Source: Heterodontus francisci
Taxonomy: Eukaryota
Length of the DNA: 64,000 nucleotides
Assembly: GCF_036365525.1 (NCBI RefSeq)
Contig: NC_090375.1
Location: forward strand, 28,718,602-28,782,601
Reading direction: 5' to 3'
Shown: piece by piece, positions 1 to 64,000 of the stretch
How positions within the stretch are numbered: position 1 is the first letter of the stretch
Layout of the letters: every line of letters begins with the position of its first letter
Position numbers and translations under genes: made by a program
The notes under the pieces: generated by a model
Database searches by the model: none
Told to the model about the DNA's origin: nothing
What the model saw: only the letters and a program-made list of their open reading frames with translations

Positions 1-559
1 CAGAATTTATACTTGCACAACATGCGCTCTCGTCAGTTAGAAATTTGAATATTTAGAGAACAGGGAGGGGAGAGTCTCTTCTCTCTAATCATTTCAGCTG
101 CAGGAAATTAAGTTGCAAGCATAACCAGGGGTCTAGTGGATCCCATGAGCATTTTGTCAATTGGTTTGATGCTGCACTGAATTTAAACTCCACACCGTGT
201 CAGAAAGTGCTGTGAGACTACGACCTCCAGAGAATCTCACTCCACTTCATTCCACAGTCTGAAATTCGACTGAAAATTTAGCTTTGGTAAACAGTCTAGG
301 TATCCAAGAAGACTACTAGCTAAGGTCTGTGACACCTTGTCAAAGACCATTGTCATAAGGGAAGAAGGAAAGAATCTACCTCAACCCCATTCAAGAAGAT
401 TGGGACAGATAAGGAGTAAATGGAAGAAAGAGAATGAAATTCCTAAATGTGTACAGGATTCCTTCCTCAAGCAGGTTTACAAGGGTGGAGATGATGCTAT
501 ATCTGGTTATGAGCTTTTCAGAGTGGTTGAAAGTGGGTTATGGTGTTCCCAATGTTTAG

Positions 560-682
560 TTTTGGGGTATGGTGGGTGGGAAAGTGGAGTTGAATCCTAA
601 GATCAGCCATGATCGTTTTGAATGGCGAAGCAGGCTCGATGGGCCATATGGTCTACTCTTGCTCCTATCTCTTGTCTTCTTG
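560..682 (+). mobile_element. CR1 LINE 3' tail fragment
   Basis: gatcagccatgatcg...gaatggcgaagcaggctcgatgggcc...ctcttgctcctat; the same tail occurs at other CR1 3' ends in the window. Confidence 0.7.
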
Positions 683-930
683 TGTTTTCTTGTGGCCACT
701 TCTGTTCACTGTGTATATCAATGATTTCAATATAGGCCCAGAGAGAATGTCGATAACATTTGCACATGATGCCTTTGATAATTATTTAGAAGACCAAAGG
801 AAACTGCAAAGAAATACTGATAAGATGGGGGAATGGGCTAAATGGACAGATGGAAATCAGTATCAGTAAGTGTGAGGTGATTCATTTGGTTAAAGATAAC
901 AGCTGTAATTTATACTCTGGATGGGAGTAG

Positions 931-2320
931 ATTTTTTTTTATTCATTCATGGGATCTGAGGGATGCTAGCAAGGCCAGGAATTGTTGCCCATCCCTAATT
1001 GCCCTTGAGAAGGTGGTGAGTTGCCTTCTTGAACCACTGCAGTCCATGTGGTATAGGTACACACACAGTGCTATTAGGGGTATTGAGTACAAGGGTTGGC
1101 AGGTCATGCTACAGTTGTATAAGACTTTGGTTCGGCCACATTTGGAATACTGCGTGCAGTTCTGGTTGCCACATTACCAAAAGGATGTAGATGCTTTGGA
1201 GAGGGTGCAGAGGAGGCTCACCAGGATGTTGCCTGGTATGGAGGGCGCTAGCTATGAAGAGAGGTTGAGTAGATTAGGATTATTTTCATTAGAAAGACGG
1301 AGGTTGAGGGGGGACCTGATTGAGGTGTACAAAATCATGAGAGGTATAGACGGGGTGGATAGCAAGAAGCTTTTTCCCAGAGTGGGGGATTCAATTACTA
1401 GGGGTCACGAGTTCAAAGTGAGAGGGGAAAAGTTTAGGGGGGATATGCGTGGAAAGTTCTTTATGCAGAGGGTGGTGGGTGCCTGGAACGCGTTGCCAGC
1501 GGAGGTGGTAGACGCGGACACGATAGCGTCTTTTAAGATGTATCTAGACAGATACATGAATGGGCAGGAAGCAAAGAGATACAGACCCTTAGAAAATAGG
1601 TGACAGGTTTAGATAGAGGATCTGGATTGGCGCAGGCTTGGAGGGCCGAAGGGCCTGTTCCTGTGCTGTAATTTTCTTTGTTCTTCTTTGATGGGAGTTC
1701 CAAGATTTTAACCCAGCGACAGTGAAGGAATGACAATATAGTTCCAAGTCAAGATGGTGTGTGGCTTGGAGGGGAACCTGTAGGTGGTGGTATTACCATG
1801 CTGCCCTTGTCCTTCTAGGTGGTAAAGGTCGTGAGTTTGGAAGGTGCTGTCAAAGTGAGTGTTGGCGAGTTGCTGCAGGGCATTTTGTAGATGGTACACG
1901 CTGCTGACACTTTGCGTGGTGGTGGAGGGAGTGAGTGTTTAAGGTGGTGGATGGGGTGCCCATCAAGTGGGCGGCTTTGTCCTGGATGTTGTCGAGCTCT
2001 ATGAGTGTTGTTGGAATTGCATTCATCCAGGCAAGTGGAGAGTATTCCAACACACCCCTGACTTGTGCCTTGCAGATGGTGAACAGGCTTTGGGGGGTCA
2101 GGAGGTGAGTTACTCACCACAGAATTCCTATCCTCTGACCAGCTCTTCTAGCCACAGTGTTTATATGTCTGCTCCAATTACGTTTCTGTCAACGGTAATC
2201 CCCAGGATAGTAATGTTGGGGGTTCAGTGATAGTAGTGCCATTGAATGTCAAGGGGAGATGGTTAGATTCTCTCTTGTCTCTTGCTGGAGATGATCATTG
2301 CCCACCACTTGTGTGGCGCA
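931..2320 (-). mobile_element. Family-B LINE (CR1/L2 group) 3' portion, interrupted by a CR1
   Basis: T-run at 932-940 is the poly(A) tail on the minus strand. ORF 1850..2053 (EYSPLAWMNAIPTTLIELDNIQDKAAHLMG) is homologous to the 29.9-31.4 kb RT ORF. Confidence 0.85.
1078..1690 (+). mobile_element. 5'-truncated CR1 LINE, 3' end
   Basis: GIEYKGWQVMLQLYKTLVRPHLEYCVQFW...LFSLERRRLRGDLIEVYKIM...FFMQRVVGAWNALP (CR1 ORF2 C-terminus), followed by a 3' UTR ending ttctttgttcttctttg. Confidence 0.9.
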
Positions 2321-3417
2321 AGACTAGTGTTGTTCAGCAACACATGGATTTTGAGATACAGGTTCGCAAGGCATTAAAGGCAGTGCTACAGGTTGTTAAG
2401 GCTGTAAAAAAAAATGCTAATGATATTCTAGGTTTTATCACAAAATACAGAATATAAAAGGCAATGATGAGCCTGTAAAAAACCTCAAGAAGATCTCAAT
2501 TAAGTATACTCAAGGCAGTATTAGGCTCCAACTGTAAGAAGGGTATTGGAAGTTTAAAGAGGCTAAACACACATTCAATTTGATGCTGGCTGGGGAAGAG
2601 CAAATATAATTAGAAGGAAAGACTTGATATTTGGGTCTTTGCTCCTTAGAACAAGGACAATTTAGAATGGAAGTGTTTAGAAGTATGAAAGGATAGGACG
2701 GGGTAGATAGAAGCAAAGTGTTTCCAGTCACTGAATAGTTTAGATTAAGGTGCCTTGTAAGGGATTTCAAACAGAGAACAGAAAACATTTTTCCCCAGAA
2801 AGTTGTGAAGTTGTGGAATTCAGTTCCAGTGTTAATGGTTGAGGCAGAAACTATATCGTTCCCAGCATTAGATCCGATCTTCAGTCAGAGTCCACCTCCG
2901 TGGGCAAGGTGAGGTTTGGTTCTGTATCACATGATGTTTTAAAGAGAGCAGAAGCCCCTAAAAGTGCTGAACTTGTAATTCTTAGTAGGCTCTGAATGAA
3001 GCCAGCTAAAAAGGAGCAGGTAGTTTGAAGGGTTAGTAGTGGAAAAGGGCAGGAAGGAGATCTCCTACCTTTTGAGCCAGAAAATTATTCAGCTTGCCTC
3101 TGGCCACCACTACCCCCAGCCCACCACTGTCACCTTCTTCCCTCTGGCCACCTTCTCCATCAGTAATGCAGAGGCAGGAAAGTCCTAAGTCCTGTCCTCT
3201 CACCTTCATTTAGATGCATTGGTAGTGAAGAGAGTGAGGGAACTTCTCAACTGACAAGCTTAGGGGTGAGGATTTAGAGGGTGGTCTTCATCTTGCAATT
3301 TCCTCACTTCTTCACCCAGCAACTGGCTAATTTCAGATGGAGGACAATCCTTTTTATAGTATTATGTTAAATATGGATATTATATTATAATATAATATAT
3401 ATAATATAATATGGCCA

Positions 3418-3548
3418 CTTGGGAGGGGGGTACTTGCAGGGCTGCAGGGATTGAGCTGGGGGCTGGGACTGGCATGTGCTCCCTGGAGAACAGGCATGGA
3501 CTCGATGGGCTGAATGTCCTCCTTCTGTGCTGTAAATGACTCTAAGAC
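3418..3548 (+). mobile_element. CR1-type 3' tail fragment
   Basis: ...ggcatggactcgatgggctgaatgtcctccttctgtgctgtaaatgactcta, similar to the tails at 11505-11648 and 43200-43345. Confidence 0.6.
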
Positions 3549-5390
3549 AAAACTTCCATTATGTTCTATATTAGCAACATCAAGAGGCTGAGATAAACTG
3601 TTTATCATATTATCAGTGTTGCTTCAGTCTCACGGTATGCAGCTACCTTGAAACACACTCCACATAAAGGGTTAATGTTAATTACATTTCTTTATGACTT
3701 TCTGGTTTTTCTTGGCGGCTGCGAATAAGTGCCACGGCACCAGTCATGCACTGCTGGCTCGTACAATCAAATGACTTGACTTGAACAGAAGAGGCATTGT
3801 ACCACATGATTTGAAGAACAGTGATATTAGGATTATTCCACTGCATACTGTAAAAGAACATTGTAGCAGAGATAAATGTTATGTAATTATGCAATATTGT
3901 ATTCCTGTGTGTTAACCCATAACAGTTTAATGTTTAAAATGTAAATTATAACATTTTCCTGTGATACAGATTACTTTGAGAGACCATCACCTGCTCCAAA
4001 GCAATTCTAATCTTGTAATGTGCTGAAAGACTTCACCACAACCAATGGGGCCAATTATAAGCTCTCAGCTAATACACTTATACTGAAAGAAATATTAATA
4101 TAAAATAAAACCAATCAAATATTAAAAGTAGCCAGATTACCCTCTGCCCTCTGAAAAATGCTACCAGCTTCTCAGTGCTAATGGATCCCAGATTCTGACT
4201 CTTCCAGCTGCTATCAAAGATAGTTACCAAATGGTCTTTGGCCCAGCTGCCCTTCCTTGCTGGCCTCATGAACCTCCTATCCCGTGGTGCTTTGAAGGGA
4301 CTGGGTGCAACCCACAAGGCTGACCTTGTAGAGACCCAATGGCTCTCCATCTCGGGCAAAGACCCAGGAAAATGATGTTGGAGGTGTATTGTCACAACCC
4401 CTACATCTTTGATATGTAATATACTCCCAAAAATGTGTGTGTGATGGTGACTTGGCATAACAGGTCTCTGCACCATTTTTCCTGCATTGTATTTACCAGG
4501 TGCAAAAGCAGGGGGGAATCAGCCCCAAACAGCTCGAATTTCCTTGTAGCTAGAAAGAAAAAGAAAGGGTAAAATGGACAACTAAATGACTGGGCAGTCA
4601 AACCTTTGGTGGAGGATGTTGTATGGATCTCTGTATGAATGGTTAGTTGAGGATAATTGAGATGGGCTTTGCAGTGAGACTATTAACCTGTTCTCAGTGC
4701 TGGCTTTCAGAAGAAGTAACTGGCAAACTCTTCTGAGAAAGTGGTTGTATGCACAACATTTCCTTATGGAACTGAACTGAAGGTCAATGTGCCAATTAGT
4801 GTTTCTAAAACTAATTGGATTCTGTAGCTCAGTGTACTCAGGGAAGGCTGTTGTTTCCCTGGTGAAGTAAGCTGACCAGTTTGTTTTGTTCGTAATTACT
4901 GAATCAACCAACAAGTTGAAACAACATTTTCTGCAGAATGTACTTAAATAGCAAAATATGAATCATATCACAGTCAATCCACTTATTCACCTCAAAATTA
5001 TAGATGTACATGTACATGGGATAAGGAAGCAAGTGTAGGCCTGATGTGTGCAGAGATGAGTGGGAATATTGCTACTGCCTTTTAACATACTTAAATTACC
5101 AAAATATGCTCAAAAGGCAAGTTTTAAAGGTCCATTCATTACAAAAAGGCAAAACAAATTTAATTTGAAAATATAGATCCTGAAAATTGGGTACGATAAG
5201 AACATTAATACACAACCATTCTATTCCTGGGAAGTTTATGCTAAGTTCTTTTTTATATTCATAAATTTGAATCTTTTCATATGAATCTTTATAACAGCCT
5301 GTATTGAAGAGTTCAATTACGAGGACTGTATTTGTGTTTCATGTAGGTTCACTTATGTTTGTACTCTACATGTATGTCTTTTAATTCCAG

Positions 5391-5571
5391 AACTGGGTAG
5401 TGCTTCATCTCTCCACTACTCAGAGGGAACATCAAGCAGGTCCATTGAGAAGATCCAGGGCAAGTTTAGCAAAGATTTTCAATGTCATCATATGCTAAAG
5501 CACCTGTACAATGGAGCCAGGATCACAGTGCAAATGCCACCCCAAGTGGAGAGCCATTGGGTCTCTACAAG
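5391..5571 (+). CDS. APCDD1: APCDD1 coding exon 2 (phase 1 start, phase 2 end)
   Basis: Acceptor ttaattccAG at 5389-5390 and donor AG|GTGAGT at 5572. Translates (x)[59 protein letters not shown](S), matching human APCDD1 as recalled ([31 protein letters not shown]). 181 nt, frame-compatible with the next exon. Confidence 0.95.
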
Positions 5572-6702
5572 GTGAGTAAACTCCAGTTGTATTACAAGTC
5601 CATTCGACTTATATGAATAACTGATAAGCAGATAATTCTATTAAGTGAATACAAACTGAAAATTCAAGGTGATTTTCTATTTATATCCATTCTACTCCTG
5701 GGCAAGATGCAAGAAAACATAATCCTTCTCTTCCAACCACTCTCTATTGCAATCTTTGTCTCTCTATTTTATCAATATTTTTATGATCATTGCTTCTCTG
5801 CATTTTCCTCTCTTTTTCCTCCTGTGCTGTATTTACACTTTTCTAGACTGTCTCCTCCTTCTTGCATCCTCACTGTATTGAAATGAAGGCACTTTGTGCC
5901 ATTTCATACTGTTCATTCCTTCAGGATCTCTAAGCTACTGAACTTTTATGTTCTTTATCTTTTCTTCCTCTTACAATCTACCAGTTTTTAAAATATCCCA
6001 TCACATACTTGCTACTTCCTGACCTACTCAGTCTTCTCGCCTACTCTTTTCATACTTGGTGTTGTCTTGTACTAATGGGGCTTAGCCTTTCATCTAACTT
6101 TCCCAATAACAAAAATAATTTGGAATAATTTCATCTCCACACAATGGTAAATGAATGCTTACTTAGTGGGATCCCACATTATTGATCATGCAGCTCACAT
6201 TATACACAGTTATCTGTGGTATGACTTATGTTACATCAATAATTTACTAAACTCTCAAGTACTAACAAGAAGCAAATATCAGTTACTTAATTGCACAAGA
6301 ACTTAACAGTCCTGTACCAAATTCCTCACTGCCTTATTTTACTAGAGATGTTAATGCCTGGGGAGAGAAATTTGGAATTGGCATGTTAATTGTTTGTACA
6401 ATAACATTACCATCAGTATCTTCTACCTTTCTATGTTCCATAGCATGTTCAGCTGACAATTAAATGTAAGAAATTGTGCAGCAGACAACTCTACCAATAC
6501 ATATGTCAGACAGAACTCGCTGAAAGAGAGTTAGGATACTTCGTAAACTCAACACTAAATATGTTCAACCAGGGCACAGCAGCAATCAACAAAACAATAG
6601 GATATTGAACTATATAGCAAAACTAGAATGTTATAGAGAAAATTAGAATCAAACTGTATAGTGGTCTGGTCAGACTGCAACTTGTTCTGGTCATAGAGTC
6701 AT

Positions 6703-7025
6703 AAGGCTGAATGTTATCAGCCCTCCAGGGATGGGTAAGGAAGTGGGGCCCATAAAATTGCAAGGGAAGGCAGGGCAGGGTGGTGGTGGTGGGGGGGGGG
6801 GGGGGGGCGGTTGCGGTGGTGGGGGCAGTGGGTGGAGTGCCTGTCGCCTTCCTGATATAATTCAATTTAGTCAGAGGCGGGAAAAGCCAAGAATGGCCAG
6901 AAGCCAATTGAGGCCCTTAAGTGGCAGCAGGCAGTTAATTGCCTGTGCGCAGGAAAACGCAGCTGGGGGTCTCCCAAATGGCTGACCTGGCATCGGGACC
7001 CCCTCCACCTGCACAAGATTCAACC
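6703..7025 (+). mobile_element. Partial copy of the GC-rich fold-back MITE-like family
   Basis: Starts ggctgaatgttatc. Contains cataaaattgc and gccaattgaggcccttaagtggc, shared with the 12.0 kb and 40.9 kb copies. Internal G-run. Confidence 0.6.
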
Positions 7026-7026
7026 C

Positions 7027-7962
7027 ATAGAGTGATTAGGGCACAGAAGCAGGCCATTCGGCCTGTTGAGTTCATGCCGGCTCTCTGTACAGCAATCCAG
7101 TCGGTCCCATTCCCCTGCTCTATCCCTGTGGCCCTGCAAACGTATTACCTTCAAGTGCCCATTCAATTTCCTTCTGAAATTATTTATCATCTGCTTCCAT
7201 CACCATCATAGGCAGTGAGTTCCAGGTCATTATCACCAATCACTGCATAAAAAAGTTCTTCTTCACGTCCCCCCATATCTCTTGCCCATTACCTTAAACC
7301 ATGTTCCAAGGACAACAACCCCAGCTTCTCTAACCTTGTAGTTAAATTCCCTCATCCCTGGAACCATTCTGGTAAATCTCTTCTGCATCTTCTCAAGAAC
7401 CTTCACATCCTTCCGAAAGTGCGGTGACCAGGAACTGGATGCAGTACTCTGGTTGTGGCTTAACCAGAGCTTTATAAAGGTTCAGCATAACTTCCCTGCT
7501 TTTGAACTCAGTACCTCTATTTATGAAGCCCAAGATCCCAGATGTTTTGCTAACCACTGTCTCAATATGACCTTCAAAGATCCATGCACATGCTCCCCAG
7601 GTCCCTCTGTTCCTGCACATTCTTTAGAACTGTGCCATTTGGTCTGTATTGCCTCTCCCCATCCCTTCTGCCAAAATGCATCACCTCACATGTCTCTGCA
7701 CTGAATTCCATCTGCCTCTTGTCTGCCCATTCTGGTAGCCTATATATGTCTTATTGCAGTCGATTGGTATCAACCTCACTGTCTGCCATATCTCCAAGTT
7801 TGGTATCATCGGCAAATTTAGAAATTTTATTCTGTATTCCAATATCCAAGTCAGTCACAAATATCATAAAGGACACTGGTCCTAGCACTGACCCTTGTGG
7901 AACACCACTGTCTACCATCCTCCAGTCTGAAAAACAACCATTTACCATGACTCACTGTCTGA
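7027..7962 (-). mobile_element. 5'-truncated CR1 LINE (RT core to 3' tail)
   Basis: [34 protein letters not shown]...[10 protein letters not shown] and GFINRGTEFKSREVMLNLYKALVKPQPEYCIQF; CR1 tail near 7030-7100. Confidence 0.9.
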
Positions 7963-7974
7963 ACTATCAAGATT

Positions 7975-8490
7975 AATTTACCAGTTCTGAGGTGATATCG
8001 CAGCAATAAACTGCTGGAAACAGGGTTCAGTGAATGTGGTTTGAAATATGTGTAAATATTCAGTGATTCAGTGACCTGGTGATTTGACACAGTCCCAGCC
8101 TCATGGTCCAACTGAACTCGGATTCGGCTCTTAGACTGGAATGGTGGGAGTAGAGTGAACTGAGAATCATGCTGGGCTGTGACATAGTCATCATTGAAAT
8201 CCAAACTCCAGGATTTACTGCTGATCCCAAAATAAGACTTTTCCCCCTTCCTCTCCACACTCCCACACATAATACCCATTCCCCAGCTTTTTTCATCAGT
8301 CTTCACATCCCAGGAATCAGATCCTGAGGAGAAACTCCAGGAGCAGAGGACTTGGGAATGGTGTTTAGACATCTCTGGGTGAGGTAGATAGGGCTGTTCC
8401 TGTTCAGTCCCTGTTACTGATTTCAGCTCATCAGATAGAACCAAGTTCCAGTTCGTTGCCTTTGGATCCAGGCTCATCGATGACAAGACA
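7975..8490 (-). pseudogene. TRIM-like B30.2 (PRY/SPRY) domain fragment, antisense in APCDD1 intron 2
   Basis: SLDPKATNWNLVLSDELKSV...QPYLPHPE...QVLCSWSFSSGSDSWDV...WGMGIMCGSVERKG...SWSL...RIRVQLDHEAGTVS matches the LDP / QVL / SGxHYWEV / RKG / RIGVxLDYEAGxLSF motifs of B30.2. Motifs are degenerate and a frameshift is apparent near 8040-8060. Confidence 0.8.
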
Positions 8491-8524
8491 CAATTTCTGG
8501 AGGCAGTGTCGAGAAGCGTTTGAT

Positions 8525-8890
8525 CTCTAGTATCAAGGGTCTGAGTTATGAGGAAAGACTCAAGTGACTTGAGCTTTTTAGCTAGTCTGAGAGGTGATCT
8601 TACAGAGGTATATGAAATGGTTAAAGAAATGGAAAAAATTAAACCAGAATGCTACTTTAAATTCAATTTTTGAGACAAAATAAGGGATCACAGGTTCAAA
8701 ACAAGTAAAGTTAACTTTAGGACTGTCATCAGGATTTTCTTTAAACAAAGACTGATGTGTGGAATGGATTTCCAAATAGAATAACTAAGGGATAAACACT
8801 GGAATTATTTAAGAAACAGTGGGGTGCTTCAGGATGGATAATTTAAGTTGTGCCAAATGATCTTTGTCATCCATAATCATTGTAATCTGG
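8525..8890 (+). mobile_element. Old degraded CR1 3' fragment
   Basis: aagggtctgagttatgaggaaagact...agaggtgatcttacagaggtatat reads GLSYEERL...RGDLTEVY. Confidence 0.65.
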
Positions 8891-9741
8891 TGAACATCCT
8901 ACTGATGTTCACATCAACACATTTCTTTGTTCAGTTGATGCATTCATCAGTACTCTCTTGATGACCTTTTGTGGGTGAGGGATAGTGAATTTCATGCTGT
9001 GGAGTGGAAGGTTTTCCTATGTTCTGTACAGTAACAGCATTAGCTGCTATAGGGTTAAGTATAACACAGAGCTGTCTGAGATTAATGCCATAATTTGAAC
9101 TTGAGGTTGCTGCTGTGTTTGATTCTTCTGCCTGGTGGCTACAAAGGGAGTGTTGTTGGATTGCTTTTTCTATTGGCTGCAATTTAACAATCTGACACAA
9201 TGGCCACAACAACCACAACAACTTTCATTGATATAGTGCCATTAATATAGTAAAACATTCCAAGCTGTATCTCAGGAGTGTTATCAAACAAAATTTAACA
9301 CCGAGCCACAGCATATTTGCACAGATGACCAAAAGCTTGATCAAAAAGGTAGGTTAAGGAGCGTTTTACAGGAGCAAAGTGAGGTAGAGAGGAAGAGAGA
9401 TTTAGGGAAGGAATTTCAGAGCTTAGGGCCTAGGCAGCTCAAGGTATGGCCACCGATGGTGGAGTCATTTAAATCAGGGATGCACGTGAGGCCAGATTAG
9501 GGGAGCGCAGAGATCTCGGAGAGTTGCAGGGTTGAAGGAGGTTGCAAAGATAGGGAGGGTGAGGCCAAGGTGGGATTTGAAAACAAGGATGAGAATTTTA
9601 AAATTGAGGCGATTCCAGGCCAGAACCCAATGTAGGTCCACAAACACAGGTGTGAGTTAGGATACAAGCAGCTGAGTTTTGGATGAACTCAAGTTTATGT
9701 AGGGTGGAAGATGAGAGGCCAGTCAGGAGAGTGTTGGAATA

Positions 9742-9894
9742 AAAGCAAAATACTGTGGATGCTGGAAATCTGAAATAAAAACAGAAAGTGCTGGAAATAC
9801 TCAGCAGGTCTGGCAGCATCTGTGGAGAGAGAAACAGAGTTAACGTTTCAGGTCTATGACCTTTCATCAGAACAGTTCATCAGATCAGAAATAT
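9742..9894 (-). mobile_element. Penelope-like element terminal fragment with possible 8-bp TSD (TTGGAATA)
   Basis: Same sequence as the terminus of the Penelope at 27465-27570. TTGGAATA at 9734-9741 and 9895-9902. Confidence 0.75.
9839..9873 (-). ncRNA. Minimal type I hammerhead ribozyme motif (Penelope-associated)
   Basis: Minus strand GUU-CUGAUGA-A-AGGUC-AUA-GACCU-GAAACGUU-AAC: conserved core, 5-bp stem II, palindromic minimal stem III and short stem I. Confidence 0.7.
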
Positions 9895-10630
9895 TGGAAT
9901 AGTTATGTCTAGAGGTAACAAAGGCATAGAAGAGGATTTCAGCAACAGATGAGCTGAGGCAGGGACAGTACTGGGTGATGGCACAGAGGTGGAAGTAGAC
10001 AGTCTTGGCAATGGCACAGATATATGGTCAGAAACTATTTCCAGGGTCAATCATGACACAAAGGCTATGAACTGTCTCTTCAGCCTCAGACAGTTGCAAG
10101 GGAGAGGTATGAAGACAATCCACTTTTTTCAATGACAGTTCACTGTTTGTGTAAATGAACTGTTTTGCTATTCTATTTGGTGTTAATTGAAGAGAATTCA
10201 TTGGCTTTGTTCAATTAGTAGGGCATACACCTGCAATGTAGATGACCAGAACTATTCTCCCCAGATGGTTAGTGTAACTGAAGTACACAGCTTCATCAAT
10301 GTTCTTTAATTACCCTGCTCTGTCCATGCTGTGCTATGCAATGGTAGAATGCAGTTTTGTATTGAGTCAGCTCCTGAATTTGACTGCCTTGTTGGTGGGG
10401 CAATTAGCAAAATATAAATAAAAAGAACAAATTTTACTCCCAACCTCTTGGCTGATGTAGATGGACAATGCATGTGAAGGATTTAAGATAGAAAATGTAA
10501 CTTTGTTTCTTAAGGTTCATGCTGAAAATACTGTCTATTTTTCAAACAACTATGGAATTTTATAAATTATGTTAAAACCAAATATTATTGCCTTGCTGGT
10601 TGTGAAGCTAATTGTCACCTCTCTCCACAG

Positions 10631-11162
10631 TTGCGAGGTGAGACCAGGTCCTGAGTTCATTACCAGATCCTACAGATTTTACTCCAATAACACATTCAAA
10701 GCTTATCAGTTTAATTATGGAGACAATCACTGTACACATCCCACCTACACCTTGGTGATCAAAGGGAAACTCCGCTTGCGCCAGGCTTCCTGGATCATTC
10801 GAGGAGGAACTGAGGCTGATTACCATCTGCACAGGGTCCAGATCATTTGTCACAAAAAGGTGACAGCTGAGGAGATGAGCCTGAAATTGAACAGGTCGTG
10901 CCCAGGGTTCGTGCCAGGACAGAACGTGTGGGAGCCTAACGTGAGCTACGACCTGTGGAGTGATGAGACTGGCTGCAACTGTTTCCAAGCTCTGAATTTT
11001 GCCATGCACGAACTGCAGCTCCTCAGGGTCGAGAAACAGTACCGGCACCACAATCCTGAGCATGTGGTGCAAGAGCTCTTCCTGGGGGACATCCACACAG
11101 ATTGGTCCCAGAGGATGTATTACAGACCCTCCAGCTATCAACCTGCATTGCAGAATGCTAAG
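10631..11162 (+). CDS. APCDD1: APCDD1 coding exon 3
   Basis: Acceptor ctctccacAG and donor AAG|GTAACT. Inside ORF 10569..11180: [27 protein letters not shown]...[16 protein letters not shown]...[10 protein letters not shown]...[14 protein letters not shown]. 532 nt. Confidence 0.97.
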
Positions 11163-11504
11163 GTAACTCTAATTTCCTGAGGCTGGTATCTTCCTCTGTT
11201 ACCCTTAAATATAGTTCCTCTACAACTTCTGACAAACAAAAACATTCCTATGAATTTAGTCATCTTTAAAATGTACTTATTACTATTGTTCTTAAATATT
11301 GAGCATTAGTAGAAAAGAAAACATGGAGGCCAACAGCAAGTCATTAAAATGTGGTAGTGTGCTGCTCATGTCTGACACTGATATTATCAGCCTGACCCCC
11401 GAAATCTCAAATTACCCTGAATTCAGAGCCATGGGAAGTAATAATTTGGATCCAGGTTTTTTTTAGTAAAAGCTACTATTTCTTGATCCAATGTCATTTA
11501 TAAC

Positions 11505-11648
11505 ATTGGATAAATACCTGAAAGAAAAATTGGCAGTGCTATGGGGAAAGAGCAGGGGAGTGGGATTAATTGGATAGCTCTCCCAAGAGCTGGCACAGGC
11601 ACAATGGACCAAATGGCCTCCTATGTTGTATCATTCTATGATTCTATA
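11505..11648 (+). mobile_element. CR1-type 3' tail fragment
   Basis: ttggataaatacctgaaag...gctggcacaggcacaatggaccaaatggcctcc...cattctatgattctat. Confidence 0.7.
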
Positions 11649-12019
11649 ATCTTACTTCTTTTTAGTCCACTTTTTCAAATATAACAGTTTCACAATCATA
11701 GTTCTGTCCAACGTTGGGTAGTGCTGTAGCTTAAAGCAGTCTCTTTAATTTCATGCCACCTCTAAATAGAAATTTAGTTGCGCAACCTTTTGCCAAAAGT
11801 CATAGCTGAACAAGAATCAACATTAGGGCAGCATAGGAGATGGCAGGATACAGGCAGAGTGGCAGATGGCAGGACTGGCACAGGGCAGCAGATGGCAGGA
11901 GTGGTGCAGGCAAATGGTTGGGATCATGGCTTGAATGATGTTAATGAAGCCCTCATCAATAGTTCCAAATTTTAAGATACAGAGTGAATGAAAAATTGGA
12001 TTTCTATTTCAAATACCTG

Positions 12020-12717
12020 TACGCCGTCCCAGCGGGTCAGATGGTGGCGTGGGGGCGGCGTAAAATTGAGCGGGAGGCTCCGGTAGGCCTACCCACCCCG
12101 CTCCCACCTCCGGTCAACTTTACGGCAATCGGGCGGGGGGAGGGGGTGGAAATGGCCCGACCGCCCAAGGTCAATCAAGGCCCTTGAGTGGCCACTTAAC
12201 GGCCACTTAAGGGCCTTCGCCCACCTCCAGGGGTATTTTACCCATGGCAAGTGGGCGTACTGGGGACGTGAAAGGCCTTTCCGCGCCCTGGGGGATGGGG
12301 GATCGTGGCAGTTGGGCACAGGCTGCCCAATTGAGGGCCGCCTCCGCCTCCCAACTCATCCCCAGGACCCAAGATGCCACCCCTTCCCCCAAACAACCAT
12401 TCCAGTCTCACCAGGGAAGGACCGATCCAACTTACCTCGTCTCCAGGCTCCGTGGCGCGTCTGGTCTGCAATCCCAGCAGTGGACACCGCTTCTGGGGGC
12501 ACTGCTGGGACTAAGAGCTGCCGGCCCGCTGATTGGCCGGCAGCTCACTGAGGTGGGACCTCCTCCCTCAAGCGGGTGGAAGTCCCGCCTCGGGACAATT
12601 AAAGCCTGGGGACCCGTACAATACGGGACAGAACCCTCGGGCTAGGCGGAAGCGGGTTCGCCACCGACTTTTACGTTGGTGGCGAATTCCCATCTGCCTA
12701 AGGTAAAATCCAGCCCC
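12020..12717 (+). mobile_element. GC/CpG-rich fold-back MITE-like element
   Basis: Right end GTAAAATCCAGCCCC is the reverse complement of GGGGCTGGATTTTAC. Internal hairpin at 12177-12217. Clear homology to 40868-41626 and 57495-57850. Confidence 0.75.
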
Positions 12718-12875
12718 TGCACTTTTGCTGTATGGCTTACATTTTAGAAATTCAGAGACCCACCATTGGCTTGTTCAAAATTAGACCTGCACCCAATTCG
12801 GAATTGTGTCAGAGGCAGCGAGTAGCCAACTAACATTTGCTTGGCAGGGGAAAGAAGTTATATAGTGTTACTCAG

Positions 12876-13308
12876 CCATACACCATGGCTCAGTTAGTAG
12901 CACTCTCACCTCTGGGTTACAAGGTTTCAGGTTCAGGTCCGACTCCAGGACTTGAGCACAAAAAATCAAGGCCGACATTCCAGTATGGTACTGAGGGAAT
13001 GCTGCACTGTCCGAGGTACCACCTTCTGGATGAGATGTTAAACTAAGGCCCCATTTGCTTGCTCGGGTAGATGTAAATGATCCCATGGCATAATTTTGAA
13101 GAAGCGCAGAGGAGTTATCCCTGATGTCCTGGCCAATATTTATCCCACAATCAACATATAAATAGATTATCTGGTCATGAACACATTGCTGTTTGTGGGA
13201 GTTTGCCATGTGCATAATGGCTGCCGTGTTTCCTGCATTACACTGCATTCGCTGTGAAGCACTTTGAGATGTCATGAAAGGTGTTGTATAAATACAAGTC
13301 TTTCTTTG
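12876..13308 (+). mobile_element. tRNA-headed Deu-domain SINE (SacSINE1-like) with L2-type tail
   Basis: tRNA-like head ggctcagttagtagcact...ggttcaggtcc; Deu core gatgagatgttaaactaaggcccc...gatcccatggca...gtcctggccaatatttatccc; tail aagcactttgagatgtcatgaaagg...tataaatacaagtc. Confidence 0.8.
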
Positions 13309-15477
13309 ATATTATATATATATATATATATAAAAGAAATGTAAACTTTATTTGTGACCATCTTCAAGTATATTAGTAACATTGACTATAGCAGTATGGA
13401 AGCATGCCACTATGAGGCAGCCTTATCAATCAGGCCACAGGGATTATCTCTGGCATGGAAGCCATGCCAACTGAGGTTTCTTTCATCTGTGAAAGGTTCA
13501 CCATAGCTCCAAGTCTAGGTGCCGACCCTCTCCTTTATACCCTTATCATTATTACATGATAGTCAGCATCCTGCTCCAGTTATAATTTCCCTTTGTCTCG
13601 CAGACTTTAAATAAACGTAATCACATGACAAAAGGTTGTAATGTTTTGACCAAATAGTTTGTTTTGCTGAATTAACACCCTGGTGCCCTTACGATTTGCA
13701 TTTGTGAGTACCAGTTACCTTATCGCACAGCATATGCATCCTGCAGTTCAACCAGTTGAATCTGGTGAATCTAAGTCTAATTACTATTTGGCTTGGGAAC
13801 TTGTGAACTTCCAAGTTTTCCTGTGGCATCTCGAAGTGCAATATTCCATTACAAATACAAACCCTACTTGTTTTTCCACTTGTATCATCTTCGAACCACA
13901 TGCTTAATTTCCTAATCCGTTTATCCACTCAACAACTATCTGCTTAAACATTTCCTTATAGACAAACTGTGAAATGATAATTAGGTGTTTATTTGTTACT
14001 TGTGGTTTAAGGATCAGGGTAGGCAAATAAAAGTTAAAATTTACTCTTGTGTGAAACAAAGCATAGCAATGTTAAACTAGCAGATTTGCTCATCAGTAGC
14101 TCCGATTAACCCTTTCCATATTGGTCTCTTACATTCTCAAAACTTATTATCCATCCATCTAAAAGGTGCCAAAGAATTCTAACAACTTGTAATTGCAGCT
14201 GTGTAATTAAAAATGATCAGCGTCCACATGGATCAGTACAACAAGCAGATCTGCCAATAATTCAGCTGAGGGATTATAAAGAGGCGGCAAAAAGGTGATT
14301 GATTTTTCATAAGTGATCAGTCAGGTCTTCCAGATACACAATAATATTTTATGGAGAAGCTTAGAGGCAAATTTCTAAAGGAGCCTTTATCCAACCTAAA
14401 CACTCTTAAGAGGAGCCATTCCCAGTAATTATCTGAGATGCATTTTCCTATCACATTGAAAGAACAATGGGTTTCCTTAATGGCTCAATAATTAATGCAC
14501 CATATAATGTATTTCCAAGCCATACAGAACAGGTAAGTCCCAGGTACAGTGTATGCTGAGTTAGCCGAATTGAACCTTAGTTACAGTGGGAATATGAAAA
14601 CTAGCCTTAGCTTCCCAGGTTCAGAAGAAAAAATGGGAAAATAATATAAGGTTTATGCTTTTGATTATTCCTGATTGACCATTGCTTAGAAAGTGGATTC
14701 AGTATGAGAACAGGATCAGTCTTGGCTGCAAATTGGCATCGACGCCTTTCTGCATCTTAAAAAATGCTTAAAAGAAAGGAAAATAAACTGTAAAGGAGGT
14801 TCAGCTGAGAAAATCTTTTGTTCAGGCTGGTTATGGCTGTATCAATTAATAGAAGGAACAAATCTTGATTAAATCTCTCCTCAGGGCATTCTTCATCCGG
14901 ACATTCGATCTCAAACATCACTTTATTCCTATGGCTTCTCTTTTCAGGAAATGTTATCTCAATGTCCATCTGACCTATGGTTTCCAGTGCAGAAACATGA
15001 GCTGATGCAAAACCCATTTTCTCTAAATAAATTACACTGCATGAATTTACCACACAACAAGACACGCGAGGACGAGTCCTGAAAAGATCTTGCATGCAGA
15101 GCTCCGTGCCTTGATGTAGTCACCCTGTCCTTTTACTGAACTGCATAATTTACCAGTACTTTGGCACCATCATGCAATTCATTGATTTGATATCAAAGCA
15201 CTTTCATGTTTTCAAAACAGCACTTCCAGCGTGTGTCTGACACTGACAGTCACTTGGCAGCAGGTTGGGTGAGATACTGTTTGAGTATGGATCAACGTTG
15301 AATGGAAGTACCGAAGATACATTGTAACACAGCAAAAATGTCACAGACAACACTGACAATTTAGTTGCAATCAAAACAACCAAATTCAGCATGTGACTGC
15401 TACAGGGCATTTTTATTAATGTCTAGCATTCTTTGCTGTAAACCTTCCTTTTTGTCCTCCATATTGCTTCCACCTTC

Positions 15478-15896
15478 ATATCCACCTTCAACATTCATTC
15501 CCTCCACCACCGAGGCACAGTGGCAGCAGTGTGTACCATATACAAGATGCACTGCAGCAACTCACCAAGGCTCCTTCGACAGGACCTTCCAAACCCGCGA
15601 CCTCTACCACCTAGAAGGACAAGGGCAGCGGATGCTTGGGAACACCACCACCTGCAAGTTCCCCTCCAAGCCACAAACCATCCTGACTTGGAACTATATT
15701 GCCGTTCCTTCACTGTCGCTGAGTCAAACTCCTGGAACTCCCTTACTAACAGCACTGTGGGTGTACCTATCCCATATGGGCTGCAACAGTTCAAGAAGGC
15801 GGCTCACCACCACCTTCTCAAGGGCAGTTAGGGATGGGCAATCAATGCTGGCCTTGCCAGCGATGCCCACATCCCATGAACGAATAAAAAAAAATT
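15478..15896 (+). mobile_element. Family-B LINE 3' end with poly(A), inside the hAT relic
   Basis: AAVCTIYKMHCSNSPRLLRQ...KAAHHHLLKG; tail gggcaatcaatgctggccttgccagcgatgcccacatccc followed by an A-run. Confidence 0.9.
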
Positions 15897-16124
15897 AACA
15901 ATGTGTAGTGTAACTGATAATTGCCCAGTTTGGCTGATGTCTGATGTGCTGTCCATGATCACACCATAATACTTTGCCTGATGAACCTTTTCAACAATAA
16001 TCTCCAGGATGTGCTTTGTGTTTCAGGCAATCAATTCATTTTGAATATTGTTACTGATGTAATGATCACTCATTATGGGGTCACACTTACCAGCAGTTCA
16101 ACTTGGCCAAGAAAAATTGCATAG

Positions 16125-16730
16125 GAACATAGCAACACAGGAAATAGGAGCAAGAGAAGGCTGTTCGGCCCCTCGTGCCTGTTCTGCCATTCAACTAGAT
16201 CATGGCTGATTTTCTACCTCAATGCCATTTTCTTGCACTTTCCCCATATCTCTTGCTATCTTTAATATCCAGAAATCTATCAATCTCTGTCTTGAATATA
16301 CTCAATGACTGAGCCTCCAACGTCCTCTGGGGTAGAGAATTCCAAAGATTCACCACCCTCCAAGTGAAGAAATTCCTTCTCATCTCAGTCCTAAATGGCC
16401 TACCACTTATGATGAGCCTCTGTCTCCTGGTTCTACAATCCCCCAGCCAGGGGAAACATCCTCCCGGAATCTACCCTGTTGAGCCTTGTAAGAATTTTGT
16501 ACGCTTCAATGAGACCACCTCTAATTCTTCTAAACTCTAGACAATATAGTCCCAGTTTCCTCAAACTCTCCTCATAGACAATCCCATCATCCCAGAGATC
16601 AGTCTGATGAACCTTCGTTGCACTCCCTCTATGGCAAGTATATCCTTCTAGCTAAGGAGAGCAAAACTGTACACAATACTCCAGGTGAGGTCTCACCAAG
16701 GCGCTATACAATTGCAGGAAGACTTCTTTA
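16125..16730 (-). mobile_element. CR1 3' fragment inside the hAT relic
   Basis: Reverse-complement CR1 tail (ataggagcaagagaaggc...gatcatggctgat) and ORF2 C-terminal homology to 34566-35200. Confidence 0.85.
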
Positions 16731-17694
16731 CGACAAATTGCCGAACAATGCAAATGAATCTTGTGAGCACAAATCTCCAGTAATTCTTTTCCATTGCTGA
16801 TAACTCCATATTGACATCACTAGTCCCTGCTTTCCGTCCTGGATTCACATTACACACATGTACTGGTGAATGTTCGTGCTTAGAATAGACAAAAATGCCC
16901 TTGCAAACATTGAAACTATCCTTCAAAAATGATTTTAACGTTTTGTTTAAAAAATAATGCTTCATCTGAAGACTGATAAAACATTGGCTGTGATCAAAGA
17001 ACTTTGTCTCCATTTTTCAGATGGATGTAGTAGCTCGCCATAATGCACCATGGAACGTTCTCATTGTTTTGTGGAAATTCAATACACATTGTTTTGTTTG
17101 GCCTTCTTCTGACAAGTTTGTATCTTTGCACATCAGTTAATCTTCCTGGCCATAGTGCTGGGTCATCAGAGAACATCTGAACAACCTCTGTGGGGTCTCC
17201 TTGTGATTCAGGATCTTACGATTCTATTTGTACATTTCCCACAGTTTATTCTAGCATTTCTTCAAGGTTTGCCACCTCAGGGGTCAAAGTTGATATAGAA
17301 TCATAGAATAGGACAGCACAGAAGGAGGCCATTCAGGTCATTGAGTGTGCGCTGATTCTAGCCTTCTATCCATTCCTCGCCTTTTGCTCCACCAATGGCG
17401 GCAGAGTTATCAATCATCAGCCTATCTTTCTGTCAGCCGACGTTGTGAGCTCGAGACATATATATGAATGCAGTATCAACATTGCATTTATGCAAAATGC
17501 CAACGCATTCTGGGAGGAATGTGTTGAGCATAAAAAGACCCAGTGACACTGGCTGATACCAATTTTACCTCAGTTATCTGACTTTTTTAAAATTTGTACC
17601 TTGTCACATAAGATATAGTTCCAGGTTAAAAAAAAGTCTTCTCTCCCCATAGCTCCCTATGCTTCAAATGTAACCATCTGTAGAAAGAATGGGA

Positions 17695-18900
17695 ATGGTA
17701 TCAGAGTGGTTATGTTACGAGATTAATAATCCAGTGGCCTCAACTAATGCTCAAGAAACATGGGGCTGAATTTTATGAGTGCGCCGCAGTTTGCGCTGGC
17801 ACACTCTAAAAACGGCGTGCATCTCGCGCGGATGCGACGTCCCTGAGCCCCTGCGATATTACACACGGGGGCTCATTTAAATAGAGGGGGCGGAACGGCC
17901 ACCCCGAATGATGTAAGGGGGCAGCTGCCGTGTCCCCGGCAACGGCGTCCAGCGCCATTTTTAAAAGGTTTTAAGCCCTTAATAAACATTTAAATTTTTA
18001 AAGATGGACTGCACATAATATGTTATTAATAAATAATTAGGAGATGGAGGCCCTTCCCGAACCCCACCCCCCCCCTCCCCGGCATGGTCATTTCATTGCC
18101 CCAAAATGAACATCCATTGATTTTACAAAAACCCAAACTTTCCCCCCAACCTTCAATCTTTTGCCCTTCGACCTCTTCCAACCATCCTCACATCCAATTA
18201 AAGTTGATTTTCCAACTCCTCCCTCCACCCCTCCCCGCCCCTGAAGATTCTATTGCCCACCCCTCCCCACCAGGTTGTCGCCCAGAACTCCGTGCACGAA
18301 CGGCGGCCGTAATATCGGAGTGGGACGGCCGCCACCTGTAGGTAAATTAATTTGAATGTCATTAGGGCTCATTTAATATGGAGATGAAGGGCCCGCAACC
18401 TGGTGGCGGGGTGGCCGTACCGAGGTTCCCTCCCCCCCCCCCACCAGTAATATGCGGCGGGCCCTTCTTGGCGTCGCGGGTCGAGGCGGGCCTCTCCCTG
18501 CAGCATCAAATCTCTCTGTGGCAGCTGGGGGAATTTAAATTCAATTAATTAAATAAATCTGGAATAAAAATCTAATACCAGTAATGGTGATCATGAAACT
18601 ACCGGATTGTCATAAAAAATGCATTTGGTTCACTTTAGGGAGGGAAATTCTTGACCAGTCCGGCCTACATATGACTCAAGACCCACAGCAATGTGGTTGA
18701 CTCTAAATTGCCCTCTGAAATGGCCTAGTACGCAAGGTTGTGTTCAACTACTGAGGAAAAAGTCCAATTAGACTATCTAACAGCACTGTGGGTGAACTTA
18801 TACTACAAGAACTGCAGTGGTTCAAGAAAGTGACTCAAAACTACCTTCACCAGGGCAATTATGGGTGGGCAATAAATGCTGGCCTTGCCTACATGTTATG
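17695..18900 (+). mobile_element. tRNA-headed SINE carrying the family-B LINE 3' tail, interrupted at 17762-18503
   Basis: Head gtggttatgttac...taatccag; body gcagctgggggaatttaaattc...gaaactaccggattgtc; tail agggcaattatgggtgggcaataaatgctggccttgcc. Second copy at 56268-56672. Confidence 0.7.
17762..18503 (+). mobile_element. CpG-rich MITE-like element with GGGGCTGAATTTTAT end, inserted in a SINE
   Basis: Left end matches the terminal motif of the 12.0 and 40.9 kb elements. Dense CpG in a CpG-poor background. Splits the SINE head. Confidence 0.6.
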
Positions 18901-21900
18901 AACTACTTAAAAAAGACATTTTTACATATGATATTGGAATGGTACAGAATAGCATGAAGAAACTAGCAGCCAATGAGAGCTTCTTTCTTCATGGCTTTGT
19001 GCAAAGTGAGAGTATTTCCATTAATCTCTATGGTATAGTCTTTCTGTTATAAAGATTAAACTGTGTCAATGCACATGGATTTAGAAAGCTCTTAGTGAGG
19101 CATTTAAGTGATTTGAGGAACCTGAATGGCCTAAGAGGACAAATATATTTTATTCTTTGCTATATTTTTAATTTAAAAGCATTAAACATAATTTTTTTGC
19201 ACAATTTTATTTTAAAGCACTCAGAGATTACTCTCAGCATAGAAAGAGTTTAATGACAATTATCGTTGCCACAGAACATTAATCTGAAAAAAAATGCCCA
19301 ATTAAAATCCGATTGATCACCAATCCTTCGTCATAGTGCCTTGGTGTATTGACCAGAAATGACACAAGTGGGGTCATAACTCGTAGACTCCTCGTCCCGC
19401 AATTTCCCACTTGCTAAATTCTTCATTTCGACGAGACCATCAAGGGAAATAACATACTCCCTAGCAGCTAGTTTGAAGGGTGGTAGAGATCCGGGATGGT
19501 ATGTCTGTCCATTTATTTGGTTGGTGAAGAACTTGCAGTTTGAGTACTTGAATTAGGGGAGAAAATAAATTTTAAAAACTGGGTGGAATGGAATTTAATT
19601 GAATAGAACAAAGCGTATTAATCCACTTTGCAAAGTGCTCACAAAAAGTGTTACCAGACACTGGAGATCCCATTTTACAGAACTCCCAGACACTGGAGAT
19701 TTGAAGTTAAAATACTGCCAACTGTGACATGGCACCAAACATCTCATAGTTCCCTGGTTCGAAATGAAACATTGTAAGTGGTTTTAGAAAAGGAGGTATT
19801 TTCTACTCTGCAATCAGGTGTACCGCATGGACACTGCCAGCAGTCATTCTGTATAAGATTTAAACAAAGAATATCCCCATAGCAACCTAGTATTTTCATC
19901 TGCAGCAGTACAAATATATGTGGCACAAATGCTCTGTGGTTACTGGAGAGCACAGGGTTTGCTACTTCTGCGTGCAGCCTTTCATTCTATGAGTCATACT
20001 GACCAAAGCAATGAATGAAAACCTCAGATTCTCTCAATGCACAATGATGGCTTCTTTGAGCTAACTAGTTCCTCCCACATCAGAGAGGATTCTTGAATTT
20101 GCTTGTTACATGTATCATCTGTTTGGTAAGTCCCTGTCAATGAAAAATATACAGGCAGTTTGCTTTGCCATTATCTTCTAAGTTGGATGCAGTTCTGGAG
20201 CCATGAATCATACTTCAGAAAATATCTGGCTGTCCCATTCCTAATCCCTGTCCAATGACTCCATGGAAAATCTGGACATCAGGTGAGGACAGAATTAGAC
20301 ATGGGCCCCTCCTTCAAACTAGTCAGAGTATACTGAAGCTCACACAGAGTACCAGAGAATAATGCCCATGGAACTATGCCCGAAAATAAATCAACCTGTT
20401 CATTAACTTGTTTGTTTTAAAATAACGGTTGCACTAAAAGCAATCCCATTTGCTCCCTGTCTGTGCTGAAAAGTGAGTTTTTATGGAAGTCAGAGATAGG
20501 GTTGGCCTGGCTCTGACAACCTCCATGTTTGAATAGCCTTCCAACATCCCTACCTAGGTTCACATATGAATAATGGGCACCCGAGATTCAGGAGAGATGG
20601 GGCAGGGGGGGTGGGGGTGGAATGAGAAGGCAGTACAGACTAGAGGTACCTCCTCAGACTAGGCTGGATACTGGAGGTGAAAAGATGATTGTCTGGCAGA
20701 TGGCAATTATTGTCTGTTCCTTGTCAAAGAATGCAGGAGCAATATTCCAAGAGTTTCCCAAATATGGCAAGTCTGCATGTATTTTGGCCACTTGGGCTCT
20801 ATAGGGGATTAAGAGTTGTTTAGGGAAAAAGAAGTCTTCAACGTGGAAGAGGAAACTGTGGCTCTTCGGAGGTAGTTTTGTATAGATGTGGATGTTCCAC
20901 GAGTTAATAAGATCAAGAATATCAATAGGTGAGGAAAGATAAGGTAGGGGCATCAAGGTAAAAAGTGGCAGCTGTAAGTTATACTTGTGAGAGACGTAAA
21001 GAAAGTATGGGCCCGATTTTAATTCTGTACAAGTGGATGGGTTTGAATGAGCTAAAATCTCACCCCATGGGCTCTGAAATTATTCCGCAAAGTACTCGCG
21101 GACCAAAACTAATACATTTATTCAAAATTTCTCTCTGCTGTCTTAGTGGAAGGATTATCTCATTTTAAACAGGTCAGCCTTTGCTAATTATAGAGAGGGA
21201 TTTTAGATGAACATATTGGTATTCATTCGTTAGCATCGGGGTCTAGGTATTGAAAGAAACTAGATTTTAGGGCAACTGTACCATTTTAATGTAATTGCTC
21301 AATTCAAATTACTGAATAATTTTTGTTCCCCCATTTGAGGGCAAATAAGGAGATCAAAGTGTGATGAACTGTGAGAGAATTGGACATTGTGCAAGATGAA
21401 GGAAGTTGATGAATGTTTTGTGGGCCAGGTTGTATTATGAACAGAGATCATGGATTGGAGGAAATAGAGCAGAAGAGAGGGCGAAACGGACAGGAAACCC
21501 TGAGTTAATCAAAGGATGGGAGAGGGTGAACCATCTGGCATCATAAATTCTCATGTGAATCTATTGACATTCTCTGGCACACAAGTTTGAAGTCCTGCCA
21601 TTAATGAGCCTGGTCTTTAGCAAAATGACTTATGTATATGGAATGCTAACTCACTCCCAGATCCAGTTTTGAGACAGGCCCTGTGATAAAATGCTTCTTA
21701 TAAAAATAAATGCACAAGAAAAAGTCTTTACTCTGAATTAAAGATAAGAAAAACGACTCTTCAAAGTCTGAGATTCTTGCTGTTTCCCACAGTCTATCTC
21801 CCTGGAAGGAGGGGGGGGAGGGGGTGACTCACAGCAGCTGGTTTTGGTATACCATCTACTCCTGTTAATTCAAAAGCTTAATTTGAATTACTGGACAATT

Positions 21901-22558
21901 TGAAGTTGAATTGCACTTTGAAGGGCTATGTCTACTCTTTTAATGCAATTGCTTCATTCAGATTGCTGGGTAATTCAAATTTTAGGGTCAAAAATCATCT
22001 TTGAATTAACAAGAGTAAACTGGGGATTTTTTTTTTGCTTAGTTTTTTGCTTTTTGTCACCCTGTGACAATGAATGAATTAGGCCATTCTTGTTGGACCC
22101 ATTTGTATACAATGGAATTGATACAGTTTCTTCAAATGAGTTGTGGGGCAAATATTTCATATCTACATAAACTGGAAAATCAATAAAGATTTTTTGGTCT
22201 GACTGCTTTTCAACTAATGATCCAGAGATAGTCAAATAAATAAATAAATAAATCTATTTTGTAAGAAGAAAAGAAAATTTGTCAAGTTGGGTACTGCAGT
22301 GTAAATTTGAGAGTAATACAAAGAACTGGATTTACTTAATGGAAAACGAGAATTAGATGTACAAAGCATTTTATTGTATGTATCCTTGGTTTATCATGCA
22401 GATTTATTAACTTACTTTAGAAATCACCAACCTGAGTTTTTAACTTGAAGCATATTTTGCTCTGTAGATTTTTAAGTCTGCTTACGTTCATAAAACATTA
22501 ATAAAATACACATTGACCAATACATAATGTTAAGTCTTAACACTATCCAATTCCATAA

Positions 22559-22930
<372 letters not shown>

Positions 22931-23721
22931 TAATATTTTTGATTTGAACCCCATGGAGGTTACAGGAATCATTGCCCCATTAGGAGCGATATCATCATCT
23001 GAGCCCCTATACACAACCCACCCACAGCATTAATACTCATACATGCAACCATTGACTGCTCAGCTCTTTGTTAATTTAGCTATGAAGAGGTTAAACAATG
23101 TCATTGTGTAAAAACAAAAGTGGGTTGAGGTAAAACTGATACTGACCGCCAGTATAATTTTTGGTTTTAGGCAAAGAAACGAAAATCCGGTGAATTACAG
23201 TGCTCTTAAACAAGTCCTATAAGGACGAGATAGATCACTGGTGCGCGAATTATTTTTCATTGCTCTCTAGCTTCTCTCTCAGTGTGATCTCAATTAAAAT
23301 GACAAAATGTCAGGTCTCCTGACAATAAAGGACCCTCTGAGATATTGTGGTAAATTTTCACCTTCACTATTTTGCCGGTAATTTGGCGAAGCGGGTTGCC
23401 CATTCATTATTGAAATCAATTGATTAGAAGTTTGGGTGGGTTCTGTAGCAGGTGGATAATTCACTTTGCTGGATTACCATCCAGACAGTGAAGAGGTGTA
23501 TAAACAAACATATCTCTAGCTAACTGATTGCCACGTTAACATAGATTAACATTATTCCAAGTCTCCAATGGCAACTTCAGCTCTTAGACCTGAATCAGCG
23601 GCTTGGTTCCAGTGAAGTCACATTAACAAGGAGAAGCTACTGGATAACAATCAGAAGCAGGTGTCCTATTCATAGTTCCTTAAGAATATCCTTGCAACGT
23701 GCACATGGTATTTGCTGCTGG

Positions 23722-24057
23722 TAGGGTTGCCAACTTCTTTGCATGTATTTCTGAAGGTTTCATCATACGTCATGCTGCCTTCAAGTGCCCCGCCCCGAAG
23801 CTCCCGCCATTGGTCACCCAACACATCCATCCTCATGGTACATTGCCTTCCAGGACAAATTTGAAACCCTTTTTGGATGATTCTTTCTCAACTTCAATAT
23901 TTTTATAACTAATAAACAAAAGTGTTTAAAGAAAATGTAAAAAAAACATTTTAAATAACCCTATGATTTTTCTCCTGGGCTGCTGGTAGAAGTGCCCTGG
24001 AGATTAATCATCAATTTCTGGAGACACCAGGACTGTCGTGAAGGGTTGGGAATGCTA
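23722..24057. mobile_element. Non-autonomous hAT (Blackjack-like) MITE
   Basis: Imperfect TIRs TAGGGTTGCCAAC and GTTGGGAATGCTA, flanked by the exact 8-bp TSD GCTGCTGG at 23714-23721 and 24058-24065. Confidence 0.85.
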
Positions 24058-25411
24058 GCTGCTGGCAAGTGTGACTCCCTGTCAGCAGTGCAGACTCATA
24101 AATTACCCTTTGTGAGTTATTCTTTCACCTCAAGCGAGGAGACTGCAGAAAACCATGGGCTTCTGTAATGGGAAAAGTGGTGCACCTGTCACAAACAACT
24201 AGTGTGAGCACCTAGCACATGTTCATGTTAATATTAAAGCCACCATATCACTCTGTGTCCAAGAGTGCTGAGATGAATATTGCACAATTCCACAACATTG
24301 CAAATATTGCATTATGAATGATTTTGCACATGAAATCAGCATCGATAGGACTGCCAAAAATGTACTACCCTTGATGGCATTCAACCTACTTTAGCAATGG
24401 AATGACTGAATGCTACTTTATCACACAATATAGGCATTCAAATACTGGAAGCAAAAGCATTAGATGTATCCATATCTTGTGATGTGTCCAAATGACTCTT
24501 TTCAGATTGGCTCCTACAGTTGTTCAAATCACTTTATCTTCATTGTTTTTCTGTTACTTAAAGAGCAAAACAATCTCACAAATACAATGATTATGTGCCT
24601 GAGTGTATAAGCCATCCATAATATGGTGGACACTACTTTTTTTTCTCTCTATGGCAGTGTTAAATTTTATGTTCCAAATGCTCACCTATTGTTTAGGCAT
24701 GTTAAATTATTTTATCCCCCTAGTTTTGAAAATTTACTCATCTGTTCTTTGAGGTAGCAAGTACGAATCTTGGAGCAGGTGAGAAGCTGTGTGCAAAGGA
24801 GAGCACAGAACACCCCACTAAATAAAGCAGAATGGTTGCCATCACATGCATGAGATGACACAGGCCCGCCTGAGTTCATCCCACTTCCCACATTTTTACC
24901 TGAGCTCATCAGAACAAAAATCACTGGAGGAGCACACACTACATTAGCCAAGTTTTGAAGATTTTGGTTTTTAAATGTTAGAAGGTATGCTGTCTTGTCC
25001 TGTCAGTTGTATGTTAGCTGTAACACTGTATGTGCACAGAAGACATGCATTCCTGAGCATGTTAAAATAATGGGAGAAAAAAATGAACTCCCATTTAAAG
25101 CATTCTCGATGCACTGAGTAACTTCCCTCCATTGTTGGAATAGAGAGAATTTCACTCTGCATCGAAATCACACTATATATGGCCTGGAATTCTGAGGCTG
25201 ATACTGGTGATTAAAATGGGAAGATTTCCATTTCCCATTGTTAAAATCCCTCACTTCGATGAGCAAAAAATGCACCCAAGGAAACATCAACATTGATACT
25301 CACAAACATCCCCAGCATTTATAAAACTAGCTGAAATTGCTTCACTAAGAGCAGTTGCCGCCCAATGCAGTGTGAGCAATAGTTAATACAGAGGATATAG
25401 TTTAATATTGA

Positions 25412-25903
<492 letters not shown>

Positions 25904-26930
25904 GCACAACCTCGTCTTCCTATGGCTTCCATGATGGAAAACTGAGTACTAGGATTTCTTTCTCCATTGAGACAGTTTATTTTACCTGACGCACTTCAAT
26001 GCCTAAATACTGTTCTTCCATTTGAAGGCGTCGGTACGATTTTTCCACTTTGAACTCCCTCCAGTCAACGTCAGACATGGAACAAGTAGCATCTACTGCA
26101 CAACAGTAACAGCACTTTATTATGATGGAAGATTTTATCCGGCACGCACTGTAAAAATGTACATAGTTAGCCAAGTATATTCAAGCTAATGTCGTCTGTG
26201 ACATTCTCCTCCCAATGTCTATGTACTTCAGGTAACTCCAAAGGGTATTTTTAATTGGTAAATTGAACTGGTCTTTGTATATTTCAGTCAAGAATTTCAA
26301 TGTGCAAGATCTAGAGTTGTAAAGATGAATTATTGCTAACAAGTAGAAAGAAGCTACTGTCTTCCATAATAAGTAACACCAGTAAAAAGTAATGAAGGTA
26401 TTTTTGGAAATACTGCTTCACATTTTATTTTTTCTTACATGGATACAAGTAATTATTTGTATCATTTCTATAAAAATTAACAACATTTCTGCTGTGGGTT
26501 TTGTGTGGCACTTGTTTATCAGTTACTTTGTTAAAAATCTAGGTGTAGGTTCTACATTATTTATATGCCAAACCACCAGATACATTTTTACTGATCTGTT
26601 CTTAACTTTTGGCACCATTAATTTTTGTATGTGCTTAATGTGATTTCTAAAATCATATTTTTGAAAAGTGCATTTGGGCAATTATGTAACTAAATCATTA
26701 TAATGTTGTTTAAATATTTCCTGATTTATATGCGTTGTTTGTTTGTTGCTCCCTCTTAATAATTTCTAGAGAAATCACAAAGGCTTCCAATCAAATCAAG
26801 GTACTTGATAATTTTCTTAAATTACAAATGATATTCTGTAATTGTGCCTATGTGCCAGTGAGCACATTATTCAAATCATATCCTAATATTTAATTTAGTG
26901 TAAGGCTATTACAAATCATTTGAACACCTG
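25904..26930 (+). other. APCDD1: Probable APCDD1 3' UTR (end not defined)
   Basis: AT-rich, TE-free sequence directly after the stop codon, running to the next CR1 fragment. No unambiguous poly(A) signal identified. Confidence 0.5.
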
Positions 26931-26935
26931 GTGAT

Positions 26936-27325
26936 GAGAACATAAGACATAGGAGCAGGTGTAGGCCATTTGGCCCTTCGAGACTGCTTCGCCATTCATT
27001 AAGATCATGACTGATTTTCTACCTCACTACACCTTCCTACAATATTCCCATATCCCTTAATTCCCTTAGTATTCAAAACTCTACCGATCTCTGTCTTGAA
27101 TATACTCAATGACTGAACATCCACAGCTCTCTGGGATAGACAGTTGTAAAGATTCAAAACCCTTTGAGCAAAGGGTGTCTCCTCATCTCGATCGTAAATG
27201 GCCAATCTCTTATTCTGAGACTGTGATCCCTAGTTCTAGACTCCACAGCCAGGGGAAACCTCCTCCCAACATTTACCTTGCCAAGCTCCTTAAGAATTTT
27301 GAGATTCTAATGGGATCACCTCTCA
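26936..27325 (-). mobile_element. CR1 3' fragment
   Basis: FAQRVLNLYNCLSQRAVDVQSLSIFKTEIGRVLNTKGIKGYG plus reverse-complement CR1 tail. Confidence 0.85.
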
Positions 27326-27464
27326 TAAACAATTTGAAAATAGCAACCTAATTTTTTTCAAGAAAATTGCATCAGAAAAAAGTTGATGTCATGGAAAGTT
27401 AGCAATTACATTCTACACTGCCTTAATGATTTCAGCATTATCGCAACAAAATACCAAATAATGG

Positions 27465-29045
27465 AATAAAAACAGAAAAGGCTGGAAATACTCAGTGGGT
27501 CAGGCAGCATCTGTGGAGAAAGAAACAGAGTTAACGCTTCAGGTCTGTGACCTGTCATCAGAATTGGGAAAAGTTAGAACTGTAATAGGCTTTGAGCAAG
27601 TGAAAGGGGTGAGAGTGGGAAGAACAACAAAGAGAAAGTATGTAATGGGATGGAGGGTAGGAGAGATTAAATGTCAAAAGGTTTCATGGTACAAGGCCAA
27701 AGGCAGTGGTAATGGGACAAGTAAAAAAGCAAAAGATTTGTCTAGAGGAGGTGTGAATGGTAAAATGCTGAGTAGCTGCCATCTGAAAACAAAGTAAAGG
27801 AAATAAGAGAGAAGCAAGAAAAAACTAAACCAGCAAAGAAAAATGAAACAAAATGGAGGCAGAGTTTATTATCTAAAATTACTGAACCCATTGTTGAGTC
27901 CAGAAGGCTGTAAAGTGCCCAGTCCAAAGATGAGGTGCTGCTCCTCAGGCTTGTGTTGAGTTTCATTGGAACAGGCAGCAGGAAAAGGGCAGAAAGGTAA
28001 GTGCCATTAAAATGACAGGCAACTGGTAGCTCGGGGTTACGCTTGAAGACTGAACAGAGGTGTTCTGCAAAGCAGTCACCCAGTCTGCGTTTGGTCCCCC
28101 AATGTAGAGGAGACCACATCGTTAGCAGTGAATACAGTATAGTAAATTGAAAGTACAAATAAATTGCTGTTTCACCTGGAAGGAGTGTTTGGGGCCCTGG
28201 ACAGTGAAAAAGGACAAATGTTGCATCTCCTGCACTTGCATGGAAAGGTGCTGTAGGAAAGGGACGGGGCATTGGGGATGACTGAGGAATGGACCAGAGT
28301 ATTGAGGATGGACAGTCCTTTTGGCATGTTAAAATGAGAGGGGAGGGGAAGATGTGTTTGGTGCATGGTAGCGTCACGATGGAGGTGATGAAAATGGTGG
28401 AGGATGATCCATTGAATACAGAAGCTGGTGGGGTGGAAGATGAGGACAAGGGGAACCCTATCATGGTTCTGGAGGGAGGGGAAGAGGTGGGAGCAGAAAT
28501 AGAATGGATATGGTCGAGGGCCTCGTTATCCACAGTGTGAGAATCCTCGGTTGAGTAAAAAGGAAAACACATTAGAAGCGCTAGTACGAAAGGTTCAATT
28601 GTTGTAACAGATGCAACGGAGATGGAGAAATTGGGAGAATGGAATAGAGTCCATACAGGATGTGGATGTGAGGAAGTGTAGTCAAGGTAGCTGTGGGAAT
28701 CAGAGGAATTATAGTGAATATGGGTTAATTGTCTTCATTTCAGGGGATAGGTTGAGAAGTGAAGGAAGGGAAGGGAAGAGTCAGAGATAGACCATGTGAA
28801 GGTAGAGAAGAATGGAAATTGGAAGCAAAGTCGATGAAATATTTCAGGTCAGGTCGGGAGTAGAAAATGGTACCGATACAATCATCAATGTACTGGAAAA
28901 AGAGGTGAGGGAGGGGGCCTGAGCAGGACCGGAACAAAGAACGTTCTTCATACCCCACAAAAAGGCAGGCATGGTTAGGACCCTCGTGGGTATCCATAGC
29001 AACACCCTATGTTTAGAGGAAGTGAGTGGAGCTGAAGGAGATGTA
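27465..29045 (-). mobile_element. Degraded Penelope-like element (RT, GIY-YIG endonuclease and terminal repeat)
   Basis: RT remnant MDTHEGPNHACLFVGYEERSLF...FFQYIDDCIG; PCKCRRCNICPF; GIY-YIG C-terminus TKRRLGDCFAEHLCSV...PVACHFN. The terminus holds a degenerate hammerhead at ~27528-27565. Confidence 0.85.
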
Positions 29046-29239
29046 CTTGTTATCAGCTATCTAAGTCTTTAGAAGAAGTACTAGCTGATGTAGATTTGCA
29101 GATTCCTATCTTAAGTTACACTGAATAAAGTTGAACTTGCAAGATTAAATCACAGCTCACTTTCATATCTAAACTAGGAGCTAAGGGAAAACAATTGTGT
29201 TGTTGACATGCTGTGACAAAATACAAAACTCAGTTATTA

Positions 29240-31439
29240 CCGTCCGTTGTGTTGTGTGGCACTATCACCGTGCTAAATGGGATAGATTTCGAACAGATCT
29301 AGCAATGCAAAACTGGGCATCCATGAGGCACTGTGGGCCATCAGCAGCAGCAGAATTGTACTCAACCACAATCTGTAACCTCATGGCCAGGCATATTCCC
29401 CCACTCTACCATTACCATTAAGCCAGGAGACCAACCCTGGGTCAATGAAGAGTGCAGGAGGGCATGCCAGGAGCAGCACCAGGCATACCTCAAAATGAGG
29501 TGTCAACCTGGTGAAGCTACAACACAGGACTATCTACGTGCCAAACTGCATAAGCAGCATGCGATAGACAGAGCTAAACGATCCCATAACAAACGGATCA
29601 GATCGAAGCTCTGCAGTCCTGCCACATCCAGCCGTGAATGGTGGCGGACAATTCAACAACTAACTGGAGGAAGTGGCTCCACAAATATCCCCATCCTCAA
29701 TGATGGGGGAGCCCAGCACATCAGCGCGAAAGATAAGGCTGAAGCATTTGCAACAATCTTCAGCCAGAAGTGCCGAGTTGATGATCCATCTTAGCCTCCT
29801 CCTGAAGTCCCCAGCATCACAGATGCCAGACTTCAGCCAATTCGATTCACTCCGTGTGATATCAAGAAACGACTGAAGGCACTAGATACTGTAAAAGCTA
29901 TGGACCCTGACAATATTCCGGCAATAGTACTGAAGACCTGTGCTCCAGAACTTGCCGCACCCCCAGCCAAGCTGTTCCAATACAGCTACAACACTGGCAT
30001 CTACCCGGCAATGTGGAAAATTGCCCAGGTATGTCCTGTACATAAAAAGCAGGACAAGTCCAACCCGGCCAATTACCGCCCCATCAGCCTACTCAAAATC
30101 ATCAGTAAAGTGATGGAAGGTGTCATCAACAGTGCCATTAAGTGGCAGTTGCTTAGCAATAACCTGCTCAGTGACGCTCAGTTTGGGTTCTGCCAGGGCC
30201 ACTCAGCTCCTGACCTCATTACAGCCTTGGTTCAAACGTGGACAAAAGAGCTGAACTCAAGAGGTGAGGTGAGAGTGACTGCCCTAGACATCAAGGCAGC
30301 ATTTGACCGAGTATGGCATCAAGGAGCCCTAGCAATACTGAGGTCAATGGGAATCAGGGGGAACACCCTCCGCTGGCTGGAGTCATACCTAGCACAAAGG
30401 AAGATGGTTGTGGTTGTTGGAGGTAAATCATCTGAGCTCCAGGACATCACTGCAGGAGTTCCTCAGGGTAGTGTCCCAGGCCCAACCATCTTCAGCTGCT
30501 TCATCAATGATCTTTCTTCAATCATAAGGTCAGAAGTGGGGATGTTCGCTGATGATTGCACATTGTTCAGCGCCATTCATGACTCCTCAGATATTGAAGC
30601 AGTCCGTGTAGAAATGCAGCAAGACCTGGACAATATCCAAGCTTGGGCTGATAAGTGGCAAGTAACATTCGCGCCACACAAGTGCCAGGACATGACCATC
30701 TCCAACAAGAGAGAATCTAACCATCTCCCCCTGACATTCAACAGCATTACCATCGCTGAATCCCCCACTAGCAACATTCTAGGGGCTACCATTGACCAGA
30801 AACTGAACTGGAGTAGCCATATAAATACCATGGCTACAAGAGCAGGTCAGAGGCTAGGAATCCTGAGGCGAGTAACTCACCTCCTGACTCCCCAAAGCCT
30901 GTCCACCATCTACAAGGCACAAGTCAGGAGTGTGATGGAATACTCTCCATTTGCCTGGATGGATGCAGCTCCAACAACACTCAAGAAGCTCAACACCATC
31001 CAGGACAAAGCAGCCCGCTTGATTGGCACCTCATCTACAAACATTCATTCCCTCCACCACCGATGCACAGTGGCAGCAGTGTGTACCATCTACAAGATGC
31101 ACTGCAGCAATGCACCAAGGCTCCTCAGACAGCACCTTCCAAACCTGCGACCTCTACCAACTAGAAGGACAAGGGCAGCAAATACATGGGAACATCACCA
31201 CCTGCAAGTTCCCCTCCAAGTCGCACACCATCCTGACTTGGAAATATATCACCGTTCCTTCACTGTTGCTGGGTCAAAATCCTGGAACTCTCTTCCTAAC
31301 AGCACTGTGGGTGTACCTACCCCAAATGGACTGCAGCGGTTCAAGAAGGCAGTTCACCACCACCTTCTCAAGGGCAATTAGGGATGGGCAATAAATGCTG
31401 TCCCGGCCAGCGTCGCCCACATGAATGAACAAAAAAAAA
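29240..31439 (+). mobile_element. Young 5'-truncated family-B LINE (CR1/L2 group) with near-intact RT
   Basis: 493-aa ORF 29900..31381 with NYRPISLL, QFGF, ALDIKAAFDRVWH, GVPQGSV, FADD; upstream ORF2 part has stops. AATAAA and poly(A). TSD GTTATTA at 29233-29239 and 31440-31446. Confidence 0.93.
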
Positions 31440-32289
31440 GTTATTATAATTCAATTCAACTTTTTTTTAATAAAGGAGCTGAACAAAATCTGCTTACAAT
31501 GGGAAACATATTATTAGAATAAACCAAAGCGCCAATGATGAAATGGCCTATGTCGATTATGTTATTGACACTGTTAGGACTGAGGAATGTTACCTAGGAT
31601 ACAGACGTCAGAGCTAAGCAATGTTAGCTTCATATATCGGAATTTTATGCTCAATTACTTTCGTGAGTCAGAGAGAAATTGTCACTGTTTTACTTCTTGG
31701 AAGTATTATTTGGAAGTATCACATCCACCGATGGATTGAAGTAAATTCGGGGCAGTGGGAATATATAAATACTTATATAAGGCATTTATATATATATATA
31801 TATATACAAAACATTTACAAACACACACAGTAGATTGACTAACATTGACTAACTAGTCTGTGGCATTGCACAAGACGGGAAGGTAATTTTGACTTTGTGA
31901 AGTAATGTAAAATGGGGGATAACGAATTGGCAGCTTCAAGTTCTCCTGACTTTTGTTTCAGTTGGCTAGAATGCAAATAAAAATTGGGAGAGATGTAGAA
32001 CAGCTGCCAATTCACTGTCACCCATTTTACACTATTGCACAAATTCAAAACCACCACTGTCATGACTAAGTGCAGTCTTCAGATGAAGCAGCATTAGAGG
32101 ACAGGGGGTAGCTGGCCTAGGATATGCAAACCTATCTCAGTCCCCAATTTTATATCTGTACATTCTGTCTTTTTCTAATTTCCACGATCAAGAACTATGT
32201 TGATGTCTATAATAGAAATGGATGTAAATTTGTCATGTTGTAATTACACCCCCCCCCTACTGCTGGCCAGAGGGGAGGGGGAAGTGCAA

Positions 32290-32715
32290 TAAGAAAGAAC
32301 GAACTTGGATTTACATAGTGCCTTTCGTGACCTCAGAACATCCCAAAGTGCTTTAGAGCCAATTAAGTACTTTTGAAGTGTAGTCACTGTTGTAATAAAG
32401 ATATAGCAACAACCAATTTGCACACAGCAAGCTCCCACAAACAGCAATGTGATAATGGTTAGATGGACTGTTTGTGGTGGCCGAGTGATAAATATTGGCC
32501 AGGACACCAGGGAGAACTCTCCCGTTCTTCTTTGAAATAGTGCCATGAGACCATTTGCATCTACCTGATAGGGAAGACCTATGACTCCAGGAGGCTTTGG
32601 TTTAATGTCTCATCCAAAAAGCAGCACTTCTGACAGTGCAACACTCCCTCAGTACTGCAGTGAAGTGCTCAAATATATGGGGAGTGCCTGCCATCTACTA
32701 AGCCAAGACTGACAC
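32290..32715 (-). mobile_element. Deu-domain SINE (SacSINE1-like), second copy
   Basis: Reverse complement of 12876-13308 (aaatattggccaggacacc, tgccatg, tttaatgtctcatcc, cactccctcagtactgca). Confidence 0.8.
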
Positions 32716-33511
32716 CCTAAACACAGCCTGAGAAGCTTCACTTTAATGGTTTCCATTATAAATGTGGACACAGAAATTTAAAATGGAAAAATGTAATAGT
32801 AAATATGCATAGACCTAATATTGTTATTATTTTATTAATCAATCACCCGTAGCATGGTACACTGGGGTCAAGACTAACTTTAGTCTTCGGATGCTGTGGG
32901 CTTAAGAGGCCAGAGGGTATTTGGACCAGACATAATTCAGTCCCTATTTTAAAGTCATACATTTTGTACTTACCATTGTAAATTCCTTATATGCACATTT
33001 AAAATGGAAAAATGCCTATGCAAACATATCACACTATAATTACACCCGTCTGGCAGTTTAATTGGATCATTTAACTACATTTTAAAGTTATTCATTAGTA
33101 GTTTGAGGGGACTAAGGAAAAGTATTGAGCTAAGGCAGTTTTCCAATGTAAGAAATGGGGGAAAAAAATGAACAGGATTTCAATCCAGGCTGGTGGTGTA
33201 CACTTGTGAGTTTTCCGATTGATGGGAGGATGGCTGGGAAAAACTCCGAGACAAAGCGCACTGAGGTACAAAACCAGACAGAAATTTTGAACACTCATAT
33301 CTATTAAATAGTCATGAAGCCCCACCAATTGCTTCCAATAAGAATAACATTTCTGACAAAATGGAGAAGAAGCTGGCGAAGGTGCCAGCCAGTTCGTACA
33401 ACTTTTAACAAGTCTGATCTCTCTCCCTGTCACCTTGGATTCTAGTTTGGACTCAGGTTCCACATGAAAGTAATAACTCTGAGCTGGACCCTCAGTCAGA
33501 GCCAACCTGCC

Positions 33512-34525
33512 TTCTTCTTAGGCAGCCCCTCGGGAACGAGGATGACTTTCTTCCACACCAGGGTTGTGGGGCCTTAGATGACTGAATAGTCTAATTCTGG
33601 ATCTGCACACTTTGCCACAGATGGGGCAGGTGGTGTGTGGGAGGCGAGTGAATGGGATGCTCAAATTTCCAAACACTCCTTCCGCTGTTTGCACTTGGTC
33701 GCTGCCTAGACAGGTCGACGTTCTTCGAACTGGCTGGCACCATCGCGGATGCTTCTTCTCCATTTTGGGCAGTCTCGGGCAAGAGATTCCCACGAATCAC
33801 ATTTTTTCAGGGAGGCTTTAAGGACATCCTTGTAGCGTTTCCTCTGCCCTCCAGGTAGCCTCTTGCTGTGACGGAGTTCGGAGTAGAAAGCTTGTTTTGG
33901 GAGTCTTATGTCAGGCATGCAGCCGATGTGGCCCAACCAGCGTAACTGACTAACCATGACCAGTGTCTCGATACTGGGAATGTTGGCCTGAGAGAGGACA
34001 ATGATATTGGAGCACCTGTCCTGCTACTGAATTTGCAGGATCTTGCGGAGGCACCGCTGCTGTTATCTCTCCAGGGCTTTGAGATGTCTGCTATACAGTG
34101 TTCGTGTTTCTGATGCATACAGGAGGGCAGGTAACACTGCGGCCCTGTAGACCATGAACTGGGTGCCAGGTTTGAGGTCTTTGTCGTCAAACACTCTTTT
34201 CCTCAGATGACCGAAGGCTGCATTGACACACTGGAGGCGATGCTGAGTTTCATCCTGGATGTCTGCCTTGCTGAGAGGAGGCTCCCAAGGTATGAGAAGT
34301 GATCCACATTGTCCAGTGGTTCACTGTGGATCTTAATAGTCGGGGGTGGGGGTGGGGGGCAGTGTTGTGCTGTGGGAGTAGGCTGGTAGAGGACCTTTGT
34401 CTTAAAGGTGTTTAGCTTAAGGCCCATTCTTTCATACACCTCCGTGAATGCATCGAGGGTTTGAAGCTCAGCCTCTGAGAGTGCACATAAGCAAGCATCG
34501 TCAGCATACTGCAGCTTGATGACGC
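33512..34525 (-). mobile_element. RTE (BovB-like) LINE 3' fragment
   Basis: QYADDA; MGLKLNTFKTKVL; FSYLGS; QLRWLGHIGCMPDIRLPKQAFYSEL...GGQRKRYKDVLK; terminal C2H2-like CPICGKVCRSRIRLFSHLRPH. Confidence 0.9.
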
Positions 34526-35639
34526 TTGCACTTCACACATCAAAACTGGCAGATGTATGCTGATCCATAGGAACATAGGAGCAGGCGTAGGCCATTCAAC
34601 CCATTGATCCTACTCTCCCATTCAATTAGGTCACAGCTAATCACCTACCTCAACCTGCTCTATCCCCATATCCTTTGACGTCATTAGTATCCAGATATCC
34701 AACTATTTCTGAGTTGAACATGCTCAATGATTGAGCATCCACAGCCCTCTGGAGTAGAAAATTCCAAAGATTCACCACCCTCTGAGTGAAGAAATTCCTC
34801 CTTATATCAGTCTTAAACAGCCTACCCCTTATTCTGACACTGTATCCCCTGGTTCTAGACTCACCAGCCAGAGGAAACATCCTTCCTGAATCTACCCTGT
34901 CACGCCCTGCAAGAATTTTGTAAATTTCAATGAGATCAGCTCTCATTCTTCGAAACTATAGAGAATACAGGCCCAGTTTCTGCAATCTCTCCGCATTGGA
35001 CAATCCCACCATCCCAGGGATTAGTCTGGCGAACCTTCATTGCACTCCCTCTGTGCCAAGTACATCCTCCCTTAGATGAGGAGACCAAAACTGTACACAG
35101 GTGTGGTTTCACCAAGGCTCTATACAACTGCAGCAAGACTTCTTTACTCCTGTGCTCAAAACCCCTTCCGATGAAGGCCAACATTCAATTTTCCCTCTTA
35201 ATCTCTTGCTGCACCTTCATGTTAGCTTTTAGTGACTCATGAACAAGGACACCCAGGTCCCTTTGGACATCAACACTTCTCAACCTCTCACCATTTAAGA
35301 AATATTCTGCCTTTCTGCTTTTACTACCAAAGTGGATAACTTCACACTTATTCACATTTTATTCCATCTGCCATGTTCTTGCCCATTCACTTAGTCTGTC
35401 CAAATCCCCTTGAAGGCTCCTTGCATCCTCCTCACAACTTACATTCCCTCCTAGTTTTGTGTCAGCAGCAAATTTGGAAATATTACATTTGGTCCCACAT
35501 CCAAATCATTTATATAGATTGTGAACAGCTGTGGTCCCAGCACTGATCCTTGTGGTATTCCATCAGTAACAGCCTGCCATCCTGAGAATGTCCCGTTTAT
35601 TCCTTTCTTTTATTTGTTTCTGCGATTTGCACCAAATAG

Positions 35640-37872
35640 CTAGGCCAGTATTTATTGCATGTCTCTAATTGTCCTTGAGAAGGTGGTGGTGACCTGCTTT
35701 CTTGAACAGCTGAAGTTCTTAGAATGTAGGTACACCCACAGTGCTGTTAGGGAGGGAGTTCCAGGATTTTGCAACAGTGAAGGAACGGCAATATAGTTCC
35801 AAGTCAGGATGGTGTGTGGCTTGGAGGGAATCTTGCAGGTGCTGGTGTTCCCATGTAACTGCTGCCCTTGTCCTTCTAGGTGGTAGAGGTCACTGGTTTG
35901 GAAGGTGCTGTTGAAGTAGCCTTGGTGTGTTGCTACAGTGCATCTTGTAGATGGTACACACTGTTGCCACTGTGCGTCGGTGGTGGAGGGAGTGAATGTT
36001 TGTGGATGGGGTGCCAATCAAGCAGGCTGCTTTGTCCTGGATGGTGTCAAGCCTCTTGAGTGCTGTTGGAGCTGCACCCACCCAGGCAAGTGGAGAGTAT
36101 TCCATCACACTCCTGACTTGTGCCTTGTAGATGGTGGACAGGCATTGGGAAGACAGGAGTTGAGTTACTCACCTCAGAATTCCTAATCTTTGACCTGCTC
36201 TTGTAGCCATAGCATTTATGTAGCTGGTCCAGTTCAGTTTCTGGTCAATGGTAACCCCCAGGATGTTGATAGTGGGGGAGTACTGAAGACCTGTGCTCCA
36301 GAACTGGCGTGCCCCGAGCCAAGCTGTTCCAGTACAGCTACAACACTGGTATCAACCCGGCAATGTGGAAAATTGCCCAGGTGTGTCCTGTACACAAAAA
36401 GCAGGACAAGTCCAACCCGACCAATTATCACCCCATCAGTCCACTCTCAATCGACAGTGCTATCAAGCAGCATTTGCTTAGCAATAACCTGCACAGTGAC
36501 GCTCAGTTTGGGTTCCACCATGGCCGCTCAGCTCCTGACCTCATTATAGCCTTGGTTCAAACATGGACAAAAGAGCTGAACTCAAGAGGTCAGGTGATAG
36601 ACATTAAGGCAGCATTAGACCAAGTATGGCATCAAGGAGTCCTAACAAAACTGGAGTCAATGGGAATCAGGGGGAAACTCTCCACTGGTTGGAGTCATAC
36701 CTAGCGCAAAGGAAGATGGTTGTGGTTGTTGGAGGTCAATCATCACAGCTCCAGGACATCACTGCAGGAATTCCTCAGGGTAGTGTCCTAGGCCCAACCA
36801 TCTTCAGCTGCTTCATCAATAACCTTCCCTCCACCATAAGGTCAGAAGTGGGGATGTTCACTGATGATTGCACAATGTTCAGCACCATTTGCGACTCCTC
36901 AGATACTGAAGCAGTCCATGTAGAAATGCAGCAAGACCTGGACAATATCCAGACTTGGGCTGATATTTGCACCTCACAAGTGCCAGGCAATGACCATCTC
37001 CAACAAGAGAGAATCTAACCATCTCCCCTTGACATTCAATGGCATTACCATTGCTGAATCCCCCACTATCAACATTCTAGGGGCTACCATTGACCAGAAA
37101 CTGAACTGAAGTAGACCATATAAATACTGTGGCTATGAGAGCAGGTCAGAGGCTAGGAATCCTGTGGCGAGTAACTCACCTCCTGACTCCCCAAAGCCTG
37201 TCCACCATCTACAAGGCACAAGTCTCCATTTGCCTGGAAGGTGCAGCTCCAACAACACTCAAGAAGCTCGACACCATCCAGCCCGCTTGATTGACAGCTG
37301 ATTCACAAACATTCACTTCCTCCACCACCGATGCACAGTGGCAGCAGTGTGTACTATCTACAAGGTGCACTGCAGCAATTCACCAAGGCTCCTTAGACAG
37401 CACCTTCCAAACCCGTGACCTCCACCACCTAGAAGGACAAGGGCAGCAGATGCTTGGGAACACCAATACCTGCAAGTTCCCCTCCAAGCCACACACCATC
37501 CTGACTTGGAACTATATCACCGTTCCTTCACTGTCGCTGGGTCAAAATCCTGGAACTCGCTTCCTAACAGCACTTTGGGGGTACCTACCCCACATGGACT
37601 GCAGCGGTTCAAGAAGGCAGTTCACCACCACCTTCTCAAGGGCAATTAGAAACAGACAATAAATGCTGGCCTAGCCAGAGATGCCCACATCCCAGGAACA
37701 ATTTTTTTTTAAAATCACGATGGTAATGCCATTGAACATCAAGTGTAGATGTTTAGATTCTCTCTTGTTTGAGATGGGCATTGCCTGGCACTTGTGTGGT
37801 GCGAATGTTACTTGTCACTTATCAGCCCAAGCTTGAATGTTGTCCAGGGTTTTGCTGTATCTGGATTTGGGC
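35640..37872 (-). mobile_element. Family-B LINE 3' part (35640-36277 and 37715-37872), split by a same-family copy
   Basis: MEYSPLAWVGAAPTALKRLDTIQDKAACLIG...; the sequence resumes seamlessly at 37715 (gatggtaatgccattgaa). Confidence 0.85.
36278..37700 (+). mobile_element. Family-B LINE (RT to 3' end), inserted antisense into its own family member
   Basis: KTCAPELA...[18 protein letters not shown]...FTDD...; 3' tail aagggcaattag...caataaatgctggcc. Confidence 0.88.
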
Positions 37873-38143
37873 TACTCTCTGTTTTCTGTCTGTTAAGCAA
37901 TTCTCAATCCATACCAGTATATTACCCCCCGTCCCAAGTGCTCTAATTTTGTTTACTAACCTCCTGTGTGGGACCTTACCAGAAGCCTTCTGAAAATCCA
38001 CATCCACTGGTTCTCCTTTTCTGTACTACAGGAAACATCCTCAAAAAACTCCAACAAGTTTGCCAAACATGATTTCCCTTTCATAAATTCATGTTGACTC
38101 TGCCCAATCATATCCTTATTTTCCAAGTGTCTCTTCCCAACCA

Positions 38144-38362
38144 GGAGAGAGTCGGGAGCAACGGCGGATCTGGGAGGAACCTACCGGGGAGAGAATAAAT
38201 CCAGACCCAGGCTCAGGGCCTTCCACTTACCCGGACAGAGTCGGGAGCAGCGGTGGACCTGTGAGGAACTTACAGGGGACAGAAAAAATCCAGACCCAGG
38301 CTCGGGGCCTTCCACTTGCCTGGAGAGAGTTGGGAGCAGCAGCGGCGGACCTGCGAGGAACC
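38144..38362 (+). repeat. 89-bp tandem monomers (x2.5) at the CR1 5' end
   Basis: gga[g/c]agagt[c/t]gggagca recurs at 38144, 38233 and 38322; aatccagacccaggctc..ggccttccactt is repeated. Confidence 0.85.
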
Positions 38363-40867
38363 AAGTACCTCTCCGCACCAAAGTTTGAAGAAATTTTTTT
38401 TAAAATCAAACCGTGACATTACAGGAAAGCAGTGAGTTGATTGGTTGGTGAGTATTTGCTGCTTAGAAATGCAGTCTAAACAACAGCGAGTTTAAAAATG
38501 TTAAAAATATTAAGTACAAATCGCAAGTAAAAGGTTGATAGCTGGTGAGTCTTATCTTTTATTTGAAAATAAGGTTTGTTTTTGAATAAGGTTTGTTACT
38601 ATTGGTGAGGTTATTACTACTATTGTTAGCATTTTTGTATTAGCAGGGTATATTAATAGTGGTAAGATAGATTAGTATTGGTAAAGTTTAGTATTAGCAG
38701 TAGTAAGGTTATTATTACTATTGATAGGGTTATAGTATTAGTAGCCTCAGGGTTTATGAATAGCAGGGTTTAGTTGTAGTACCATGGTTTGTTATCCAAC
38801 AGATAGAGGAATGGTAGGGCTGATCCAACCTCAGGAGTCCACATCCTGTGCTATGTGGCAACTCCAGGAAGCTTCTTGGGTCTGGATAACCATATGTGCA
38901 GGAAGTATCGTCAGTTGCAGCAGCTTGAGCTCTGGGTTTCGGAACTTGAGCAGCAGCTGGCAACACTGCAGTGCATTCGTGAGAATGAGAGCTTCGTGGG
39001 TAGCACGTTTTTAGATGTGGTCACCCCACAGCTTAAGAGTAGACCGGGACAGAGGGAATGGGTGACCAGCAGACAGTCAGGAAGAAACAGGCAGTTAGTG
39101 CCAGAGACCCCTGAGTGCGTCTCATTCTCCAGTAGGTTTTCGGTACTGAATACTGAGGAAGGTGATGGTTCATCTGGGAAGTGTAGCCAGAGCCAAGGCC
39201 ATGGCACCACAGGTGGCTCAGCTGCACAGGGGGCACAAGGAAAACTGGACGAGCAATAGTGATAGGAGAATCGATAGTCAGGGGAACAGACATGCATTTC
39301 GTTGGCCGCAGATGTGAATCCAGGATGGTATGTTGCCTCCCTGGTGCCAGGGTCAAGGATGCCACTGAACGTCAGCAGAGCACCCTGAGGCGGGAGGGCG
39401 AACAGCCAGCAGTCGTGGTCCACATCAGTACCAACGACATAGGTAGGAAGAGGGATGTGGTCCTGCAGAAAGAGTTTAGGGAGCTGGGTAAGAAATTAGC
39501 AAGCAGGACCTCAAAAGTAGTCGTCTCCGGATTACTCCCAGTACCACGTGCAATAGAAATAGGAATAAGAGGATAGTGAAGATGAATGCTTGGCTGGAAA
39601 GATGGTGCAGAAGGGAGGGCTTTAGATTCCTGGGACACTGGGACCAGTTCTGAGAAGGTGGGATCTGTACAGGCTGGACAGGTTGCATCTGAACAGAGCT
39701 GGGACAAATTTCTTTATGGGGCAATTTGCTACTGCTACTGGGGAGGGTTTAAACTAACTTGGCAGGGATGTGGGAACCAGGAGGAAATATCAGAGAGGAA
39801 TACCAAGGTGCACAGAATACTGAAAGAAATAGATAGTACTAGAGAAGAAAATAGTAATTTATTAGGTGGGGTCAGAGTAAGGAAGAAAGTAATAAAGTCT
39901 AAATCAGGATTAATGTGCATGTATGTGAATGCATGGAGTGTTGTTAATAAGATTGGTGAGTTACAGGCGCAGAGTGACATGTGGAAATATGATGTTGTGA
40001 CTATAACAGAGGCCTGGCTCAAACAAGGGCAAGACTGGGTATTGATATTCCCGGATACAAGGTGTTCAGGAAAGATAGAAAAGGGAAAAGGGGGGAGGAG
40101 GGTGGAAATCATGGCGGTACTGACGATAATTTTTCAGTCTTCCTTCGACTCAGGGGTGGTGCCAGAGGACTGGAGAATTGCAAACATTACACCCTTGTTC
40201 AAAAAATGTGTAAAGATAATCCCAGCAACTACAGACCAGTCAGTTTAACTTTGGCGGTGAGTACACTTCTAGAAAGAATAATTCGGAACGCTATTAATAG
40301 TCACATGCAAATGCAGGTTAATTAAGGAAAGCCAGCATGGATTTCTTAAGGGAAAATCATATTTAATTAAATTGCTGGAGTTTTTTGAGGAGGTAACAGA
40401 GAGGGTTGATGAAGGCAGTGCAGATGATCTTGTGTACATGGACTTTCTAAAGGTGTTTGATACAGTGCCACACAACACACCTGTGAGCAAAGTTATACCT
40501 AATGGAATTAAAGGGACAGTAGCAACATGGATATGGAATTGGCTGAGTGACAGGAAACAAAGAGTACTGGTTAATGGATGTTTTTTGGATGTTTTTCGGG
40601 CTGGAGGAAGGTTTGTAGTGCAGTTCCCCAGGGGTCAGTGTTGGGACCCTTGCTTTTCCTGATATAAATTAATGACCTTGACCTTGGTGTACAGGGCACA
40701 ATTTCAAAGTTTACTGATGTTACGAACCTTGCAAGCATTGTAAACTGTGAGGAGGATGGTGTCGAACCGCAAAAGGACATGGACAAGTTGGTGGAATGGG
40801 CAGACAGGTGGCAGATGAAAATCAATGCAGAGAAATGTGAAATGGTTCATTTTGGTAGGAAGAACAT

Positions 40868-41626
40868 GGTTGAAATTTTACACCGCCCCACGCCCCCGCC
40901 CCGCCGCCCCAACAGAAGCGGGCTCGTGGCGTGGTCGGATGGGGGAGGCTGTAAAATTGAGTGGGAGGCAGGGGGTGCCGTTCCCAACGCCTTCCCTGCC
41001 CCCGCTGCAATTTTACGAGGGGCGGCTGCGGCAAGAAATGGCCCGCCTGCCCCAGGCCAATCAAGGCCCTTAAGTGGCCAATTATCTTAAGGGCTTGCTC
41101 CTACCACTGCTGGTATTTTACCAGCAGCCCCCTCAGGCCAACAGAATGCCACCTGGTGGCCTCCTTGCAGGCTGAGGGGGGCCCTCTTGATCAGGCTCCC
41201 TGTACCCCATGGAGGGCCCTCCCCCGAAGCCCCAACCGCCTCCACTGAAATAAAGACACCCACCCTCCCAACCGACCATCCGCTTGCCTCACTGGGGCCG
41301 ACCGATTGTCCCCGGCGAGGCCCCAAAAACTTACCTTGTTTCCGGGGCCATCATCCCACTTGCTGCTGTGGCTGGGTGCAGTCCCAGCAGTGGCCACCAC
41401 ACCCAATGGCGCTGTTGGGACTGAGAGCTGCCGGCCCACTGATTGGCTGGCAGCACCATTAGGTAGGAATTCCTGCCTCAGAGAGGTGGAAGTCCTGTCC
41501 AAGGACAATTAAAGGCCGAGGGTGTGCAAAATCCTGGCATAACTCCCCAGACCTGGCAGGGGGCAGGCTCGCCCCTGATATTTTGGCTGATGGGTGAGGC
41601 CTCCAATCCAACATAAAATTACGGCC
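40868..41626 (+). mobile_element. Fold-back MITE-like element inserted in the CR1 RT
   Basis: Ends GGTTGAAATTTTAC and CATAAAATTACGGCC (imperfect TIRs). CR1 sequence (HFGRKN...) continues on both sides. Homologous to 12020-12717. Confidence 0.8.
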
Positions 41627-42000
41627 AATATAAAATAAAGGGTGCAATTCTAAAGGATCAGAGGGACCTGGGTGTATATGTGCATAAGTCATTGAAGGTG
41701 GCAGGACAGGTTGAGAGAGCAGTTAATAAAGCATACAGTATCCTGGGCTTTATTAATAAGGGCATAGAGTACTAGAGCAAGGAAGCTATGTTGAAATTGT
41801 ATAAAACACTAGTTCAGCCTCAGCTGGAGTATTGTGTCCAGTTCTGGCAGCACTGGGCATTGGAGAGAGTGCAGAAAAGATTCACGAGAATGGTTCCAGG
41901 GATGAAGAACTTCAGTTATGCAGATAGATTGGAGAGGTTCGGACTGTTTTCCTTGGGGGAGAGAAGATTGAGAGGCGATTTGATACAGGTATTCAAAATC

Positions 42001-42997
42001 ACAGAATCACAGAATAATACAATGCAGAAGAGGCCCTTCGGCCCATCGAGTCTGCACCGATGCATTAAAACATCTGACCTGTCTACCTAATCCCATTTGC
42101 CAGCACTTGGCCCATAGCCTTGAATGTTATGACGTGCCAAGTGCTCATTCAGGTACCTTTTAAAGGATGTGAGGCAACCTGCCTCTACCACCATCCCAGG
42201 CAGGGCATTCCAGACCGTCACCACCCTCTGGGTAAAAAAGTTCTTCCTCAAATCCCCCTTAAACCTCCTGCCCCTCACCTTAAACGTATGACCCCTCGTA
42301 ACTGACCCTTCAACTAAGGAGAACAGCTGCTCCCTATCCACCCTGTCCATGCCCCTCATAATCTTGTACACCTCGATCAGGTCACCCCTCAGTCTTCTCT
42401 GCTCCAGCGAAAACAATCCAAGCCTATCCAACCTCTCTTCATAGCTTAAATGTTCCATCCCAGGCAACATCCTGGTGAATCGCCTCTGCACCCCCTCCAA
42501 TGCAATCACAAGCCAAAAGACTTGCAGGTTGTTAGGTAAATTGGCCATTATAAATTGTCACTAGTATAGGTAGGTGGTAGGGAAATATAGGGACAGGTGG
42601 GGATGTTTGGTAGGAATATGGGATTAGTGTAGGATTAGTATAAATGGGTGGTTGATGGTCGGCACAGACTCGGTGGGCCGAAGGGCCTGTTTCAGTGCTG
42701 TATCTCTAATCCTTCCTATAATGTGGCGACCAGAATTGCACACAGTACTCCAGCTGTGGCCTTACCAAAGTTCTGTACAACTCCAACATGACCTCCCTGC
42801 TTTTGTAATCTATGCCTCGATTGATAAAGGCAAGTGTCCCATATGCGTTTTCCACCACCCTATTAACCTGCCCTTCTGCCTTCAGAGATCTATGGACAAA
42901 CACGCCAAGGTCCCTTTGTTCCTCGGAACTTCCCAGTGTCAGGCCATTTATTGAATACTTCCGTGTCACATTACTCCTTCCAAAGTGTATCACCTCA
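42001..42997 (-). mobile_element. CR1 3' fragment nested in the family-C CR1
   Basis: EVIHFGRSN...EQRDLGVFVHRSLK...VRPQLEYCVQFWSPHYRKD, then ALEGVQRRFTRMLPG...; tail at 42001-42060. Confidence 0.9.
42511..42709 (+). mobile_element. 5'-truncated HE1-type V-SINE
   Basis: ccaaaagacttgcagg...ggtcggcacagactcggtgggccgaagggcctgtttcagtgctgtatctcta, matching the 3' half of 49862-50218. Confidence 0.85.
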
Positions 42998-43865
42998 TGA
43001 TGGACAGAGCAGATAGAGAGAAATTGTTCCCAGTCGTGAAAGGATTGATAACGAGAGGGCACAGATTTAAAGTATTTGGTAAGAGAAGCAAAAGTGACAA
43101 GCAGAAAAACTTTTTCACGCAGCAACTGGTTAAGTCTGGAATGCGCTGCCTTAGACTGTGGTTGCGGCAGGTTCAATTGAGGCATTCAATCGGGAATTAG
43201 ACAGTTATATGAAAAGGAAGAATGTGCAGGGTTACGGGGAGAAGGCAGGAGAATGGCACTAAGTGAATTGCTCTTTCGGAGAGCCACTGCAGACACGATG
43301 GGCTGAATGGGCTTTTTCTGCGCTGTAACAATTCTGTGATTCTGTGATAATAAATTCTAATATTTTCCCTATTACTGAGGTCAAACTAACAGGTCTGTAG
43401 TTCCCCGTTTTCTCTCTTACTCCTTTCTTAAATAGTTGGGTTACATTTGCTACTTTCCAGTCTGTAGAAACCTTTCCAGAATCTAAAGAAGTTTGAAAGA
43501 TAACCACCAATGCATCCACTATCTCTATAGTCCAAACCAAACCGAGAGAGTTTGCAGTGGGCTCGGTATTTGGGGCATTTCTTGCAGGGTCCATTGTCCT
43601 AAACTCAGTTTAGCATCAACATTTCTAAACCACCCTCTGGGCTTGCACGCAAGAGTTTTTTCATAAATCATATAAATATTAGTCCAGGAGGAGACCATTC
43701 AGTCCCGCTGCCTGTGCCAGTTCTGCCGCTCTCTCCTGTAACCCCATTACCCCTCAGATCCTTTTCTATTCCTCCTTTTCAAATATTTATCCTAATATCT
43801 TTTAAATCATGATATAGTCTCTACCTCAATAGCCACTTGTGGTGAAGCATCCCATCATCCAATAG

Positions 43866-44382
43866 ACCATACGAACATACGAATTAGGAGCAGGTGTAGG
43901 CCACTCGGCCCTTCGAGCCTGCTCCACCATTCAATAAGTGCATGGCTGAACGGATTACTCCACATTTCCACCTACCCCCGATAACCTTCCACCCCCTTGC
44001 TTATCAAGAATCTAACTACCTCTGTATTAAAAATATTCAAAGACTCTGCTTCCACCGCCGTTTGAGGAAGAGAATTCCAAAGACTCACGACCCTCTGAGA
44101 GAAAAATTCGCCTCATCTCTGTCTTAAATGGGTGACCCCTTATTTTTAAACAGTGACCCCTAGTTCTAGATTCTCCCACAAGGGGAAACATCCTTTCCAT
44201 ATCCATCCTGTCAAGATCCCTCAGGATCTTATATATTTCAATCAAGTCACCTCTTACTCTTCTAAATTCCAGCGGATACAAGCCTAGCCTGTCCAATCTT
44301 TCCTCATAAGACAGGCCAACCATTCTAGGTATTAGTCTAGTAAACCTTCTCTGTACTGCCTCCAATGCATTTACATCCTTCC
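43866..44382 (-). mobile_element. CR1 3' fragment
   Basis: RKDVNALEAVQRRFTRLIPRMVGLSYEERLDRLGLYPLEFRRVRGDLIEIYKIL plus tail. Confidence 0.9.
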
Positions 44383-44383
44383 G

Positions 44384-47113
44384 CAGTCTCCCTTTCTTTC
44401 CCAGAATCCTATTTCCCAGTCTCACAGTCTCCCCTTTCCCCAGTCTCCAACTCTCACCCTGACCCTCATTCCCCTGTCGCCCACTCTCCCCATTCCCCAG
44501 GCTCCCATTCTCTCCAACCCCCCCATTCCCCAGTCTCCCCATTCCCCAGTCTCCCACTCTCCCCATTCCTCAGTCCCCCACTCTCCCCGTTCCCCAGTCT
44601 CCCATTCTCCCCTTTCCCCAGTCTCCCATTCTCCCCAACCCCCCCAATCCCCATCTCAAATTCTCCCCGTTTCCCAGTCTCCCAGTCTCCCATTCCCCAG
44701 TCTCCCACTCTACCTGACCCTCATTCCCCAGTCTCCCACTCTCCCCATTCCTCAGTCTCCCACTCTCCCTGACCCCCATTGCCAGTCTCCCACTCTCCCC
44801 AGTCCCCAGTCTCCCACTCTCCCCTTTACCCAGTCTCCCACTCTCCCCATTCCCCAGTCTCGAACTCTCCCCATTCCCTAGTCTCCCACTCTCCCCTTTC
44901 CCCAGTCTCCAAGTCTCTCCATTCCCCAGTCTCCCACTCTCCCCATTCCCCAGTCTCCCACTCTCCCTTTTCCCCAATCTCCCACTCTCCCCGATCCCCA
45001 GTCTCCCACTCTCCCCATTTCCCAGCCCCCCACTCTCCCCTTTCCACAGTCTCCCACTCTCCCTGACCCCATTCCCCAGTCTCCCACTCTCCCCGTTCCC
45101 CAGTCTCCCACTCTCCCCGTTCCCCAGTCTCCCACTCTCCCCATTCCCCAGTCACCCACTCTCCCCATTCCCCAGTCTCCCACTCACCCCGTTCCACAGT
45201 CTCCCACTCTCCATTTCCCAGCCTCCCACTCTCCCCCTTCCCCAGTGTCCCACTCTCCCCGTTCCCCAATCTCCCATTCTTCCCAACCCCCCATTCCCCA
45301 GTCTCCCACTCTCTCCATTCCCCAGTCTCCCACCATCTCCATTCCCCGGTCTCCCACTCTCCCCGTTTCCCAGTCTCCCACTCTCCCCTTTCCCCAGTCT
45401 CCCACTCTCCCTGACCCTCATTCCCCAGTCTCCCACTCTCCCCATTCCCCAGCCTCCCACTCTCCCCGCTCGCCAGTCTCCCATTCTCCCTTTTCCCCAG
45501 TCTCCCACTCTCCCCCTTCCCCAGTCTCCCAATCTCCCTTTCCCCCAGTCTCCCACTCTCCCCGTTCCCCAGTCTCCCATTCTTCCCAACCCCCCATTCC
45601 CCAGCCTCCCACTCTCCCCGCTCCCCAGTCTCCCATTCTCCCTTTTCCCCAGTCTCCCAATCTCCCCTTCCCCAGTCTCCCAATCTCCCTTTCCCCCATT
45701 CTTCCCAACCCCCCATTCCCCAATCTCCCATTCTTCCCAACCCCCCATTCCCCAGTCTCCCACTCTCTCCATTCCCCACTCTCCCACTCTCCCCGTTTCC
45801 CAGTCTCCCACTCTCCCCATTCCCCAGTCTCCCATTCTCTCCTTTGCCCAGTCTCCCATTCTCCCCAACCCCTCCATTCCCCAGTCTCCCACTCCCCATT
45901 CCCCAGTCTCCCACTCTCCGCAACCCCCATTCCCCAGTCTCCCACTCTCCCCTTTCCCCAGTCTCCCATTCTTCCCAACCCCCATTCCCCAGTCTCCCAC
46001 TCTCTCCATTCCCCAGTCTCCTACTCTCCCCGTTCCCCAGTCTCCCATTCTCCCCTTTCCCCAGTCTCCCACTCCCCCTGACTCTCATTCCCCAGTCTCA
46101 CACTCTCCCCATTCCCCAGTCTCCCACTCTCCCCTTTGCCAAGTCTCCCATTCTCCACAACCCCTCCTTTCCCCAGTCTCCCACTCTCCATGACCCTCAT
46201 TCCCCAGTCTCCCACACTCCCCATTCCCCAGTCTCCTACTCTCCCCAACCCCATTCCCAAGTCTCCCACTCTCCCTTTCCCCAGTTTCCCACTCTCTCTG
46301 ACCCCCATTCTCCAGTCTCCCATTCTTCCCAACCCCCCATTCCCCAATCTCCCACACTCTCCATTCCCCAGTCTCCCACTCTCTCCATTCCCCAGTCTCC
46401 CACTCTCCCCATTTCCCAGTCTCCCACACTCCCCGTTTCCCAGTCTCCCACTCGCCCCTTTCCCCAGTCTCCCACTCTCCCTGACCTTCATTCCCCAGTC
46501 TCCCACTCTCCCCATTCCCCAGTCTCCCATTCTCCCCTTTGCCCAGTCTCCCATTCTCCCCAACCCCTCCATTCCCCAGTCTCCCACTCTCCCCATTTCC
46601 CAGTCTCCCACTCTCCCCATTCTCCCCTTTCCCCAGTCTCCCACTCTCCCCAACCCCCATTCCCCAGTCTCCCACTCTCCCCTTTCCCCAGTCTCCCATT
46701 CTTCCCAACCCCCCATTCCCCAGTCTCCCACTCTCTCCATTCCCCAGTCTCCCACTCTCCCCGTTTCCCAGTCTCCCACTCTCCCCATTCCCCAGTCTCC
46801 CACTCTCCCCTTTCCCCAGTCTCCCACTCTCCCTGACGCTCATTCCCCAGTCTCCCACTCTCCCCGTTCCCCAGTCTCCCATTCTCCCCAACCCCTCCAT
46901 TCCCCAGTCTCCCACTCTCCCCATTTCCCAGTCTCCCACTCTCCCCATTCCCCAGTCTCCCACTCTCCCCAACCCCCATTCCCCAGTCTCCCACTCTCCC
47001 CTTTCCCCAGTTTCCCACTCTCTCTGACCCCCATTCCCCAGTCTCCCACTCTCCCCAACCCCCACTCCCCAGTCTCCCCATTCCCCAGTCTCCCACTCTC
47101 CCCATTCCCCAGT
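44384..47113. repeat. C/T-rich minisatellite, core unit ~24 bp (TTCCCCAGTCTCCCACTCTCCCCA)
   Basis: About a hundred imperfect units. They produce 8-aa periodic pseudo-ORFs in all frames (GESGRLGN, SPVSHSPH). Confidence 0.95.
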
Positions 47114-47116
47114 GAC

Positions 47117-49681
47117 TAATATGCTTCACCTGTGAGATGTGGGAAGTCCGTGATGCTTCCAGCATTCCGGACGACTACATCTGCAGGAAGTGTACCCAGT
47201 TGCAGCTCCTCACAGACCACATGGATCGGTTGGAGCGGCAACTGGATGCACTTAGGAGCATGCAGATGGCGGAAAGCGACATAGACAGGAGTGTTAGAGA
47301 AGAGGTTACACCCAAGGTGCAGGCAGATAGATGGGTGACCGCTAGAAGGGGCAGGCAGTCAGTGCAGGAATCCCCTGTGTCTATCCCCTTCTCTAACAAA
47401 TATACCGTTTTGGATACTGTTGTGGGGGATGGCCTATCAGGGGAAAACAGCAGCAGCCAGAGCAGTGGCACCACGGCTGGCAAAGTTGTCCAGCAGGGAG
47501 GGACAAAGCGCAGAAGAGCAATAGTTATAGGGGACTCTATAGTCAGGGGCACAGATAGGTGCTTCTGTGGACGTGAAAGAGACTCCAGGATGGTATGTTG
47601 CCTCCTTGGTACCAGGGTCAAGGATGTCTCTGAACGGACAGGGGGCATTCTGAAGGGGGAGGGTGAACAGCCAGAGGTTGTGGTACACATCGGTACCAAC
47701 GACATAGGCAGGAAGAGTGATGAGGTCCTGCAGGGGTAGTTCAGGGAGTTAGGTAGAAAGTTAAAAAACAGGACCTCTCGGGTTGTAATCTCGGGATTAC
47801 TCCCTGTGCCACGTGCCAGTGAGGCTAGGAATAGGAAGATAGTGCAGCTAAACATGTGGCTGAACAGCTGGTGTAGAAGGGAGGGTTTCAGATATCTAGA
47901 CCATTGGGATCTCTTCAGGGACAGATGGGACCTGTACAAGAAGGACAGGTTGCATCTAAACTGGAGGGGCACTAATATCCTGGCTGCAAGATTTGCTAGC
48001 GTCACTCGGGACGTTTTAAACTAGTGTGGCAGGGGGGTGGGAACCAGAGCAGTAGGACAGCTAGTGAAATAAATGAGGAAAATAGTAAATAAGGCTAGTA
48101 GGACTAAGAGGAGGAGCAGGCAGGGAGATGTTGCTGAGCACAGCGGGACTGGTGGTCTGAAGTGCATTTGTTTCAATGCGAGAAGTATAACGCGTAAGGC
48201 AGATGAACTGAGAGCTTGGATTAGTACTTGGAAATATGATGTTGTTGCTATTACAGAGACTTGGTTGAGGGAAGGGCAGGATTGGCAGCTAAATGTTCCA
48301 TGATTTAGAAGCTTCAGGCGGGATAGAGGGGGATGCAAAAGGGGTGGGGGAGTTGCATTACTGGTTAAGGAGAATATCACAGCTGTACTGTGGGAGGACA
48401 CCCCAGAGGGGTCATGCAGTGAGGCAATATGGGTAGAGCTCAGGAATAGGAAGGGTGTTGGGGGTTTACTACAGGCCTCCCAACAGCCAGCAGGAGGTAG
48501 AGGAGCAGATATGTAGACAGGTTTTGGAAAGATGTAAAGGTAACAGGGTTGTGGTGGTGGGTGATTTTAACTTCCTCTATATTGACTGGGACTCACTTAG
48601 TGCTAGGGGCTTGGATGGGGCAGAATTTGTGAGGAGCATCCAGGTGGGCTTCTTGAAACAGTATGTAGATAGTCCAACTAGGGAAGGTGCCATTCTGGAC
48701 CTGGTATTAGGGAATGAGCCCGGCCAGGTGGTCGAAGTTTCAGTGGGGGAGCATTTCGGGAACAGTGACCATAATTCCATAAGTTTTAAGGTACTTGTGG
48801 ATAAGGATAAGAGTAGTCCTCGGGTGAAGGTGCGAAATTGGGGGAAGGCTAATTTTAACAATAGCAGGCAGGAACTGAAGAGTTTAGATTGGGGGCGGCT
48901 GTTTGAGGGTAAATCAACATCTGACATGTGGGAGTCTTTCAAACGTCAGTTGATTAGAATCCAGGACCAGCATGTTCCTGTAAGGAAGAAGGACAAGTTT
49001 GGCAAGTTTTGGAAGCTTGGATAATGCGGGATATTGTGAGCCTCGTCAAAAAGTAAAAGGAAGCATTCGTAAGGGCTGGAAGGCTAGGAACAGACGAGGC
49101 ACTTGAGGAATATAAAGGCAGTAGGAAGGAACTTAAGCAAGGAGTTAGGAGGGCTAAAAGGGGTCATGAAAAGTCATTGGCAAACAGGATTAAGGAAAAT
49201 CCCAAGGATTTTTATACGTATATAAAGAGCAAGAGGGTAACCAGGGAAAGGGTTGGCCCAGTCAAGGACAGAGATGGGAATCTATGTGTGGAGCCAGAGG
49301 AAATGGGCAAGGTGCTAAATGAGTACTTTGCATCAGTATTCACCAAAGAGAAGGACTTGGTGGATGATGAGCCTAGGGAAGGGAGTGCAGATAGTCTCAG
49401 TCATCTCATTATCAAAAAGGAGGAGGTGTTGGGTGTCTTGCAAAGCATTAAGGTAGATAGGTCCCCAGGGCCTGATGGGATCTACCCTAGAATACTGAGG
49501 GAGGCAAGGGAAGAAATTGCTGGGGCCTTGACAGAAATCTTTGCATCCTCATTGGCTACAGGTGAGGTCCCAAAGGACTGGAGAATAGCCAATGTTGTTC
49601 CTTTGTTTAAGAAGGGTGGCAAGGATAATCCAGGAAATTATAGGCCGGAGAGCCTTACGTCAGTGGTAGGGAAACTATTAG
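47117..49681 (+). mobile_element. CR1 family A: ORF1 and 5' half of ORF2 (APE endonuclease to start of RT), disrupted
   Basis: CFTCEMW...ICRKC zinc finger, leucine zipper, IVIGDSIVRG / VHIGTNDIG esterase. EN motifs FNARS, TETWL, YYRPP, VVGDFN, LDLVL, SDH. Also SPGPDG and NYRPESLTS. Several stops. Confidence 0.93.
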
Positions 49682-49861
49682 TCTGTTCCTAGCCTTCCAG
49701 CCGTTACAAATGTGTCCTTTTTCTTTTTGATGAGGCTCACAATATCCCGCGTTATCCAAGCTTCCCGAAACTTGCCAAACTTGTCTTTCTTCCTCACAGG
49801 AACATGCTGGTCCTGGATTCTAATCAGCTGTCGTTTGAAAGACTCCCACATGTCAGATGTT

Positions 49862-50218
49862 GGGCGGCACAGTGGTGCAGTGGTTAGCACCGCAGCCTCA
49901 CAGCTCCAGCGACCCGGGTTCAATTCTGGGTACTGCCTGTGTGGAGTTTGCAAGTTCTCCCTGTGTCTGCGTGGGTTTCCTCCGGGTGCTCCGGTTTCCT
50001 CCCACATGCCAAAGACTTGCAGGTTGATAGGTAAATTGGCCATTAGCAATTGCCCCTAGTATAGGTAGGTGGTAGGGAAATATAGGGACAGTTGGGGATG
50101 TGGTAGGAATTTGGAATTAGTGTAGGATTAGTATAAATGGGTGGTTGATGGTCGGCACAGACTCGGTGGGCCGAAGGGCCTGTTTCAGTGCTGTATCTCT
50201 AAACTAAACTAAACTAAA
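49862..50218 (+). mobile_element. Full-length HE1-type V-SINE
   Basis: tRNA-like head with A box (tggtgcagtgg) and B box (ggttcaattc); V-domain gggtttcctccgggtgctccggtttcctcccaca; CR1-like tail ending (TAAAC)n. Confidence 0.9.
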
Positions 50219-52279
50219 CCCTCAAACAGCCGCCCCCAATCTAAATTTTTCAGTTCCTGCCTAATATTGTTATAATTAGCCTTCCCCCAATTTTGCACCT
50301 TCACCTGAGGACTACTCTTATCCTTATCCACAAGTACCTTAAAACTTATGGAATTATGGTTACTGCTCCCGAAATGCTCCCCCACTGAAACTTCGACCAC
50401 CTGGCCGGGCTCATTCCCCAATACCAGGTCCAGAATGGCCCCTTCCCTAGTTGGACTATCTACATACTGTTTCAAGAAGCCCTCCTGGATGCTCCTCACA
50501 AATTCTGCCCCATCCAAGCCCCTAGCACTAAGTGAGTCCCAGTCAATATAGGGGAAGTTAAAATCACCCACCACCACAACCCTGTTACCTTTACATCTTT
50601 CCAAAACCTGTCCACATATCTGCTCCTCTACCTCCCGCTGGCTGTTGGGAGGCCTGTAATAAACCCCCAACATCGTGACTGCACCCTTCCTATTCCTGAG
50701 CTCCACCCACAATTGCCTCACTGCATGAACCGTCTGAGGTGTCCTCCCGCAGTACAGCTGTGATATTCTCCTTAACCAGTATTGCAACTCCCCCACCCCT
50801 TTTACATCCCCCTCTATCCCGCCTGAAGCTTCTCAAGCCTGGAATATTTAGCTGCCAATCCTGCCCTTCCCTCAACCAAGCCTCTGTAATAGCAACAACA
50901 TCATATTTCCAAGTACTAATCCAAGCTCTAAGTTCATCTGCCTTACCCGTTATTCTTCTCGCATTGAAACAAATGCACTTCAGACCACCAGTCCCGCTGT
51001 GCTCAGCAACATCTCCCTGCCTACTCTTCCTCTTAGTCCTACTGGCCTTATTTACTATGTCCTCCTCATTTATTTCACTAGCTGTTCTACTGCTCTGGTT
51101 CCCACCCCCCTGCCACACTAGTTTAAACCCTCCCGAGTGACGCTAGCAAACCTTGCAGCCAGGATATTAGTGCCCCTCCAGTTTAGATGCAACCTGTCCC
51201 TCTTGTACAGGTCCCATCTGTCCCTGAAGAGAGCCCAATGGTCCAGATATCTGAAACCCTCGCTTCTACACCAGCTGCTCAGCCACGTGTTTAGCTGCAC
51301 TATCTTCCTATTTCTAGCATCACTGGCATGTGGCACAGGGAGTAATCCAGAGATTACAACCCTTGAGGTCCTGTTTTTTAACTAACTACCTAGCTCCCTG
51401 AACTCCCCCTGCAGGACCCCGTCACTCTTCCTCCCTACGTCATTGGTACCGATGTGTACCACAACCTCTGGCTGGTCACCCTCCCCCTTCAGAATGCCCC
51501 CTGTCCGTTCAGAGACATCCTTGACCCTGGCACCAGGGAGGCAACATACCATCCTGGAGTCTATTTCACGTCCACAGAAGCGCCTATCTGTGCCCCTGAC
51601 TGTAGAGTCCCCTATAACTATTGTTCTTTTGCGCTTTGTCCCTCCCTGCTGGACAACATTGCCAGCCGTGGTGCCACTGCTCTAGCTTCTGCTGTTTTCC
51701 CCTGATAGGCCATCCCCCACAACAGTATCCAAAACGGTATATTTGTTAGAGAGGGGGATAGCCACAGGGGATTCCTGCACTGACTGCCTGCCCCTTCTAG
51801 CGGTCACCCATCTATCTGCCTGCACCTTGGATGTAACCACTTCTCTAAAACTCCTGTCTGTGACGCTTTCCGCCACCTGCATGCTCCTAAGTGCATCCAG
51901 TTGCCGCTCCAACCGATCCATGCGGTCTGTGAGGAGCTGCAACTGGGGACACTTCCTGCAGATGTAGTTGCCCGGAACGCTGGAAGCGTCACGGACCTCC
52001 GACATCTTACAGGTGAAGCACTTCACCCCTCTGACTGACATTTATATCACTAATTAATAAATTAATTTAAAATAAATAAATGCTTATTAAATCCTTACTA
52101 AATTATGATCCACTTAACTATGTGGTCCCTAGTGCTAGATTTCTACAATAAATACTAAATGCTATCTAAATACAGTAATCTCCTTCCTCTGGTTTAGTTA
52201 CTCTACTTATTAAGTAGTTAATTAGTGTTTTAATCAATTTTTATCAGTTTTATTTTCAAATTCAGTACAGATTCCCTGC

Positions 52280-52316
52280 CAGCCAATCAGGTCACAGCTT
52301 TCCTGTGACGTCACTT
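52280..52316 (-). promoter_or_regulatory. Putative CR1 internal promoter module (CRE, GGAA, CCAAT)
   Basis: Perfect GTGACGTCAC palindrome at 52305-52314, CAGGAAAG, and CCAAT at 52283-52287. The same order recurs in degenerate form at 38412-38445 in family C. Confidence 0.45.
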
Positions 52317-52358
52317 TTTCAGTTATTTTTCCCCACCCGAGGTAACCTACCGGTCCGG

Positions 52359-52651
52359 AACTAGGGGACATAGGTTTAAGGTGCGAGGGGCAAAGTTTAG
52401 AGGGGATGTGCGAGGCAAGTTCTTTACACAGAGGGTGGTGAGTGCCTGGAAGTTGCTGCCGGGGGAGGTGGTGGAAGCAGATACGATAGCGACGTTTAAG
52501 AGACATCTTGACAAATACATGAATAGGATGGGAATAGAGGGATATGGGCCCCGGAAGTGCAGAAGGTTTTAGTTTAGGCAGGCATCAAGATCGGCACAGG
52601 CTTGGAGGGCCGAATGGCCTGTTCCTGTGCTGTACTGTTCTTTGTTCTTTG
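52359..52651 (+). mobile_element. CR1 family A 3' end
   Basis: RGAKFRGDVRGKFFTQRVVSAWKLLP... plus tail ...ttctttgttctttg; near-identical to 63795-64000. Confidence 0.9.
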
Positions 52652-53000
52652 TCCTCCCCATTCCCCAGTCTCCCACTCTCCCCGTTTCCCAGTCTCCCAC
52701 TCTCCCCGTTCCCCAGTCTCCCACTCTCCCCGTTCCCAATCTTCCACTCTCCCCGTTCCCCAGTCTCCTACTCTTCCCGTTCCCCAGTCTCCCACTCTCC
52801 CCATTCCCCAGTCTCCCACTCTCCCCATTCCCCAGTCTCCCACTCGACCCCGACTCCCGTCCCCCAGTCTCCCACTCTCCCCCGACTCCCGTTCCCCATC
52901 TCTCACTCTCCCCCGGCTCCCGTTCCCCAGTCTCCCATCTCCCCCGGCTCCCGTTCCCCAGTCTCCCATCTCCCCAGGCCCCCACTCCCTCTTTCCCCCG
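52652..53000. repeat. Continuation of the 24-bp C/T-rich minisatellite
   Basis: Same TTCCCCAGTCTCCCACTCTCCCC units, decaying toward 53000. Confidence 0.9.
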
Positions 53001-53331
53001 TGACTCCAGAGGCTCTCTCCCCACCACCTCAACTCCTGGTTCCCAGTCCAATTTTCTGCAGCAGCTCTGGGGAGGACATGACATCAGTGAGCCAGAGGAT
53101 TTCTCTGTGGACATACGCACACCTGCACACACACACACAAACACAGGCAATCTATCCAGAGGTCAGTGACTCTCCTGACACCTATACTAACTATATACAT
53201 TTGGAGCCTTTACCGAGGCCCCCCTAGTCCTCCCCAGCCTATTTGCCTGAAATAGTCTGGCCCCTAAAATAGAATCAAATCCATTCATTATTTTAAATAC
53301 CTTAGACGTCTGCCCCTTTCCTGGGTAAAAT

Positions 53332-53428
53332 GTTTTGTTCTCCACAGATACTGCCAGACCTGTTGAGTATTTCCAGCACTTTTTGTTTTTATTTCAGATT
53401 TCCAGCATCTGCAATATTTTGCTTTTTC
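53332..53428 (+). mobile_element. Penelope-like terminal fragment
   Basis: ctccacagatactgccagacctgttgagtatttccagcact...gatttccagcatctgca, the reverse complement of 9742-9830. Confidence 0.75.
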
Positions 53429-54224
53429 ATATTACTATATAAACTATAAGCTAGTTTTCAATCACACTGCTGGTTCACCCTCTCAATGAACTATTTCATT
53501 TACTTGGAAAAGCAATCGATAGATATGCAATTTACCTACATAATAATCACTGCACTTCAAAAGTAATTAATTGTGTAATGTGTTTTGCAATACTTTATTG
53601 CAATAAAACCAAATATAAATGCACGTATTATAGTTAGAACTTTTGAAATATCTCATTTCAGAAAACTTGGTGATATCTTGGAATTTTATTCAGTGTTTTC
53701 AGAGGACAGGGCACACATTAGATTGCTCTCATTTTAGAAGTGCTACTTATCGTTATTTGACTACATTTGGTTCAGGGATGTAGGATAAATAACCTTGTCT
53801 TTTTCCATATTTTATAGATTTATTTTCTGTCCACACAGCCTCCCTCCTATAAAACTAGAGGGCGCACTTCCACAATCTGGCTAAAAATAAGCAAAATGCA
53901 TCCTTTGAGAGTATGTAAGTGGGTCATCCTTCGGTTTGACTTCATGATCTTCTATGTAAAATTCCTATCAACTACTGCTAAATATACCCAGGACTCTAAG
54001 GTATCCGTAATCCTTATCTTAATTAAACCACTCTCATCTTCACCCTTTCTGCTGTAAATAGTATTTTGACCTTGGAACATTGGTTACTAAATGGCAATAG
54101 TTTAAAAAAAAGAGTGCTGGATTCCTGTGGGATTAAGTCATAGTTCAGGATGGGAAAATTACTATTGTTATCAGCCTAGGAAAGCTTATGGAGGGGTGTC
54201 AGTAATCTATTATGAATATAAAAT

Positions 54225-54438
54225 GGACTAGGGTGGTAGAAGTTTGGACCTCTTTCGCAACCTGTGATTGATGGGTCAATTGTTTAATTTTAAATCTGAG
54301 ATTGATATATTACTATGAACCAAAGGTATTAAAGGGTATGGGGCAGGTATATGGAGTTAGGTCGCAGATCAGCATCTCATTGATCTCATTGAATGGGGGA
54401 ACAGGTTTGAGGGGCTAAGCTCCAGTTCCTATGTTCTT
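54225..54438 (+). mobile_element. Degraded CR1 3' tail
   Basis: ttaaatctgagattgata...aaaggtattaaagggtatggg...cattgaatggg..aacaggtttgaggggct. Confidence 0.65.
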
Positions 54439-54439
54439 A

Positions 54440-54958
54440 GCAGTCCTCGAGGCGGCCAACATCCCCAGCTTGTACACACTACTGAGTTAGCGGCGCTTGA
54501 GATGGCTCGGCCATGTGAGCCGCATGGAAGATGGCAGGATCCCCAAAGACACATTGTACAGCGAGCTCGCCACTGGTATCAGACCCACCGGCCGTCCACG
54601 TCTCCGCTTTAAAGACGTCTGCAAACGCGACATGAAATCCTGTGACATTGATCACAAGTCGTGGGAGTCAGTTGCCAGCGCTCGCCAGAGCTGGCGGACA
54701 GCCATAAAGACAGGGCTAAAATGTGGCGAGTCGAAGAGACTTAGTAGTTGGCTGGAAAAAAGACAGAGGCGCAAGGGGAGAGCCAACTGTGCAACAGCCC
54801 CGACTAACGGATTTCTCTGCAGCACCTGTGAAAGAGCCTGTCACTCTAGAATTGGCCTTTATAGCCACTCCAGGCGCTGCTTCACAAACCACTGACCACC
54901 TCCAGGCGCGTATCCATTGTCTCTTGAGATAAGGAGGCCCAAAAGAAAGAAGAAAAAG
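54440..54958 (+). mobile_element. RTE LINE 3' end (second RTE family, little decayed)
   Basis: RWLGHVSRMEDGRIPKDTLYSEL...GRPRLRFKDVCKRDMK...FLCSTCERACHSRIGLYSHSRRC; (AAG)-like tail. Confidence 0.9.
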
Positions 54959-56267
54959 AAGTACTGTAGATAAGCCAATTCTCATTCTGACCTCCCCTGC
55001 CAAACACCACCCCCCCCACCACCACCGCACCACCCCCCCCCCCCCCCCCCACCACCACCACCATGTTACCAGTTCCGCAGGTTCAGAAAAGCTATTTTTT
55101 TGATAACTGCTTCAATTAAATAATAACTTTTGGAATATTTCATGATTGCAATCAAGACTATCCACTCAATGCTTAAAGAGACAGGGAAATCTCCCAAACT
55201 CCAATCTCTTGCTGTCCAGCATAAACAATTGGGAAATAAAACGATGAAAAACAGTAACTTATTAGGGCATCAAAAGCCTGTTCAGGAAATATCAGAACCA
55301 GAAATACAAACTTTTCTTGGACCCTTTTTCTTCACATGACTATATCTTGAAATTTCTTTGCAAGTATAAATGAATCAATAGCAGAGAATTTTACTCTGAA
55401 TTTGCAACTCCCAACTTTCCTAGTGGTAAATAATTAAGGAAAATCACATTTCGGTTCCTTGCAAACTCCTGAACAAATTTATTTTAAAATAGCAAGAACA
55501 ATTTCACTACCCTGCCAGCGAGCAATTAAAGCCACATCCTTTAGACTTGCCTATCTATGAATAACATATCAAAATATGCATAACCTATTTCAGTGCAAAA
55601 GCAGCAGAACTTTACAGCTTATTATAATAAATTATTTTGACCTGGGAAAATAAATTGCCTGTGTTTATCTTCACACCATTTAGATACCACCATTCACCAC
55701 TACTAAACCAATAGGATAGAAAGGACAACATGATTCAGAGCATGTCAAGCTGTTCCTGTACCAACCACAAGATGGCACCTAAGAGCAACACAGTTTGATT
55801 CCTCTCCAAAATTTCCCTGCCTCTGAGGAAGCACCTCTAATATTCAATTTAACCACTTGTTCATTACAGAAGAGGGGCAAAACTGCTTCAGCTTTAATAT
55901 GTACGCCTCTCCCAGCCCCACCACCACCACCAAAGCATAATGTTTAAACTGGTTTACTGTGACATTGTTTTTCAGACCATAACATATTATGTTTCTTTTA
56001 GGAGGGATACTTTGCCACACTTAAGCTCCAAGATCAGTTTTATTTACAAACATCTTTATAGTTAGGGTGACAAGTTGCTCACCGGACCTCCAGTAAAGCT
56101 ATTGTAAAACAACATGGCAGAGGGTGTGCGAAGACAGGGAGTTGAAAATTTCTCATCAGTCATTCTCTTTCCCTCCTTGTGATGGAATATCTTACAGCAG
56201 CTCCACCAAAGCAGCACAGCTGAGATTGGCAACACAGCATCTCAGATATGAAGCCAGGGCTGAGCAT

Positions 56268-56672
56268 GGTAGAATAGTGTTTACATTACTGGACTAATTA
56301 TCCAGGGACGTGAGTTCAAATCTCACTATGGCAGCTGGGGAATTTAAATCCGGACTAAGAAGCTACTGTCAGTAATGCTGACCACGAAACTACCCTGACT
56401 TGTTTTATAAACTCAGCTAGTTCACTAATGTCCTTTAAGGAAAGAAACCTGCTGGCCTTAACCAGTCTGGCCTGAATGTATCGCCTGATGTGTTTGAATT
56501 TTAACTGCCCTCTGAAATCTCCCAGAAAGCCACTCGGTTGTATCAGAAAAATAATTACGACAGACTGCAGCAGGTCACAAAGTTGGCTCACCGCTGCTGT
56601 CTCAAGGGCAATTACTGATGGGCAATAAACGCTAGCTTTGACAGCAATGCCCACATCCTGTGAATTAATAAA
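56268..56672 (+). mobile_element. tRNA-headed SINE with family-B LINE tail, second copy
   Basis: ttactggactaattatccag..gagttcaaatctcac..ggcagctggggaatttaaat...caagggcaattactgatgggcaataaacgct...gcccacatcc. Confidence 0.75.
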
Positions 56673-57494
56673 AACAATCTCTATACAAGGCATGGCCATA
56701 TATTGGTGGAAGTGGGCATGAGTAAATTGGGCCACCCTAGAAAGATCAACCTCTCAATATTTTATAGTTTTCCAATCAATTGTCATACTGCTGCCATCAA
56801 ATACAGATACAGACATTAGAGTCTTCGTGAACTCTTGTACAATCTGTAAGATGACACATGATTTTTTTAAAAAAGCAAGTTAATTTGCTTGTGGTTGCAT
56901 AAGTTATTGGACTGTTTTATGCTATGGATGGAGGCTTTAAAAACAAACTTAGCTGCAACTGATAAATGATTCATATTTTTACCTAGGGTTTCAATTAAAA
57001 GGAAACAGGCACCTCATTGGTGGGCATTATTGTTTGCTTGAGATGCGCATCCAAAATGGAACAAGGAGTCTTGATATTGAAATGTATTATCAAGGTTCTG
57101 CAGGTGCTTTTGGTGCAGTTAAATTTCCAGCCAAATTCCACAGGACTGAAGCAATGAAAAACTAGACAGTTGTTTCAAAGTTACAATTTGCAAGTTGTTA
57201 CGAGTGTTTCCAATTTTTTGTTAAATTTTGAAAATTTGTGTTTTAAAACCAAAATGGATTCCATAGATGCTGGTGTTTTTTTTTTAAAGGAGATCACCAG
57301 AAGGCTTGGATTGAGTTTGAACTGTAAACAGTTACTGAAAAGCGTCTGTTATCAAATAACTTCCCGATAATGACTTGGAGAGATGTTTACAAAGAAGTGA
57401 CAAGCCAAGATTTATGGTTGTCAGGAATCTTGCTTTCTGAACTGTTTTAATTTCAATTTGAACTGTTAAAAAGGACAATTGGTGTTTCCGGGAG

Positions 57495-57850
57495 CAGTGG
57501 TCACTTCTGGGACTGCAACCCAGCCATCGCACGGAAGGTGTCAGGGAGCCCTGGAATGAAGGTAAGTTTTTGGGATCAGTCAGGCCCTGGCGAGGCAAGG
57601 GTGGCCATTTGGGAGGACAGGGGGTGTGTTGGGTGTTGGGGGTGGTTGGGGTAGCGGGGACAGCCCTCCATCGGACACAGGGTACTTGATCATGAGGGCC
57701 CCCGCCCCCAGACCATCAGAGAGCCGCCTGCTTTTGTCAGCTGGCTTCTCTCGGGCCTGGGCCGCCCGACTGGCCATGCGTAAACTCCCCATGGTGGGGG
57801 GGGGGGGGTCAGGAAGGGCCCCCCAAGCCTTCCGCTCCATCTTACGCCCA
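57495..57850 (-). mobile_element. Partial fold-back MITE-like element
   Basis: Reverse complement of 41180-41400 (ctgggactgca, aaggtaagttttt, gatcatgagggcccc). Confidence 0.65.
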
Positions 57851-57912
57851 TGTATGGTTTGCAGCACAATCAATACAAATTGGTGAGAATTAAGTGAAAA
57901 AGGTATTTGTCT

Positions 57913-58275
57913 AAAAGTGCTGGAAATACTCAACAGGTCTGGCAGCATCTGTGGACAGAGAAGCAAAGTTAACGTTGCAGGTCTGCGAACTTTCATCAGA
58001 ACTGACAAAAGTTAGAAAATAATTCGGTTTTAAGCAAGTGAAGGGAAGGGAGGTGGGGGAGAGAACAAAAGGGAAGGTGTTTGATAGGGCAGAGGGTGAT
58101 TAAATAACAAAGCTGTCCTGGGACAAAGGCAATAAGTGTGTTCATGCTTGTGGTGAAAGACAAAGCATTAGTCCACAGAGACTGATAATAGTGGAATAAT
58201 GAGCAGCTCTGACTCAATGAAAAGCAGGCACGTGGTTAAAAAATAAAATATTTTTTAAAATAGTGATGCTCTGAA
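57913..58275 (-). mobile_element. Penelope-like 3' terminal fragment with degenerate hammerhead
   Basis: Homologous to 27475-27800. Minus strand AGUU-CUGAUGA-AAGUUC-GCA-GACCU-GCAACGUU-AACU at ~57967-58003. Confidence 0.75.
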
Positions 58276-58328
58276 GTGTGAGGCAAACCCCCACGTACCA
58301 AGACTAAGGCACACATTATTTCGCCACA

Positions 58329-60376
58329 TGAATTTGAAAATAAAACTGATAAAAATTGATTAAAACACTAATTAACTACTTAATAAGTAGTGTAACTAAA
58401 CCAGAGGAAGGAGATTACTGTATTTAGATAGCATTTGGTATTTATTGTAGAAATCTAGCACTAGGGACCACATAGTTAAGTGGATCATAATTTAGTAAGG
58501 ATTTAATAAGTATTTATTTATTTTAAATTAATTTATTAATTAGTGCTAGAAATGTCAGTTAGAGGGGTGAAGTGCTTCACCTGTGAGATGTGGGAGGTCC
58601 GTGACACTTCCAGCGTTCCGGGCGACTACATCTGCAGGAAGTGCACCCAGTTGCAGCTCCTCACAGACCGCATGGATCGGTTGGAGCGGCAACTGGATGC
58701 ACTTAGGAGCATGCAGGTGGCGGAAAGTGTCATCGACAGGAGTTTTAGAGAAGTGGTCACACCCAAAGTGCAGGCAGATAGTTGGGTGACCGCGAGAAGG
58801 GGCAGGCAGTCAGTGCAGGAATCCCCTGTGGCTATCCCCCTCTCTAACAAGTATACCGTTTTGGATACTGTTTGGGGGGGGATTGCCTATCAGGGGAAAA
58901 CAGCAGCAGCCAGAGCAGTGGCACCATGGATGGCACTGTTGTTCAGCAGGGAGGGACAAAGCGCAGAAGAGCAATAGTTATAGGGGACTCTATAGTCAGG
59001 GGCACAGATAGGCGCTTCTGTGGACATGAAAGAGACTCCAGGATGGTATGTTGCCTCCCTGGTGCCAGGGTCAAGGATGTCTCTGAACGGACAGGGGGCA
59101 TTCTGAAGGGGGAGGGTGAACAGCCAGAGGTTGTGGTACACATCGGTACCAATGACATAGGTAGGAAGAGTGACGGGGTCCTGCAGGGGGAGTTTAGGGA
59201 GTTAGGTAGTAAATTAAAAAACAGGACCTCAAGGGTTGTAATCTCTGGATTACTCCCTGTGCCACATGCCAGTGAGGCTAGAAATAGGAAGATAGTGCAG
59301 CTAATCACGTGGCTGAACAGCTGGTGTAGAAGCGAGGGTTTCAGATATCTGGACCATTGGGATCTCTTCAGGGACAGATGGGACCTGTACAAGAAGGACG
59401 GGTTGTATCTAAACTGGAGGGGCACTAATATCCTGGCTGCAAGGTTTGCTAGCGTCACTCGGGAGGGTTTAAACTAGTGTGGCAGGGAGGTGGGAACCAG
59501 AGCAGTAGAACAGCTAGTGAAATAAATGAGGAGGACATAGTAAATAAGGCCAGTAGGACTAAGAGGAAGAGCAGGCAGGGAGATGTTGCTGAGCACAGCG
59601 GGACTGGTGGTCTGAAGTGCATTTGTTTCAATGCAAGAAGAAAAACGGGTAAGGCAGATGAACTTAGAGCTTGGATTAGTACTTGGAAATATGATGTTGT
59701 TGCTATTACAGAGACTTGGTTGAGGGAAGGGCAGGATTGACAGCTAAATGTTCCAGGCTTTAGAAGCTTCAGGCGGGATAGAGGGGGATGTAAAAGGGGT
59801 GGGGGAGTTGCATTACTGGTTAAGGAGAATATCACAGCTGTACTGCGGGAGGACACCTCAGACGGTTCATGCAGTGAGGCAATTGTGGGTGGAGCTCAGG
59901 AATAGGAAGGGTGCAGTCACGATGTTGGGGGTTTACTACAGGCCTCCCAACAGCCAGCGGGAGGTAGAGGAGCAGATATGTAGACAGGTTTTGGAAAGAT
60001 GTAAAGGTAACAGGGTTGTGGTGGTGGGTGATTTTAACTTCCCCTATATTGACTGGGACTCACTTAGTGCTAGGGGCTTGGATGGGGCAGAATTTGTGAG
60101 GAGCATCCAGGAGGGCTTCTTGAAACAGTATGTAGATAGTCCAACTAGGGAAGGGGCCATTCTGGACCTGGTATTAGGGAATGAGCCCGGCCAGGTGGTC
60201 GAAGTTTCAGTGGGGGAGCATTTCGGGAACAGTGACCATAATTCCATAAGTTTTAAGGTACTTGTGGATAAGGATAAGAGTAGTCCTCGGGTGAAGGTGC
60301 TAAATTGGGGGAAGGCTAATTATAACAATATTAGGCAGGAACTGAAAAATTTAGATTGGGGGTGGCTGTTTGAGGG
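58329..60376 (+). mobile_element. CR1 family A 5' half (5' UTR, ORF1, EN)
   Basis: ORFs 58543..58977 and 58872..59477 (ORF1 with a frameshift in a G-run); 59477..59740 and 59748..60386 (EN). Confidence 0.93.
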
Positions 60377-60603
60377 TTTAGTTTAGTTTAGTTTAGAGAT
60401 ACAGCACTGAAACAGGCCCTTCGGCCCACTGAGTCTGTGCCGACCATCAACCACCCATTTATACTAATCCTACACTAATTCCATATTCCTACCACATCCC
60501 CACCTGTCCCTATATTTCCCTACCACCTACCTATACTAGGGGCAATTGCTAATGGCCAATTTACCTATCAACCTGCAAGTCTTTGGCATGTGGGAGGAAA
60601 CCG
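60377..60603 (-). mobile_element. HE1-type V-SINE, 5'-truncated here
   Basis: Reverse complement of 49991-50218, inserted at the same CR1 position. Confidence 0.9.
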
Positions 60604-61629
60604 AATCGCTAACTCCTGATCCCTGATGAATAGTGTAAATTTGCAGGCATAGAGCCCCGATTTTGATGCCTACCTTTGTCCAGTAACCTAAATCTCACTG
60701 TGGTGGCTGTCATTGCCAGTTGAGCCTTACTCCAGCATGAATTTGGGAGGGGAACAGAGAAAAGATAAAATTGATGGAGAAAAGTCGATTGTGGCTAATT
60801 TCTGTAAATTTATTTTGACTGAAATTTTCTAGCACCTAGTAATATGCAAAACAAGAATTGTAAATGGTTTTTTTTCTTGCATTTACTCCTCAAAGTGTCC
60901 CATGTCACAACACTTTTCTGGCCAAGAGGTTGGATTAGGAACTAGCTCATAAGTCTGTACAAGCGCTACTCTCAATAGCTGTGGGAGATGTGTGAGAATA
61001 CAGACTGAGTTTACCTTACTCCCTGGCCTAATTCTGAGTTGCTAATATGCTATTTGGTGAATCTGTCATTGAGGCTGTTTTCTTTCCACTCAACTCCAGA
61101 TAACTTTGCATGCCAATGCTTTATAATGGGTAGGAAGAGCTAGCTGAATAAATAAAAGTTTACTATTGGTAAACTGAGCAGTTTTGGCTAGCTAAACAGA
61201 GTAACTCTAAACATATTGAGCTAGTTGTAAGTGAAGGGGAGGGAACAGAGACAGTGTGTGGGCCTTCACACTTGCCAACCTGCACCTGACTTCTCTGGGT
61301 TTGGGTCATGTGCCTCTGGGGAGGTGTGTGTGCGCATTACCATCAGGAGAATAGAAACTTGATTTGCATAATCTCTCAGTAGATTAGCTGGGCAAGTCTT
61401 GAATGTGGCAATGGGTAACTTCCCATATAAGGGTCAGCTAACCTGGATCAAAAAAATGGGGAATCAATGTTATAAACCCATGCTCGACTGGCATAGAATA
61501 CTAGTCTCATTGCTGCATGAATATCCAGTTTTTTTTTTAAGGTTCCTGTGCATTTCTGAAATGATACTTGAAATGTTCAAATGCATTATCGTGTGTTTAA
61601 AAAAAGATAAGAAGTCTTGACAGTCGTAT

Positions 61630-61960
61630 GGGCGGTGCAGTGGTTAGCACCGCAGCCTCACAGCTCCAGCGACCCAGGTTTGGTTCTGGGTACTGCCTGT
61701 GCGGAGTTTGCAAGTTCTCCCTGTGACTGTGTGGGGTTCCGCCGGGTGCTCCGGTTTCCTCCCACAGCCAAAGACTTGCAGGTTGATAGGTAAATTGGCC
61801 ATTGTAAATTGTCCCTAGTGTAGGTACGTGGTAGGAGAATGGTGGGTATGTGGTAGGGAATATGGGATTAATGTAGGATTAGTATAAATGGGTGGTTGTT
61901 GGTCAGCACAGACCCGGTGGGTCGAAGGGCCTGTTTCAGTGCTGTATCTCTCTATGACAC
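61630..61960 (+). mobile_element. HE1-type V-SINE
   Basis: gggcggtgcagtggttagcaccgcagcc...gggtgctccggtttcctcccaca...gggcctgtttcagtgctgtatctc. Confidence 0.9.
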
Positions 61961-61965
61961 TCTAT

Positions 61966-64000
61966 GAGGGTTGGCCCACTCAAGGACAGAGAAGGGAATC
62001 TATGTGTGGAGCCAGAGGAAATGGGCAAGGTGCTAAATGAGTACTTTGCATCAGTATTCACCAAAGAGAAGGACTTGGTGGATGATGAGCCTAGGGAAGG
62101 GAGTGCAGATAGTCTCAGTCATCTCATTATCAAAAAGGAGGAGGTGTTGGGTGTCTTGCAAAGCATTAAGGTAGATAGGTCCCCAGGGCCTGATGGGATC
62201 TACCCTAGAATACTGAGGGAGGCAAGGGAAGAAATTGCTGGGGCCTTGACAGAAATCTTTGCATCCTCATTGGCTACAGGTGAGGTCCCAAAGGACTGGA
62301 GAATAGCCAATGTTGTTCCTTTGTTTAAGAAGGGTGGCAAGGATAATCCAGGAAATTATAGGCCGGAGAGCCTTACGTCAGTGGTAGGGAAACTATTAGA
62401 GAGGATTCTTCGGGACAGGATTTACTCCCATTTGGAATCAAACGAACTTATTAGCGAGAGAGAGCATGGTTTTGTGAAGGGGAGGTCGTGTCTTACTAAT
62501 TTGATTGAGTTTTTTGAGGAAGTGACGAAGATGATTGATGAAGGAAGGGCAGTGGATGTTATCTATATGGACTTTAGTAAAGCCTTTAACAAGGTCCCGC
62601 ATGGCAGACTGGTACAAAAGGTGAAGTCACACGGGATCAGAGGTGAGCTGGCAAGATGGATACAGAACTGGCTCGGTCATAGAAGACAGAGGGTAGCAGT
62701 GGATGGGTGTTATACTGAATGGAGGGATGTGACTAGTGATGTTCTGCAGGGATCAGTGCTGGGACCTTTGCTGTTTAGTTTAGAGATACGGCACTGAAAC
62801 AGGCCCTTCGGCCCACCGAGTCTATGCCGACCATCAACCACCCATTTATACTAATCCTACCCTAATTCCATATTCCTACCACATCCCCACCTGTCCCTAT
62901 ATTTCCCTACCACCTACCTATACTAGGGGCAATTTATAATGGCCAATTAACCTATCACCCTGCAAGTCTTTGGCATGTGGGAGGAAACCGGAGCACCCGG
63001 AGGAAACCCACGCAGACACAGGTAGAACTTACAAACTCCACACAGGCAGTACCCAGATTTGAACCCGGGTCGCTGGAGCTGTGAGGCTACGGTGCTAACC
63101 ACTGCACCACTGTATATATTGTAGTATATATAAATGATTTAGAGGAAAATGTAGCTGGTCTGATTAGTAAGTTTGCGGAAGACACAAAGGTTGGTGGAGT
63201 TGCAGATAATGATGAGGATTGTCAGAGGATACAGCAGGATACAGATCGGTTGGAGACTTGGGCGGAGAAATGGCAGATGGAATTTAATCCGGACAAATGT
63301 GAGGTAATGCATTTTGGACGGTCTAATGCAGGTGGGAAGTATACAGTAAATGGCAGAACCCTTAGGAGTATTGACAGGCAGAGAGATCTGGGCGTACAGG
63401 TCCACAGGTCACTGAAAGTGGCAACGCAGGTGGATAAGGTAGTCAAGAAGGCATACGGCATGCTTGCCTTCATCGGTCGGGGCATAGAGTATAAAAATTG
63501 GCAAGTCATGTTGCAACTGTACAGAACCTTAGTTAGGCCACACTTAGAATATTGCGTGCAATTCTGGTCGCCACACTACCATGTGGAGGCTTTGGAGAGG
63601 GTACAGAGGAGGTTTACCAGGATGTTGCCTGGTCTGGAGGGCATTAGCTATGAGGAGAGGTTGGAAAAACTCGGATTGTTTTCACTGGAATGACGGAGGT
63701 GGAGGGGCGACATGATAGAGGTTTACAAAGTTATGAGCGGCATGGACAGAGTGGATAGTCAGAAGCTTTTTCCCAGGGTGGAAGAGTCAGTTACTAGGGG
63801 ACATAGGTTTAAGGTGCGAGGGGCAAAGTTTAGAGGGGATGTGCGAGACAAGTTTTTTACACAGAGGGTGGTGAGTACCTGGAACTTGCTGCCGGGGGAG
63901 GTGGTGGAAGCTGGTACGATAGCGACGTTTAAGAGACATCTTGACAAATACATGAATAGGAAGGGAATAGAGGGATATGGTCCCCGGAAGTGCAGAAGGT
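61966..64000 (+). mobile_element. CR1 family A ORF2 (RT and C-terminus), running off the window
   Basis: ORF 61964..62797 (HGFVKGRSCLTNL, YMDFSKAF, QGSVLGPLLF) and ORF 63250..63693; the catalytic motif reads FAED in this copy. Confidence 0.93.
62775..63113 (-). mobile_element. HE1-type V-SINE inserted in the CR1 RT
   Basis: Reverse-complement HE1 sits between the GPLLF and VVYINDL codons. Confidence 0.9.

Follow-up and report, generated by a model that had tools for sequence, protein, structure and literature searches.

Intron 1 of the horn shark (Heterodontus francisci) APCDD1 gene contains an inverted copy of the 3' end of exon 2 and its splice donor, and we put about an even chance on this intronic arm being an old, tolerated scar of templated duplication, left by a polymerase template switch. 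An earlier sequence-only reading had described the arm as a 27-nt perfect reverse complement, and direct comparison across the window (the whole 64-kb stretch of DNA analysed) confirmed that 4323-4349 and 5547-5573 are exact reverse complements. The extended inverted match covers 37 nt at 89% identity (4320-4356 against 5540-5576), with arm and exonic template differing at four of the 37 positions. The arm lies upstream of its template, across a gap of 1,197 nt (~1.2 kb). On the exon side, the pairing takes in the last 25-32 nt of exon 2 and then the donor as far as +6. The reported extension across the donor to about 5577 also held, with a lone G.G mismatch at donor +3 and a G:U pair at donor +6 (4319/5577). 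For a 181-nt exon compared with 20 kb, about 6e-10 perfect 27-nt pairings are expected by chance.

The arm was also correctly described as unique sequence. In a search allowing up to two mismatches, the 27-mer occurred at exactly two sites in the 6.0-Gb genome, and 3900-4800 matched only itself under a search method that ignores very common words. An origin of the arm from a transposable element was rejected.

Feature coordinates are collected in Table 1. Exon 1 of APCDD1 lies ~3.1 kb upstream of the window, and intron 1 is ~8.4 kb long. The translation of exons 2 and 3 is identical to a horn shark protein named APCDD1-like (P0128). Two Ser codons fall in the duplex, as had been claimed: AGC and the split codon AG|T, the latter completed by the T that begins exon 3 at 10631. 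Their first bases are A5552 and A5570. Over the same motif, mouse APCDD1 (PDB) reads EGHWVSTGCEVR. The passages of the APCDD1 structure paper considered here (PMC10193966) do not mention the duplex Ser residues under the numberings tried. Exon 2 also contains an ATG in a shifted frame (5511-5571), and translation from it is similar to the start of P0133, the sawfish isoform X2 model, in which exon 2 is read in a shifted frame; if the likeness holds, the sawfish donor would lie 4 nt further downstream and its split codon would encode Asn. At the synonymous positions 5557 and 5566, this genome has a T that the arm matches, whereas the paralogue APCDD1L and probably sawfish, judged from its alternative-frame isoform, have C.

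Table 1. Features of APCDD1 and of the inverted copy, in window coordinates.
Feature	Position	Strand	Remarks
APCDD1 exon 2	5391..5571	+	181 nt, not a multiple of 3; spliced contigs X5 and X8 join at both ends
APCDD1 exon 3	10631..11162	+	first base T completes AG|T (Ser)
APCDD1 exon 4 region	22544..22921	+	limits of protein match, approximate
APCDD1 last coding exon region	25442..25900	+	limits of protein match, approximate
Intronic arm, inverted copy of exon 2 3' end and donor	4319..4356	-	perfect core 4323-4349; in intron 1
Template of the arm	5540..5577	+	last 32 nt of exon 2 and donor GTGAGT
Adenosines in the template	5540..5577		A5544, A5545 (opposite C, synonymous if edited), A5550, A5552, A5556, A5567, A5569, A5570
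Local 6-bp hairpin over 5' end of arm	4314..4329	+	from fold of 4290-4380; predicted rival to long-range pairing

Local inverted copies of comparable spacing occur elsewhere in this genome. Across 724 kb around the window, the APCDD1 pair is the only perfect two-copy inverted repeat of at least 20 nt in unique flanks; with mismatches allowed, the same 724 kb holds six two-copy inverted pairs less than 3 kb apart, the APCDD1 pair included. Eighty kinase-centred stretches of 10 kb yielded three inverted pairs less than 1 kb apart and one at 7.3 kb. Several pairs spaced 200-470 nt apart may be transposon ends. One 48-nt inverted pair in the window (33357-33402 and 33720-33767, 85% identity, 317 nt apart) possibly marks the ends of a small transposon. 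Besides the APCDD1 pair, about 750 kb of non-repetitive DNA contains three two-copy inverted pairs 0.9-1.5 kb apart, all away from exons. A MOB1 intron (G000:C1:283126927-283128308) carries a two-block inverted duplication (64 nt at 97% and 50 nt at 88%, ~1.1 kb apart). Similar pairs occur in kinase stretch L112 and near the window, and these cases jointly hint at a class of inverted copies with 0.9-1.5 kb spacing.

The APCDD1 copy was the only one of 12 pairs to overlap an exon with its donor, by a crude test. None of the 80 kinase exons had an inverted copy of 36 bits or more in an unmasked screen; two weaker matches (30-34 bits, 77-80% identity), one inside its exon (L096) and the other beside it (L112), were within chance and were set aside. 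No exon-overlapping arm was found in this genome at TEX261, two MOB1 loci, one further MOB locus or exon 2 of the paralogue APCDD1L. At a background of three events per ~750 kb, chance would cover ~30-80 donors per genome (range 7-230, with 200,000 donors assumed), and the chance for a given site is ~2-4e-4, equally for a second copy on the same exon. Recurrent cases at different genes are thus to be expected. With 8-11% decay, 37 nt would retain 27 consecutive matches with a probability of 9-19%, so the quality of the arm is not in itself evidence of constraint.

A more distant relative, organism C, was represented by two DNA runs from one sample, of which 84-86% was read. Its pieces aligned to the region with ~12% difference. 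Both runs had zero cover at 4328-4431, with flanking blocks aligning on either side. One contig (X16) containing the orthologous 3600-3801 block of intron 1 carries, further upstream, an opposite-strand 37-nt piece starting from 5552 (~5552-5588). This inverted donor copy appears in one of the two runs and at a non-orthologous place, with gene orientation assumed from collinearity. Both runs contain a 69-nt inverted copy of 5373-5441, comprising the acceptor and the start of exon 2, with six differences; its site in intron 2 is bounded by the positions orthologous to 6252 and 6290. The 6252-6290 interval spans 37 nt in this genome versus ~167 nt in organism C, where the inverted copy is at least 69 nt long. 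We scanned APCDD1 of this genome for remnants of organism C's extra copies and found none scoring above shuffled sequence; a match of 20 out of 30 at 6223-6252 was at chance level. Independent matches on the same exon are not expected by chance, and a second inverted copy on that exon therefore points to selection, to a hotspot at this locus, or to a single ancestral event, possibly with several templates, that was later rearranged.

In the scenario that we favour, a polymerase template switch in a shark ancestor would have copied the exon 2 end, donor included, backwards into intron 1. The copy would then have decayed slowly, because one partner of the duplex is a conserved exon. Pairing in the pre-mRNA may occur and be outpaced or tolerated by splicing, and any partial ADAR editing or splice delay would be a by-product. 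Kilobase-spaced inverted copies in plain introns of the same genome argue for this scenario, as do the zero cover of organism C at 4328-4431, the lack of exon-overlapping arms at the other loci and kinase exons surveyed, and the expression of unrestored Ser in skate and fish transcripts. A neutral short inverted duplication, named by the sequence-only reading as its alternative, thus becomes the preferred explanation, with confidence evenly poised. Against a scar are the exact end of the arm at donor +6, two unexplained exon 2 differences in spliced contig X5, and the inverted copies of both exon 2 splice sites in organism C, where the second match has a probability of ~2-4e-4 by chance, unless both arose in one complex event or at a local hotspot. 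By eye, no junction microhomology was evident at the 4319 end, where the junctions have decayed and only the filled allele was seen.

One close parallel is the templated inverted insertion produced by template switching (MMB-TI). Like the events described in the consulted parts of PMC8421209, the arm repeats, in inverted form, a unique sequence close by; those events persist as germline variants and can involve multiple templates. Unlike the arm, which is an old event with a ~1.2 kb gap, MMB-TI as defined in those parts has its template within 100 bp and mostly shows junction microhomology (PMC8421209), and the wider spacing counts against the scar explanation. Given that spacing, we group the arm with local inverted micro-duplications, of which it adds one more case, and not with MMB-TI proper; the class measured here comprises inverted copies ~1-1.5 kb apart. 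If neutral, the arm belongs to a set of a few dozen such copies to be expected in each genome, and it warns that perfect exon-intron complements in slow-evolving genomes do not evidence function.

Within the pre-mRNA, the arm and the 3' end of exon 2 are predicted to form a duplex. In the predicted fold of 4250-5650, an equilibrium model, pairing probability exceeds 0.97 over 4319-4348, the mismatch excepted. The predicted duplex energy is -67.6 kcal/mol versus -19 and -25 kcal/mol for local folds, one of which is the hairpin over the 5' end of the arm. The predicted pairing spans donor -3 to +6, the stretch that U1 binds, and so covers the splice site as masking structures do. As predicted, this is also an exon-intron duplex of ~20-40 bp within one pre-mRNA, the type formed by ADAR editing-complementary sequences (ECS).

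Such a structure could have been selected to control splicing, which we regard as possible but doubtful. Under this model, pairing between arm and donor would delay U1 and divert some transcripts to exon 2 skipping, tuning dose; skipping would cause a frameshift and likely decay of the transcript, and APCDD1 is a Wnt feedback inhibitor. The predicted pairing over the donor, with one mismatch and a halt at +6, and its predicted energy relative to the local folds fit this model, as do the inverted copies over both exon 2 splice sites in organism C, where the second arm would mask the acceptor. However, exon 2 was included in both spliced contigs described below, in an aligned stretch (3600-6700) to which skipping contigs would not align, and no exon 2 skip was present among the short APCDD1 isoforms examined (P0125, P0132 and P0134). 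The donor copy of organism C lies upstream of the 3600 block instead of at the orthologous place, and the local hairpin at 4314-4329 can form first.

Evidence from transcripts came from assembled contigs of four out of 24 runs, aligned to 3600-6700; contigs drop minority variants. Two runs, X5 and X8, were taken as RNA by inferred run type, and the contigs of both were spliced. The X8 contig, from the close relative organism B (depth 260), runs through exons 1-2-3 and differs from this genome at 5391 and 5527. Both differences lie outside the duplex and are shared with organism C DNA, so the majority transcript of organism B is unedited in the duplex. At position 5391 this species has A, retained in the X5 contig, and organisms B and C have G, so that the codon spanning exons 1 and 2 encodes Glu in the former and Gly in the latter.

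For the X5 contig, from Heterodontus francisci itself (depth 9), the aligned exon 2 piece likewise ends at 5571, which makes editing of A5570 improbable in this contig. Two further differences from the genome fall in exon 2 and are undisplayed. The alignment table apparently omits changes within ~31 nt of piece ends, as one organism C piece had 34 of its 41 changes listed and none of these in the first 31 nt. By this display rule, the two hidden differences likely lie in 5387-5417 or in 5541-5571, the latter being the duplex, and whether they are A>G changes in the duplex is about evenly balanced. The three kinds of change tallied for X5 equal the three left over from X8, with A>G absent from the listed tally of X5, and they probably stem from repeat pieces. 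Nearly all exon 3 words were present in the X5 run (share 0.81), so SNPs are not dense in APCDD1.

These observations bear on whether the arm is a functional ECS. The suggestion that an ECS could sit in the upstream intron is plausible given CaV1.3 (CACNA1D), where, according to the excerpted text of PMC6101491, exon 41 forms a 30-40 bp duplex with a complement kilobases away in the preceding intron. By analogy, partial and tissue-limited ADAR editing might diversify the APCDD1 protein (E>G, S>G, H>R and T>A), and editing at donor -2 could weaken splicing; we consider this quite unlikely. The layout matches that of the 40-bp CaV1.3 duplex (PMC6101491, same excerpts), the hidden X5 differences may fall in the duplex of a gene in which SNPs are not dense, and A5545, followed by a G, lies opposite C in the duplex. 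Partial GRIA2 editing is described for shark brain in the parts of PMC8659423 considered, although the paper's text is inconsistent. However, the two X5 letters are undisplayed and may be SNPs or errors, the listed X5 changes include no A>G, A5570 is probably unedited there, and the organism B contig is unchanged in the duplex at its depth of 260. ADAR disfavours a 5' G most among neighbouring bases, and this is the base that precedes A5552; editing of A5545, structurally the best target, would be synonymous. Any editing that does occur may be a by-product.

GRIA2-4 R/G sites are edited in a short hairpin formed with the downstream intron and containing an A.C mismatch. APCDD1 resembles them in having an A at donor -2, an AAG context and a duplex covering the donor, but its pairing segment lies 1.2 kb upstream and sets a U, not a C, opposite the A. 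The CaV1.3 ECS is nearly identical in human, mouse and rat, whereas in organism C the APCDD1 copy occupies a different, non-orthologous position; CaV1.3 editing was demonstrated and was lost on deletion of the ECS, whereas the APCDD1 duplex is a predicted candidate (PMC6101491, in the sections available). Yak APCDD1 is listed among edited genes, in passages of PMC9624038 that carry no site description. Our literature search, with subscription papers mostly outside it, found nothing published on shark APCDD1 that concerns editing or a complementary intronic sequence.

The sequence-only reading had further proposed that editing restores Gly at the two Ser codons, and the distribution of residues across relatives did not bear this out. 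Among 233 proteins examined, 194 contained the motif, the other 39 being fragments or variants missed by the pattern. Cartilaginous fishes contributed 33 proteins with the motif out of 37, from 18 named species and including isoforms that are not independent. The first site is Ser in all 33, chimaera included, and Gly in 160 of the 161 non-chondrichthyan proteins. At the second site, the cartilaginous fishes have Ser in 28 proteins, Gly in four (among them chimaera and Narcine) and Asn in one (whale shark), and the other 161 proteins have Ser in 110, Gly in 45 and Arg in six. Since the paralogue APCDD1L of this genome has Gly at both sites, Gly is the likely ancestral state.

Proteins translated from Logan contigs with the whole spliced frame were Ser/Ser in 10 out of 10 members of the skate cluster, and among the 25 others, 18 of ray-finned-fish type were Gly/Ser and seven were Gly/Gly. 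In searches for shark transcript proteins carrying Gly, the skate cluster was the only transcript-derived one recovered. Ser occurs in transcript-derived proteins of many lineages, so it is normal and expressed at both positions, and restoration of Gly is absent in most readable transcripts.

High-level editing of A5552 and A5570 that returns the ancestral Gly, and that made the genomic G>A changes tolerable, is therefore very improbable. The edited residue would be the ancestral one, as seen in outgroups and the paralogue, and each Ser codon needs a single A>G; in this the site resembles the restorative or harm-permitting editing described in the portion of PMC6881472 consulted. Unlike those cases, as that portion presents them, Ser here is fixed and expressed unedited across many lineages, and nothing points to a harm that editing would have to undo. 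Under restorative recoding, edited transcripts should predominate in every lineage with a genomic A, and in the skate and fish-type transcript proteins and the X8 contig they did not. Several results count against restoration: Ser at the first site throughout the cartilaginous-fish proteins with the motif, the frequent Ser at the second site in other proteins (110 of 161) and its mixture with Gly and Asn in cartilaginous fishes, the Ser/Ser skate transcripts, and the unedited organism B contig. For skate and organism B, they already largely refute it. The splice consensus also has A at donor -2, so the G>A change there can be explained without editing.

A broader and unlikely scenario is that sharks co-opted kilobase-range template-switch scars as regulatory arms, the APCDD1 splice-site copies, retained or gained anew in several lineages, giving rise to an ADAR-edited, splice-modulating duplex with an editing site born from a copying error. 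If the arm proved to be edited or splice-active, it would show an ECS arising from scratch, which is an open question in the evolution of editing.

Other repeated sequence in the window includes long C-rich tandem arrays with an 8/24-nt unit and strong GC skew (44411-47113 and 52654-52975). Three young, near-identical repeat copies in inverted orientations lie at ~47200-48800, 50300-52300 and 58300-60300, with perfect matches of up to 193 nt.

Follow-up and report, generated by a model that had tools for sequence, protein, structure and literature searches.

Comparative evidence for a candidate programmed -1 frameshift between ORF1 and ORF2 of esterase-CR1 retrotransposons

Introduction

How does a CR1 retrotransposon translate the reading frame that encodes its enzymes, when that frame opens at the stop codon of ORF1 and, in one family, offers no AUG ahead of the endonuclease? 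CR1-group elements have been described as the dominant retrotransposons of most vertebrates (PMC13343379). Accounts of how LINE ORF2 is translated call the process unclear or unconventional and take reinitiation as their working model (PMC3708506, PMC5009743, PMC2881922). The question is raised by a 64,000-nucleotide stretch of Heterodontus francisci DNA, called the window below (NC_090375.1 of assembly GCF_036365525.1, positions 28,718,602-28,782,601 of the forward strand). Coordinates are those of the window, on its forward strand unless marked otherwise.

In the window, ORF1 of one CR1 copy ends, in its own frame, with GAG GGT TTA AAC TAG (59463-59477), and the -1 frame at this point is the ORF2 frame. 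Both facts had been described in a sequence-only reading of the window, which proposed that ribosomes slip on U UUA AAC and thereby produce an ORF1-ORF2 fusion. The comparative evidence assembled here argues in favor of that proposal, and we put at about 0.8 the probability that the conserved U UUA AAC at the end of esterase-CR1 ORF1 is a programmed -1 frameshift site giving such a fusion.

The CR1 element and its copies

The element in the window is an esterase-ORF1 CR1 LINE. Its ORF1 (58552..59477) begins with a Cys-rich part and, as far as the sequence can be read, a probable coiled coil, followed by an SGNH esterase (PF13472, E 1e-11; ZfL2-1 esterase structure 4c1b, E 1e-24), and the close homologues with named hosts come from sharks, rays and chimaera. 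ORF2 has an APE endonuclease (59612..60386; PF14529, E 1e-12) and a CR1-type reverse transcriptase (RT) fragment (61958..62797; PF00078, E 8e-20). The SGNH-esterase ORF1 and the APE and RT domains of ORF2 are among the features that CR1 membership calls for, with the RT piece non-contiguous in this copy: other sequence lies between it and the endonuclease, and it may belong to a different CR1 copy. The junction of ORF1 and ORF2 matches consensus elements labelled CR1 in the available part of the PMC13343379 supplement. Moreover, a quick ORF1 tree, in which the tail columns were kept, sets the window element apart from the L2-like rows.

Every CR1 copy in the window is broken somewhere. The copy just described, which we call the 59468 copy after the position of its heptamer, changes frame in ORF1 at a G run (58874-58881), with profile matches in two frames, and its endonuclease has one stop and a frame break. 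Three further copies have TTTAAAC followed directly by a stop: a second family-A copy (TAG, 48015..48024), whose linker is later frame-broken; an inverted near-duplicate of the 59468 copy (TAG, 51118..51127, minus strand); and a copy of the divergent family C (76% identity; TAA, 39748..39757), in which the -1 frame is open up to the endonuclease. All four sites are followed by a G-rich tract, in agreement with the sequence-only reading.

That reading had also counted three family-A copies, and the site is indeed present in all three, but two of them are probably not independent. Over 2275 nt, the 59468 copy and its inverted counterpart at 51127 (58329-60603 versus 52264-49992) show 96.9% identity, and they have in common an endonuclease frame break and an insert placed at an identical breakpoint. 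They are thus probably one insertion that was locally duplicated in inverted orientation, and the window amounts to about two independent families.

The junction between ORF1 and ORF2

The in-phase heptamer U UUA AAC, the predicted -1 shift site, occupies 59468..59474, and the ORF1 stop TAG lies right behind it at 59475..59477. Upstream, the ORF2 frame is closed by a TAG at 59450..59452, five codons 5' of the heptamer. Downstream, it reads F-K-L-V-W-Q and continues through a linker of about 46 codons (59474..59611) into the endonuclease sequence LKCICFNAR (59612-59638). The linker has no AUG, and of its three frames only -1 is open, with 0 stops; the two others contain 4 and 8. An ATG in the ORF2 frame of family A is first met at 59922-59924, about 103 codons inside the endonuclease and 3' of the NAR and ITETW motifs. 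The earlier claim that no ATG precedes the endonuclease therefore holds for family A and is restricted to it, since an in-frame ATG (39913-39915) stands at the start of the family C endonuclease.

Within the window, TTTAAACTA occurs 5 times versus 0.78 expected, a count reached in 0 of 100 shuffles; four of the occurrences are CR1 junctions and the fifth, at 54106, is unrelated. The junction site as a whole is about 40 nt long.

The same arrangement of frames recurs in a set of 17 junctions, defined below. The endonuclease lies in the -1 frame at 12 of the 14 junctions that reach it, across at least 8 different linker lengths, and the other two copies are frame-broken. (For L025, the frame was taken from the metagenome-locus scan, as its motif pattern match was spurious.) None of 8 linkers tested had a stop in the -1 frame, and their other frames contained 1-10; the probability of finding a frame open by chance ranges from 0.008 to 0.32 per linker. 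At 11 of the 17 junctions the -1 frame is shut no more than five codons upstream. Together, the open linker and the closed frame ahead of it indicate that the linker is probably translated, with ribosome entry at or near the ORF1 stop.

Entry at this point could occur in more than one way. In termination-reinitiation, the mechanism described for the studied LINEs such as SART1 and L1 (PMC3708506, PMC5009743, PMC2881922), ribosomes would stop at the ORF1 end and restart on an adjoining -1-frame codon, whether AUG, near-cognate or any other, and TTTAAAC-stop would serve as a termination-context or tethering signal. This scheme, too, would explain why the linker is open and the frame of ORF2 fixed. 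Family A has a GUG that overlaps the stop, family C has an AUG at the endonuclease start, and an ORF2-frame AUG lies 2 nt past the stop at 4 of the 17 junctions; UAAUG is found at 3 of 18 consensus junctions in the PMC13343379 material. The lack of an AUG in family A is no proof of frameshifting, because L1 ORF2 initiation has been described as independent of its AUG (PMC5009743).

Conservation of the heptamer

A protein-anchored metagenome scan yielded 49 loci, 19 with a readable ORF1 end and 30 without. Nine of the readable loci end in Leu-Asn-stop (LN-stop) and two are broken with the heptamer nearby. The site is absent at the other 8 of the 19, namely at five loci of distant SGNH proteins and three that appear to be L2-like, an absence that weighs against the frameshift reading. 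The 17-junction set includes the four window copies as well as L008 and L019, two of the 30 loci with no readable end, which were added by motif search; four of its junctions were located through the motif itself and nine through the ORF1 stop alone.

TTTAAAC is present at 16 of the 17 junctions and GTTAAAC at the remaining one, and a stop (TAG, TAA or TGA) lies directly behind the heptamer at 15. In the 14 junctions that could be aligned, TTAAACT never varies, in contrast to the bases on either side. Of 13 lineages in the alignment, 12 spell the terminal Leu as TTA (the remaining one is misaligned at a frame break, and L025 is off by one base), while the other conserved Leu columns of ORF1 show TTA in 9 of 101 cases. 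Similarly, the terminal Asn codon is AAC in 12 of 12 cases, compared to 25 of 60 overall. In a codon alignment of 13 lineages, only 2 of 41 other conserved columns are invariant at the codon level.

A search of the PMC13343379 supplement, covering the first 400 letters of each consensus in the available part, extends this result and takes up the survey of CR1 consensus sequences suggested by the sequence-only reading. TTTAAAC-stop gave 23 matches, of which 18 were read by eye as ORF1/ORF2 junctions, in 12 species, and one more consensus, from a catshark, has the heptamer without the stop. An independent anchor, the codons for DGLH, gave 16 matches, 8 of them in CR1 ORF1; the site is present in all 7 that reach the ORF1 end. 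Twelve alternative spellings produced 23 matches in the available consensus table, none of them at a CR1 ORF1 end (by eye). Common synonymous variation of Leu-Asn, which had been named as the observation that would speak against a shift site, is thus not found in either set. The sequences are related, so all of these counts overstate independence.

We take the 12 species codes to stand for sharks, rays, chimaera, bowfin, teleost, coelacanth, frog, lizard and crocodilians. On the sequences compared, then, the heptamer plus stop is conserved at the codon level across jawed vertebrates, from sharks to reptiles.

Could the conservation simply reflect the protein? If the esterase needed a C-terminal Leu-Asn and the codons were inherited by chance, the elements' relatedness would favor invariance, as would the 2 of 41 codon-invariant columns elsewhere, and Leu-Asn does close a helix-like tail. 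This explanation is largely refuted by the variation of synonymous sites elsewhere in the same loci, and it also fails one position upstream: the third base of the codon before Leu-Asn is T at 16 of 17 junctions, even though the residue it encodes varies. Together with the ORF1 ends of more distant relatives (see below), these results leave protein constraint with shared ancestry very improbable indeed.

The conserved codons also bear on reinitiation. A conserved start codon overlapping or adjoining the stop is not seen, AUG being present in only 4 of 17 and 3 of 18 junctions. Instead, a restart would fall on codons as different as GTG, ACT, GTA, GAC, GGT and GCT, and the identity of the stop is variable, while the seven bases just upstream are fixed, and reinitiation gives no cause for an in-phase X XXY YYZ. 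As the sole explanation of the junction we regard it as unlikely, and in lineages with a suitable AUG it may coexist with frameshifting as a second route.

A further possibility is that the block is kept for a reason unconnected with ribosomes, for example as a DNA or RNA protein-binding site, as a splice or branch-point signal, or through base-adding slippage by a polymerase. Contigs from four runs and four organisms are informative here: their loose ends cluster at 59459-59461 and 59498-59499 in all four (depth here counts contigs, and one of the runs, X1, may stem from the source sample), and loose ends at both borders of the block indicate that divergent families have 59461-59498 in common and little beside. 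None of the 40 variants listed out of 146 falls in 59460-59487. The block thus reaches about 20 nt beyond the stop and is G-rich, and GTTTAAAC is palindromic in shark-type copies, both of which might suit a binding site. However, the first G of this palindrome varies, and the motif is always in one phase, directly ahead of a stop. Polymerase slippage also fits poorly, as the runs here are 3 nt long and slippage-prone runs are cited at about 9 nt (PMC5009743). We consider a non-ribosomal explanation quite improbable.

The sequence-only reading had noted a second, overlapping heptamer, G GGU UUA (59465..59471). This one is found in 3 of the 4 window copies and shows no conservation beyond the shark-type families; because it is absent at 48015 and in all amniote-type loci, it was rejected as a conserved element.

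ORF1 ends in distant relatives

If the heptamer is a shift site, one might ask what becomes of it in relatives whose ORF1 ends differently. Among 60 close homologues that are complete at the C-terminus, 44 have an LN end. Among 113 distant ORF1 representatives there are 55 LN, 10 GN and 2 KN ends, and the other ends, 46 in all, count against the frameshift reading. Of 66 distant ORF1s ending in N, 61 have L, G or K before it (residues with XXA codons), compared to a background of 37%. The preceding residue is also restricted. Before LN, residues Q, E, K, M or W occur in 0 of 50 cases and residues with only pyrimidine-ending codons in 28 of 50; before GN, the residue is Gln in 8 of 9, and both KN ends are preceded by Ser.

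The heptamers that fit these ends, U UUA AAC, G GGA AAC and A AAA AAC, all belong to the four listed as most shift-prone (PMC5009743). For the GN and KN ends the heptamer is read back from amino acids only, and so it is from the proteins that we infer a switch of heptamer; DNA of GN- and KN-ending relatives was not found in viral contigs, plasmids or phages, and GTDB contigs gave 4 weak matches. The quick tree groups GN, KN and one LN end in a single clade (SH-aLRT 94), an arrangement that calls for no fewer than 2-3 switches. Reinitiation gives no cause for such switches with a matched preceding residue, T3/G3/A3 swaps are unexpected for a binding site, and relatives that end in GN, KN or otherwise argue against a protein requirement for Leu-Asn. 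L2-like relatives point the same way: their ORF1s end without LN and share the SGNH fold of the solved ZfL2-1 esterase, so the esterase fold probably does not require it.

Several individual proteins deserve mention. One distant ORF1 clade (P0189, P0197, P0219, P0223, P0228 and P0238) shares a conserved x-K-N that lies about 8-11 residues short of the C-terminus and is compatible with a putative A AAA AAC some distance ahead of the stop. F-F-R or F-F-H ends are found in another distant group. The CR1 ORF1 protein P0012, 68% identical to that of the window, is filed under Pseudomonas aeruginosa in NCBI, which is likely contamination from shark or ray DNA. Finally, P0283 is a gene model from a ray in which one frame spans the esterase, the linker and the endonuclease; it is a prediction on what is probably a mutated copy and was left out of the evidence.

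The search for a stimulator

Three features of a frameshift signal are present at the junction: an in-phase X XXY YYZ, an overlapping -1 ORF that runs into a conserved domain, and conservation of the heptamer beyond what the protein needs. A fourth, a base-paired stimulator 5-9 nt downstream, was not found. No conserved stem, pseudoknot or long-range partner was detected, with tools that do not model pseudoknots directly. Minimum free energies compared with shuffles gave z-scores near 0 at most junctions (L025 was one base off in this set); the exceptions, L024 over 70 nt (z -2.6) and L004 over 100 nt (z -2.0), have nothing in common with the other junctions. RNAalifold predicted 0 pairs across the junction alignment, in which L008 and L025 are one base off. 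In a duplex scan, the best duplexes were near the shuffled null in 7 of 8 cases; the outlier is family C, with a partner far downstream and apparently outside the collinear part of the copy. Rfam contained no family matching the junction. A downstream pseudoknot, one of the structures suggested by the sequence-only reading, was therefore rejected, with folding, RNAalifold, the duplex scan and Rfam all giving it no support.

The other suggested structure was a G-quadruplex. A G-tract follows nearly all junctions; in the 59468 copy it occupies 59481..59498, with its onset 7 nt past the heptamer. Of 15 junctions that could be assessed, only 9 match a two-tier G-quadruplex pattern; among background positions, 9% match. 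According to a 2016 review, G-quadruplexes can stimulate shifting when placed in synthetic constructs, and a natural example was not then known (PMC5009743). Here, the quadruplex is a weak candidate for a stimulator, and the tract may merely encode Gly-rich residues (Q-G-G-G-N in the 59468 copy). The pause signal is consequently the least certain part of the frameshift reading. Besides the G-tract, slow termination at the adjoining stop is a candidate, and in one case a nearby stop is required for shifting (PMC5009743).

A model for CR1 ORF2 translation

The preferred reading, a -1 frameshift on U UUA AAC, would operate as follows. Most ribosomes would terminate at UAG and release ORF1 protein (ORF1p). 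A minority would slip one base back on the heptamer, with the Leu and Asn tRNAs re-pairing on UUU and AAA, and the shifted ribosomes would take CUA as their next codon and go on through the linker, the endonuclease and RT. The frequency of the shift would fix a product ratio like that of Gag and Gag-Pol. The fusion could also tether the enzyme to ORF1p assemblies, considering that ZfL2-1 ORF1p dimerises and binds membranes (PMC3905857).

A broader version of the model would make -1 frameshifting the ancestral route to ORF2 in vertebrate esterase-CR1s and in the GN- and KN-ended lineages, with a Gag-Pol-like fusion as product, and with stimulation by the stop next to the site together with a naturally occurring G-tract or G-quadruplex in place of a pseudoknot. 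Taken as a whole, this broader version is speculative, and we think it rather doubtful that all of its parts are correct.

In amniote-type CR1s (L003, L004, L008 and L009), an ORF2-frame ATG lies two bases past the ORF1 stop, besides the heptamer; this ATG is possibly a second route of ORF2 expression.

Comparison with known systems

Viral -1 sites (coronavirus IBV U_UUA_AAC, retroviral gag-pol, equine arteritis virus G_UU(A)) are the closest parallel. U_UUA_AAC is among the most shift-prone heptamers, and G_UU(A) is a natural variant (Atkins review, PMC5009743). These sites have in common with CR1 the in-phase heptamer, a polymerase in the -1 frame and a layout running from structural protein to enzyme, and CR1 family A has no start of its own for the enzyme. 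Unlike the viral sites, the CR1 junction belongs to a non-LTR element, adjoins the stop, has no stem-loop or pseudoknot found 5-9 nt downstream, and has no protease domain seen nearby. The CR1 site would thus resemble a viral shift site without the classical helical stimulator, which makes the junction a candidate for a new kind of stimulator.

Frameshifting has been claimed for LINEs before: according to a figure legend in a review, Dictyostelium TRE5-A and TRE3-A require a -1 frameshift for ORF2 (PMC5911963). These are APE-type non-LTR elements like CR1, but they are amoebozoan and their ORF1s are unrelated (PMC5006619). In Paramecium LINEs, which form a separate clade, recoding of ORF2 was suggested from sequence, by +1 shift, reinitiation or readthrough (PMC5405496). 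Human L1 and silkworm SART1 have bicistronic LINE mRNAs in which ORF2 depends on ORF1 translation (PMC3708506, PMC5009743, PMC2881922); termination-reinitiation there gives a free ORF2p, whereas a fusion is predicted for CR1. Nearest in protein content are the vertebrate esterase-ORF1 CR1s and ZfL2-1, an L2 element, with SGNH-esterase ORF1, APE and RT as here. The L2-like esterase elements differ from CR1 in having no slippery site: in L018, L031 and L035, ORF1 ends with TGA CTG followed by a C-rich stretch. They may translate ORF2 in another way.

The available parts of a 2026 CR1 survey (PMC13343379) and a squamate survey (PMC11303007) contain nothing on frameshifting or a slippery site, and those of PMC11835228, PMC4255032, PMC7175516, PMC8764243 and PMC4700185 nothing on CR1 frameshifting. 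A CR1 frameshift proposal was not found in the full-text papers searched, a set that leaves aside the CR1 papers of 1997-2003 and Repbase notes, which may mention the overlap.

If the frameshift reading is correct, a major LINE clade uses the retroviral solution, with its enzyme fused to ORF1p, and the -1 shift would likely replace the restart described for other LINEs as the source of RT protein. Annotations that begin ORF2 at its first AUG would be wrong, with family A losing about 103 codons from the start of the endonuclease, and constructs for CR1 retrotransposition would have to keep the junction intact.

Other repeats in the window

A C-rich 24-bp satellite of about 108 copies (44411-47113) extends up to the point where the 48015 CR1 copy is broken on its 5' side, and a shorter array of it lies near the 51127 copy (52654-52944); the satellite yields long spurious ORFs. 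A SINE-like repeat of about 200-340 nt is found within CR1 ORF2 sequence at 60386-60603, 62773-63113, 61634-61951, 49869-50209 and 42507-42709. Upstream of the family C ORF1, an 89-bp tandem repeat (2.5 copies, 38140-38362) may be the 5' UTR array of that element.
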